Assembly: GCF_032191835.1 (NCBI RefSeq)
Contig: NC_083228.1
Coordinates: 91,388,001 to 91,452,000 of the forward strand
DNA length: 64,000 nucleotides
Direction: 5' to 3'
From: Heteronotia binoei
Lineage: Eukaryota
Numbering within the stretch: the stretch's first letter is position 1; the number at the start of each line of letters is the position of its first letter. Positions 1-64,000 of the stretch are shown here, piece by piece. A program made the position numbers and the translations under genes. The notes under the pieces were generated by a model. It was given only the letters and a program-made list of their open reading frames with translations. It ran no database searches and was not told the origin of the DNA.

Positions 1-59
1 GATGAATTGTTGCGAGAGGGGAGGCTAAATTCAATATATTATGGACGTCCGCTGCCTTT

Positions 60-912
60 TTCGAAGGCCTACCAGAACAGTTACATTTTATAGGCCATAT
101 GAGAAGGTAGTAAATCAGGTAAAGTTCTAATCTCAAATGGAAGCACGTTCCACCAAGTTGGGGCCAGGGCAGAAAAGGCCCTGGCCCTAGTCAAGACAAG
201 AAGGATGTTTTTCAGGCCAAGAACAAACAGCAGATGGCGATTGGCTGAACATAAGATCCTTCAGGGCAAGTATGGGAAGAGAAGGTCTCTCAAATATGTC
301 AGTCCCAAACCATGTAAGGCTTTAAAACTTGAAGCAGATCCAGTACTCGATGGGTAGCCAGTGCAATTGGTGAAGTGCTGGCCATATGCTTGCCCATGAA
401 GGTGATGCCATTAGCAAGTGCACTGCTACATTTTGCACCAGCTGGAGTTTCCAGATCAGTCCCAAGGGCAAGCCAGCATTGAGCGAGTTATAGTAATCCA
501 GCCTGAAAGTGACCATTGCATGGATCGCTGTAGCTAAGTCCTGAGAGGAGAGATAGGGTACTAGCTGCCTGATCTGCTGAAGATGGTAAAAGGCAGATCT
601 GGCAACTGTAGTGACCTGGGCCTCCACAGAGAGTGAGGCATCCAGTGTCACTCCCAAGCTCTTCACCTTCTGGGTTGGCATATGTGGCATGCCATCCAGG
701 GTTGGGAGCCATATACTTGATTCTACTCCACCTTGGCTAAGGTACAGGACTTCTGTCTTAGTTGGATTAAGCTTCAGCCAGCTCTTTGCAGCCATCCAGC
801 CATGGCTCTTCAGATCTCAGCCAGATGGTCCAGGGTGGAGTCTGGACAGCCATCCATCAACAGATAGAGCTGGGTGTCATTTGCATATTGGTGACAACCC
901 AGCCCATAACCT
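60..912 (-). mobile_element. L2-clade LINE, 3' part of ORF2 (RT C-terminal half), decayed
   Basis: Minus strand reads GCHQYANDTQLY (degenerate YADD, about 860-900), then ORF 322..795 KLNPTKTEVL...LDYYNSL...LQLVQNVAVHLL...LHWLPI, which are the same motifs as in the long L2 at 54080-57050. Confidence 0.9.
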
Positions 913-913
913 T

Positions 914-1203
914 CCTGGCATGTGTGACTGAGACCTGGGTGCAGGAGGGCAAAACTGTCACCCTGAACCAACTTACCTGACCTGGGTTCTTGGTTCTACA
1001 CAAGTCCCGGACAACTATGGGGGGCGGGGTGTTGCAATGCTCATCCAAGAATCTTTCTCTTTCAAGGCACTCCTTGTGCCACAAATCACTGGCATTGAAT
1101 GTGTTGACCTGGTGTGGGAGGCTGAGGAGAGTTTGGCTATCTGGTTGGTGTACCAACCACCTAACGCACCACCAGATAACCTGACTGCCCTGTTAGATGT
1201 GAT
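914..1203 (+). mobile_element. L2 endonuclease (APE) fragment, inverted relative to the adjacent RT fragment
   Basis: Reads LACVTETWVQEG...GGGVAMLIQESFSFKAL...LAIWLVYQPPNAP, collinear with 54330-54600 of the long L2. Confidence 0.85.
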
Positions 1204-1531
1204 AATCACAGTCATCTTCTAAATGCTCAAGGACTGACTGACTGATGATTTGCTCTAAAGCATTCCTAGGTATAGTTTGTGCTGACTAGCCAGTGCGGGG
1301 AGGACGGTTCCTGCTAAGTGCCCCCCCCCCCCGACTATTCTTCATGCCCCTCAGACTTTAGAAATCCTAGCTACTGGCCTGCTGTGCATGCACACTTCTT
1401 TGTGGGGTGGGGAGATTATTCTGACAAGCCCTGCTCTGCTGCTTTCTTTGAGTCCTGATCACACATGCATGCACATTAAAAAAGGGAGGGAGGCAGGAAG
1501 GAGGTGCATCTGTGATAAATGTGTTGTAATA

Positions 1532-1691
1532 CAATGCTCAATCTTCCTCTTTCAGGGCACTCCCTGCCCCACAAATCACTGGCGTTGAATGTGTTGGCCT
1601 GGCGTAGGAGACTGAGGAGAGTTTGGCTATCTGGTTGGTGTACCAACTACCTAACGCACCACCAGATACCCTGCCTGCCCTGCTGGATGTG
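1532..1691 (+). mobile_element. Second copy of the L2 endonuclease fragment
   Basis: Aligns by eye to 1034-1201 (gagagtttggctatctggttggtgtaccaac...cctaacgcaccaccagata shared) and ends at the same GATGTG point. Confidence 0.8.
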
Positions 1692-2132
1692 GAATTAAAG
1701 GGACATTCTTTTGGCTAATTCTGAAAAGTGTTTTTGTTTTAATTTTTTTTTAAAAGATCAGATTTCTAAGTGTGTATCTGGGATTTTATTTTCTTTCAAA
1801 AATACCCTGTTTAGGCATTACAACACTTGGATTGGATTCCATGGTTTATTGACTGGAAGTAGATGGCTAAATGTTTTAAAAAATACATTTATTGTTTCAT
1901 ATATTCCAGTTCAACATGAGCATTTCCTCTCTCTCCTCCTACCTGTGAAGACATTAAACACCCCTTTGCTTTTCAGACATTTTAATTATCATCACTAGCA
2001 ATTAGTAGATTTTGTCCAGTCTGAAAGCAATACATTATTTCAGTAGGAGAGATCCTCCTTTCCAGTTCTAACAGATAAAAATAATAATAAAAGAAACCTA
2101 ACAGCACAGCTTGCAATCTTTATTAGTGGAAG

Positions 2133-2290
2133 GGAGCAAGAGTCCAGTAGCATTTTCATGACTAACAAAAATTTATGGCAGGCCATGAGCTTTCATGAGT
2201 CACTGCTCACTTCACAGCTAGAATGTGAGCCAATCTGTCTTTATATCTTGGAGAGTGAAGTGGTTTCAGATGTAAAATAATGAGATGTTA
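2133..2290. mobile_element. Penelope-like short repeat (gagtccagtagcac...gactaacaaaatt family)
   Basis: Same motif recurs at about 2950-3030, 19217-19335, 21040-21081 plus 21989-22050, 33878-33960, 46495-46570 and 58245-58360. The family name is from memory. Confidence 0.55.
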
Positions 2291-3431
2291 GATGTTAAAT
2301 AATGTCAGGAGAAGCAATACCATCTTGTGAGTGTTATGAACTGTTGTCAACATTCATTCTTGACTGGTCCTTTAAGAATTTGTTTTACACAAGGAAATGG
2401 AATGATCATCTGATGAAGAGTGTTCATCAAAACACTGATCAGACGTCCCCTTTACCTGATGGTCTTCAGCTGATGATGATTTCCTTTGGACTTATTGTGC
2501 AGCTTGCTTTAGTGAAGTTCAGGAAACATTCTGTATAGCAATGGAAACATTCTGTATAGCAAAACCTGATGGACTATGTGGTAATGAATTATGCAAGCTA
2601 GGTTCATATGTTTATGAAATTATATTAGGTTTAATGAAATATATGAAGAGTCTTTCTAATATTCATATTGTGTGCCACACAGTTTTCATTACCTGTTGTT
2701 GATGAATAACAATAGCGGGCCATGGGTAATGAGAGAAGCAACCTACATCTCCGTTCAGCTCAGCGGGATGCACTGAGCTTCATTATCAGTTGCAATTCAG
2801 CAGTCACTTCTCCTAAACGCCCTCTGAAATTCCTTTGTAAGAGAACTGCTATTCTTAGGTCAGCAACATAAAATGTCCTAGGACCTAGAAGGTTAAAATG
2901 TCCTCCCACTGGGTTTTGAATGTTGTGGTTTCTTATAACTGTAGAAAGAGTAAGAGTCCAGTATCACTTTGAAGACTAACAAAATTTGTGGCAGGTCATG
3001 AGCTTTTGTGAGACGCTGCTCACTTCCTCAGACTTATGACAGCCCAAAGCAGCTAGTTCAACTGGTTGTTGTTGTTTCTTTCTGCAAATCCCATTGAAAG
3101 GGACTGTTTGCAGGGTCATGAACCAGTTTGGTTTGCAAACAAACTTCCTGGTTTGATTTGGTTTATGGTTTGGCCATGAACTGCATTTTTAAGGTTCATG
3201 CCCATTCCTAATTAAAATCCACACCAGTAGTAGCTGTTAAAACTGTATAAATCCCAGGGATGGTATTTAGTAAAAAAAGGTCTAGTGGAATAAGAAAAAG
3301 TTTCCAACTGATGCTAAAAGTCATGTAATGAAGAAGCAAGAAGGAGCAAGTTTCAAAGAGGAGTGGCTGTTGAGAAAATCTCCATGCATTCCTACCAGAC
3401 ATATTTCTCCAACAGGTTTCTTGCACTAAGG

Positions 3432-5164
3432 CAGGGGTAAGAATAAGAATTGTCTTGAACCACACATAAAATACACTAACACTAATGATAGCTGATGAGC
3501 TAAAAAAAAAAAAGAGTCCGTGCATAATTTTTGTGATATCCACTACTACAGATAAGCAGAAAAGCCTTTGCATAATAATCCTAATTATGCACCACCCCAT
3601 TTGGAGAGTCTTTAAAAATCATTGAGCAGGTCCCAAGTTTGTGATCTCTGATATAGAAATAAATGTACATATCTAGGTAATAAAACTTCATTAGTGTTTT
3701 GATAGTTTTAATTATAAAACTAAAAGAAAAGAGGACAGCATAAAACTAGTGGGATATTTGACATTGTTTTTGAGAAACTAATGCATCAATATCTGGTTCA
3801 ATAGAAATAGTTGCAATTCTCAGTCCTAGAGATTTTTGCCTGTGTTTAAAATGCTTCCTCTGGAGCTAGAAGAGATGTTTGTTTTGCTCTTTCCCAAACC
3901 ATGCCTCTAAAATCCAACAGAGGGGAAGGGACATCATTGTTTCCTCTCCATACCCTCACTCAGAAGCCTGGAACAGAGGAGGGAGGGAGTGGCAGATTTT
4001 TTTTTTTCACACCAGCCCCTTGCTTCCCAGCTGAATGTGGGTTTTTGCTGGCACACACAGGCTTGCTTTTAAAGCTGTCCTGAGCTCAGAAGACTCACTG
4101 TCAGGAGCAAAAGCGGGGGGGGGGGGGTTATTGCTTTATTTTTAAGCAGGAGGGCTGTTTTTTCTACAGGTTGGGGGGGGTTACCTCTCTTTCCTGGGAC
4201 TTCTGGGGGGGGAACCCTATGTCTGTGTGTCTCTTTTCCAGTCCCTGCTACAGAGAAGGGCAAGGGGATTCTGGAACTCCCACAGCGAAGATAGGGAGGG
4301 GGAATGCAAAAGAATTCACCTGAGGCAGTGGAATATCTCCATTTTGGTGACAGCAAGCCCAGCTCCACCACACACATCCCACCTCCAACCTTCACAGAGA
4401 GCAGCCAGCAGCCCACCCCACAAGCCCACCCAGGAGCTTGGGAGGCCAGCTATGCTATTCCCCAACTTTCCCAGAGAGGGGCCCGCAGCCACCCCTGATA
4501 CCTCCGGAGCACAGCCTAGAGGGATTCTTATCCTGGGTGGGAGATCCAGAGGGGCCACAGCAGAAAAGAAAGAAGAGCTGGAGAGACCTAGGAGCAATGG
4601 AAGAGCACTCTCACACATGTGCTCTGAGTCAGCTTCGGCACCCTCTCTGGTGGCAGGGGGGAAAAGCAACCGGATGTAGCCTCAGTCCCGGGATCTGCCA
4701 CAGCACACAGTTCCAGGCATTGTTTTTGTAGGAATGAAGACTCTCGACACGTGTATTGAGGAAGTGAGGAAAGCTTGCTTGCTCTCTGCAAGTCCTCGTT
4801 TTATTTATACATCTCTAATGAAAACAGGAAGCCTTTGTTCAATAGCATGAGGTTATGTCTTCATAGCCTCCAAGATTCAATGTAGCCAGCAATTTATCAA
4901 GAATACATGTGTCAGCAAAAGGAAGCGAGAATACAAGTGTAAGATGTCTGTGCCCTTTTAGCCTTTCAGACACAATGTGGGCGGCTCAGGCTGATATGCC
5001 AAATGCATGATCCACCAACAATTCTGTCTTCAGGCTTTGTGGGGTCTGGGGGCTCAAGCGCATGAGCCCCACAGTTTTAAGAAAGTTTATGAGTTTGTGT
5101 AGGCCTGCATTCAAAGCCACTCTGGGTTGCATGTGGCCAGTGGGCCATGAGTTGGATAAGTTAG
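3432..5164 (+). mobile_element. MER30/Charlie-like hAT non-autonomous element with about 1.5 kb of internal cargo
   Basis: Left end caggggt...aagaattgtcttgaaccacacataaaatacactaacactaatgatagctgatgagctaaaa and right end gttttaagaaagtttatgagtttgtg...gttggataagttag match my recollection of the two halves of MER30. Flanks are cactaagg (3424-3431) and tgctaagg (5165-5172), an 8-bp TSD that differs only at a decayed CpG. Confidence 0.7.
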
Positions 5165-5281
5165 TGCTAAGGTTTCCTCAGCTGACCTCATAGCATGAGC
5201 TGATACATTGCATACTGCTGACAATTTACCCCAAATTGTCTCTTCTGGCACATAGATGATAAAATGAGAGATTAGATGGAA

Positions 5282-5709
5282 TCTGGTCACCGCACCTCAA
5301 AAAGGATATTATAGCATTGGAAAAAGTGCAGAAAAGGGCAACTAGAATGATTACATGTTTGGAACACTTTCCGTATGAAGAAAGGTTAAAATGCTTGGGC
5401 TCTTTAGCTTGGAGAAACATCGACTGTGGGGTGACATGATAGAGGTTTACAAGATTATGCATGGGATGGAGAAGGTAGAGAAAGAAGTTCTTTTCTCCCT
5501 TTCTCACAATACAAGAACTTGTGGGCATTCAATGAAATTGCTGAGCAGTCGGGTTAGAACGGATAAAAGGAGGTACTTCTTCACCCAAAGGGTGATTAAC
5601 ATGTGAAATTCACTGCCACAGGAGGTGGTGGCGGCTACAAGCATAGCCAGCTTCAAGAGGGGGTTAGATAAAAATATGGAGCAGAGGTCCATCAGGGCTA
5701 TTAGCCACA

Positions 5710-5743
<34 letters not shown>

Positions 5744-5826
5744 ATTTTTGGCCACTGTGTGATACAGAGTGTTGGACTGGATGGGCCATTGGCCTGATCC
5801 AACATGGCTTCTCTTATGTTCTTATG
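5282..5826 (+). mobile_element. CR1 LINE 3' fragment
   Basis: ORF 5391..5606 [22 protein letters not shown] is the CR1 ORF2 C-terminus. The 3' tail is cttatgttcttatg and there is an internal (GT)n(AT)n at about 5711-5741. Confidence 0.92.
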
Positions 5827-6387
5827 AGCTAGCCTGGGCTGTCAAGGTTAGAGCTCAGTCTCATTACGATAGATTCATTACGATAGTCTCATTACAATAG
5901 ATTTGACAGCAATGAAAACACACTTTCAATCTGTTGAACAGTGAGTATGATACGCTGTTGAAATCAGCATAAGGGTGAGACCTTTCTGAACTACAGAACT
6001 GAATTGTATAGATTGCCAGCAGTTGTTCATCTGTTATACATTTGAGATAGCCTGTGCTGCAGCAGTGCAATGAAATGTCTTGGTCACGCAGAATATGTGT
6101 TCGAAATATTTGGAATATGTACTAAGTTCTGAGTGTTGGCATAATCCTGTGTTTCATTGGTGGAATATGAAACTTGTATATGATTGGTGGAATTTGTAGT
6201 CCTGTATCTAATGGAATCTTGAGAAGGAGAAGCAGTAGGTGACAGTTGAAAGGTGACAGTGTGCTAAGACTAAAGGTAAGAGAGTGATGAAATTTGGGTG
6301 GTCGAAAAGAAAAGGGTGTTAAAATATTTTATCTCTTAAAAGGTAAAACAGAAAAGGTTATGGTGAACTATTTAGAATGTGTTAGTC

Positions 6388-6445
6388 TCAGCCGCCCTGA
6401 GCCGCCTCGGTGGGGAGGGCGGGATATAAATCAAATAAAATGAAA
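6388..6445 (+). mobile_element. L2 3'-terminal remnant
   Basis: agccgccctgagccgcctcggtggggagggcgggatataaat matches the 3' end of the long L2 (57198-57240). Confidence 0.75.
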
Positions 6446-7494
6446 ATCCCTTACAGTTAATCCAGATAGTCAAGTAATTTCAGCAGATAAGTATGTATGT
6501 TGACTCAAGCCATAGCACATGTTGCTAAAATATATTTCAATGATGGTGTAACTTTGGATACTCTGCATTTTTTTCTTTGTAAGAAATTGTTTCCTTTGGT
6601 TTACAGCAGGTAGCCAACAGGAAAATATCACAAAAGGACCTGTCCTAGGGTTTTTAAAAACTTTTTCTTATGACTTTTTTCTCTACTGCTCAGCTGGTGA
6701 CTTCGTTGCTGGTGCTGTTCCTAGTCCATGGCCTGTTTCTAGGACAAAACAAAACTTGGAAACATGAATGGGATGGTAGTATTTTCATCATTTAGGAGTA
6801 GTTCTTGTTAAATAAAAGGTTGTCAACTTAGGCTTGTAATATCAGGAGACCTCCCTTTGCAAGCCCATGACTCTCACTGCTGTTTGAAAGGCTGGCAAGA
6901 GAAAAAATAATAAATAATGAAAATATAATAGAAAAACTGGCATTGCATTGACACCATGATGTTATTCCTAGGCCAAATCTGGAAGTGCTGTCATGTCACT
7001 CCATGATTCAGCAGAAACTCGATGGCTCAAACATTGTGAGCACATTTGGGATTCTGACACAAGTTGGTGAATGCAACCATAAAATCGCTATCACAAAAGG
7101 CAGAGACAAAAAAAATAGCTTCCTTAGAAGGTGAAGCCAAAAAAATGTCAGGGAGGTCATGCATAACTTTAACAATGACTTTTTAACATTTCAGGCAGAA
7201 GTTGTTTAACAAGATGCCTTATAAAAAGAGCATATTATTTTAAAATGTTTTCTTGTATATACACAGCTTACCTTCAGCCACCCAGTGAAGATTTTTGTGC
7301 TGTGGTGGTAACTGATGTCAAAGCAGGTTTTTTAAAAAAAAATCTGTACAGCCAATTTGATCTCCATTGGTCAATGAAAAGCCCTTCTGGGCAAAAGTGC
7401 TATTTTGATCCAAGCAAATTTGTAAACCATTTTATACAGTGCAATTCTGTACTTGGATGGCAGACCACCAAGGAAGTGCAGGGTCACTCTGCAA

Positions 7495-7590
7495 AGGGAG
7501 GCAATGGCAAACCACCTCTGTAGGTCCCTTGCCTTGAAAACCACATGGAGTCACTATAAATCAATGGCAACTCAGTATGCTTTCCATCTA
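7495..7590 (+). mobile_element. RTE/BovB-type 3' tail remnant
   Basis: ggcaatggcaaaccacctctg...ccttgaaaacc; the ggcaatggcaaaccac core is shared with the Sauria-type SINE at 31678-31695. Confidence 0.5.
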
Positions 7591-8415
7591 ATCTAACTGA
7601 GCCACACTCATCTGATTTTGTTCCTGACATGACATTTCTTCTCAGTTTACTAAATGAGAAAACAGTATCAATACAATAAAAGGCCACTAACATATCCCAT
7701 TTTCTTGAAAAGGTATCTTCCTGAAGATTTTAAAATATCTAAATTAGGAGTCATCTTGTATATCATGTTTACCGTGGTTTTATTTACATGTAAGATGCCA
7801 CTTTGAAAAATCTGGTACCAGATTGTGTATATTAGAAAAATTGTCTCTAAAATGGTATAGAATTTGGCAACTACATAAAAAATGGGAAATAATTAATCAG
7901 TATGTGGGTGTTTTCATGGGATTATTTCCCATAGAGTTCTGTGTGTGAATCATGATTATTTGAAGATTTTACTTCTGACATAACATCAGCTAAAACATTT
8001 CATCCCTGAAAACAGGCATTGTTCTCTTCTCGTTAGCTGTTTTTCCTTCATTCCCAGTTTGCTTTTTTCTTTCAGTTCTTGCTATTCATTTTTGTTTATG
8101 CCCTCCATGGTATATTATTTGAACAGCCAGATTATGTTTTCAAAATGTATAAATCACAAATAAGCTGATTTGCCTTTTATTTACTGGTTAGTATCACAGT
8201 TGTTTGCATTTGTTTCTGAAGTCTCAAAAGCTCTCTGAGAGCTTTTTTGCATTGTTATTAAATTGTATTTCGTTTTTAACTGAATTGCTCGTCATAGATA
8301 CCCAAATCTTCTTTCTATCAGTCTGCAGCATAATTGCACGCTTAAATGAAAATCAGATCCCCCCCCCCCCCAAGCTTTTGCAGTTTTTTATAATACATTA
8401 TTTTCTTTCTTGCAG

Positions 8416-8562
8416 GTGGCCTTTGGCCTTTGTTAGACATCTTATTGCTTTGAGCTACTGGATTCCCCGTAGAGAGGGAGGGAGGGAGCATGTACTGAGC
8501 AGCCTGGCAAACTTTTAACACTGATCAGTGTCTGTGGTAATGCTATTATTCACCAGCAGCAG
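8416..8562 (+). other. ST6GAL1: Candidate 5'UTR (non-coding) exon of ST6GAL1
   Basis: Polypyrimidine acceptor ttttctttcttgcag|G at 8415/8416 and donor cagcag|gtaaca at 8562/8563; 147 nt of non-repetitive sequence. Mammalian ST6GAL1 has a similarly sized untranslated exon before the first coding exon (from memory). Confidence 0.5.
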
Positions 8563-9199
8563 GTAACAGAGCTGTGATCAGATTAATGATCCACTTTGGA
8601 GATGGAGCACAGCAGTTCCAATAAGATTTTATTTTCTTGATTTAAGAAAATTGTCACTAGTAATCATTCCTTTAAGACTCTAAGGATGTAGGATACAGTG
8701 TTAAGGACCTCTTTGTGATTCTGTTTATTTTGTTGAACTTGGGGTTTAGCCCTACATAATTTCTCAGGTTAATTTCATAAAACCATAGGTAGTTTTTCGC
8801 AAGTGTTAGTCCTGATTTTCATAGCATTTATTCGGTTGTCTTTTTAATATCTGATGGTTTACATCAAGGTGATCTGTTATCAAAGATAAATGGAATGCCA
8901 TGGAATATTTCAAACAGTGAATTACAAATATTCACAAATCATGTGATGCAGAGTTCTGCAGTATTTCATACAGAAGGGGAAATTTGTGTTCTACTTCTCC
9001 TCCCATGTTAAAAAGAATCCTCAGAACCTTTGTCCATATATAAAAATGTCTGAGAAGCTAGTATTGAATTCTTTCTTGGATGTACTTTTTTAAAGTAAGC
9101 AGTTCATCTTTTGTTTTTGGTACAGCCTGATATTGAAACTGTGCCTGCGTGCAGGCCAGCCTCAGTTAGTAATTCTTCTAGCTTCTAAGAATCAAAGGG

Positions 9200-10433
9200 C
9201 ATACCCCTGCCTTTTGGAGCTGACACAATGGCTTTTTCCCACCTAAACCATCACATGCTCTGGAGGGACAGCACCCTCTTCCCTCAGTTTCTTTTCCACT
9301 GCTTCCAAGATGGGAACCTCCTAGCTGTGCTGTGCTGCATCACTTGCTTCAGCTTCTTCATTTTTACTCTTCAGAGTGGGTTGGAAAGCCTACCCCTTTT
9401 TTGCACATAGCGTCAGGATTCCTCTTTGCTGGATGTCTTTGGCTTAGCTTGTTTGGCAGGTGATGTGGCTTTTGTTGACCTCCCCACCCCTTTTGCTTTT
9501 GGTACTAGGTTGAAGCCTCATGGCTGTTAGGCTTTTGACCACATTGGTCTACCACATTGGTCAAACCTTCTTTTAAAAAATGCACTCAGTGTACAACCAA
9601 GATGACTCACAGTGATGACCATGATTTATGCCTGCTCTGTTTGAGGGAAGCTCATAACATCTCCACCTGCAAGATTTGCCAGAGTTTTTCCCAGAAAGCG
9701 TGCTTAGGCAGGGCTTTTTGTTTAAAGGCAGCTTTCTGAGAAATGGCTCTTTCTTCGTTGGAACTGCCCAAGTTGACCCCAGCAAACACTCAAGCCACTT
9801 CCGCAACTTAATCTGTTTCATTGGTTCTAACCACTGAATTCCATTTGGGCCCAGGTCATACCAGACAAGGGCTCTATGATTCCAGCCTTGGAATCAAGCT
9901 GACCATGTTCACCATCTTCATACCGCTTGGTTTTGGCACATGCAACTTCCACACTACCAGCAAAAAAGCCAAGAAGAGAAGATGGGTTCCTCCTCTGCTG
10001 CCAAGCAGCAGAGAACTCTTTTGCCCACTGTTTCCCCTACCACCCGGGACCTTGATGTTATTTTCATCCCACCTAGGACACCATCCACCCATTCTGAATC
10101 CCTGGAATGATCCATTCATGAACTTGATTTGGATCAACCAGTTCAGTTGAGGAACGCAGACACTTCTTGTCAGATCCATCAATTCCACCATCTTGGCCTC
10201 AGAGCTGTCTGCTACCCCAGTGGTCTTCCTCCTATATAGCCCCCTCTTACCTTCAACAGTGGTCCAAATTCTGTGCATAACACCCCCAGTTCAGACCGAG
10301 TCACAGTCTCCCTGCAACTGATTAAGAAACCATGAGGCTCAGGTTGCCTTCTCTCATCAAGCTTCCCAAGATTTGGAACCAGTGGAAGAGAGCACAGTGG
10401 CTTCTTGTTACAATTCAAAATGTCCATCAGAAC
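9200..10433 (+). mobile_element. DIRS-type (tyrosine-recombinase) retrotransposon 5' region and gag N-terminus, decayed
   Basis: ORF 9557..9739 FKKCTQCTTKMTHSDDHDLCLLCLREAHNISTCKICQSF carries the CxxC...D.H..C..C...H....C..C Cys/His pattern of vertebrate DIRS ORF1. It is followed by Pro/Ser-rich decayed sequence and cut off at a TAGGGTTGCCA terminus at 10434. Confidence 0.65.
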
Positions 10434-10718
10434 TAGGGTTGCCAGGTCCTGCCTCCTTCCTGGTGGGTTGATTACTAGGGAGTCATTATTGGGTCAGGTG
10501 CAGATGGTTTTACTCACATGCAAGGCTTTTTGTAGAAAAAGCCCAGCAGGAACTCATTTGCATATTAAGCCACACCCCTGGTGTCACCATTGCTCCACAC
10601 AAGACTTTATTTGTAGAGAAGGCCCAGCAGGAATTCATTTGCATATTAGACCACATCCCCTAATGCCAAGCCAGCCAGAACTGCGTTCCTGGGTGTTCCT
10701 GCTCAAAAAAAAACCCTG
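10434..10718. mobile_element. Composite hAT-type MITE remnants
   Basis: tagggttgcca terminus at 10434, two copies of aaaagcccagcaggaa(c/t)tcatttgcatatta, and an aaaaaaaaaccctg terminus at about 10718. A related fragment lies at 60085-60135. Confidence 0.6.
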
Positions 10719-10879
10719 CTCACATGTAAAAAGCTTTGCTTGGTAATCAACTGAGACAAGTCATGCTTGGAACCAATATGCCAAGCTAAAATAGAAATGT
10801 TGTTTTAAATGATGGTTTTATATAACGTAGTATTTGTTGAATTCATGATTTTATTGAATTGATATTGAATTCATGTTGT

Positions 10880-10928
10880 GAGCTGCCCTGAGCCTGCTTC
10901 GGCGGGGAGGGCGGGATATAAATAAAAT

Positions 10929-11006
<78 letters not shown>
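10880..11006 (+). mobile_element. L2 3' end with expanded (TAT)n tail
   Basis: gagctgccctgagcctgcttcggcggggagggcgggatataaataaaat followed by about 25 TAT units (about 10930-11006). Confidence 0.85.
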
Positions 11007-11007
<1 letters not shown>

Positions 11008-11537
11008 AATTCTTGGGGCCATCCTTGATTCATACCAGGCCATAGCTGTTTTACCCAGGGACAGGGATGCTGTCGTTTGCGATATGGCCACAAATTCCTC
11101 AGCAATTGTGGACAACTGGTTAAAGTCATTCAACATATGCTTGGACTAATGGCTTCCACTACTTCCATGTGGTTTCTTTTTCAGACTGCAAATGCACATG
11201 GTACAAAATTGGTTTGTTAGGAAATTTGTCCCTACCAGACACTATCAAGGGCACTGTTTTTCCATTCTTAGGGCCCAGGTGTCTAAAACAATAAGCAGTA
11301 AACCAATTCCAACAATTTTCTCCAGATTCCAGCAACCAGACAGGGAGATTCCTGCCCGTCCCCAATCATAACAAGAACCTAGCCATATATAACTTTAAAA
11401 TCTCCCTAGGGGAATACTTTGGATACTCCAAGCAAAAGGAGAAAGCTCCCATTTGCAATAATAAAAAAAGATTTCTTTTCATGTTGGCTCATTTCTGAAA
11501 GGTCATGCTAACACCCCATTTCCTCTTTAGTCTCAAA

Positions 11538-11820
11538 GAGCCAGTTTGGTATAGTGGTTAAGTGTGCAGACTCTTATCTGGGAGAACCAGGTTTGATTCC
11601 CCACTCCTCCACTTACATCTGCTGGAATGGCCTTGGGTTAGCCATAGCTAGCACAGGAGTTGTCCTTGAAAGGGCAGCTGCTGTGAGAGCCCTCTCAGCC
11701 CCCTGTACCTCACAGGGTGTCTGTTGTGGGGGGAGAAGAAATAGAAGATTGTAAGCCACTCTGAGTCTCTGATTTGGAGAGAAGGGTGGGGTATAAATCT
11801 GCAGTTGTCTTCTTCTTCTT
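11538..11820 (+). mobile_element. tRNA-derived SINE with L2-like 3' end and (CTT)n tail (Squam3-like)
   Basis: A-box tggtatagtgg and B-box ggtttgattcc; 3' end gggcgggatataaat-like then tcttcttctt. Homologous to 20662-20948 and 42520-42742. Confidence 0.85.
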
Positions 11821-13982
11821 AGCAAAAAGGTATAAAGAGTTATCTCTCAGCTGCACTTTTTGTAGCCAGTTTGGGTCTCATCCTGTTACCTCAGCCACTT
11901 GATTGACTTCAGTCACTTTGTTTCACCAGTCTTCTCTCCAAGAGCAGAGTTGTATGTCTCATCCCCCCCCCCCCCCACTTTTACCTTTATTCCTCAGTAG
12001 GTAGGGAGTTCTGCTAGGGAAAAGTTTTGTGTTGCATTTAGTTCACATTTTACTTTTCTGTAATTTTATTTTTGTTCTTATTTCCTTTTATAATTTTTTT
12101 TTAAACCCTTCCATTTAACAGTCTTTTCTTCTCATTTTTATGAGTGTTGATCTGAATCTGGATCTTGATATACACGTTAAATCCCCATTATCAAAGTACC
12201 TAAAATAGATGTGTTTGTTCCTGACATGGGTAGACTGATTTGGGTAACAATGTCTAGTACCTCATATTCTCTAGTAAGAAGTCCTCGAACCCAAAAGTGT
12301 CTCAGATGCCTTCTAAACCTTTATGTTAAACTTTCCCTGTTAAGTTTTTTTTGCTACTCCTGATTTTGATTTACATTCAGGGGCTGTTCATTTATGCAAG
12401 CGCTTAAAGAGGTTTTAAAGGAGATTGTCTTTTGTTCCTCATGAAACCCCTTTTGATTTTTCCTATATCCATTTAATCACTCAATTCCCTTTTCTTCTCT
12501 CAGACTGTTGAATTCAAATTATATTGTTTATATACAGCCTCAGAGTGCCCTGTCAATCCTGTAACACTGGTTGCAGAAAGAATCATAGGAATTTACATTG
12601 CTCCTTAGCAGCCACGAAGAAAGATGCAGAGTGGTGGGAGTAGTGATGCTTTTGTCCACTGATTATGCTGGATCCATAGTCTAGATAGACTAATGTTATT
12701 ACATCATTGTACAAATCATTTCCCATAATAGGCAAGAATGTCTTAGACGTACGAGGTGGGAAGCTAATAGGAATGCTAGTTACTGAGTGTGGGTTGAATG
12801 GAAGATAAACAGTCTGAAGAGCTACGATGTCAGTGCATGGCAGATAAATGTGACTTGGTAGTTCAAAAGGATAGGAGTAGATCCAAGTCAGTCAAAAGTA
12901 GTTTCTAAATGCTGAACAGGCTGAAAATCACACAAACAAAACAGGTGCCATTTCTGCAAGTACCATTAGATGGTGGTACTCACTCCATGGCTTGCAGAGA
13001 GTCACATTTGTATTGACCATCACCCAAAAGAGTGACATGAATATTGTGTGCTACCACATCAAATACACAATATAAGCTGTGTAACTATTAATATTAAGTA
13101 TAAAACTATAACTCTTTTATTACCAGATGACTTCTGAGAATGTGGAGTTGTCTCCGCCATTGTTGATCCTTAGCTGGCCCTTGCATATGTAGCAAGAGGG
13201 GAAGGGCTTCCCTCTCTGTCTTCTCAGTCCACCCTCACATGAAAGTGAGTGAGAGCATGAGACTGCCAAGGCTCCTGGCTGTGGAGAAAAGGGAGTGGCC
13301 AGATTACTTTTTTGCTTGGAGCCACAGTGGTTTTACCCTTTGTCCTGCTTGCTCTATACCCAGCAGCTGTCTGAGTGCTGTGATGAGAAGGTGAAGGCTG
13401 CAAAGAAGGGTGGAGGGTTGTTGGAGAGGATGGACCCTTTACTTCCAACCCTGGGATGAGGCCTCCTGCTTGGGGAGGCTTGCAGCTTCCCAGTCCTCCA
13501 GTCCCTTTTCCAGCAGCTATTTCAAGGTGCAAACAGCTGCAAACCATTAGCCCCACTGGGCAATAGCCTTCTCTGCTTTCCTGGAGCATGAGGCTGGTGC
13601 CACATTTGGGAATGGAAGAGCCATAGATCACATATCAAAGAGCCACATGTGGTTCCCAAGGCACTGAGTATCACTGCTCTAACACAAATAAAATAAAGTT
13701 AAATAAAAGACCAGAAGACCCAGATAACCGTCTCCTGTATGTTCAGCTTTTCTAAAAAAAAAAAGAACAGGCATGATAAATACAGTACAGGTTGCTGTTT
13801 TTAAGAGTGTACTTTGAATAAATAAGTCCTGTTTCTGCAGTAATGCACTTACTTGCAGACACAAGTACAGACACTTCATTTCAGCAAAAGACATTGTGGA
13901 CATCTGCCAAGCAATGAGGACATCAAATAATCAAGTACTCAAATAATTTCTTGAATGTTTGTTTTGCAGGTATAGTTATAAG

Positions 13983-14177
13983 CAATGTTCCCTCTAAGCT
14001 GTGGAGTCCTGTGTGCAAAAAATTCTACTTTGTGAGCTACTGGTATTAAAGTTGTGAGCTGCTGCATAAATTAGTTTGCTCTAGGGCCATTTTTCCTGAG
14101 CTAAGACAAAAATGTGTGAGCTAGAGGCTAAAAAACTGTGAGCTAGCTCACACTAACTCAGCTTAGAGGGAACATTG
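13983..14177. mobile_element. hAT MITE, 195 bp
   Basis: Perfect 19-bp TIR caatgttccctctaagctg / cagcttagagggaacattg and perfect 8-bp TSD gttataag (13975-13982, 14178-14185). Confidence 0.95.
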
Positions 14178-15101
14178 GTTATAAGTCAGAATTTGAATGA
14201 TGTCAGTTTGGATGACAAATAAATGTTGGTAGATTAAATCATGACATGGCTTTCCTGGGTGCCAGTTCTAGCTGGATGTACTGCATTAGAAAACAAAACA
14301 AACACACACACACACACCCAAAAAAAAACCCTGGTCCTGACTCCTGCGGTGTTCCATTAAGCTACCCATGCCACTTGTTTCCCAAATGTAAATAGCCGCA
14401 TAGAAAGTACAGATGTGATACAGTGATTCTCAGTTTCTGGAGGTCTGTAAGGGAAAGGGGTGGGATGACAGCAGCTGCATTCAGAGCAAGAATGTGGTAA
14501 AATTGATGCCACAACAATTCTGTACTATCACAGAAGTTTAGACCACAGTACTTTTTAAGTCTTCAGATACTGTGGTTAATTAATGCACCTTTTCCTATAA
14601 GATGGGCAAGTGGAGAGATCAGAGTGGGGGGCTGGATATTCTTCGGCACAGAAGGCAGTCTTGGAGCTTTCCCCCCTTTCTCTCACTCAACCCAAAGCTT
14701 CCACATCACTTACAAGGGAGGCCTGCACTTCAGTGGAATTTCCTTGCACCAGGTGCTCAAGTGATGTAATGGCTAGCACCGCACATTTAATAATTAGCCC
14801 CAGTTGAGAAAACCTGGTGCAGATGGGTAAACACAGCTGAACATCCTAATGCTTGCCTGGAGACTACTTACATTTTTGCTAGTATCCATTCAAATAATTA
14901 ATAATGTTTTATATTTTCAAGCATTCAGAATGATTGCAAAATGTATACACTCAGATGCCTGACTTCCTCCTCACCAGTTCTGAACTTAATTTTTGAATCC
15001 TTCTATTCCCTCCCATATTTCATTGAGCTTTTTGTATGTTTGCTTTTCAGGTACAACTTCCTGTCTGAAGTTGATCTTCCCAACCTGATGTATCATACAT
15101 T

Positions 15102-15750
15102 ATGGTTCATGTTAACTTGGTTAAAAAATGGATGTATGTCCTCCTTGCTTTTCTAGTAGTTCTGACTATTTGTCTGTGGAAGGAAACACGAAAAGGTTAT
15201 TATGTTTCTTTAAAAGAAGAAAGCCGAACTGAGCAAGTACATATGATATTATGGAAATGGAGCATTCCAAACCAACAGTATGTCTATCATAAAGCTGTCA
15301 ACAATTCTAACAAGGCCATTTGGTCAACCAATGCATCCCAAGTCACAATTAAAAAAAAAATTCTTGTAACACAAGCAGTAAATAACTTAGTAACAAACCC
15401 CAAAAAACCAACAGGTTCCATAAAAGTGTGGAACAAGGACAGTTCATCCAAAAATCTCACCCCTAGACTGCAAAAGGTGAGGAAAAACTACCTGGCTATG
15501 AACAAATATCATGTGAACTACACTGGAGCAAGAAATGCTGCTAAACTCAGCCCTGAGAAACTGCTATGCCAGCTCCAGAAACGACTGAATTTTCGAATGA
15601 TACAGGCATCAGACGGTCCTTTCAATACATCAGAATGGGAAACCTACCTGCCAAGGAGAAACATTAGCATGGAACTTGGCCAGCTGGGCCAATGCGCAGT
15701 AGTGTCCTCAGCAGGATCTATGAAGTCTTCCCACTTAGGACCAGAAATAG
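15102..15750 (+). CDS. ST6GAL1: ST6GAL1 coding exon 1 (cytoplasmic tail, TM anchor, stem, start of sialylmotif L); exon begins at 15051
   Basis: MVHVNLVKKW-TM-WKE...KVWNKDSSSKNLTPRLQKVRKNYLAMNKY...PFNTSEWE...CAVVSSAGSMKSS. Acceptor tgcttttcag at 15050, donor atag|gt at 15750/15751 (phase 1). WNKDSSSKNL is ST6GAL1-type. Confidence 0.97.
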
Positions 15751-16789
15751 GTTTGTATTATAGATCTATAACAATAGAAGCAATAGAATATTGATCACAT
15801 CTTTTTACTTTTCTAGTTTCATTTTTATAGAGTCAGACTGATAACTTATTGTATATTCACTGGATGTACTGGTATGGCTATTTCCCCCCTCAGTTTTCAG
15901 TGACTATAAATGTCTCTTAGGCACTGAACATAGGAACCACCTGTAAATAAGGGATAGTAATACTAACGTATGGATGAGCTGTTGTAAGGAGTTAATATAT
16001 GTGGACAAGTACTTTTAGATTGGAATCTACTACTTCTACTGGTAGTAGCATATTCCTCTGGCACAAATCTTCCTTCACTGATACAGGGGGCTTTTCCTCT
16101 GGCAGAAGAGCTTCTTGCATCAGCCTGAGGGATCTTTACACTGGAGGAACACACCACTGCCCATGGAATAGAATTATAAGATCCAGCCCATTTGTATTAA
16201 GTCCAAGCTGCAGGGCTCCTCAGTGGCAAAAAAGGGGGATTGCAGCAGTATCAGCTACTGTTGATGCATTACAAGTTGTATTAATTTGGCTAACTAAAGT
16301 TCTTTGCCAGTATGAGATATTCTTCATGAGCTTTAAGCTAAACCCAACACTGTCCTCTTATAGAAGAATAGCAGCAATGTAGCCGTTTCCCATTATTAGT
16401 TGCCTTTATGGAATAGCAGTTAGGACATATGATTTCTCCCCTCACTGTTTTGTGACAGCCTTGGAAAAAGTTATTTTTTAAGTTGGCAAGTTTTTTGTTT
16501 AGTCTAAATGCATTGATGTGGTGTGCAAGTTAGGGTAATATGAAATAATTTTTTTTAAATTTTGGTTGCTATTTCTGACTTTAGGTGATAGCCAGAATTA
16601 TGTGGCTGAAAGGAAATCAGAGAAAGGAAAGCATTTAGCAAGAGGTTTTTTATATATAATTGTGGTAGTTTTGGAGTTGTTAGTTGACTGCATAACTGAG
16701 CAGTCAGATACTGTCAGTTGGTTATCTGTTATTTCACTGCCATTGTATAGTTTCATTATAAAGTAAATAACATGAAGTCTAGTAAGAGA

Positions 16790-17045
16790 GACCTCAGGGG
16801 AGGAACCTCAGAAGGGTATAAAGCCACAGACCACATTCCAAAGCAGCCATTTCCTCCAGAAGAACTAGGATTACCACCCTCCAGTTGGGCTGGGGATCTC
16901 CAGGACTTACAGCTCCAGATGACAGAGATCAGTTCCATTGGAGAAAATGGCTACTTTGGAGAGTGGATTCTATGGCATTATGCCCTGCTGAGGTTGCTTC
17001 CCACTGCAAACCTCCCAAGCCCCCTCCCCCCAAATATCTCCAGGA
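16790..17045. mobile_element. hAT-type MITE remnant
   Basis: gagatcagttccattggagaaaatggctactttggagagtggattctatggcattat body, partly duplicated at 16820-16865. The family is recognised from memory and the termini are eroded. Confidence 0.5.
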
Positions 17046-17674
17046 AAAGGATAGAGACTATACGCTTTCATGAAAACTGAAAGAGGAAAAGGTGCGGGAG
17101 GGGAATTAAGATGTCTCTTGCAGTTCCTTGTGGGTTCTTGCTTGCTAATGATAATGTCACTGCATCTACACAAGGGGAGTGCAAGAAATCCCAGAACTTT
17201 TTGTTCAGGTCTATTGAATCCGGGAAAAAAATGGTGTTCCAGAAAAATCCCAGATCCCAATACCTGTATGTATTGAGATCTGGGATTTTTTTTTATCTAA
17301 AAGACCTGAAAAAAAATACCAGCTTTAAAAACCCTGGGGCTAGTCCACCTCTCTTTGTTGGTATTGTTTAATACTACAGAATGGCTGACATGTGAGTTTT
17401 CATGATCCATTACCTTCTGCTTGCAAAAATGGGGATCTCTGAGCACAGGTACAGCATGTTGCTATTCTGTGGTTCTGGGGAGGAGATGTTGGGCAGCTGC
17501 TATTTTAGTGGTAGCCATGTGGCTCCCTTAAGCTCTGGCTTTAGCTTTTTATATGCTTCACGAACCCAGTAAATTTCCAGCAGATTATATAGGAAGTCAT
17601 ATCATTGGGAATCTTAGCAACAAGGCTTATTCCTTTTGCTTTTGTTCTCTCACACCTTATTTTGCTATTTTCAG

Positions 17675-17772
17675 ATGGCCACAATGCAGTGTTGCGTTTT
17701 AATGGGGCCCCTACCAGAGGATTTCAGGCTGATGTAGGGGAAAAAACAACAATACGTCTTATCAATTCCCAG
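17675..17772 (+). CDS. ST6GAL1: ST6GAL1 coding exon 2 (sialylmotif L, second half)
   Basis: tttcag|AT GGC CAC AAT...(D)[32 protein letters not shown]|gtaagt; 98 nt, phase 1 to 0. Confidence 0.97.
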
Positions 17773-19216
17773 GTAAGTCTGCCTTTATAGATGCAAACCA
17801 AGAAACTACAAAAGGGGACACATTCTGCGGGTTTTAATGAGGACCTAGCTGCAGCTCTTTTTGCTTGGCAGACTTGTCCGTAATACAAGGAACTGTGAGT
17901 AAGAATAGTAGTGGAAAATAGAAGAATTGGCAGTTTCAGCTCTTTTGTTGCATTTGCACATGAACAGAGCCTATGGAGATAAAAGGACTGCCTCCAACCC
18001 TGCATAACAAGGTTTAAAATGCTAGTTGCATGGATACGGACAGTGAAGAAGTGGGGGGAAAACACAGTTTGACAAAGAATTTGATACCTAAGCTCTGTAG
18101 GCCTTTATTTACTCCTGCTTCTGGTAGGTGAGGCAGCCCCAGCTGTGTAGATATTCCCTTTGGGTTGAATCACAGAAATCTTGTGGTACATCATACAACA
18201 AAAATAAAGCCTCTCATTTATTTTGCAGCCGTCCTTCCTATAAGGTAATTGGTAGGTGCATCTTAACACTTTCTTAACTCCAGGGCTTTTCATTTATTTC
18301 TGAGTCTTATCTCTGGTGGATTTCGCAGCCAAGCCACCACATGCATCTCAGAGTATTAAAAGTTTTTAGTTTTGCTTGTCACTATTTCTGAGAGTATCAG
18401 AGTTCCTTTTGCACCGTGCGGAGCCAATACCTTTCAGGTCCATCCCATGCCACAAAGTTAGCCTCAGGCTTTCTAGGATGTCGCAGCACCTGCCCATGCT
18501 GGCACTGCTGCAGTTTCTAGGAATGGCTACACTGACAAACAAGAAGCTCCAGACTGGGCTCCTTTCATGTAGCCTTGAAGTTCTGACATTAGCCAAAAGT
18601 GCATTTGCTCCCCTCCCCCTTAAAAGACCATGTGCAAAAAGGGCCAGCAAATGGACTGCAGTTAGATGACGAACTTCCGTGAGTGATATCTTAACCCAAA
18701 CTCCTTTCTAGAGATAAATAAAAGAAGAGATACAAATCATGTTCCTCCATCGTAAAGTTCAAATTGTAGAGCAGATTTTACTTCCCTTCTCAATGCAGAA
18801 TACCTTTTAGTGAGAATGCTATATAAATTCACATAATCTGTAAAGTTCATTTCAAAGACTAAATCTGATCAGAGAAGAATATCATATTCTCTGGAGCGAA
18901 TCTTTCATTAGTAATTGTCACCACTGTAAAGTTTCTGCGCTGTGCACACAGTTCTGTTTGAATACATGATGTTACCCAAGAGAATCCCATGTTCTCTGCA
19001 GCTGTCTCCATCAAACAACTTGATTGATTAGAACAGCAGGAATAGGTGAAGCCCTCTGCATAAAATCCAAATGTGATGCTACAAGCAGAGCAGCTGAAAA
19101 CTAATCCTTTCTAAGGCACCTAACATTCGCAGCTGTATGAGCTGCACTATGGGGAATGTCTTTTCCAGTATTCCCTCCCTGGGTAAGGAGGAGAATAACT
19201 CAATTCTGTTAGGAAG

Positions 19217-19303
19217 AGAACAAAGTTAGAGTCCAGTGGCACCTTTAAAACCAACAATATTTTATTTAAGCTTTCATGTGCCACTGGACTCTAACTTTGT
19301 TCT
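19217..19303. repeat. Perfect 26-bp inverted repeat with 35-nt spacer, from the Penelope-like family
   Basis: agaacaaagttagagtccagtggcac (19217-19242) / gtgccactggactctaactttgttct (19278-19303). Confidence 0.9.
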
Positions 19304-20661
19304 GCTGCTACAGACCAGCATGGCTACCCATCTGGGTCTATTGGAAGGAGTTAGACCTTTATATACAGGGTGAAGTTAATATTAGTTGATGCACAAAAGT
19401 AGAGTGCCCTGTGAATGTATAGTAATGTTCATTAATCAGTGTAATAGCTAATACAGAACAGAAGCAGTAAGTGAGAATTAATAAGGAAGGCAAAGCCCAA
19501 ACAGTTTAGTTGCCAGTAAAACCAGGACTTGATTACGATCAGTGGAGTGGGGCAGGATGTGTAAATCTAGTAGCAGGTACATGGTTGCTGATGAAGAGCA
19601 AGAGAGGAACTACAATATTTCATGGGAGCAGGCTTGCAAAGTTGTTTGAATTATTGGTGCCTAGCACTCAGCTAAAAATAGCCAGAAGTGCTTGGGTGAT
19701 AAGACGTTAATAAGGCAGTTGAGTTACTGGATCAGCAAATTTGTTAGAGGAAGTTCATGAGAAACTGCCCTGTGCCTACAGTGCATAAAAAGCTCTGGAA
19801 GGTTAAGCTGATCAGCCCACAGCCCTTTAAAGGTGCTTCACATTTCAGCCTCCACTTCCCCTGATCCTGGACAATAACATGCACAATATTGTGTCTTGTG
19901 CTTTTTGCTGTAGTATAAAAACCAATGGTTTTCAAGCTTTGTACTTTGAACAAGCCCCTGCCACATTATCTTGTCTGCTGAATGAACTCTGCATGTTTAT
20001 TGCACAGTCCACTGGCTGTGTCTGTTAAACCCCCAGCCAGTGCATGTGACTGACACAATGACCCCAACACTCTTGAAATAGCCCTTAGTAATTACTTCTT
20101 AAAAACCAACAGCAAACAGATTCTTAGTGTGCCATTCATTGTGAAAAAAGTATCCAGTACAGTTTTAAAATACGGTCACTTGTCATCTTTCATTAGCCTC
20201 TCGTGTTGATTCAGGCAACTTCAGAATCCACTGGCCATATCAAAGAAAAGCCACTATTAACTTACAAGTCTTATTCATAAGTCAGATGTTCTTTTAAGAC
20301 CAAAGTATTAGCAGGTCACTTCTCAGGCAGAGAACTAAAGTCCTAAATGCTGTTATAAACAGCAACAAGCATATAGTAACTCCTTTTTCTCAGAGTACAA
20401 GGGAACAAGTGTGTATTGCATGTAGATGCATATACATGTTCTGTGAACCATATTCAAAGTTCCCACTTATATGCGTTTAAGCATCGGTACATGTGTGAGT
20501 CATAGCCTAGTGCCACTTCCTGCTGGATCTGTGGGTGGTGGAATAAACATATATAAGTGCTTCAAAGGTGATTATATATACTGCATGCAAAGGTGATAGA
20601 CAGGGAGCATTAGCTAGTATATCAGAAGGTAAAGGATTAATGGAGACACTTTGGTGTAGGA

Positions 20662-21015
20662 GAGCCAGTTTGGTGTAGTGGTTAAGGGTGCGGACTCTTA
20701 TCTGGGAGAACTGGGTTTGATTCCCGACTCCTCCACTTGCACCTGCTAGCATGGCCTTGGGTCAGCCATAGCTCTGGCAGAGGTTGTCCTTGAAAGGGCA
20801 GCTGCTGTGAGAGCCCTCTCCAGCCCCACCCACTTCACAGGGTGACTGTTGTGGGGGAGGAAGGTAAAGGAGATTGTGAGCCGCTCTGAGACTCTTCGGA
20901 GTGGAGGGCGGGATATAAATCCAATATCTTCAATATCTATCTTCAATATATGAGCCGCCCTGAGCCTGCCTCGGTGGGGTAGGGCGGGATATAAATCGAA
21001 TAAAATAAAAAATAA
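20662..21015 (+). mobile_element. Squam3-like SINE (20662-20948) followed directly by an L2 3' tail (20951-21015)
   Basis: A/B boxes tggtgtagtgg / gggtttgattcc; ends gggcgggatataaatccaatatcttc, then gagccgccctgagcctgcctcggtggggtagggcgggatataaat. Confidence 0.88.
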
Positions 21016-21081
21016 ATCTACTTCATGTTCATAGCTAGATTTCAGTCCAGTATAACACTTGTAGGTCTCTTAAGGCACTAC

Positions 21082-21988
21082 TGTTAGCAGCCAGACCCTT
21101 CCTCTTGCTGAGGCACAGTTTATATCTAGAAAACTATAAACACTCCTCCTCATATATCATAAGTACAATACACTGCCTGGCCCAAAATGAAACCAGATTG
21201 ATGCCAGTTAGAAAATTAACCTGAACATGTAATTTAGAAATGTAGGAAAGAGTTGCTGGCTAGCTAACAACCTCCTCCCCATCCTAGAGACTTGCATATA
21301 GGACAGTGGATCTCCTCACCTTGAATTAGCCTCATCCACACCTAGCCTCACTTCCTCTCACCCATTTGCCCTAATTAAACACCGCTTTATACTATTCAGA
21401 AAAAAACTGATAGCTTTTCCCATCTGGTACTTACAGGGTCATCAAGCACCATTAATGGCTATAGTTCACTTCAGAAAAATCCATCAAGTGTTTCTAAACT
21501 CATTGTCCATCTCTGGACAAACCATCAAGTAATTGGTTTTGGAGCCAATACATCAGCTTGCCCCAGGGAGCATTTTGCCCTATAAAGTATGTCATTCTGC
21601 TCCATAGCACTGTGTATGTGTTCTTGGCCACACACCCCACTCCGTGGGTTCTCTTCTCTTCTCTTTGTGAAACGCTGACCATTTTGCAGCTGCTTCCTGG
21701 ACCTCCACAAGATTGGTAAATATTACCCTTCCCCCCAAAAAAGCTTTCCCTCTTTGCTCCCAGATTTCCTCTTAGCTAGCTTGTGTGTTTTCTGTGTGTT
21801 TGTATGTGTGTGTTTTGCCCTCTTATTTCTGTTTCAATAAAACCCTTTCCAGTTGAACATTTGACTGGTTTATTTTGAGAGTTCTCTAAAAGAAATATAT
21901 AGCCTGAGAATCTCAGCTACCCTTTCTTACTGTGTCTCCTATAAGCTAATTTCCCCAATTACATAGGAGACTGCGTCTTTGGGTAACA
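21082..21988 (+). mobile_element. Solo LTR (ERV/Gypsy type), 907 bp
   Basis: Termini TGTTA...TAACA and 4-bp TSD ctac (21078-21081, 21989-21992). It carries CCAAT (about 21544), TATAAA (about 21581) and AATAAA (about 21836), and it splits a Penelope-like repeat (taaggcactac|tggactc). Confidence 0.88.
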
Positions 21989-22732
21989 CTACTGGACTCA
22001 AATCTAGCTATTCTGCTGCACACCAGCGTGGCTACCCCCTGAAACAGTCTTCACATTCACAAACACTGCAACTCTTAACAGCTAGGCAGTAGGGATTGGT
22101 TAGACTGGAGCCTCTGGCTACTGCTGGTAGAAAGAATGCTGACCACAAACAGATGCACTAAGAACAGACTCATGGCACTGTAAATGTCTTTCAAGCTCTC
22201 TTTAATGCCTGTGTTTGTGATAGCACCCAGTGGCAACAGCAACAAGAGCCAAACAAGTAAACCAATGGGATTCCACTCTTGCTTGTCTTACCTCTCTCTG
22301 CTGCCTCCTGCTGTGCAACTGGGTGAGTGCAGTGTCTGTAGAAGGAAGCCTTGTATTTAAAAGAGCTCCTGATATGGTTGACCCCTTCATAAAGCCTGAA
22401 GATTAAGTTGCATTCGAGTTTTCTCTGTTCATCTCACTTTAGGTGGAAGGAGGGGACATTCAGACTAGTCAGTATCTCTAGCATTTGCACTATGTGGGCT
22501 TCACTGGAATACCAGAAAGACATGTACATTAAAGAGCTCAAAATATATTCAGAGTCCTATGAGGTTCTTTGATTTGTGTCTGTATTCAGCCTTAATCTGT
22601 TTCAGCATGGCGATTCCTACCTTCTTTCCTGACTTTTCATGAAATGGTGAGGTTCTTATTGATTAATGTTGCATGCTCAATGAAACTGTGTTTAAGTGAA
22701 CCAAACTAAAACACAGTAAATAGAGAACCCAG

Positions 22733-22852
22733 TGGGTTTACATTATCTCTCTTATTGTCCATGGCTAGATCTATGTAGATTTGGAGATACAATGGGTTTA
22801 CATTAACTCTCCTATTGTCCAAGGCTACATCTGTGTGGATTTGAAGATACAT
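22733..22852. repeat. 60-bp tandem duplication
   Basis: tgggtttacatta...agataca twice, with 8 mismatches in 60 bp. Confidence 0.85.
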
Positions 22853-23633
22853 ACCATGGCCAAGTAAATGGACTAGTTCTCCCAGAAAAATCCACCTTCC
22901 ATTTCAGTAGTAACTGTGCTAAAAATGTTTGAGTGTCATGAAACAATCTCAACTATAGTTACATCCTTCGAAACCATCATATATCTAATTTCCAACTATG
23001 GAATCAAAGCAATTGCAGGAATTTTAAAAAAATCGTAAGATTGGGGGACTACTCAGGGTTACTACTCAGGGTTACAGAGTTCCTGCAAACTGGAGAAACC
23101 TAAAAACACAAAGGTGGTAGGAAACTGAGTAACTGCAGGTGCAGGGTTTTTGTTGTTTTAAGTTACAGTATGGTGACCAAGACAACCTTGCAAAATCTCA
23201 GCCACTGTTTTGATTTGCTAAGCAACCCTATACAACGTTGCTGAGGGGTCATCGGCAGTGGCTTTAAGGCTGAAAGCAAGTGATGCAAACTTTCAGCCAC
23301 CACTGATCCCCAGGATAATAAAGACCCTGGTTGCCAAGTGACTTGGGTTGGAAGACATGTACCAAATGCCTCCAGCCCCAGGCCATCACTACTTGACCAG
23401 CAGGGTCTTTGTTGGTGGCTGGGAGCTGGAAGCACACAGGACATGTTTTGGTCCCAGGCCACCACTGATCACCTCACCAGCAAGTCCATGAAACAACTGG
23501 GCCAAGGACTAACAGAGAAGGGGAAAGGGGGATTTCCCCTCCCCTAGGAGTCCTCAGCTGGTGCTGTTTGATTTCCATGTGCATTTTAAATGGGGAACCA
23601 TGTATTAATCAGTGTCTCTTTTGTAATTCTCAG

Positions 23634-23735
23634 CTTCTTACTGTTGAAGAACAAAAGGTTATTACAGACTCACAATATAACACTGGAACCTTAATTGTAT
23701 GGGATCCGGCACCATATCATGCAGATATCTATGAG
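23634..23735 (+). CDS. ST6GAL1: ST6GAL1 coding exon 3
   Basis: ttctcag|[34 protein letters not shown]|gtaaga; 102 nt, phase 0 to 0. Confidence 0.96.
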
Positions 23736-25100
23736 GTAAGACTGAGTTCTGTAAATTTTAGGATAAGTGCGTAATTGTTTATCAGATCAGATGTTAGGGG
23801 TACTAGGGGCTGGCAGGGTGCTAATCCAGGAAAAGCCTGGTTCTGTGGATGCTCTCAGTTCATACACTGGTCTTTCCTGTAGCAGTTTTACAATGGGCTT
23901 TCTTCATTTTCATTGTATGACACTACATTGCACAAAAGGTAGCCTATAGAGCCAGCAAGGAAGGAGAACAGAACCATTAGGCTTGGCGGGACTCAGGTGG
24001 ACATTTGCAACACCCAGGTCTAGGTCACAAGTGCCAAGTAAAAGATTAGTATTGCTTAGGCTAGTGTTTTTTTAAACTAGAGTCTGGGAATCCGTGGGAG
24101 GCTTTGAGGGTTTTCCTTCTCCAGGCCCATTTTGCTAATATGAAAATAGTTTTCTAGAACTGGACTCTCCAGCTCATGAAGAACAAGCAGAATTGGCTTC
24201 CCTCTCTTTTGAAGGATCAGAGTCTATATAGCTGCTGCTACGCACAGTCACCTCGCTTCTAGATCACCTCAAACACTAGCCAGAAAATGCAATAGTTCAG
24301 CACTAGGCACTGTGTTTGAATGAGTAGCATTAAGAGATGGAGGATAGTTCTAATGCAGCCATATTTATTTCTGGTATAAAATTGAAATGGTTCCCAAGTA
24401 TAAAGGATTTCAGTGTAGTGATAAATGTCACTTTGCATCCAGAGACAATAAATAGCAAATGGTGGTTTTCAGATGAATGCCAGCATTCCCTCACTTTGTT
24501 CTTCTATCATTTGAACTGTCCTCCACAGTCTGGAGAGTTCCCAGGATGTCCTTTCTAGCTTGCCCATTGGCCCCCTTATAAGGCCTGTGTAAAACCAGGT
24601 ACGGGCCCCTTGACAGTCCCTGGACTCTTGTGGGGTGGCTGGGCCTCACTTGAACACAAGGAGCAAAACAGCTGGGGTTGCTTCTCCCTTGCTCACCCCT
24701 TTTGCCCTGGCTATCAGGTCAGGCGTGCTCAGCTATCTTGGGAGTGGTGCTGCCCTGCAGCAATGGAGCTGCCAATGGTACCAGAAACAGCCTGAAGATT
24801 GGCTGTGGTGTTCTGCTTGGCTATCCCTGGGTAAATCCAGGGCTGACTCTCTGTCTGGAGTCCACAACTCCACCCCGGTCTGCGGTCTCAACTTGCTACC
24901 TCCCAGACGCAGACGAGCCTCCTGCTGCCGGTCCGTGAGACAATGAGTGGACCTATACATGTTCCTCCAGCACCGGACTCCTACATGGTGCCCTGGCTCA
25001 AGCACAGGTGCCCTACAATGTCCAGCTGACACCACCATCATCTCAAGTAGAGCAGAAGACATTCCAACAGCCCCTTTCCCTTGTTAAAAAGCTTACTTCC

Positions 25101-26490
25101 AACATAAGAGAAGCCATGTTGGATCAGGCCAAGGCCCTTCCAGTCCAACACTCTGTGTCACACAGTGGCCAAAAAAAAAACAGGCACCATCAGGAGGTCC
25201 ATAAGTAGGGCCAGGACAATAGAAGCCCTCCCACTGTCCCCACCCCACCCCTCCCCAGCACCAAGAAATCAGAGCATCACTGCCTCAGACAGAGAGTTCC
25301 AACAATATTCTCTGGCTAATACCCACTGATAGACTTCTGCTCAATATGTATATCCAGTCCCCTCTTGAAGCTTCTCTATGCTTAGAGCCACCACCACCTC
25401 CTGTGGCAATGAATTCCATGTGTTAATCACCCTTTGGGTGAAAAAGTACTTCCTTTTATCCATTCTAATCTGACTGCTCAGCAATTTCATGGAGTGTCCA
25501 CAAGTTCTCGTTTTGTGAGAAAGGGAGAAAAGCACTTCTTTCTCTACCTTCTCTATCCCATGCATAATTTTATAAACCTCTATCATGTCACCCTTCAGTC
25601 AATGTTTCTCCAAGCTAGAGCCCCAAGCATTTTAAACTTTCTTCATAGAGAAAGTGTTCCAACCCTTGAATTATTCTAGTTGCCCTTTTCTGGACTTTTT
25701 CCAATGTTATATTATCTTTTTTGAGGTGTGGTGACCAGAATTGTACACAGTACTCCAAAGGTGGCCGTACCATCAGTTTGTACAGGGGCATTATGATACT
25801 GGCTGATTTGTTTTCAGTTCCCTTCCTAATAATTCCCAGCGTAGCATTGGTCTTTTCTATTGCAGTCATACACTGTCTCGACATTTTCAATGAGTTATCT
25901 ACCACGACCCCAAGATCTCTCTCTTTGTCAGTCTCTGCCAGTTCACACCCCATCAACTTGTATTTATAGTTAGGATTTTTGGCCCCAATGTGCATTACTT
26001 TGCACTTGGCCACATTGAACCTCATTTGCCACATTGACGCCAACTTGCCCAGCCTCAACAGATCCCTTTGGAGTGCTTCACAATCCTCTCTGGATCTCAC
26101 TACTCTGAATAATTTAATGTCATCCGCAAACTTAGCCACTTCTCTGCTTACTCTTCCCAACTCCAAATCATTAATTAACAAGTTTAAAAGCATCAGACCC
26201 AGTACTGAGCCCTGTGGTACCCCACTGCTTAACTGCTCCACTGCAAAAATTGCCATTTATACTCACTCTCTCCTATTAATTAGCTAGTTTTTGATCCACA
26301 AGAGGACTTGTCCTTTTATTCCATGATTCTTGCTTACTTAGGAGCCTTGTATGAGGAACTTTATAAAAAGCTTTCTGGAAGTCAAGGTAAACAATATCTA
26401 TTGGGTCCCCTTTGTGACACCCCCTCAAAGAACTCTAACAGGTTATTGACAAGATCTTCCCTTACAGAACCCATGCTGAGTCTTCCTCAA
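25101..26490 (-). mobile_element. CR1 LINE, 5'-truncated, with RT core
   Basis: ORF 25615..26256 SGVPQGSVLG...KFADDIKL...WQMRFNVAKCKVMH...LEYCVQFW; the 3' end matches the other CR1 copies. Confidence 0.93.
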
Positions 26491-27084
26491 TAACTTTTGT
26501 TGAGGAAGGGGTTGGAGAACCATTGCATTAAAGAATCACGGGGATTGGTGGAGGGAGGGGGAGAAGGGTGTCAGGACAGAGCTTTAATACTCAACACCTG
26601 CATATACCAAGGAGGAAGAGCCCTCAGCCTGAGACAACAGAGAGAGAGAGAAGGAACCCCGGAACCTGACCCTCTGTCATTGGGAGGGGTCCTGGGTCTG
26701 GATATTTATAAAACAGCATAAATGGTTAGAGTCCTTGTAGAGCATGAAAAGACATCATAATTCTGGAAACCACTTGATCTGCATCAAATTGCAAGACTTA
26801 GGCATTCTCCAAATTGCCTTAAAGTTCTGTTTTCATTCCCTAATGTCACCAGGTTTTTTTTTATTGTGTCCAGACAACTTCATTAACATCCCAGTGCTGT
26901 CCCAGTTTTTCCTCATCACCCCATTCTTTTTAAAATTAATTTTCCCAGCTTTTTAAAAAATTGTGAAATGAATTTGCAAGATAGCCTCTTCCTCAGAATG
27001 CGAATATTTTCCTCTGCCTTGAGGATAGTTGCCCAAAGCCACCCAGAAAGGGTGGGTTTGGATGGCTTAAAAAATTGCATGCCA

Positions 27085-27160
27085 GTGCAGAAACATTTCA
27101 GCACTGGAGGGCGCTTGCACTCAAACAAACAGGGAACCCAGCACTAGCGGCCAATCATTG
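27085..27160 (+). promoter_or_regulatory. Candidate CTCF-like site plus forkhead and CCAAT motifs
   Basis: gcactggagggcgct (27101-27115) has two mismatches to the CCACYAGRKGGCRC core and an upstream TGCAG. aaacaaaca is at about 27123 and ggccaatca at about 27149. Confidence 0.3.
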
Positions 27161-29171
27161 CACTCCATTATCTCATTCAAACTCCAGAGCAAATTATAGC
27201 ACTCTTGAAGGCACCAGAGTACCAGGGTCTTAGTCAGGACTTGGAGAAGTTTATTTTTTAAAAAATGCTCATGAATGAACATTGACCTCCCCCATCTCTC
27301 CTGCATTCACAACTCCCCTCCCCCTCATTAGCAGCCCCCTCCCCTCACAGAACTGTGGCGGCTTATCTGCAGACTTGTACATTCACCTTTTTCCTTTGTT
27401 CTCTCTCTCTCTCTCTTTCTCTCTCATGTGTTAAGTGGCTCCTCTATAGAATACTTGGACGTAAGAATAGGGTCTCCATGAGGCTGCTGCAGGTGGGTAG
27501 GGCAGAAAAACAATCCTAAAGTGTGAATTTGAACAGTTGAGAGACTGATGGGAAAATACTGAAGAAAACATTCCAGTGTGAACTGGTTGCATTGATAGCA
27601 TGATCATTGGAACTACCACAACACTGATGAAAAAAATGAAAAGTGGCTACAGTCTGGAAAATGCCTTAGCCCCTGCTGCTCCCAGTATAGGGCTACATAA
27701 TGAAGACGTAAATGGCCAGAAAGTGCTCCCATACAGTGATAAACATAGAATAGCACAAGATTCTGTGTTTCTGTTGTATCCATACAGTACAACGTACACT
27801 TGTATCCATGTGTGTGCAACTTGGAGGGAGGGATGTTGAGAGCTTCAGAAAACTCTGAAGGCAGCCAAGTTAGCAGGAAGACCTTGCATGGTTATCAGCA
27901 GAAGCAAAATGGATGGGTTGTTCTATTCCAGGCTCACATATGCTGAGAAAATACAGGACTGGATTCTATTCTCAAACTGGAAAAAAAAAATCATGGAAGC
28001 AAACCAAAAGAGAATCACACATTTAACATGTTTTAAAGTAGTGCTTTCTTTTCTCAAAAACATCCTTGTTGTTAAGCACCCAACTAATGTATACTTTTAA
28101 AAACATGATGTTGATAACATCCTAGCTGGCATGGCCATAGTTCTTAGAATTCATTCATGAAGGAAAATTAGGATTCTTTGCTTTTTTGTTTTTATGCAAA
28201 GCACTTCTTGGCTGCAAGAGTTAGTAAAAGTCTAACAATCCATCTAACTGGAATTGTTTTGAACCTTTTCTTCTCTCTTACTATCTGGGTTTCAAAGGAT
28301 GAACAGCTGATGGGGCAAAGGTTCCACCTTGCAGCACTGGGACAAGATGAAATGGCTCTTAGACTTCTTTCAGCACTGTGATACCACACAAACGTCAGGC
28401 CTCACCTCATCATGAGGCTGTGCAAAACAGCCAGTTGAGACATACAAGGTGTCATCGTACTGCTTTCAGTCTCTGTCTGGTCTCCCCCCCACCAAATACA
28501 TGAGCTTTTGTGGCAGAAGAGTGATAATGTGAAAATCTGCACAGGCCCCAGAACAGCTGCCTCTTTTGCTCAAAGAGATTATAAGACTAGGTTTTAATGC
28601 ATTTATTTACATAGAATTTAGAATTCATTTAAACCAAGCAGTTTTTTAAAAGCACTGTAATATAATAATAAAGTCTAGGTTGGCTCCCCTAACTACTGTG
28701 AGTGGAAGGCACAAGTCTTTGCTGCATCCCCCTTCCTGCAGCAGTCCCTTCTGACCTCTGGAAACCAGATTTCAGAGGTTGTGAGCCACACAGGCCTGCT
28801 GGCGGAAGGGACAGGAATTATGATTTCTTCTCCTTCCACCTCTTTGCCTTCAACCCACATGCCTGTTAATTCTAGCCCTTGTGACTCCTGGAATCTACTT
28901 TCTGGAATATCTGCTGTGAAGAACAGGACATAGCAAAGTTCTTTCCACTGGTGGAAGTTAGGTTCCATCCATCTGATTTTAGTTGTCAATCCATCTCCAT
29001 CTCTAGCTGAACTATATTTGGGCAGAACTGATCACCAGTATTCTTAGCCATTGTCATTCTTCTGTCACAACTGCTTGCATATTTGGTGAGACAGAATATT
29101 TTTGAGCACCTAACCTGGATAACTGTGTTTTGAGTATTCATAAGAAATTTTATTTCATTTTAAATTTCTAG

Positions 29172-29346
29172 TGGTACAGAAAACCAGATTACAATTTCTT
29201 TAGCAGCTACAAAGAGTATCGAGACAAGCACCCTGAGCAACCCTTTTACATCCTGAATCCCTATATGCAGTGGCAACTTTGGGATATCATTCAAGAAAAC
29301 TCACCAGAGGATATCCAGCCAAACCCACCCTCTTCAGGAATGCTTG
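29172..29346 (+). CDS. ST6GAL1: ST6GAL1 coding exon 4 (start of sialylmotif S)
   Basis: tttctag|[59 protein letters not shown]|gtatgt; 175 nt, phase 0 to 1. Confidence 0.97.
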
Positions 29347-29656
29347 GTATGTTATTTGCTTTACATTTGTTCTAATGTGGGGTTGGATATAAAAATGATA
29401 TTCCACTAGTGTGAGAGCACTTAGAGCTGCAGAACAGGACTTCCACTGTCATAGGAGGCAAGTGATTTTGCCATTTTCCTCTCCCAGTGCAGACCCCTGC
29501 TGTGCCCCCATGCTGTTTGTTCACACACGGTCATGAGCAGAGCTTAGGACTGCAGGACTGCAGCTTTAGCACTCTGTGCCACAGGGCTCTTTATGTTATA
29601 ACATCAGAGGCAAAATGTACTCAGTATCATTGCTGAGGGGTGAGACTGGGCATGTA

Positions 29657-30623
29657 CAGGGCCAGCTCGCCTGCTAGGCAAACTAGGCAATTGCCTAGGG
29701 CATCAGGAAGGTGGGAGCGCCAAATTGGGCTCTCCACCCTTCCCGCACTCAAGGCAAATGCCTAGTTTACCTGCCGCTACGCCACTGCCACCTCCACCCT
29801 CCTCTGGTATCCTCCTCCTCTGTGGCCATGAGCTCCGCCACCAAACCTCCCCCCCACCACCCCGCGCGCTCTCAAAGACACGCTAGAATCGGCCCTACCC
29901 TCTTAAACATGGCTTGGGCCTCTCAGCGGTGAATGAGGCTTCGCTCAGGAGTGAAGGCAAGGAGGACCAAAGGAGGGAGGGAGGAACGAAGCCTGCACCA
30001 CATTTAAGCAGGTAGGGCTGATTCTAGCGGTGCTACTTTGAAGGGGAGGGGGAGAGAGGAGGAGCGCCGCTAGAATTGGCCCTACCCGCTTAAACATGGC
30101 CGGGCTTCTCAGCGCTGAAAGCCGCATTCAGCGCTGAGAGGCCCAAGCCACATTTAAGCAGGTAAGGCCAATTCTAGCAGCGCTGCTCCTCCCTTCCCCT
30201 TCTACGGCGGCCCCTCCGCTGCCCACCCACCCCCCTCGGCAAGCTAAAAATAACACTGCTAGAATCGGCCCTACCTGCTTAAACACGGCCCAGGCCTCTC
30301 ATTGCTGAACAAGGCTTCGCTCCAGAGGGAAGCCTTGTTCAGCGATGAGAGGCCTAGGTCATGTTTAAGCAGGTCGGGCAGTTTCTAGGCGCTACTTTGA
30401 GCATGCTGAGGGAGGACGGGTGGCGGAACACACCACAGCGGAAGGGAAGGGAGGGGGCGGTAGTGTTTCCCAGGAAAGGGGAGGGAGGGGGGCTTTAAAA
30501 TGCCCGGGAAGTGCGGTGCTCCACTGCCCCTTCCCAGGCATTATAATGGTGGGGAGCAAGTCTGCCCGCAGAGGGGGGGCGATGAGTCTTCCTGGAGCGC
30601 TATGCACCCCAGGGCTGGCCCAG
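29657..30623. mobile_element. hAT non-autonomous element (967 bp) containing three long hairpin units
   Basis: Termini cagggccagc / gctggcccag and perfect 8-bp TSD ggcatgta (29649-29656, 30624-30631). Internal palindromic units lie at 29881-30029, 30069-30178 and 30258-30388. Confidence 0.9.
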
Positions 30624-31482
30624 GGCATGTAGGCCTTTCTAAAATACTGTGGGAAGCAGGGTACTGAATTAGATGGACCTTTGTTCTGATCCAGCCAGGC
30701 TTTTCTGATGTGCCAATGGGGTAGTTCATACAGAGCAGAATTCTGTTCAATAGTAGTAATGGTAACAGTGGTCCCATATTTATAGGATGACTCAGGGCCA
30801 AGGAAACAATGAGACAGAGACTTTGTAGGAGCAAAAAGTGGGAGAGACTAAAAGGTGGGATGGGATGAGAATCTGCCAGATATGTAAACAGGGAGGCAGA
30901 AAGAATGATTTTTGCTCAGGATCACCTTTTTGTGCTCCTGAAATGCCATCAGCTATGTAGCACAAAGGGAGGCTGCAACAAGAAGGGAAATAATTCTTTC
31001 TCTCTTAATTAAAATGCAAACCACATGTTCATGGTGGGCGGGAGAGAAACTTTCCTCTCATCACTGCAGACCACTGCATTCCATAGCATCCCTGGTCTTG
31101 AGGGTCCTCAGCCCTTGCTTAGCGTTTCAGGGGGCAGAGAAAGTTGCTTGGGCTTCCCCTGAAAGCTTTCCTTGTCATCCAAAATGCAACTGAGAGAGGC
31201 TGATGAAAATCACTCACTTTGCTGATGTATGTATTAGGATTCAGTATTAAGATTTTTTTTTTCGTTTTTTTAAAAAAAATACATATTTATTTGAAATCCA
31301 AAATGTCAAGTTTTTAAAATTGATTTGAAGAGTTAATCACCATGCTTACGAAATTGACAGCAACTACATACCTATTTGAAAAGGAAAATCTTGCACTGAA
31401 TAATGTTAATTTGGTTCTATGGTACAAAGCTTCAGCTGAGATGTAATCGTCTTTTTTAACTGGTACTCAGTGTTTAGACAGC

Positions 31483-31789
31483 GGCCCCATGGCGTAGAGT
31501 GGTAAAGCAGCAGTACTACAGTATTGTGGGCTGAACTTTCTTTTCATGACCTGAGTTTGATTCCAGCGGAAGCTGGATTCAGGTAGCCGGCCCAAGGTTG
31601 ACTCAGCCTTCCATCCTTCTGAGGTCAGTAAAATGAGTACCCAGCTTGTTGGGGGGGGAGTGTAAAAGACTGGGGAAGGCAATGGCAAACCACCCCGTAA
31701 AAAGTCTGCTGTGAAAACGTTGTGAAAGCAACGTCACCAGTCAGAAACGACTGGTGCTTGCATAGGGGACCTTTCCTTTCCTTTTTTTC
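31483..31789 (+). mobile_element. Sauria SINE (Squam1-like)
   Basis: tRNA-like head, aggttgactcagccttccatcct core and ggggacctttcctttcc tail, with a perfect 15-bp TSD cagtgtttagacagc (31468-31482, 31790-31804). Confidence 0.92.
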
Positions 31790-33074
31790 CAGTGTTTAGA
31801 CAGCTTTGTTTCCTCATCTAGAACTGTTTTTAGGATACGAAAGGTTGATTTTCTCCAACTGGGATCTTTCTCTCTCTAAACAATTACATCTAAGCAACTT
31901 TGCTTTTAGCTAAGTAACTATAAGAAATCCCATTACAACCCCACAGATGTCATCCTCCGTATCAAATTTGCTATGTCCTTTAGCTCAGTTTGCTCACAAG
32001 ATGGCGCTCTCACACAGCAAGAGACTGTCTCAAAGGCTCACACAAGTTATTCACTAAGGCTTTGCTGTTGCTGGCAAGCATGGTGGGGATATTCACTTTT
32101 GCCTTGTCTTACACAACCAAAATAGGATGAAAAAGAGGCATGTGATCTGTAGTGATGAAGCCACAGACCATAGTTAGGTGGGGGTTGTTTGATCCAGCCA
32201 GCATTTTCATGCAGTCCTAGCCTCATTTTCCGCCTTGCCTCCAGGGCATTTTTTCTGGGGGAACGTGGCGGAATGGAGCTCTGGAACTTCTTCATGGAAA
32301 CAAAATTCTCAAAATAAATAAATAAATAAATAAAAATTCATGGAGCACCCATGTGTTTTTCCTTCATTTCCCTCTTGAGAGTTTCAGCACATCTTTTTCC
32401 AGAAAAAATGCCCTGCTTACAGCAGACCCCATACCACATGCCTTTTGCCTGTGCAGCTTCCACAATTTCCCAGAACAGCCTTTTTGGTGGTCAAAAGAGA
32501 CTGTCTTCTGAAAACTGGTTGGATCAAACCCATAGTTCAGAATACAATTTTGCCTAATTCATACATGTTCTAAATTGGTTTATATTATATAGCAAAGGTT
32601 CTGCTCTTGGACAGAATATAGTTTTCTGTTTCAAGGCATTTTTTCCTCCAACCTTTTCTTCAGATCCACACCTGCTTAAACCTCTGAGTCACACCCTGGG
32701 GGTAGGACTATACTGTTTCACTGATCTGTGCTACTGCAGTAAACATAAATGGAAACAAATATTTATTTTATTGGCTTTACAGCCTGCCTTCCCCTGTATA
32801 GCAGGGCTGAGGGCAGGTAACAACAGCAGTAAAAACAATAAAAACAGTGATTATAATAGTGATTATAAATTAGCTATTAAATCCAATTTCTAGCATATAA
32901 TTAATATCAAAGATATGGCACCTAGAGCACAGTGGATACCTCTTGTCCATGGGACAACTATCCCACATGTATGATAGCAGATGATAAGTTGGTGTTAAAG
33001 ATGAAATAGGTGGCCAAGGAAAGGCAGGGGGAGGCCTGTCCAGATATAACTGTCATTGCCTCAGTCATAGACCT

Positions 33075-33260
33075 GGAAGAACATTTCAGTTTTCAAGGCC
33101 TTACAGAACTGCACCAGATCCTGCAGGGCCTGGATCTCACTTGGGAGGGCATTCCACCAGGCCAAGGCCACAAAGGCCCTGGCTCGAGTTGAGGCTAGAT
33201 GGGCTTTTTCGGACTGGGAATCACCAGGAGATATAAGACAAACTATTTCAAGGCTGTCCT
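33075..33260 (-). mobile_element. L2 ORF2 3' fragment
   Basis: Minus strand reads RARAFVALAWWNALPSEIQALQDLVQFCKALKTEMFFQVY, the L2 ORF2 C-terminus. Confidence 0.75.
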
Positions 33261-34417
33261 TGAGCAATAAATGACTACAGGTAGGTAGGTCCACCAGTGA
33301 CTGCTAGTCATAGTATCCTACAGACAACCTCCTTTTTCAAACATTTGTTACCAGAATTTGGGGATTTCTAGTAGGAGAAGAATAGTACATTCCTATTCTG
33401 TATATTAAAACTCTCTAATGCTTTAGTCTGATAAGTCAGCTGTGGGAGAAAGTGGGACAGTATGGATGCATAGAGAGAAGAGCCTACTGTCTCATAAGGG
33501 CTGCAGCTCTCATGAAAGGTCAGAGGGTTTTAAGGGGTTTGTGCAGAGTGGCTGGGAGGTCTGCTGAGGACCCTCGACTGTCAGCTCCTGGCAATGCAGA
33601 GCAGGAGAAGTAACTGAGTGCTATTAAACCCGCCTCCTTCTGAGCTGAGGCCAGAGCAGAATGAGATAACAGCCATGACCTTAAAGAAAGGTTTGTGCCC
33701 ACCCCCATCCCCCAATAAGCAATGCCTACATCTTGAAGTTTTTGGTGACTAAAAGGTGTCTTTGCAACTTTCAGGGGACTCCAGTTAAGATGGAAGATGA
33801 TTTTACAATCAGATACTCAGCCTCCCCCACAAGTACTGCCATAAATAGAACAAGTATACCTGCAACGTGTTAGTTTCAAGTCCAGTACTGCCTTAGAGAT
33901 CAACAAGATATCGGGAAGTAGAAGCTTTCAAGAGTCAAAGCTTCCTTTGTCAGATATGTCAGTAACACATGCAGGAGCCGCTTTGCAGGTAGTTCACTCA
34001 CTTGACTCTTCTCAATTCCTCTTCTTTAAAGGAAGAAGACTGATAATTCTTCTGATATTTGTTAGAAATGTTAAAAGATGTTTTAACTTCAAAACTTACT
34101 AAGGCCTGCAATTGACACTTTTACACTCTATGGACTCTTCTTCAGTAGCAATCGTAGTACAGAGGTCACAGGTAAAATGAGACAGAGAAGGGCACTGACA
34201 CAAGTGTTGCAAGGGAATAAAAAATGGGAGGTTCTGAAGTGTCCCCATCTATGCATATGTTAGGCATACAGAAAACCTGCCCTCCCATTCACTTGCCCTG
34301 AAGGCTCTTCTGTTTAGGACTAATATCAAAGTCCCAATCATGATAACACCTGGTAATACAATAGAAAATGATCTGTAGCTATAGGAAGGACATTTCATAC
34401 TCCAGTATCCCCTTACA

Positions 34418-34921
34418 GGGAGGGGCTGTGGCTCAGTGGTAGACCATCTGCTTGACATGCAAGAAGTTCCCAAGTTTAATTCCCTGGCATCTCCAGTTGA
34501 AAGGATCCAATAGGAGGTGATGTGAAAAACTGCCTGAAACCATGAAGAGCCACTACCAGTCTGGGTAGACAATACTGACAATTTGATGGATTCAGTATAA
34601 AGCAGTTTCTTGTGTGTTCATGAGTTGAATTCAGTCAGCAACTTTGTCTTCCTTCCTTCCTTCCTTCCTTCCTTCCTTCCTTCCTTCCTTCCTTCCTTCC
34701 TTCCTTCCTGGAGGGTTGTCGTTAGTGGCAGAGCATCTGCTTTGCATACTGACAGTTTAAGGTTCAGTCCTTGGCATGTCCAGATAAAATGACCAAGAAG
34801 GAGGTGATGAGAAAGGTCTCTGCCTGAGACCCTGGAAAGGTATAGCCGGTATGAGCAAACAATATTAACACTGAAGGACTGAGGGTCTGATTCAGTATAA
34901 AGCAGCTTCATGTGCTCATGT
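34418..34921 (+). mobile_element. Two tandem tRNA-derived SINEs (Squam2-like; 34418-34621, 34710-34921) separated by (TTCC)n
   Basis: gggaggggctgtggctcagtggtag head and gattcagtataaagcag tail; the (TTCC)n run is at about 34648-34709. Confidence 0.8.
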
Positions 34922-36127
34922 GTCCACCCACTGGAAATAACATTAAATTTATTATCCATGCCATATCATTTGCTGTCTTGTCTTAACTAAAGGAAGTTTG
35001 GAGGTTTTTTGTTTGTTTGTTTTAAGATTGGAAGGGAGAGAGAAGCAGCTTAGCTCTTTTGGCTCATTCTTAAAACCAAATATGAAGAGGGTCCTGACCT
35101 CCCATGCATTGGACAACCTTTAAGAGAATTCTTGGTTACAGTAAGGGGCTTACCTGCCTACTCTTATACCCTCACTCTCCAAGCACTATCCCTAAAAGAA
35201 GTGTGTAGTATGTACACAGATACATATTATCGGGGGAAAAACATTTTGCTTATTTTGGATGTATTGGCAGGACTTTTGCATTGCATAGAAGTGGAGACCA
35301 GTAGAGGGCAGTAAAGCTTTACTCAGGAAAACAGTATTTAGGAGCTAAACAGTCAATGTTCCTTCACTGTTGTGATCCATGGCACAGTCAAAGTCTCTCT
35401 AATCTTTCTGTGCATGTTCTTTTTGTAACAAAGCAAAACCTCCTGCATCCTTCCATTTCCCAACATACAGAATAAAAGCTACTTCTAGCCAAATGGCTGT
35501 GGCCTTTGGTATTTTTTAAAGTTTTATGCTAGTGATGCAATGCCGTCCTTGCCAGGCAGGTCCACCATCAAGCAAACTTGACAAAGAGTTGCCCTGTTCT
35601 TCTTACATAATAGATACCCGAACTAATCAAGCCCCAAGGTTATCTGGTTCAGTAGGAGCAATGCCAGCTTTTGCTGCCCAAGACCAATTCCCTCCCCCCC
35701 CAAAAAAAATTTGCCCTTCCCTGCCCCAGAAAGAAGGAATCCTTCTTGCCTTCTCACTTCCCCAAGCAGCACACAAGCCACACATGCTAGTGGACTTTCA
35801 ATATTACTTCCTCTTGCAAGACACTGGCCATTCTTTTGGCTGCCTGTGGAATGATGCTAATTAATAGTGTTTCCAGGACAACAAAAATGATGGCCAACCT
35901 CCTTCTTGTGAGCATTTGGGAAGTTTTACAGGACATGTGTGGTGTGCCATGCTGTATTTGAAGTGGACTGAGAGAGCAAGGAAGTTAAAATGCTTTAACT
36001 CCCAAAGGAAGTTGGGGATGAGGTCTGGTTGGCCAGGAGTTTGGCAATGAGTAGACAAGACAGGAGGTAAATGCCATCCCAAAACCATGGCCTGCAGTAT
36101 CTGCCTCAGATGGACTTAAGACTTCAA

Positions 36128-36500
36128 ATTATTTATTTATTTATTTATTTATTACTTTGCATTTATATCCCGCCCTCTCCGCAAGCGGACTCAGGGCGGC
36201 TTACAGTATCATAAAAACAATCAATTCCATAAAACATATAAAACCATAATACATTTATCAGTTTAAAACTATTACGCTATCTCAATCCAGTCTGGCACCA
36301 GCTTCTGTAGGATGTCCGGTGGCAGCCCATTTTCAGCCAACCAGAAAAGCCTGTCTAAACAGTTCGGTCTTACAGGCCCTGCGGAACGCCGACAAATCCC
36401 GCAGGGCCCTTATAGCTTCTGGGAGGGTGTTCCAGAGTTCTGGTGCTGCCACCGAGAAGGCCCTAGATCTTGTTGCGCATAGCCTGGCTTCTTTTGGGCC
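36128..36500 (-). mobile_element. L2 3' end with (ATTT)n tail
   Basis: Minus strand reads TRSRAFSVAAPELWNTLPEAIRALRDLSAFRRACKTELFRQAF, then gagtccgcttgcggagagggcgggatataaat and the tail. Confidence 0.85.
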
Positions 36501-36810
36501 ATCATACTCTGAGCAGTTCAGAATGCAATCTAGATAATTTCCCATTTAGGTACTCACCCAGATCTCAGTCTGCTTTGCTTCAGAACTAAGTTGCATGGAT
36601 CCATAATCATGGTAAATCATTCAGGTTAGAAGGTATAAATGACAAGCATAAGGTTCTCTTTTCATAAATTAAGCCCTGGCTTCTAAGTGATTTGTAGAGA
36701 CCACAGGCATGATTGTTGTGCAGATTGCAAGGAAGCTTCTCAACACTTGCTATTTCAGAAGTATTCCCCACACATAGACACTGATTATCTACATTCTTCC
36801 CTTTTAAAAA

Positions 36811-37101
36811 TGTAAAGTTAGTCCCCTGTGCAAGCACTGAGTCATTACTGACCCATGGGGTGATGTCACATCATGATGTTTTCTTGGCAGACTTTTTTTT
36901 ACCGGGGAGGCGTGCCATTGCCTTTGCCCAGTCATCTACACTTTACCCCCAGCAAGCTGGGTACTCATTTTACTGACGTTGGAAGGATGGAAGGCTGAGT
37001 CAACCTTGAGGTGAACCCAACTTCTGCGGGGATTGAACTCAGGTCGTGAGCAGAGCTTGGAGTGCAGTACTGCAGCTTTACCACTCTGTGTCATGGGGCT
37101 C
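36811..37101 (-). mobile_element. Sauria SINE (Squam1-like), reverse orientation
   Basis: Reverse complement of the 31483-31789 family (gggtactcatttta...ggatggaaggctgagtcaacctt). Confidence 0.88.
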
Positions 37102-37336
37102 TTAAGACAATACTTGATCCACTCTTGTTCAGCACCCAGGAATTAGTATTGAAGGTCAATGAACTATTAAGCTGCTATTGAACTACAGCAGTTGGGGAGG
37201 AAGAAGTGATTTTTCAACTCCTCTACAGTATGTGAAGTTTTGTCATTTTTAAAGAAACAAGAAAAGTATTTTGATAGTTTTCTAAATTCTGTCTGCCACT
37301 CTGATGCAGCCCTATATTTTATCTTTTCTCCTATAG

Positions 37337-37578
37337 GCATTGTTATCATGATGCATTTGTGTGACAAAGTGGATGTTTACGAGTTTCTTCCTTCCAAAAG
37401 GCAAACAGACATTTGCCATTATTTCCAAAAGTTCTTTGACCAAGCCTGCACCATGGGTGCCTACCACCCACTGCTCTTTGAGAAGAATATGGTGAAGCAC
37501 ATTAACCAAGGCACAGATGAAGACATTTACACTCATGGAAGAGTGACTCTAAATGGCTTGAGGAACGTACAGTGTTAG
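37337..37578 (+). CDS. ST6GAL1: ST6GAL1 coding exon 5 (sialylmotifs S, III, VS; stop)
   Basis: cctatag|GC ATT...[49 protein letters not shown]...NVQC*; 242 nt. The HxxxxE VS motif with the catalytic His is intact. Confidence 0.97.
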
Positions 37579-39833
37579 AAGATTGAATCTCTGAAATACT
37601 AAACGGGGAAGATCTTTTAATTGCAAGGCACTTTGGAAAGGCCACTTCAAGGGTTTTTGGGTGGGTTGTTCATAGTTAGAAATTCTTTCATTCAGTAAGT
37701 CTTAAATTTGGGGTGTGTGGCTACAGCATTAAGTGCTTTTCATCAGAATCACATTCACCTTGTTATGATTCCTGCAAACAGGAGATGCTGTATCTGAATG
37801 GTTCCAGCTGTAGAGCACAGAAGATGGCTAGGTATGGATATCAAAAAACCACAGAATTTGAGATTTAAAAATCAGCATATGTCTTGCCCTTATGACTGCA
37901 TAGAAAAACAGAAAATGGGTGAGCAGTCAGATTTTTAAAAAGTAGACACAACCTAATTTTACTGAACCTCTTAATATTCAGGAACTGCTTTGTATTTCAT
38001 TCTTTCATCTCTGTATAGTTTGATCCTAGAGTCAGGGCCTAACTACATATGACATTTTCCCTGGAGACATATGAGGGTTGGTACGAGAGAGATGTTCTGC
38101 AGTTCTATACTTTCTTGGTGCCTAGAGGCTCAATTTGGATTTGGACAGCAGCACCCAGGGAGTAAGTGCTTAGATTGTTCCTCCACACACACACACACAC
38201 ACAGTTTCCCCAACCTGATACAGTGCTAGAGGACTACTATTGCCTGGCTGGGAAAACATAACATGTGGCCCATCAACACACTTGGAACCCTTAGTGGAGC
38301 AACTAGTGGCCTGGGAAGCACAGAACTCTGGAATGTCTCTCAGGCTTCCCCAAGGACATTCCCAGGGAATAAGTAATGGTTGGTAGCATCTACAGTTGGC
38401 ATGGTGCATATTTCACAATTCCTGCAAATGCACCATGTAGTACAAAATTTGGTATTGGGCAGAGGATGTTACATCCTGGCTGATTGCAGACCGGCAGTTT
38501 GGACATGTGGACACCTTTGGAATTCGGACACAGATTGGTGAGCATAGCCACAAAATAACACTTCAGCATTTCAGAAGAAACCTCTGCTTAGCTCAACGCC
38601 TTTTAAAATGAACACAGCATTTAAAAATATTTTCTTGCATGCATGCAGCTTACCTTCAGTCATGCAGTGAATATCCTTGTGTGATGGTGGCAGCAGCTGC
38701 AGTTTCTGAAGCACGCTCCCCTCTTTTTGAGCCATCCCAATTCAGGATGCCTCCAAGCCGCCCCAGAATGCCCGTCTGTTCTCAACCCCTGAGTATCAAG
38801 TTTTGTATTATTTTTAACATATTTTAGCTCTTTGAATTATGTAAACAATAACCCTGTCCACACTCATATGGCATGAATCTCACAGAACATTTCTGTGAAG
38901 GAAAATAAGGGGAAGTGTGACTCTGACTCCTCTCCTGCATTGTTCCTGCAGGTCTCCTGTCCCCCCAAAACAGCATTTCAGGGGATAGTTTGGGCTACAG
39001 CAGAAGGGGAAAGATGGCTTCAAAGACAGGCATCCCTTCCATCTGTGAAAATGTTTTACAGGGTTCAAATCTGTATGTATACTGAATTTGTGAATGTATT
39101 AAGGAATGAGTGCTGCCCCTGCTGATGAATGAATGCTTTTGATTGTCCCACTTGCCTGTGTGTGTTTACCACACTTGGGTACAGCACCTAAAGGTGCATG
39201 GTATATATATACACAGACTCCATCCCCAGAATTGGAAATGGTTCAAAACAAATGTTTCTGGTTACAGGGAACTAGTGTATGTACAGCTTGAACATTCATA
39301 GGCTCTGTGATCACATTTGGGCAAATGTGTGAGAGGAGTAGCACACTTGCCTTATATGCGTTGGTTCTGAACACACATGATAACATGTATAAATTCAGAA
39401 GTTTGTGCCAATATCCTGTTGCTAAAATGTGGATGTTGTGGTTACAGAATGTGACATTCTGAATATTCAAGATTGGATGGGTTTACAAGAATTGAAGTAA
39501 GGTATCTGGGTTGTAGAATTGACTTCTCCAAGGAATGAAGCAGAATTAGCTCCAAATTATGTCAGCCGGACACTGGAGATGGTCTGACAGAGCCCAGAGC
39601 CAAACTGTCGAATGCTTGATGTTACATAATTGTTGTATATCATTTCAGGTACCACAGAAGTCAGTGTGGAGCAGTTTAAAAAAGGAGACTATCCTTTAAT
39701 AACAGTTTTCCTAGTGTATCCATCTACTCTTGATGTCCCTGAAGAAAAATCCAGCTATCAAAGGGATTTTTTTTAGAGTTTTACCAGTTGAGGAGGGATT
39801 TCTTTGAGATATGCTAAACTGGGTGATTGTTAT

Positions 39834-39839
39834 AATAAA
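39834..39839 (+). promoter_or_regulatory. ST6GAL1: Candidate ST6GAL1 polyadenylation signal
   Basis: First canonical AATAAA I found downstream of the stop, giving a 3'UTR of about 2.3 kb. Confidence 0.35.
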
Positions 39840-40095
39840 TTTTTCATAGATTTACAGACTTGTGAGAGACCAGATTTCATTTAAACCATTAATTTAAGGT
39901 AGGAATATCAGTATCTCCCTCCCTCCCCTGCCCCCAGTTCTTTCTTGATACTGTAGGTCCATAAGTGGAGCTAAAGTATACCCTAAAAAGAGGCTTGCTG
40001 TCAGTGCCAGATGACTTGAACAAACCAGGTGCTACTTCTTCAGATTAAGAAGTATATTGAGTTTATTGGCTTGGATTCTATGAATAAGTCCTAAG

Positions 40096-40264
40096 CAGGG
40101 CTTTTTTTTTCCTGGAAAAAAAGGTGCTGGAACTCTCAAGAGGGAAATGAAGGAGAAACACACAGGTGTCCCTCATGAACTTTTAAACATTTTTTGAGAA
40201 TTTTGTTCCCACAGAGAGGTTCCAGAATTCCATTACACTGTGTTTCCCCAGTCAAAAAGCCCTG
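40096..40264. mobile_element. hAT MITE, 169 bp
   Basis: TIR cagggcttttt / aaaaagccctg and TSD gtcctaag / atcctaag (7 of 8 match). Confidence 0.88.
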
Positions 40265-41049
40265 ATCCTAAGTGTTCTAGAGAGTCTCTGTCATGTAGCA
40301 TGCTTCCTCTTCTACTAAAACTTCCATTTGTGCAAGTGCCCATTGAAAACAAATGATCTGAAGCAAATGGAAGTTCTGAAGGAAGCAGAAGCATTTTCCA
40401 CAACAAAGGTTATCTGAACTCATTCATGAGATCCAAGCCACCACTTCTGAAATTATCAATTCAACCCTTTTGACTTTTTTAGACATCCTGGATCTCTCTC
40501 ACAACTTCTGCCATCTTCATGATAATATAGATGCCAGTGATTGGTATCAATTAATTTCAGGGGTGCTCCCCCAAAACTTACCTCTTTAATTTTAAAATCA
40601 TAATCACTAATCGAATTCTTCAGTGACTCACTGTGTCATCATAAGCAGAGTCACATCCTTCTAAATTCACTTAAATCAGTGAGCATAGAAGTGTGCAACT
40701 CTGCTTAGAACAACACCGTCAGTCTTCTTCCTTTCACAATAATGGAATATTTTTAATTTATAGATAGCTGTTTCTGGTTGTTTTTAATAACTTTGATAAC
40801 TGAAGTGACAAAGGAACAGCTGTAACAGAACTAATTGCAAGTAAGCATGTGCTAAACCAGTTCTGGCTACTGCTTAGTGAGTGGCATAGTATGCATGTTA
40901 CTAGAAATGAACTATTCACAACTGTGCCTTTGGGTGGCAACATGCATTTAGAAACAGAGGCACTGTGGTGAACAAACATGCAAATTCATCCTAAGGTGTC
41001 AGTGAGTCACATCTTCAATACATGAGCCATGTTGGTGCAATACTATTCT

Positions 41050-41245
41050 GGGGAGAGGCTGTGGCTCAGTGGTAGGAAATGTGCAGGAGATTGCAGGTGA
41101 AATCTTTTGCATGCCCAGGTAAAGGGCTGCTGGGAATAGGTTCTGGGAAAGGCCTCTCTCTGCCAGAGACCCAGACCAGATAGATAAATGGAGCTTGTTG
41201 GACCAGAGGCCTGACTTTGTATAAAAATGCTTTTTATGTTCATGT
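41050..41245 (+). mobile_element. tRNA-derived SINE (Squam2-like), degenerate
   Basis: ggggagaggctgtggctcagtggtag head; homologous to 51392-51607. Confidence 0.7.
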
Positions 41246-42519
41246 TGTGTGTGGGGATAGTTAGGGTTTTCCAGATTTTTACTGATAAAAACTAATGTTT
41301 GCATCCAATGTTTGTCAAAAAATGTGGCAAAAACGGTGAAACATCATATACTTTACAGGTCATGCATAAAACCCTAGATAAACCCTAGTAATTGCCTAAA
41401 AAACCCTGAATAGCTCAATTTGACTGCTGGTTCATATTATTCAAGATGCAATCCTAATTCACAATCACCATCATGTCTCTTGACTTACAATGCCACTTGA
41501 GTAATCTATCCTGCTTCACAGCCACTCATTGGGTTTGGGTGTTTGCCTCATTCTTTTTTCTTCCATGTCTCCTGAACTACCCTTTCAGTGTTCATCTTGT
41601 TCAGACCATTTACAGCTCCTAGAAGGCTCAGTCTTTATCCATTAGCTTTCTCACTTTTGTCTTATTACCTTCTAGCATGCTACTTTGCAGGCCTGTTGCA
41701 AGAGGTGAGAGGTCAGGGCAGGTTATGGCAGCCTCAGTGGCACCCCTTGTCAAACCGTGGCTGAACATGCCTGCAGTTTACAAAGTCAGGCTTGGTCCCA
41801 TTTCACTGGCTTCATAAAAGGCTATATGGCATAGTTATAGTACCATTGATTTGAAAAACTTCAGTCTGTGAAAGTGCGCACAAGATATGAAATCAGCCCT
41901 GTACTGAAAATGTTCTTTATATCAATGTAGCTCATAAAAAGACAAAATAATAACTACTCCCCAGGGTGTTTCATAGCCAGTTTTATATACTTGTACAGAA
42001 TGCTTTTGTCAAGGTATATTTCAACTTGAAATGAAAATATCGAACCTCAAATGTCTAATTTGTCAACACTGATCTTTTAAATAACACTGATCCAAAGATG
42101 TAAAATTTGTAATAAAAATTTTGTAAAGTGATTGTTTCACTTCTTACTTCACACCAACCCATGTAACCACCTCTGTGTTCATTTTCACCTTTTTCTTCTC
42201 CTGCCCCATCAATTTGATTATTCCAAGCACAAAGAAAGACTTGTGAGACTCATTCCCTACAGAAATTTTCTTCCATTCAGTTCCAGTCCCTTTGAATTAT
42301 GTAAACTCATGTCCTATGAGTCAACATAGTTCAGTATCCTTGTTACATTCAATTTGATTTCACTTTTACCACCTGATGTCCCAGTGCTAAAAGAGGAAGT
42401 CTTGACATGGGGGTTTGTAGTAGATGGGTTGTGCTAGTTACTGCTAAAATAAATTTATAGATAAAACGTACAAAATGGATTCAATGATGCAAACTCATTT
42501 TGGAAGACATCACAATACT

Positions 42520-42742
42520 AGAAGAGAAGAAGAGGAGATTGGATTCCTTCACTTGGAGTCTCAGCGTGGCTTACAATCTCCTTCCTTTCCTCTCCCCATA
42601 ACAGACACCCTGTGAGGTAGGTGGGGCTGAAAGAGAGAACAGCTATGTGAGAACTGTGGCGGCCCCATCAACTACATGTGAAGGAGTGGGGAATCAAACC
42701 TGGTTAGAGTCTGCAGACTTAACCACTCCACCAAACTGGCAC
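42520..42742 (-). mobile_element. Squam3-like SINE, reverse orientation
   Basis: ggagtggggaatcaaacctgg...taaccactccaccaaactggc is the reverse complement of the head at 11538. Confidence 0.75.
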
Positions 42743-44678
42743 TACAGGTGAAGAGGGTGAAGACCACCAGGAGGATGTCATCATTCAGCCGGTCTGTCAT
42801 ATCCAAAACTTGTTTGTACCATTTAAATGAGGTGCAAGTGCTTTTTTTGGAGGGAGAGGACAAAGAAGCTGTGACAGATGATGGCAAATTAGGAGTACTA
42901 TGTTTCCTTTGGTCAGCAGTTACCTAAACATGTATTACATTATTCTTTAATCCTCAGACTTTGTATATATTTGATAGATTTTGAAATGTTATTGTGAGTG
43001 ACACATGCATCGGAAGAATTCTGTCCTTTATTCACTATAGGATGGAAAATCTTTGCTGACACATTTTAATACAATTCTTTTGTGTATTGTATAAGCATGA
43101 ATATGAGCTGAGATCAACAATAGTTTCTTTTGGATGACACAAATATATAGCATACAATCCACATAATGCCTTTTATTAAGACTAAGCCAGTTGCATGTAA
43201 CAGTGTGCAAGCTTTTGAGTTCTGAACTCTTGTTCAGGCTGGATATTACAATTAAAAGAAATAGGAAAAGAAAGATGGTGGGATAGGATGTAAAGTCCTG
43301 GTGCAATCCAGATGGTGCTTAAATAGATGCAGATCTGATGCTGGCAGTCAGTGGCGCTTAGCATTTTTATGAGCAATGAACCATAAAATCATTACATTCC
43401 ACAGAAAACACCGTAGCTTATACACTAAAGCCAAAGCATATTAATATATTGAAGATAAGACAATAGAAAATAAAGACGTTTTAGCTACATAGAATCCAAG
43501 CTTATGCACAAATACATTTCTGACATTGAATACACCTATTGAAGCCCACTGATCAACAGAATATAACAAAATTCGTATATTTACTTGCTTCATTTATAGT
43601 CCATTTTTTGCATTGTGACTCCAGGTGTGTTACAGAATTAGAAAGTAATGTAATAAAAGACCAGTATAATACATGTAACAAACCATGCAATAAAACTGGA
43701 TTACAAAATTACAGGACACTGAAATAAAAACAGCAGATAATATCCAATAAATAATTCTCGTTTACTGAATATTCCCCCTTTTTAATACCACTTTATTCTC
43801 TTTCTAAAACTGCCTTTCAGAACAGCTCCATTCCATACCTTTTGAGTTATGATAAAAGCATGGGAGTCTTCCTAAAATAGAATTCTGTTCATTTTATAAA
43901 CAGCCCTTTCAAACAATTCTGAACATTTCATTTTATTATCAGACTATTCCCTTTATAAATATGTCCTGAACAATTCTGTTTTATAGTTTTTTTGTAAGAT
44001 AGGGACATTTTCTTACACAAAAATAACAAAATATGATTTTAAAAACCAACAGAATCACCAATATACATTATCAATAATAAAATGATTAACTATTTGAACT
44101 TTGTGTAGGGATTTTGAGCAACCCCTTCCTGAATTCACTTCCAAAGTGGTGTTCTTTTCTTTTTAGAACCTATTATCTATCATATACCTTTATTGGCATA
44201 TCAATAGTCACAAAGTAGACAATAACTCAAGCAATAAATGCAGAATTCATCAAATATAAGATTTCAAACAGGAACAAAAATAACACTATGAAGAATTTTC
44301 TTTAAGAACTTCCACAAGAAATTTAGCAACTGCTTCAGTAATTTCAGGAAACCTATTATCTATTAATTTAAATCACTTCAACAGAAGGAACTTTTATTTG
44401 ATCCACTGTTTTGGGCAATCAAGCAATAGAATTTTATGTTCACTGTCCTTAAACTTGTGCTATTAGCATGTTTAGTATGTTACATAGTATTAAATGCCAA
44501 TCAAATTGATTATCGAAATGATCTCATGTTAGTATACAAGGAAACCATTTATATACATATACAAATAACTAAAAGGCTTTTGATAAAAGGAACAGAAATA
44601 ATACATGCAAATTACACTGAAATACTAATTTTTACCACTACCTAAGAAATCAAAACATCTTTTTTCTTGTAAGCAAAT

Positions 44679-44684
44679 TTTATT
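44679..44684 (-). promoter_or_regulatory. Candidate opsin polyadenylation signal
   Basis: First minus-strand AATAAA I found past the opsin stop (about 520 nt downstream); the region is AT-rich with several alternatives. Confidence 0.25.
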
Positions 44685-45202
44685 AAGAATAATTTTTGAG
44701 AAACAACTCTCCAGTAAGACTTGAGCTCTATCTTTGTGGTTAATAAAGATCATTAAAGAAATTGGTTGAGATATTTTCAGGACTGACCAGTTTCAAGAGA
44801 TGGCACTCTTGGTCAGTTGCAGAGGACCTATTACCCAGGGACAGTCTAATGCTTAACCCCAGGCAGCAACAAGAATTTGGGGCCACCTTCTGTCTGAGTT
44901 GGGGTGGCTTGGGCTATCCTGTCTCCTCTTCAAAGAGCAAATATATATTTTTGATGGCCACATACTTTTATATAGCACTTAGATACCTCCAAATAGCTGT
45001 CAAACAAGAGAAAGTCACTAACCTAATTAGTGGTAGTCTAAGTAACATTCCCACTCCTGGTCTTTGCCCCCCCCCCCCCGAAAATCCTCTGACAATGGGG
45101 CTGTTTCATTGTAGAGTTGGGAATTCACAAACACAATAGAAGAGAAGGTTCCTCCTCAGCTCTACCACCTCCCCTTCAGTATCAGATAACGAACTGTCTT
45201 AC

Positions 45203-45466
45203 CTAAGCACTGTAGTGAGCTACAAGCAGCATGGCTCGTTTTGCTTTGGAGCTGTTCTCTGTAGTTGGTTTAGGATTCTGAAAGCTAACAGCTGCTTCTT
45301 GATGCCCTGAGAAAGGCTGTCCTGCAGAAGCAGTCACAAATGTGAAGTTGTTATCCTGTGCTCTCTGGACAGCACAACACACTTGAGTAGATCTTGAGGA
45401 ACATTTGCTGCTGGATCCTCTCAGCATCATGCCACATTTTAGGAAAGCACAAAAGCACCTGTAAAA
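45203..45466 (-). CDS. TMT-family opsin, terminal exon (helix 8 and C-terminal tail)
   Basis: gtgttag|FYRCFCAFLKCGMMLRGSSSKCSS...QDNNFTFVTASAG...AMLLVAHYSA*; 264 nt, phase 0, continuing NKQ| of exon 60537-60770. FYRCF, the NNFTF segment and the LVAHY end are TMT-opsin-like. Confidence 0.9.
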   Translation of the reverse strand, partial: FYRCFCAFLKCGMMLRGSSSKCSSRSTQVCCAVQRAQDNNFTFVTASAGQPFSGHQEAAVSFQNPKPTTENSSKAKRAMLLVAHYSA

Positions 45467-47460
45467 CTAACACATAAATACGTACTGCTTTCACTTGAGG
45501 TCTTTTGTGATAGTCCCAGTGATTGAGATCTCCCAGAACTTACAATGGAAGTGGAACCGATGCCATAAAATAGCGGGTGCCTTTTTAGATCAGTATTTCT
45601 TTTTTGTTTGTCATACAGTTATAATTTAGATGTTGCCCAATTTGCTATCCTTTTTTCTATTTCTGCTCTCATAGAACATTTCATGGACGGAACAAGCATC
45701 TAAGTAGGAAATGAGCTCCTACTTATAGACATCCAGAGCCACAACAGCAACTTGTATCCATTCCACCTCCCCACCCCAGTTTGGTATTCCTGTCTTTGAG
45801 AAATAGGACCAACCCCTTTTCATCAGGACTGCTTTAAATATATTCATGTGGTAGCTTTCTCCATGTGGTAATCCATACTGTGCCTTATCATGCAGCTCAG
45901 GAAATTTTCTGCACAATACCACAAATACTTCTTGTGGGAGAAAGCAAAAAAATCCTCACAATTTACAGGGCAAATCATTGTACATGAACTGTTTGTTTAG
46001 CAGATTCTCAGCTCTTCTTCAGAATTTACAATATGGGACATCATAATTTAAAATCTTTTTGAAAGAACAAAAAAAAAACCCCTAGAAATAAACATACAAG
46101 TAATTTCAAAAACTTTCAACATAACCAATGGAAACCAAGAAATGTTAGGAATAAAAAACTTGTATGAAAAACTATGTAATCATTCCCCTTTTGCCATGAA
46201 ACTTACTTGGGTGAGCTTGGCACAGTCATTTTCATTGTATACCTCACAGAGCTGTTGCGAGAGGGAAACACAGAAAAGGAAATCCACATATGCCACCCTG
46301 AGGATATAGTGAAGAATTAACTGGAGGAAAGGGGGAGCCTCTTGGAGCAAGGTCACTGTTTACCAGGAAAATGGCTTCTTCACACTCCAAGGGTGAGGGA
46401 CTCTCCATTAGTTTTTTTAAGGGAATAGAAAAGGCTAGAATTTTTTTTTTGAGAGGCTGGCCTGCACATGCACAGTCCCAATGTGTGCTTACATTCTGAA
46501 TAAAACTTCGTTGGTCTTAAAGGTGTAACTTGACTCCTTGTTCTGCTTCAGACGAACACGGCTGCCCACTAGGATCTACTTTTCAACTAATCGCCGAAAC
46601 ACCAATTTGGAATTGTGACGCTTACAGGCTAGGAAATTTTATTCTACCATAATTTTTTGTGGACTAATGAAGTGGGTGCTAGTCCACACAGAGAGAACCC
46701 TTATGCTAGAATAACAGGTGTTGATTTTTCAGTGCTATGATGCTGCTGTTTCTTTTTTAATATCCATTATGATCCTATATGGTTAACAAGCAGAGAGGAT
46801 CTGTAAAATTGAACTGCTTGATCCAATTCACTTGAAACTTGGAGTGTCTTCAGATTAGAGGGAGGACTATGTTCTGTTTCATTGTCTTTTAAACAGCTGC
46901 CCCAGACCCTCTAATGCATTTCTCATTGAAAATAATGGGTCCAAAGCACTGGAACCTGAAAAACTGCTCACATTTGAATCACAAACTGGCAATGTCTTAT
47001 ATGAACATAAGCCTTTTTAGGGGGGGAAATCCCTCTTCCTGCCCTGAATAAAAGAACTATAATAAATGGCATTTTAGGTGAATACCCCTAGTACTTAGTT
47101 GAAATAATTTCCTAAAAAATACTTTAGAAGAATATTTCTTTTATCTTACTCTTTCATTTTATGTGTGAATTTAAGACAGGCTTTCATTCTAAAGGTGAGC
47201 TAGGCATTTGAATTATATGAATTCTGAAGAGTGATATGGCTTTGAATATCCAGGGTACTGGAACCATCTTCTGTGTCATGTATTTCATCCATAACATATT
47301 CTGACTGAAATTTAAATCATGGCTAAAGAGAGGTCAGCTATGGTAAAATTACCTGGTTATGTTTAGTTTCACAGATTTTACCCCTGAGAGCTTTCTTTTC
47401 AAAGGTGAAGGTGCCATTAATGTGTCTGATTGAGCCAAGAGGCAGCAAGAGGGAGAGAAG

Positions 47461-48113
47461 CTGGTCCTCATTTGGAATATTGTGTACAGTTCTGGTCACC
47501 GCATCCCAAAAAAGATATTATAGCATTGGACAAAGTACAGAAAAGGGCAACTAGAATAATTAAAGGTTTGGAACACTTTCCCTATGAAGAAAGGTTAAAA
47601 CGCTTGGGGCTCTTTAGCTTGGAGAAACGTTGACTAAGGGGTGACATGATAGAGGTTTACAAGATTATGCAAGGGATAGAAAAGGTAGAGAAAGAAGTAC
47701 TTTTCTCCCTTTCTCATAATACAAGAACTTGTGGACATTCAATGAAATTGCTGAGTAGTCAGGTTAGAACTGATAAAAGGAAATGCTTCTGCATCCAAAG
47801 GGTGATTAATACATGGAATTCACTGCCACAGGCAGTGGTGGTGGCTGCAAGCATAGACAGCTTCAAGAGGGGATTGGATAAGCATATGGAGTAGAGGTTC
47901 ATCAGTGGCTATTAGCCACAGCTTATTGTTGGAACTGGGGCAGTGATGCTTCGTATTCTTGGTGCTTGGGGGGCACAGTGGGAGGGCTTCTAGTGTTCTG
48001 GCCCCACTAGTGGACCTCCTGATGGCACTTGGGTTTTTTGGCCACTGTGTGACATAGAGTGTTGGACTGGATGGGCCACTGGCCTGATCCAACATGGCTT
48101 CTCTTATGTTCTT
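47461..48113 (+). mobile_element. CR1 LINE 3' fragment
   Basis: [21 protein letters not shown]...[21 protein letters not shown]; tail cttatgttctt. Confidence 0.92.
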
Positions 48114-50605
48114 CAGTTCAAAATCAGCAATGTCAGCTGCTTTTCTCCCCCCAAAGGTAAAGACAGACAAGATTCCCTTTCCTCCACTCAGCCACCTTCC
48201 CTTTTCTCCACTCAGTCATTTGCAGCGGATATATCTCATACAAGAATATTGGTGGGGGTGGGGGGAGAGAGAATAATGAAACTACAGGTAACAATGTGGA
48301 GCTTCACCCTGATACATATCCCATCAAAATGCAGAATCAGTTCCTTTACTCTTGACCAAGGACATCTTCAGAACAAAGTGCACTTAACACATTCTTCTTT
48401 CCTATAGTTGTTGTTTTTTTAAATAGTTCCTTCCATCTTGCTTCAGAAAGGGAATTTCATGACAAAGTGGGCAGAGTGAACTTCTATCCATGAAATCTAG
48501 AAAATACAAACTGGATCACAGCATGGGCAACTTTTGAAACACACACAGTCTCTGGGGTGTCATCTCATCCCCACCCACTGACAACTAATGGTGAAGACAT
48601 TTTCTCTAACAGTTTCTCTGTGCATTTTATGAGCTGCATTCCAGGCAACACATTTAACACATACATTTTCTTGATTTTTGACATATCCCATGAAAAACTG
48701 CACCTACTGCCTATCTGCCCACCACATTATTATCTGTTAAGTACTTCTGTCTGGAAACAAAGTGGCAAGTTCAGTGCCAATGTGAGCATTTCTTTTTCTC
48801 AAATGACTTGGAGAGAAAGCAAAGCAGAAGTGTTTGTGCAGAAAGCAAACCTGCCGTTTCACTAGAATATTTTTCATTATCTTCCTCTGGTTCTGCTGAA
48901 CCCCTTCCTTGTTTGTGGAGATGAGAAAGGAAAGAAATGCCATCCCTCTGTATATGTACCTCTCTCTCTCTTCCTACCCCCACTGCCATTTCTAGTAGCA
49001 TGAAGGAAATGGAGGCAGTGTATTCTTGGCAAGCCACTAATTGTTTGGGAGAAGGACAGGGTGTTGCTCTCCAATAACCCACTTGCCATTAACCGTGGCT
49101 CACCTTTAACCTTGCACCCAGTTCCAACATGACATTTATAAGTGTGAACCTGCAAGTAAGAGTGGCTAAATATTTTGTACAGAAGCTTGGACAATAAGAG
49201 GGTATAAAGATGAGGTATGAGGAAAGGAAGCAGAATGGGAGAAAGTATCGTGCTCTTCCTATGCTAAACAGTAGATATCTTCTCACGTCAGTGATAGAAG
49301 ATCTGAGGATGAAAACCAATTCATAATGGCAGGGTCAGGAAAGCCCCCCCTGCCCTCTCTATCTACCATCTCCAGTAGACTGTAACAGGGAGATGTCAGG
49401 ATCCTGCATGGGGTGACCTGAAAGTCTGACCAGTTGGACCCAAGAACCTGATGACAAACTTTCTAGTTATTGTCCTGTATTAGTCATAGTCTCAGAAAGC
49501 TGCAGAAGGAGGCCTTGATTGGGATGTGGCATCTGGCCACTTCATCACATTTTATTGCATATAGCCTGATCATGACTCTCTGGTTTGATATCAGAGGCGA
49601 GACTCTCCCTGAACAGCAGGCTATGCATGGTACAAGGATCTGGAGGAGCTCTAACTCATGGTTCTTGGCAGGGAGGGTATTAGGATATTGAGAGTTAACA
49701 GTCAGTTCCATATGCCATGAACTGGAGTAATTATATGATTAATTAACAAAGCCCTGATTTAACAATAGAATTTTTAAAATCTAAAAAAAAATGGACAAAA
49801 GGTTTGTGGCTAGTTCATAGTACTCAGATACTTTGTTTCTAACGAAGATCTTTCTTCAGGCATACAGAGTTAGATCTATAAAATTGTTTAAGTGCAGGAA
49901 ATTGATAGGGCTGTGTCAGAAAGAAGTAGATTTTAAAATTGACTCAGCTAGAATCCCATTTTTAGAGAGACCCAGTTTCAGGATATCAAAGCTTGATTCT
50001 AGTGATCTCAAACATGGCTCCATGTTACCTGCTGATGGGTTTCCTGGCATCCACTTCCTTCTTTTACAAAGTGCCTCTTCACCAATGTAAAGAATCAGTA
50101 TTGACTTTCCTCCAAATCATTGGAGTAGAGAACATCCAGATACACCATCATTTGATCTGCAGAGAAAGCCCATTCCAAAATAACAGCCCCCATAACAGGA
50201 AGGTTCTTGACTTGGAGTGTCCTAAGGCAGCCATTTTGTCATTGTTTGCTTCCCATGGCAGACACTGTGATGGTACCCACAACCTTTTTTTCCCCCCTTA
50301 AAAATTCCAAAAGTGCCCACAAGCTCAACAAATCCAAGGTATTATTATCTTATGTTATGGGATATTCAGGCTACTACCATCCTGCAATACTCTATTAGTA
50401 TTACTTGTATTATTACTTTTTCTTCTTTCATTTGGGATATATATTTGTCTAATTAAAGATTCCATCTTGTCCACAAAGCAGGGGCCAATTGAGAGAAGAC
50501 CCAATCTGGAGATCTAAGGTCTTGAGCATTACTCAGGAGCAAGTCCAGGATCACCTCCACCCTGACACTATGGCTGGGTACAGACAGCTGGCTTGGGGTG
50601 GCAGC

Positions 50606-51390
50606 TAGGGGTGTGCATTCAGTTTGGTCGAACCAAAGAAACCTCCAAATCACCCCTGATTCGGAAGTATACGGTCTCGTATACTTCCGAATCCAATTTG
50701 CAGCCATAATACAGGAGCCGTATATGGAAGTCCATAGAAAAGGCGGGAAAGGAGCTTCTGCAGCCTCAGGGGAGCTGCTTGCCTCCTTTCCCGCCTTTGG
50801 AAGCCTTTTCCCACCTCTCCCATAGCCTCCCTGGGATCAGGGAGGGGAGGGGAGGGGGAGAGGAGCCCCAGCAGCCAATCCAAAACATGCATTTGCAAAA
50901 TGCTTTGCAAGTGCATGCTTTGCAGGGCTGTTGTGTAGCTGATGGCTGGGCTAATCCCCCAGCCATCAGCAACATTGTTGTTCTTTTGTTTACTTGGGTA
51001 TCCAAGTAAACAGTGTTCTCTGGCCAATCACAGAGCAGTGGTATCTTTTGAAACTGCTCTGTGTAGGGCCAGAGAACCTTTTTAAGGAGTCTGCCTGGCT
51101 GGACTCCATTCCATTGCTGCTGTGTTGGTGTGAGAGAGACTGTGCTGCGCTGGCCCTTGGCCTCAGCTGCTGCTGCTCTCTCTCAGCCTTGCCTGACCTG
51201 CCTGGAGAAGAGAAGACATCTAAGGTAAGACAGTCTTGGGGTTCTTGTTTTTATTTCAGTAAGTAAAGGGACTTTTTATGACTCAGAGTCTTTTTACTTA
51301 TCCAGATTTGGGTGGGTGGGTACTGGGTAGCTTATTTGGGGTTAGGGCGTTCTGCTGGGGGTGGGGGCCTGGGGTGGGGGGGTGGACTTA
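50606..51390 (+). mobile_element. DNA-transposon-like element (TAGGGGTGTGCA end) with multiple hairpins, CCAAT boxes and a strong splice donor
   Basis: Terminus at 50606. Perfect stems: gattcggaagtatacg/cgtatacttccgaatc (50658-50693), gctgatggctggg/cccagccatcagc and gtttacttgg/ccaagtaaac. Donor AAG|GTAAGA at 51224/51225. The right end was not found. Confidence 0.55.
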
Positions 51391-51391
51391 T

Positions 51392-51607
51392 GGGGAGGGA
51401 CGGTGGCTCAGTGGTAGAGCATCTGCTTGGGAAGCAGAAGGTCCCAGGTTCAATCCCTGGCATCTCCAAAAAAAAGGGTCCAGGCAAATAGGTGTGAAAA
51501 GCCTCAGCTTGAGACCCTGGAGAGCCGCTGCCAGTCTGAGAAGACAATACTGACTTTGATGGACCAAAGGTCTGATTCAGTATAAGGCAGCTTCATATGT
51601 TCATATG
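51392..51607 (+). mobile_element. tRNA-derived SINE (Squam2-like), well preserved
   Basis: A-box tggctcagtgg, B-box ggttcaatccc and tail (catatgtt)2. Confidence 0.88.
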
Positions 51608-51895
51608 TTTAATTCTAAGAATGTTTAGTGAGAAGTTTTACTATAGTTAACCATGTAAGTTAAATTAGTGATTACTGTTACTTTAGAATAGAGCATTTGA
51701 TTATGTAACCATCTATCTTATTAACAACACAAAACAAATTTAAAAACTGATGAATTAACAAAATATTTCAGATTTTTAATTGTTATCACTAAAGACATGT
51801 CCTGATGTGTCACTATGGGTTATTTTTTGTAAATGTCTGTGAATGCTTACAAATTAGTTTTGAAGAAATCCACTGTGGAAGTCTTTCACAAGCGG

Positions 51896-51907
51896 CAAGA
51901 TGGCGGC
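51896..51907 (+). promoter_or_regulatory. YY1 consensus site
   Basis: CAAGATGGCGGC, an exact YY1 consensus, at the start of the CpG-rich segment. Confidence 0.6.
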
Positions 51908-52349
51908 AAGGCAGGAGCTCAGGTGCTAGAGCTCCTGGAAAATCCTGATAAAAAACCAAAAACCAGGGAGCCTTACCTGCCCACCTGTCACCCTAGCTCG
52001 GTGGAGACGGTCAGAGAACCAGCCTGGCCGTTTTTTGCCCTGGAAAAGGAGGTGAGCCGTTGGAGGGCCGGCAGAGTGCTGTTTGAGACGAGCCGGTGAG
52101 GGTGTGGCCTGCTGCTACCGTGGAGATGGCTGAGACGGCGGGGTGTAGTGAGAGGCGACCGGCCGAACGACGAGCAGGGCCGGTATCGCCGGATGGAATG
52201 TGCGGAGTGAGGCCGCTGAACCAGCGGTGAGCGGAGCCAACGTGAGGTCCGGGACGCCTGCAGGGCGTGGGGCCAGCAGGCAGAGCTAGGGTGACCATAA
52301 TGTCTGAAGGCCAGCCAGGGACACTGGGGGGGGGGGTGTGCCGGAAACA

Positions 52350-52384
52350 GGAAGTGACGTCACTTCCGGTGACGTCACTTCCGG
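52350..52384 (-). promoter_or_regulatory. Tandem ETS-CRE composite motifs
   Basis: Two exact adjacent copies of CCGGAAGTGACGTCA on the minus strand (52355-52369, 52370-52384). GGAAGTGACGTCACTTCC (52350-52367) is itself palindromic. Confidence 0.55.
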
Positions 52385-52984
52385 TGATGTCATGCCACCA
52401 CCGGAAACAGGAAGTGGCATCACTTCCTGTGACATCATTTCCCCCGCGTCACCTGCCGGAAACAGGAAGTGACTTCACAGCACTTCCTGTGACGTCCCCA
52501 AAAATCCCCCAAATATCACCGCCGGAAACAATTTTGTTCTCAAATCCTGTATATACTTCATCAGTATATGGGATAAGGCACTTTCTCAACTGTGCTGCAT
52601 AATGCAGCCTATTTATTTTGTCCTGTTGGCTCTGTTGGCTCTATCTGCGCCACCTTCATCACTTTCGGGGTGTGGATCCCCCAGTGGGGTGGTCTCCCAA
52701 CTCCCTCCGCTGACTGTTTCTGATAGCCCTGCGCCCCCTCTTTCATTTGATATGTGTCCCGTGCGGGTGCCACCCTCCCGCCGGGAGATGCCGCAAAATG
52801 ATCCCCCTTGAGGCTTATGGCGGCAGGGCTCGGGGGAAGCGAGCTAGACTGCTGTTCTTTTGAGGGGTTATAGAGTGTTTCGAGCCCGTCCCTGTGGCAT
52901 CGGTCCCATCGTTGTGGGACCCAGGGGGCCGGCGCAGTGGCACGCCGAAGCAGCCTGTCACTAATAACACCGGTCAAGATGCAG

Positions 52985-53316
52985 GCCTTCGCTGGCCGGC
53001 GCTGGTCCCGGAAGGCCTTCCAGAGGCTCTGGAAGGCCTTCCGGGACCAGCGCCGGGTGCCCCGCGGCCTCCCCGCGGCCTCCGCTGGTCCCTGGAGGCC
53101 CTCCAGAGACTCTGGAGGGCCTCCAGGGACCAGCGGAGGCCGCGGGGAAGCCTTCGCTGGCTGGCGCTGGTCCCCGAAGGCCTTCCAGAGGCTCTGGAAG
53201 GCCTTCCGGGACCAGTGCCGGGTGCCCCGCGGCCTCTCCGCGGCCTCCGCTGGTCGCTGGAGGCCCTCCAGAGTCTCTGGAGGGCTTCCAGCGACCAGCG
53301 GAGGCCACGGAGAGGC
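52985..53316. repeat. 2 x 165-bp tandem repeat, each unit made of two long palindromes
   Basis: Perfect hairpins at 52996-53056 (30-bp arms, 1-nt loop) and 53070-53148 (39-bp arms, 1-nt loop); near-perfect copies in unit 2 starting at 53150. Confidence 0.95.
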
Positions 53317-54079
53317 CTCCACTACTGCCGCCGGGCCCCGCGCGCGGGCGGGGAAGGCGGGGAGTGAGGGAGGGAGCGGCCCTGCATGGGGGAAGCCCGG
53401 GGGCGATCGCGGATAGGGCCGGGGGTGCCGCTGCCACCGGGGGCAGCTGTAAATGGACTGGCCTCTCCGCGGGGAGAGCACCGGGGCTTCACAGCACGGC
53501 GGGAACACGAGGGGGGTCTCTACCCCCCCCCCCCGGGCTCACCAGGCCGTGCAGAAGACATTAGACCTGCACCCAACACGACGATTGCTACTCGGTGCAC
53601 CTACTTTGCTCCTACTCGCACTTCATCACTTTATCACTGGGCACTTTATCACACTCTGTTTACTATCTGCTTACCACTGCCTACTACCGCATACTACATC
53701 ATACTACTTCGACCAGGAAGAACTCACATTGCACTTTAGTAACGTTCTACCTCACTCACAGACTACTAGTTTAAAAAAAATTGATTTGGGAATTAGCTCA
53801 TTTGTTTAATTTATTAGATATTTATTATATGTATTGGATCTGAACTTATGAATTTTACTGGCTAATTAAATTGAGGATAATTTTATGGGGTGGGATTTAT
53901 AATTAATTTTAGCCATCAGACTTAAATTATGTATCTGACCAATCATATATAAAGGAACTGGGGGGTAGGTTTATTGGGTTAATTCGGAAATTGGGATCTC
54001 GTAGGATGGTGTGATTTGGAGAGCGTTGTGACTACTGTACATCAGTGTTGGCTAGGACAGCAGGAACCACCAGTGGGGA

Positions 54080-57050
54080 ATGGCTGGTCTAGGGATCCCA
54101 GTGCTCCTGGGGAGGGGGAGGTATGGCGGTGGGAGCAGACGATATAAGGGCGGGAGACCGAGACAGGTTAGTGCTCGCTCACCCTCCAATCTGTGTCCCA
54201 TCCCAATGGTGACAGGGAGTAGGGCCAGGAAAAATAACCCGCCTCCGTCATTGGTGTTATGCAACGCCAGGTCCATTAACAACAAGACTTCTGTCCTTCG
54301 AGAGTTCCTAATCAAACAGGACATGGACCTGGCATGCGTGACCGAAACCTGGGTCTGAGAGGGAGATACAATAGCCCTCTCGCAAACAGCTCCGCCGGGT
54401 TATTCGGTCTTTCACCAATCGCGGACTAGCAGGCGGGGGGGAGGAGTGGCATTATTTATACATGAGGCTTACTCCTTCAGGGCACTCCCGGCCCCAAGGA
54501 TCGAAGGCATTGAATGTGCTGGCTTGGCACTGGAGGCTGGAGAGGGATTGGCGATCTGGCTGGTATACCGTATGCCTAACGCACCAGCCGGCGCCTTACC
54601 GTCCCTACTCGAGGCGGAGACAGGCTGGGTGCTGGAGCACCCAAGGCTGGTGATCCTGGGTGACTTCAACGTCCATGCTGATGACCCGGCCTCTAGTCAG
54701 GCGACGGTCCTGGTGTCATCCATGGCAACACTAGGACTCTCTCAGTTTGTTGCAGCCCCCACTCACCAGGCCGGTCACATGTTAGATCTGGTCTTTGCGG
54801 CCAGGGTTACGGTGGACGATATAACCACCGAAGTGGTGCCATGGTCGGACCACCTCGCCCTTAGGGCTCGTATAGATATGCCACCCCAAACCTGTTTAGG
54901 TGACGAGCCCATTATGGCTCGCCCGCGGAGCCAGATGGACCCTAAACGGTTCCAATCGGCCCTGCGGGATCCCTGGCCCTCTGGCGATTCCCTCAATGGC
55001 CTGGTTGAGACATGGAACGCTCAACTATCTAGGGCCATTGACGAGATCGCACCTTGACGCCCTCTACAGCCTCGGAGTAGGCTGGCTCCGTGGTACACCC
55101 CGGAGCTGCGTCAGCTGAAACAGGTCTCAGACGGCTAGAGAGGCAATGGCGACGCACCCGTGACGAAGTGACTAGATCAGCTTATAGGGCGTTTATGAGG
55201 TCCTATGAGATGGCAATCAAGGCTGCAAAGAAAACTTTCTTTGTGACCAAGATTGTGTCTGCAAATTCACGCCCGGCACAATTGTTTAGGATAATTCGGA
55301 ATTTCACTACATTGCCACAAGGCAAGTCAAATGTTAAGGAATTGGAAATAGGCTGTGAGGCTTTTGCGAAATTTTTTGCAGACAAGGTCCAATCACTCCG
55401 CCATGACTGTCCGGCCATATTAGATACAGTGAGCGAACTCGAGGCTCCGTGCGTGTCTTCTAATTCGAACCTGGACTGTTTTGACCCACTCAGCTTGGAG
55501 GAGGTGGACAGAATCCTTGTAACTGCACGCCCTACTACATGCGATCTGCACCCATGCCCCTCCTGGTTAATTAAGGCCTGCCGGGAGGAGTTAAGATGTC
55601 CTATTCGGGACATCATAAATAGATCTCTTTCAGAGGGCTATTTCCCATTGCTCCTGAAGGAGGCAGTGGTCTGCCCTCTCCTGAAAAAGGTTACATCGGA
55701 CCCGGCCGAATTGGCTCATTACCGGCTGGTCTCAAATTTGCCCTTTTGGGGCAAAATTATCGAGAGGGCTGTGGCGTTGCAGTTGCAGAGTTTTCTGGAT
55801 GACACTTCCACCTTGGATCCATATCAGTCCGGCTTCCGCCTGGGCCATGGGGTGGAGACGGTGTTGGTCGCCCTCATGGATGACCTCCGGCGACATCTGG
55901 ATCGAGGCGGCTCGGCGGTATTACTGTTGCTAGACCTATCGGCTGCGTTCGATATGGTCGACCATCAGCTGCTGACCCGCCGCCTCGCCGACGCAGGAAT
56001 TCGGGGGCTAGCCTTACAGTGGCTCTCCTCCTTCCTTGAAGGTCAGGGACAAAGGGTGGCGGTTGGAGGAGAGATGTCCCGGAGACACCTACTTAGCTGT
56101 GGGGTGCCCCAGGGGGCAGTTCTCTCCCCAATGTTGTTTAATATCTTTATGCGCCCCCTTCCCCAGATTGCCCGGAGACATGGGCTGGGATGGCATCAGT
56201 ACGCTGATGACACTCAGCTCTATCTATTGATGGGCGACTGGACCGCCGACACCCCTATAAATTTGGACCAGGCATTACAGGCCGTGGCAGACTGGATCAG
56301 GCTGAGTGGGCTGAAGCTGAACCCAGCAAAGACAGAGGTCCTTTGCGTGGATCGCTGCGGGCTGGGAGGGGAGATCCCCCTACTGGCCTTTGACGGTGCG
56401 TCGCTGATACCAGTGCGCAGGGTCAAGAGCCTAGGAGTGCTACTGGAGCCCTCCCAGACAATGGAGGCACAGATAGCAGCCACTGCTAAATCTGCCTTCT
56501 TCCATCTTAGAAGAGCGAGACAGTTGGCCCCCTTCCTAGAACGTAGCGACCTAGCAACAGTGATCCATGCAACGGTCACCTCGAGATTAGACTACTGTAA
56601 TGCCCTCTACATGGGGCTGCCCCTGTGCCAAACTCGGAAGTTGCAGCTAGTGCAGAATGCGGCGGCCAGGCTGCTACTGGGACTACCTCGGTGGGAACAC
56701 GTGCGGCCTGGGCTGAAGAAACTGCACTGGCTTCCAATTATATTCCGAGTTCGCTACAAGGTGCTGGTCATTACCTATAAAGCCCTATATGGCCGAGGAC
56801 CTGCCTACCTTAGGGACCGCCTCTCTCCACATGTTCCCCAGAGAGCACTAAGTCTAGCTCCCAAAATCTTTTAAGGATCCCTGGACCAAAGGAGGCCACA
56901 CTGAAAGTAACGAGGGAGCAGGCCTTCTCTATAATGGCCCCCCACTGGTGGAATTAACTACTGGAGGAAGTGTGAGCCCTGCGGGACTTTAACCAGTTCT
57001 GCAGGGCTTGCAAAACCACCCTGTTTCTGCAAGCTTATAAGGAACCTTGA
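54080..57050 (+). pseudogene. L2 ORF2 (AP endonuclease plus reverse transcriptase), about 990 codons, disrupted
   Basis: LCNARSINNK, CVTETW, GDFN, SDH, LDLSAAFDMVDH, GVPQGAVLSP, QYADDTQLY, LDYCNA and LHWLP are all present. Stops at 54356, 55055, 56955 and 56973; 1-bp frameshifts near 55122 and 56852. Confidence 0.93.
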
Positions 57051-57586
57051 AAACGATATCTAGCCGCCGGAATATATCTATTGGAATAGCACCTAATCTA
57101 TTGTAGTTTTAAATTTTTATGTAACTGTTTTTAAAAGTATTTATTAACTGTATTTTAAATTGTTTTATATAAATCATGGCGTAGACCATGTCCTGTCAGC
57201 CGCCCTGAGCCTGCTTCGGCGGGGAGGGCGGGATACAAATAAAATTTATTATTATTTCATGTGCCCTGCATTTCCTTCTTGAGTTCTCTCCAATATTGCT
57301 AAGTTTTTTTTTTCAAAATAGGTGGTATTCAGTAATGAGAATAATACCTTGAATCTGGACAGCATTTTTTGTCTTCATCTCACCTCAACTCACATTTTCT
57401 ATTTAATAGGTTGGGACAAATTGAAGAATGCAAATTATATACAGGGCATTGACATCCCACTGTTTCTGAGATGAAATACTCCTGAAATTAGTGTTTTGCT
57501 GTATAAGATTAACTGAAATTTCATAGGAGGGAAACTATGATAAAGACCATAGGGAAGAGATTTATGTATATTTGATAAAATGTTAA

Positions 57587-57660
57587 GATTGGTCTTCCAT
57601 GATTGGTCTTCCGTGAATCACTGATAATGCAGATTGGTCTTCCATGAATCATTGATAATG
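57587..57660. repeat. Short tandem duplication (gattggtcttccrtgaatcaytgataatg)
   Basis: One partial and two full copies. Confidence 0.75.
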
Positions 57661-57821
57661 ACTGGATGAGGCACTGTAATTCTATGGCTTTTATATTCTA
57701 ATTAAAAAAATATTTACAACAAACATACTTTCAAATCTTTAAAATTTCACCAAGAGAACTAATTAGCATGCCTTGTTGCAGAAAACCATGATTTGTTGCT
57801 CCTCATTGCATAAAAAATATT

Positions 57822-58151
57822 AGGGTGATTAACACGTGGAATTCACTGCCACAGGAGATGATGGCTGCTACAACCATAGCCAGCTTCAAGAGGGGATTGG
57901 ATAAACATATGGAGCAGAGTTCCATCAGTGGCTATTAGCCACAGTGTATTGTTGGAGCTCTCTGTCTGGGGCAAGTGATGCTCTGTATTCTTGATGCTTG
58001 GAAGGGACAACAGTGTGGGGACTTCTAGTGTCCTGGCTCCACTGATGGACCTCCTGATGGCACCTGGGTTTTTTGACCACTGTGTGACACAGAGTGTTGG
58101 ACTGGATGGGCCATTGGCCTGATCCAACATGGCTTCTCTTATGTTCTTATG
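57822..58151 (+). mobile_element. CR1 LINE 3' end
   Basis: agggtgattaacacgtggaattcactgcc...cttatgttcttatg, the same family as 47461-48113. Confidence 0.9.
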
Positions 58152-60536
58152 TAGCTATATAGAAATTTGGGAACAATTTAAATCATTAAGCTAGAACAAT
58201 AAAACTGAAGTTGTGAACAAAAAAGATATAAAAAAGAGGGGTTCAGGTGGGTAGCTATGTTGGTCTGAAGCAGAGGGATAAAGTTTGAATCCCGTGGCAC
58301 CTTTAAGACCAACAAATTTTTATTCAAAATATAAGCCTTTGAGTGCAAGCACACTTCTTCAAATACAAAAAAATGGAATAGAATATCCTCAGGTCCTGCT
58401 TTCAGGAAAAGAGAGGATGGGAGGCAGCCATTAGGAAGGGCCACTCAGAGCTTAGATACATAAGCTGTGCTGAAATAGGATCTGGTGGCTGGTAAGTTGA
58501 TTTTAGTGTCTTTTTAACTGTTTGTTTCCTTTATTAAGCGGAAATAAAATATATTTAACATTATTTACTTATTTAATAGTAATATATAATTAATACATTA
58601 CTACAACTAACAATATTAATATAGACTCTAAAGAGAACACAAATTCCTGGCCCAGCCTTAAAAAAAAAAAAAAGTCTGCCACAGATAGCCAGGGATTTTC
58701 AGTGATGTGGTAGCTGAAGTGTAAAATGAGGACCATTTTAAAGTTAGGAGAGAGACAGAATTTGGATGGACAGATGTTCTCATATAAAGTCCTTTGTTCC
58801 AGAATATCACAGTCCCTTGGAACATTACTGATGGACATATAAACACAAAATTACCAAGCCATTATTTGGAAGACAGGTGAAACTACACAGCAGAACTTAC
58901 CATTAGAAACTCTTCTCTCAACTCTATTACATCTCTATTTGACTCCTGTATATGATAAGAGTGGTCACCTAAGCATCACTGTCTTCAAACTTGGTGCATG
59001 GTCATAATCACCCATTGAACAGGCCCAATCATTGAAACAGACAGCTATGATTAGTCACATTCAGATGTCCATCTACATATGGCAACAAATAAACAATACA
59101 GCCACTATGGATTAGGTCTGCCAAGCCCCCATCAGAAGTGGGTAATTTGCACCCCTGACTATTGTTTCCTGCTGTTCCCTGGAGAAGTGGCAGGATAAAA
59201 AAAAATTTAAATTGCCATCAGGTCAATGGCATTATGAAACTTTTAGGAATCCCTCTCTAGGAATTGCTAGAAACTCTGTGGCTTTACCCCCTCCTCCAAA
59301 TTACTTTCATGCTCTCACCAGTGGTGCCCCTCCATCTCCTGCAACCCTATTCTACTTTATGGTGGTTGAACCCCAACTGCCATGATCACCTGGAAAGAGG
59401 TAAGATCTCAAATGTGCCTCGGATAAATTGTAATCCTTTACTTTCTATTGCTCTACCCAACCAACAATGAAGATTTTAAACACCTGTTGACTTCAGTTGG
59501 AGGGTTAAGCATATGATTAAATCACTTCCACTGAAATCAATGCAGTTGCTAATTGATCTTGTCCTGCTTTTGGCTTTTAAAGTGCCCTGATCTGCTAAAA
59601 CCAGACAGTGAAGCTTTTCACAGCATGGAATTATCACTTGCTAACATCTTCTTCTCTGGCTGCTCTTAATGACTCAAGGAAAACAATGAAACTAAAGGCC
59701 AAACTAGACATGCATGTAACAGTTAATCCAAACTTAGATTTTGGTAAATGGAAACGTAATGTTTTAAATGTTTGGGTTTTTTGATGCTGTAGTTACAACA
59801 CTGGATAAAGAATTATGCTGCAATAAGACCCTAAACAACTGAATAACCAAAGTAAGCTATTTAAATGAAATTGTATGCAAAAGTGAATAATAATCAATTG
59901 ATATACAAGATACAAAATATAACAACAATCCAAATGCTCTAGGTAATTATAATTATGTGTGTACTGGGTTTTTCTCATGGTTTTCTAGACTAAATCCTTA
60001 GCTGATACAAATAAGAGTGTTTTATTTACCACCATCATTTGTTCAACACAAATGGTTATTAGAAAAACAGTATACATTAGAAACAGTTTTATTCTACAAA
60101 AAAGCCCAGCAGAAACTCATTTGCATATTAGGCCAAACACCCCTTACACCACCAGAAGTGATGTCACCCAGTCAGCAGGTTACTTTCCACATATTGACAC
60201 TGAACAGTACAGTGCCATCAGCTGCATTTCATGGATGCATGTTCTCACACAGCCCAATGAGAGACCTTGTTTTGCCCCCCCCCCCCCACAACATGTGCAG
60301 TGGAGCAGGCAGTGACAGGCACGCCTAGGAGGAAGTTCTTGTGGTTGGCTCTGCATCTCTCATTCTCTTCGCAAGCAGAGAGGACAGAGCACACAGCCTG
60401 GGTGTGTGTGACTGCCTAGTGCCTTCCCTCTGCTGGAGACCTTTTTTTTGAGCTGGAACCCTGGCCAAGCCAGATGGAACTGTGTTCCTGTGCATTCCTG
60501 CTTAAGAAACATCATGTCATAGCATGTCCTGCTTAC

Positions 60537-60770
60537 CTGTTTGTTTAAGAATATGTAGATGACTGGATTGTAGACTGTGCTGCTCTTTGCAAGGATGGAA
60601 GGAATGATACTGGCAGATGCAGAAATCAGACCAGGCTTCCCAAAAGTTGCTATCAGTGCCATAATCCCATAAGGTAGCCAGCACAGCAGAAAGCAAATGA
60701 CCATCACAACCACCATGATCAGGACACGATGCTCCCTTGTTTGTGTTACTCCTTTCTTTACTCCACTCAT
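60537..60770 (-). CDS. TMT-family non-visual opsin, penultimate exon (TM6-TM7)
   Basis: tatag|MSGVKKGVTQTREHRVLIMVVVMVICFLLCWLPYGIMALIATFGKPGLISASASIIPSILAKSSTVYNPVIYIFLNKQ|gtaagc; 234 nt. It has CWxP, the Schiff-base Lys (AKSS), NPxxY and the ciliary-opsin NKQ. Confidence 0.95.
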
Positions 60771-61870
60771 CTATAATTCATAGAAGGGAAAAAACTGAGT
60801 AGTGCTGAAACAAAAGGAACACTGTCTAACAGTTCAATTCTAAATGGAATTACAACCTTCTAAGCCCACTGATTTTAGTGGACTTAGAAGGGTTTAATTC
60901 TGCTTAGGAGTGTACTTTATGTCCCCAAGGAACAAAAATGAGACTTTTACAAATCTTTAGATGTCCACCTTTCTCTCAAGAAATTGGTAGATGACAGTTT
61001 TTTAAAACAACAACAACATGTTTGAAACAATATAACTAGAGCCAGCTCAGAAGAACAACTTTAAGACATCAAACCCTTAAAAGGTTTCATGAATCCTTTT
61101 ACATAATTTGCTTTTACATCCTCTTCTGAAAGCCATTAGAGTAGGGACCTTTTTTGTGATCTCCAGGAGGCTGTTCAAGAAAACTAGGGCTGTTACAAAG
61201 AAAGCCCAAAAGCAGGCACCTGCTGAATCAAGGAGGACACAGAAAGGAGAGAATGATTTGTGTCTGTTGCAAAAGTTCAAACAAGGAGAGGCAGTCCGTA
61301 GTCACAAAAAGGAAGCACCTGTACCTTAAAGTGAACTCTGAATCAGTAGCCAGCACAAATAATTTAGAATGGGAGCAAAGAACAATTTAATTATAATAAG
61401 TGACAGGCTGCATTTCAAAACTGCTGTAATTTCCAGATGGTTTTCAGGGGCTGCCCAACATGCAGTGTGTTACAATAGTCAAGTACTGAGATTACTCAAG
61501 CATGGATCAATGTGGTCAGATTCCCCTAAGAGAGGAGACAGTTTATACATCAAAGGCAGCTGGGAGGGAAATGCATTTCTAGGCACTGTACCAGTCTGTT
61601 CTTGACAAACTGGCACCCTAATCAAAGTGGATCTGAAAGATTTTGTCAGCAAAAAATTACACAAAAATATTACATCTTGGAGTCAATAAGAACCAAATTA
61701 TCATAACTGAGTTTAATGTGAATTAACAGTTTCAGGTGCAATAGAGAAGTAATTTCTCTTTAATGCTGTCACCAGCAGAAAGCACTAGATAGAAAAAGGC
61801 ATCAGCTTCTACTTAGAAGAATTAATTAAAATGTCTTAAAAGAACAAAGGAATTAGGAACACCAACAACT

Positions 61871-62211
61871 TGGCTTGCCAGATACTCTGTCCAGTGTAGA
61901 TGGGTGTTCCCCACCACCAGAACTTGCCCCTCAGCCACCAATCAACTGGCTAGCAGGGAGATTCTTACCAGAAGAAAGAAGACGACCTAGGCCACATCAC
62001 CAGAATCATACAGGAAGTGACATTATCATGCCAGTGACTTCCAGGTGATGCTCTGATATTTGGACGAAATCTCTACAAAAGAAGCCAGTTTTACGAGGTT
62101 GCTGGTGTGATGACGCCACTTCCTATGTGATGCCAGAAATGGCCTAGGCCTTCTTTCTACACTTAAGTCCCCCATCCCCCACTGGTTGCCAAGAGGGACC
62201 TGGCAACCCTA
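61871..62211. mobile_element. hAT-type MITE (TAGGGTTGCCA family)
   Basis: Right end ctggcaacccta at about 62211, degenerate left end tggcttgccag, and internal ggaagtgac / gccacttcc inverted motifs. Confidence 0.55.
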
Positions 62212-62543
62212 CCAGCTGCACATATGGGTGTAAGGAAAAGGCTCAAACAACAACAACATTAAAAAAAAAACCTTGTATATTCTGATAAGTATAAATTCTG
62301 GGGGATGAATAGAAGTGTCTGTCACTGATTAGCATTTCAGTTGCCTGCCAGCAGAATGAGATAGTGAGGGAGGGGCATTCTTGGGCACATCTCTGCTAGC
62401 TGTATGTGATTAAGGCTGAACTTCCGTTTCCACTCTGGGTTGCAGATATTAAAGGCCAGGGACAATGAACAGAGGTGCAGACTTTAGCCTGTGACCATGA
62501 CTCAGCTGGCCCAGTAGATCCAGGAGTTGTCCAGTATGTTTTG

Positions 62544-62690
62544 GGGGAGGGGCTCTCATTCAGTAGTATAGCATCTGCTTGGCATGCAGAAGGTCCCAGG
62601 TTCAACCCCTGGCATTTCCAGCTAAAAAAACAGAAACAAGTAGTAGGTGATGTGAAAGACCTCCACCTGAAATACTAGAGAGCCACTGCC
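62544..62690 (+). mobile_element. tRNA-derived SINE (Squam2-like), 3'-truncated
   Basis: gcatctgcttggcatgcagaaggtcccaggttcaacccctggcat, homologous to 51392-51607. Confidence 0.75.
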
Positions 62691-63484
62691 CTACCCCACT
62701 CTCCACATGGCAATATAAAGGAGTATAAGCAATGCTTTTATACTATCATTTATATTCTTTAGTTGGGCTGCAAAAGTCTGGTAAGCTTCTTAAAAACAAA
62801 ACCTATTTATGAGATATTCAGTTAATTTCCACATTTCAAATTACTCCCAAGTTCCATATTTCAAATTGCTATAATTTTTTTGTTTTTCAAATGTAGGCTT
62901 TCAGTACTTACACTAGTTCTGCATACCTTTTGTAGATCCCAGTTTTGCTATGGTGCAACTAGGAGGGAGATTATAATAATGGGAGCAAGAATTAAACACA
63001 ATATCTTTGCTTTTCAGGAGTCCTTTGAAGTCATACAAATGCAGCACCAATACAGTCTGCTGGTAAAGCCAAAATTAATCTTACTTTCCCTAAGAGAATT
63101 TCTTATTTAACAATATGCATAATTTTAAGTCAAATGCTTAGCAATGCTCCTGTAAACATAGCTTACTATGAGATGGAAAATGTTTTAATTATGCCCCCCC
63201 CACATTTAATTAAGAATGCAACATGATTTCAGGGCATCACAGTTGGCCCCGAAGTACAATAGATTTTGAAACTGGAGATTAGTTTAAAATCTTTTTTTTT
63301 GTTTAAATAAAAGCTTCAATTCCCTTTAAATGGCAAAAAAACTCTTGCTGCTGCTGCATAAATTTTGTAAGTAATCATTAACTTGGGCTACTTTCTCTGA
63401 CTAGGAAAATCAAACTATAATTTCTAGCTGCCAGTTTTTAGAACTGATAGTAATTTGTGTCAGGATGGTTTAAGCACATGTTAC

Positions 63485-63606
63485 CAGGGCTAGATCTACA
63501 TATTTTTTGGGGGGGGGGGGCAAAACAAAAAAATGGCAGCGCCGGGGGCAAAACACCCCCTCTGACCACCACCACCACACCCCCCCCCCCCGTAGATCTG
63601 GCCCTG
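63485..63606. mobile_element. hAT MITE, 122 bp
   Basis: TIR cagggctagatctac / gtagatctggccctg and TSD catgttac / cattttac (7 of 8 match). Confidence 0.85.
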
Positions 63607-63717
63607 CATTTTACACATCCAAATAAAAGAGTCACTGTGACTATCAGTAAAACGATTAAGCAGAAATACTTGGGGTTCATCTAATTCAAGGTCAAATCAA
63701 ATGACCACTTAGTTGTT

Positions 63718-64000
63718 TTACCTCGGTGGGAACATGTGCGGCCTGGGCTGAAGGAACTGCACTGGCTTCCAATTATATTCCGAGTTCGCTACAAGGTGCT
63801 GGTCATTACCTTTAAAGCCCTATATGGCCGAGGACCTGCCTACCTTAGGGACCGCCTCTCTCCACATGTTCCCCAGAGAGCACTAAGATCTAGCTCCCAA
63901 AGCCTTTTAAGGATCCCTGGACCAAAGGAGGCCAAACTGAAAATAACAAGCCTTCTCTATAATGGCCCCCCACTGGTGGAATCAACTACCGGAGGAAGTG
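63718..64000 (+). mobile_element. 5'-truncated L2 copy of the same young family, running off the window
   Basis: Nearly identical by eye to 56685-56972. Confidence 0.93.

Follow-up and report, generated by a model that had tools for sequence, protein, structure and literature searches.

Tandem units upstream of an open reading frame are familiar from LINEs, whose leaders are known as mosaics that bear tandem monomers; those of mouse L1 (types A, Tf and Gf) are tandem promoter monomers in the 5' UTR. L2 elements are often found without target-site duplications. Long palindromes have been described from the ampliconic regions of the human Y chromosome, where structures of 10^4-10^6 bp, with spacers between their arms, undergo recombinational arm-to-arm gene conversion. 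At the scale of single hairpins, template switching creates perfect stems and one-step compensatory changes (PMC8794818) and extends identity in quasi-palindromes (PMC3820800). Stepwise compensatory evolution of an RNA stem is expected to proceed mainly through G-U pairs (PMC8794818). The published cases of template-switch mutation concern one stem at a time, in an RNA gene or a reporter construct (PMC8794818, PMC3820800). Satellite DNAs with dyad symmetry have been surveyed as long centromeric arrays whose dyads are shorter than 10 bp (PMC5889037), and the satellite DNAs of oysters are scattered together with transposons (PMC8268682).

Here we describe an array of palindromes from the gecko Heteronotia binoei. 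It lies in a window of 64,000 nucleotides (assembly GCF_032191835.1, contig NC_083228.1, positions 91,388,001 to 91,452,000 of the forward strand), and all coordinates below count from the first letter of that window (Table 1). We regard the array as probably a dispersed palindromic minisatellite whose symmetry would be renewed by template-switch copying, present at this locus as a decaying two-unit copy within an abundant repeat block beside an L2 element.

Table 1. Features of the array and its surroundings, with depth in three of the public runs.
Feature	Coordinates	Strand	Description or evidence	Depth, X1 (DNA)	Depth, X4 (DNA)	Depth, X2 (RNA contigs)
Monomers of about 60 bp, three	52339-52528	.	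18-nt perfect palindrome in each; multi-copy; in RNA libraries			
Flanking repeat, very abundant, 457 bp	52529-52985	.	depth; loose ends at 52529 and 52985 in X1, X4 and X16	63-111	134-786	
Array as a whole				9-28	17-72	10-22
Unit 1	52985-53149	.	165 bp; palindromes A1 and B1			
Palindrome A1	52996-53056	.	centre 53026; arms 30/30; nested 12-nt palindrome in each arm			
Palindrome B1	53066-53152	.	centre 53109; nested 15-nt palindrome in each arm			
Unit 2	53150-53314	.	165 bp; palindromes A2 and B2			
Palindrome A2	53161-53221	.	centre 53191; arms 27/30; unmirrored mismatches 53162, 53175, 53216			
Palindrome B2	53231-53317	.	centre 53274; arms 41/43; unmirrored mismatches 53286, 53307			
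Third unit, truncated start	53315-53340	.	blastn			
GC-rich tail of the repeated block	53317-53475	.	loose ends at 53314, 53333, 53349, 53377			
Broken L2-clade LINE	54031-57256	+	Pfam, squamate L2 proteins and read depth; downstream neighbour of the array			
5' part of L2 ORF2				0-4	0-7	

The array consists of two head-to-tail units of 165 nt at 93 per cent identity (repeat search; TRF score 591), with eleven differences between them. About 26 nt of a third unit follow the second (blastn of 53150-53340 against 52985-53176, 90.6 per cent), giving 2.15 units in total. A sub-period of 83 bp (3.6 copies, 74 per cent matches) runs inside the 165-bp period and indicates that palindromes A and B are homologous. 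Repeat tools therefore recovered both the A-B-A-B order with its 165-bp period and the homology of A and B, each of which the initial annotation of this locus had claimed. Head-to-tail tandem units and self-complementary units, two of the features that mark a dyad-symmetric minisatellite, are both observed directly.

We compared the arms position by position, counting arm position (k) outward from the palindrome centre. Each of the four palindromes turns on a single central base (G in A1, A in B1, G in A2, T in B2). Perfect arms around a 1-nt loop had been reported for the first A and the first B, and this description holds for A1 and for B1, whose arms match at 39/39 positions over 53070-53148 and at 42/43 over the full span 53066-53152. 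In the second unit, A2 has three mismatches (k = 16, 25 and 29) and B2 has two (k = 12 and 33). The nested palindromes noted within the arms were also found: the A arm contains a perfect one of 12 nt and the B arm a perfect one of 15 nt, with its centre shifted by half a base. Eight matches to the arm motif were observed where shuffles gave an expectation of zero, and the array folds as single-stranded DNA at -205 kcal/mol (z = -25.9). Together the motif count and the fold exclude a chance origin of the palindromes.

The region 51700-55000 was compared with four public runs that carry three related organism labels: contigs from DNA (two labels), contigs from RNA (the third label), and raw RNA reads (the same third label). 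Read depth was limited to approximately 52340-53475 and appeared again from about 54000. All four runs, RNA included, lacked any depth over 52033-52254 and 53476-53919. Independent contigs, from DNA of two other organism labels, span 53034-53126, 53166-53277 and 53066-53135; the second of these runs from A2 through the centre of B2, and others cross B1 through its centre. RNA contigs and reads of the third label cover the array as well, and palindrome contigs from other samples lie above single-copy depth. From these independent contigs we conclude that the palindromes are real and multi-copy in related animals, the latter a direct observation, and the array probably belongs to a repeat family scattered in the gecko genome. 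Palindromes are error-prone in assembly, and a fold-back chimera or a mis-collapsed repeat might produce an array of this kind. That the array is such an artefact is extremely unlikely, however, given that short-read contigs assembled independently from other samples hold A whole and B through its centre.

Both in this gecko and in related animals, the palindrome family is joined to a larger, abundant repeat block (52340-53475). Exactly at 52985, where the first unit starts, other sequence continues in one contig from each of two DNA runs and in ten raw RNA reads. Since most copies of the abundant repeat diverge at this point, the array is a minority module joined to that repeat. The divergent sequence past 52985 ends in the reverse complement of 52950-52959, which matches a second loose end at 52959. 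These loose ends suggest that the flanking repeat may, in most of its copies, form a long inverted repeat around a loop of about 46 nt. Many copies of 52529-52985 carry different sequence upstream of 52529, and the tail at 53317-53475 is joined to different sequences in other samples. In the RNA contigs, depth over the stretch peaks on the monomers at 52339-52528 (up to 4,846), and their 18-nt palindrome is presumably a composite ETS/CRE-type site, a promoter motif. Across 51950-53600 the GC content is 0.55-0.77 and the observed/expected ratio of CpG is 0.4-0.9. A YY1-type motif (51885-51905) stands at the start of this CpG-rich stretch, and faint RNA depth was seen over 51811-52032. There could be a weak transcription start at the YY1-type motif, unrelated to the multi-copy block.

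Between A and B, five arm positions differ within 30 nt (k = 8, 14, 16, 27 and 28), and all five differences are mirrored on the opposite arm. The initial annotation had likewise described every A/B difference as mirrored, though its count of three covered the core only. Two further mirrored changes that it listed between the B copies are confirmed at k = 18 (C:G to G:C) and k = 37 (C:G to T:A). There are seven mirrored doubles to five unmirrored singles, and transversion pairs account for four of the seven doubles (k = 16, 18, 27 and 28). When the four palindromes are aligned without gaps, both members change in 6 of 30 pairs, compared with 0-1 when the partner column is slid by 1-3 positions; such covariation statistics had been suggested as a check. 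Standard pairs (with G-U counted) make up 99.2 per cent of the alignment cells, as opposed to 35-56 per cent when the partner column is slid by 1-3. Under independent substitution, the probability of at least two mirrored complementary doubles between B1 and B2 is 0.002, and the five A/B doubles were reproduced in none of 2,000,000 trials. These figures bear out the earlier judgement that the covarying pairs are improbable by independent mutation. The mirroring is observably non-random; independent point mutation is ruled out, and some symmetrising process acted on the palindromes.

The differences that had gone unreported are those at 53162, 53175, 53216, 53286 and 53307, none of them mirrored, together with one change at k = 40. 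All five unmirrored changes fall within unit 2, where four are transitions, three at CpG. At 53216, contigs of two other runs (DNA X1 and RNA X2) read the pairing base C. Because the unmirrored changes of unit 2 are mostly CpG transitions, the present copy appears to be decaying in the ordinary way. The mirroring would date from the earlier history of the palindrome family.

The nested palindromes link several of the mirrored changes. The three core differences between A and B are exactly those that turn the 12-nt nested palindrome into the 15-nt one. In an exhaustive enumeration, framed only after the pattern had been seen, the A core gains a new-register palindrome of at least 15 nt with 8 of 62,100 triple substitutions, and 56 of 62,100 triples in the reverse direction yield one of at least 12 nt. 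A coordinated switch of this kind would be the typical trace of a template switch on a misaligned fold-back, with the result then copied to the other arm. Clustered changes that jointly make or restore a perfect inverted repeat, by which template switching is recognised, are present here as the nested switch and the seven doubles.

In the history that we propose, the basic unit would have been a GC-rich palindrome of about 83 bp, which would have split into types A and B and now forms the 165-bp A-B higher-order unit. Such a palindrome may fold back during replication or repair, so that the nascent strand briefly takes either its own or the opposite arm as template. This template switch (quasi-palindrome correction) would carry a change over to the partner arm, or would in one step create a fresh, perfect nested palindrome. 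Variant units would then spread, and change in number, through unequal exchange or slippage. We infer the template-switch mechanism and the order of events from the four palindromes of this single locus; that each change ran in a given direction and arose in one event is likewise a proposal based on these four.

The initial annotation had ascribed the symmetry either to conversion within each palindrome or to selection on a cruciform or hairpin. Its premise of a symmetrising process stands, and of its two candidates intra-palindrome conversion fits better than hairpin selection. Mirrored changes as such would also follow if a hairpin or a symmetric protein site were under selection. The symmetry reaches k = 1 at a 1-nt centre, however, and the innermost pairs are unable to form in a hairpin, so stem stability is not their cause. 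The transversion pairs lack a wobble (G-U) intermediate, which favours copying over stepwise selection on a stem, and the interdependence of the three core A/B differences favours copying at the level of DNA.

A role for the palindromes as functional hairpins or cruciforms under selection, whether as small-RNA or miRNA-like precursors or as a structural signal of the carrier element, is rather unlikely. The strong covariation of the arms and the very stable fold are what such a role would leave, and RNA libraries contain the array at low depth. Of the four single transitions, three leave a G-T pair on the forward strand, tolerable in a stem of forward-strand RNA, though the sample is too small to weigh. 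Many Rfam models of miRNA precursors also match the array weakly. In E-value mode these matches are generic and fall on both strands, the best scoring 73.9 bits against a gathering score of 197 and 56.3 against 74. Any long perfect hairpin gives such matches, and at gathering thresholds Rfam places no named RNA family in the array. Selection on stems would not be expected to extend symmetry to the 1-nt centre or to produce transversion pairs, and unpaired changes have accumulated in unit 2. Compared with the flanking repeat, the array has 5-10 times less RNA depth, with first mates of the raw-read run approximately equal on both strands (the contig runs hold no strand information). Symmetric protein-binding sites, in an enhancer- or insulator-like module borne by the repeat, might instead owe their palindromy to dimeric factors. 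The A arms contain CCGGAAG in both orientations, which we take to be an ETS-type core on an unscored motif reading; the neighbouring monomers have palindromes of presumed ETS/CRE type, and CpG observed/expected is 0.57-0.77 across the array. This reading is nonetheless very unlikely: the motif identities are tentative, the ETS core is lost in the B arms, and binding sites need no unbroken symmetry of 30-43 nt.

Other alternatives concern mobile elements. The array had been suggested to be a recurrent module of non-autonomous (hAT) transposons, and this suggestion is not supported: no terminal inverted repeats with a target-site duplication were found around either the single palindromes or the whole block. 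The terminal inverted repeats and 8-bp target-site duplication of a MITE or non-autonomous hAT element are accordingly missing here. The sole flanking inverted pair (52298-52337 and 53522-53563) is 42 nt long at 74 per cent, has 8-nt flanks that differ, is made up largely of a G12 run and a C13 run, and lies outside the part common to other copies. The claim that the same design recurs at 29881-30388 survives in part. Three spaced palindromic units are indeed present there, in an element earlier read as a hAT MITE (about 110-150 bp each, at a spacing of 187-189 bp), but their arms are only 80-88 per cent complementary and their sequence is unrelated to that of the array. The array resembles them loosely, in design only. 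It is quite unlikely that an undescribed gecko element has the 165-bp A-B array as its mobile or functional core, uses the hairpins and keeps them perfect by template switching. Such an element would possibly be of a fold-back type, given that the flanking repeat seems in most copies to make up a long inverted repeat, and its hairpins might possibly be used as, for example, a source of small RNAs or a replication or transposition signal. Capture of the array into an L2 leader, also suggested earlier, is not supported, given the depth of zero over 53476-53919 in four of four runs, although both sides of that gap are repeated. This gap and the AT-rich segment within it argue that the array is a neighbour of the L2 and does not look like part of the leader of its common or expressed copies. 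The separation itself is directly observed; the contiguity with ORF2 in copies or transcripts that marks an L2 5' leader is lacking. A narrower version, in which the GC-rich sequence 51833-54030 with the array inside it is a rare chimeric 5' leader of this one L2 copy, is unlikely. That sequence stands upstream of a complete ORF2, is CpG-rich, bears promoter-like motifs (YY1-like near 51895 and the ETS/CRE-like monomers of 52339-52528), and would suit the mosaic, monomer-bearing leaders of other LINEs. The runs with zero depth over 52033-52254 and 53476-53919 leave common or expressed L2 copies without such a leader, however. An AT-rich block (53760-53950) lies between array and ORF2, and the L2 3' end shares no target-site duplication with the candidate 5' ends (no direct repeat of at least 8 nt between 57225-57320 and those ends). 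The latter is weak evidence, because L2 elements often lack such duplications.

The L2 itself has an endonuclease (APE) domain at 54080-55057 and a reverse transcriptase domain at 55090-56874 (Pfam), with its 3' end at about 57256. Among proteins it is closest to the L2 elements of squamates (65 per cent identity for Podarcis). The N-termini of these relatives place the start of ORF2 at about 54040-54110, and reads appear again from near 54031. The same L2 family is represented a second time at 63719-64000, by a fragment 93.8 per cent identical to 56684-56972, which indicates a fairly young family. We found no evidence for an effect of the array on the neighbouring L2 or on any gene.

Pfam gave no match in the four open reading frames that cross the array, which we therefore regard as a by-product of its GC-rich symmetry. 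Word-based protein searches with an array-crossing frame and with part of a flanking-repeat frame found no relatives. An exhaustive protein search with a frame of 299 aa gave four weak matches to long proteins (best E = 1e-07, over several short stretches), which were taken as compositional. The central 27-mer and a 24-nt arm pattern were absent from the metagenome contigs and viral contigs searched. A host promoter role was also rejected, as the nearest coding signal is a 7TM fragment whose 3' end faces the array across about 7 kb. That signal is an open reading frame on the minus strand at 60360-60770 that matches the last part of the rhodopsin-family 7TM profile (PF00001, E = 1.3e-11) and represents a receptor gene or a fragment of one. 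Upstream of the array, a tRNA-Pro-like sequence at 51396-51468 (Rfam 56.9 bits; ARAGORN anticodon GGG) is followed by an A-run and is probably the head of a tRNA-derived SINE. Weaker tRNA-like matches occur at 34422-34495 and 62549-62620. Functional hairpins, protein-binding sites and an L2 leader are unlikely readings without positive support, and the evidence found contains no pointer to a function or to the neighbouring L2.

If the reading of the array as a minisatellite renewed by template switching is true, the family offers a compact, naturally formed record of vertebrate template-switch mutagenesis, and all of its genomic copies could give the rate of template switching relative to point mutation. 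It would also be a caution that perfect 'compensatory' covariation in a hairpin is by itself no proof of a selected RNA or DNA structure.

Among known systems, the miRNA precursors of Rfam share with the gecko array a long stable hairpin of 60-90 nt, whereas the array scores below the gathering thresholds and is matched alike on both strands. The monomers of mouse L1 are similar in being GC-rich, arranged in tandem and placed upstream of a LINE ORF on its own strand. The array differs in that it is not contiguous with the L2 in reads, with about 0.5 kb of zero depth and an AT-rich block between them. Like the palindromes of the human Y chromosome, those of the gecko would have arms kept identical by copying and not by selection on each base, but they measure 61-87 bp and have no spacer.

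Further likenesses are to template-switch or quasi-palindrome mutations (Ripley model), in which changes extend or restore the arm complementarity of an imperfect inverted repeat, several bases change in one event and 'compensatory' pairs arise in one step (PMC8794818, PMC3820800). Unlike the published cases, the gecko array has footprints at two nested levels, between the arms and inside a single arm, and is a tandem, apparently dispersed and apparently non-coding minisatellite. It shares with dyad-symmetry satellites (PMC5889037) tandem units with dyads able to form non-B DNA, but its arms of 30-43 nt fill nearly the whole unit, and gecko arrays appear to be short (about 2-5 units) and dispersed. 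Short arrays of one repeat at many loci, joined to other repeats, are known from the oyster satellite DNAs (PMC8268682); the gecko family would share this pattern, but no transposon ends or target-site duplication were found for it. The kind is already known, from dyad-symmetric tandem repeats and quasi-palindrome correction, and the gecko family is a new and rather clean example of it.
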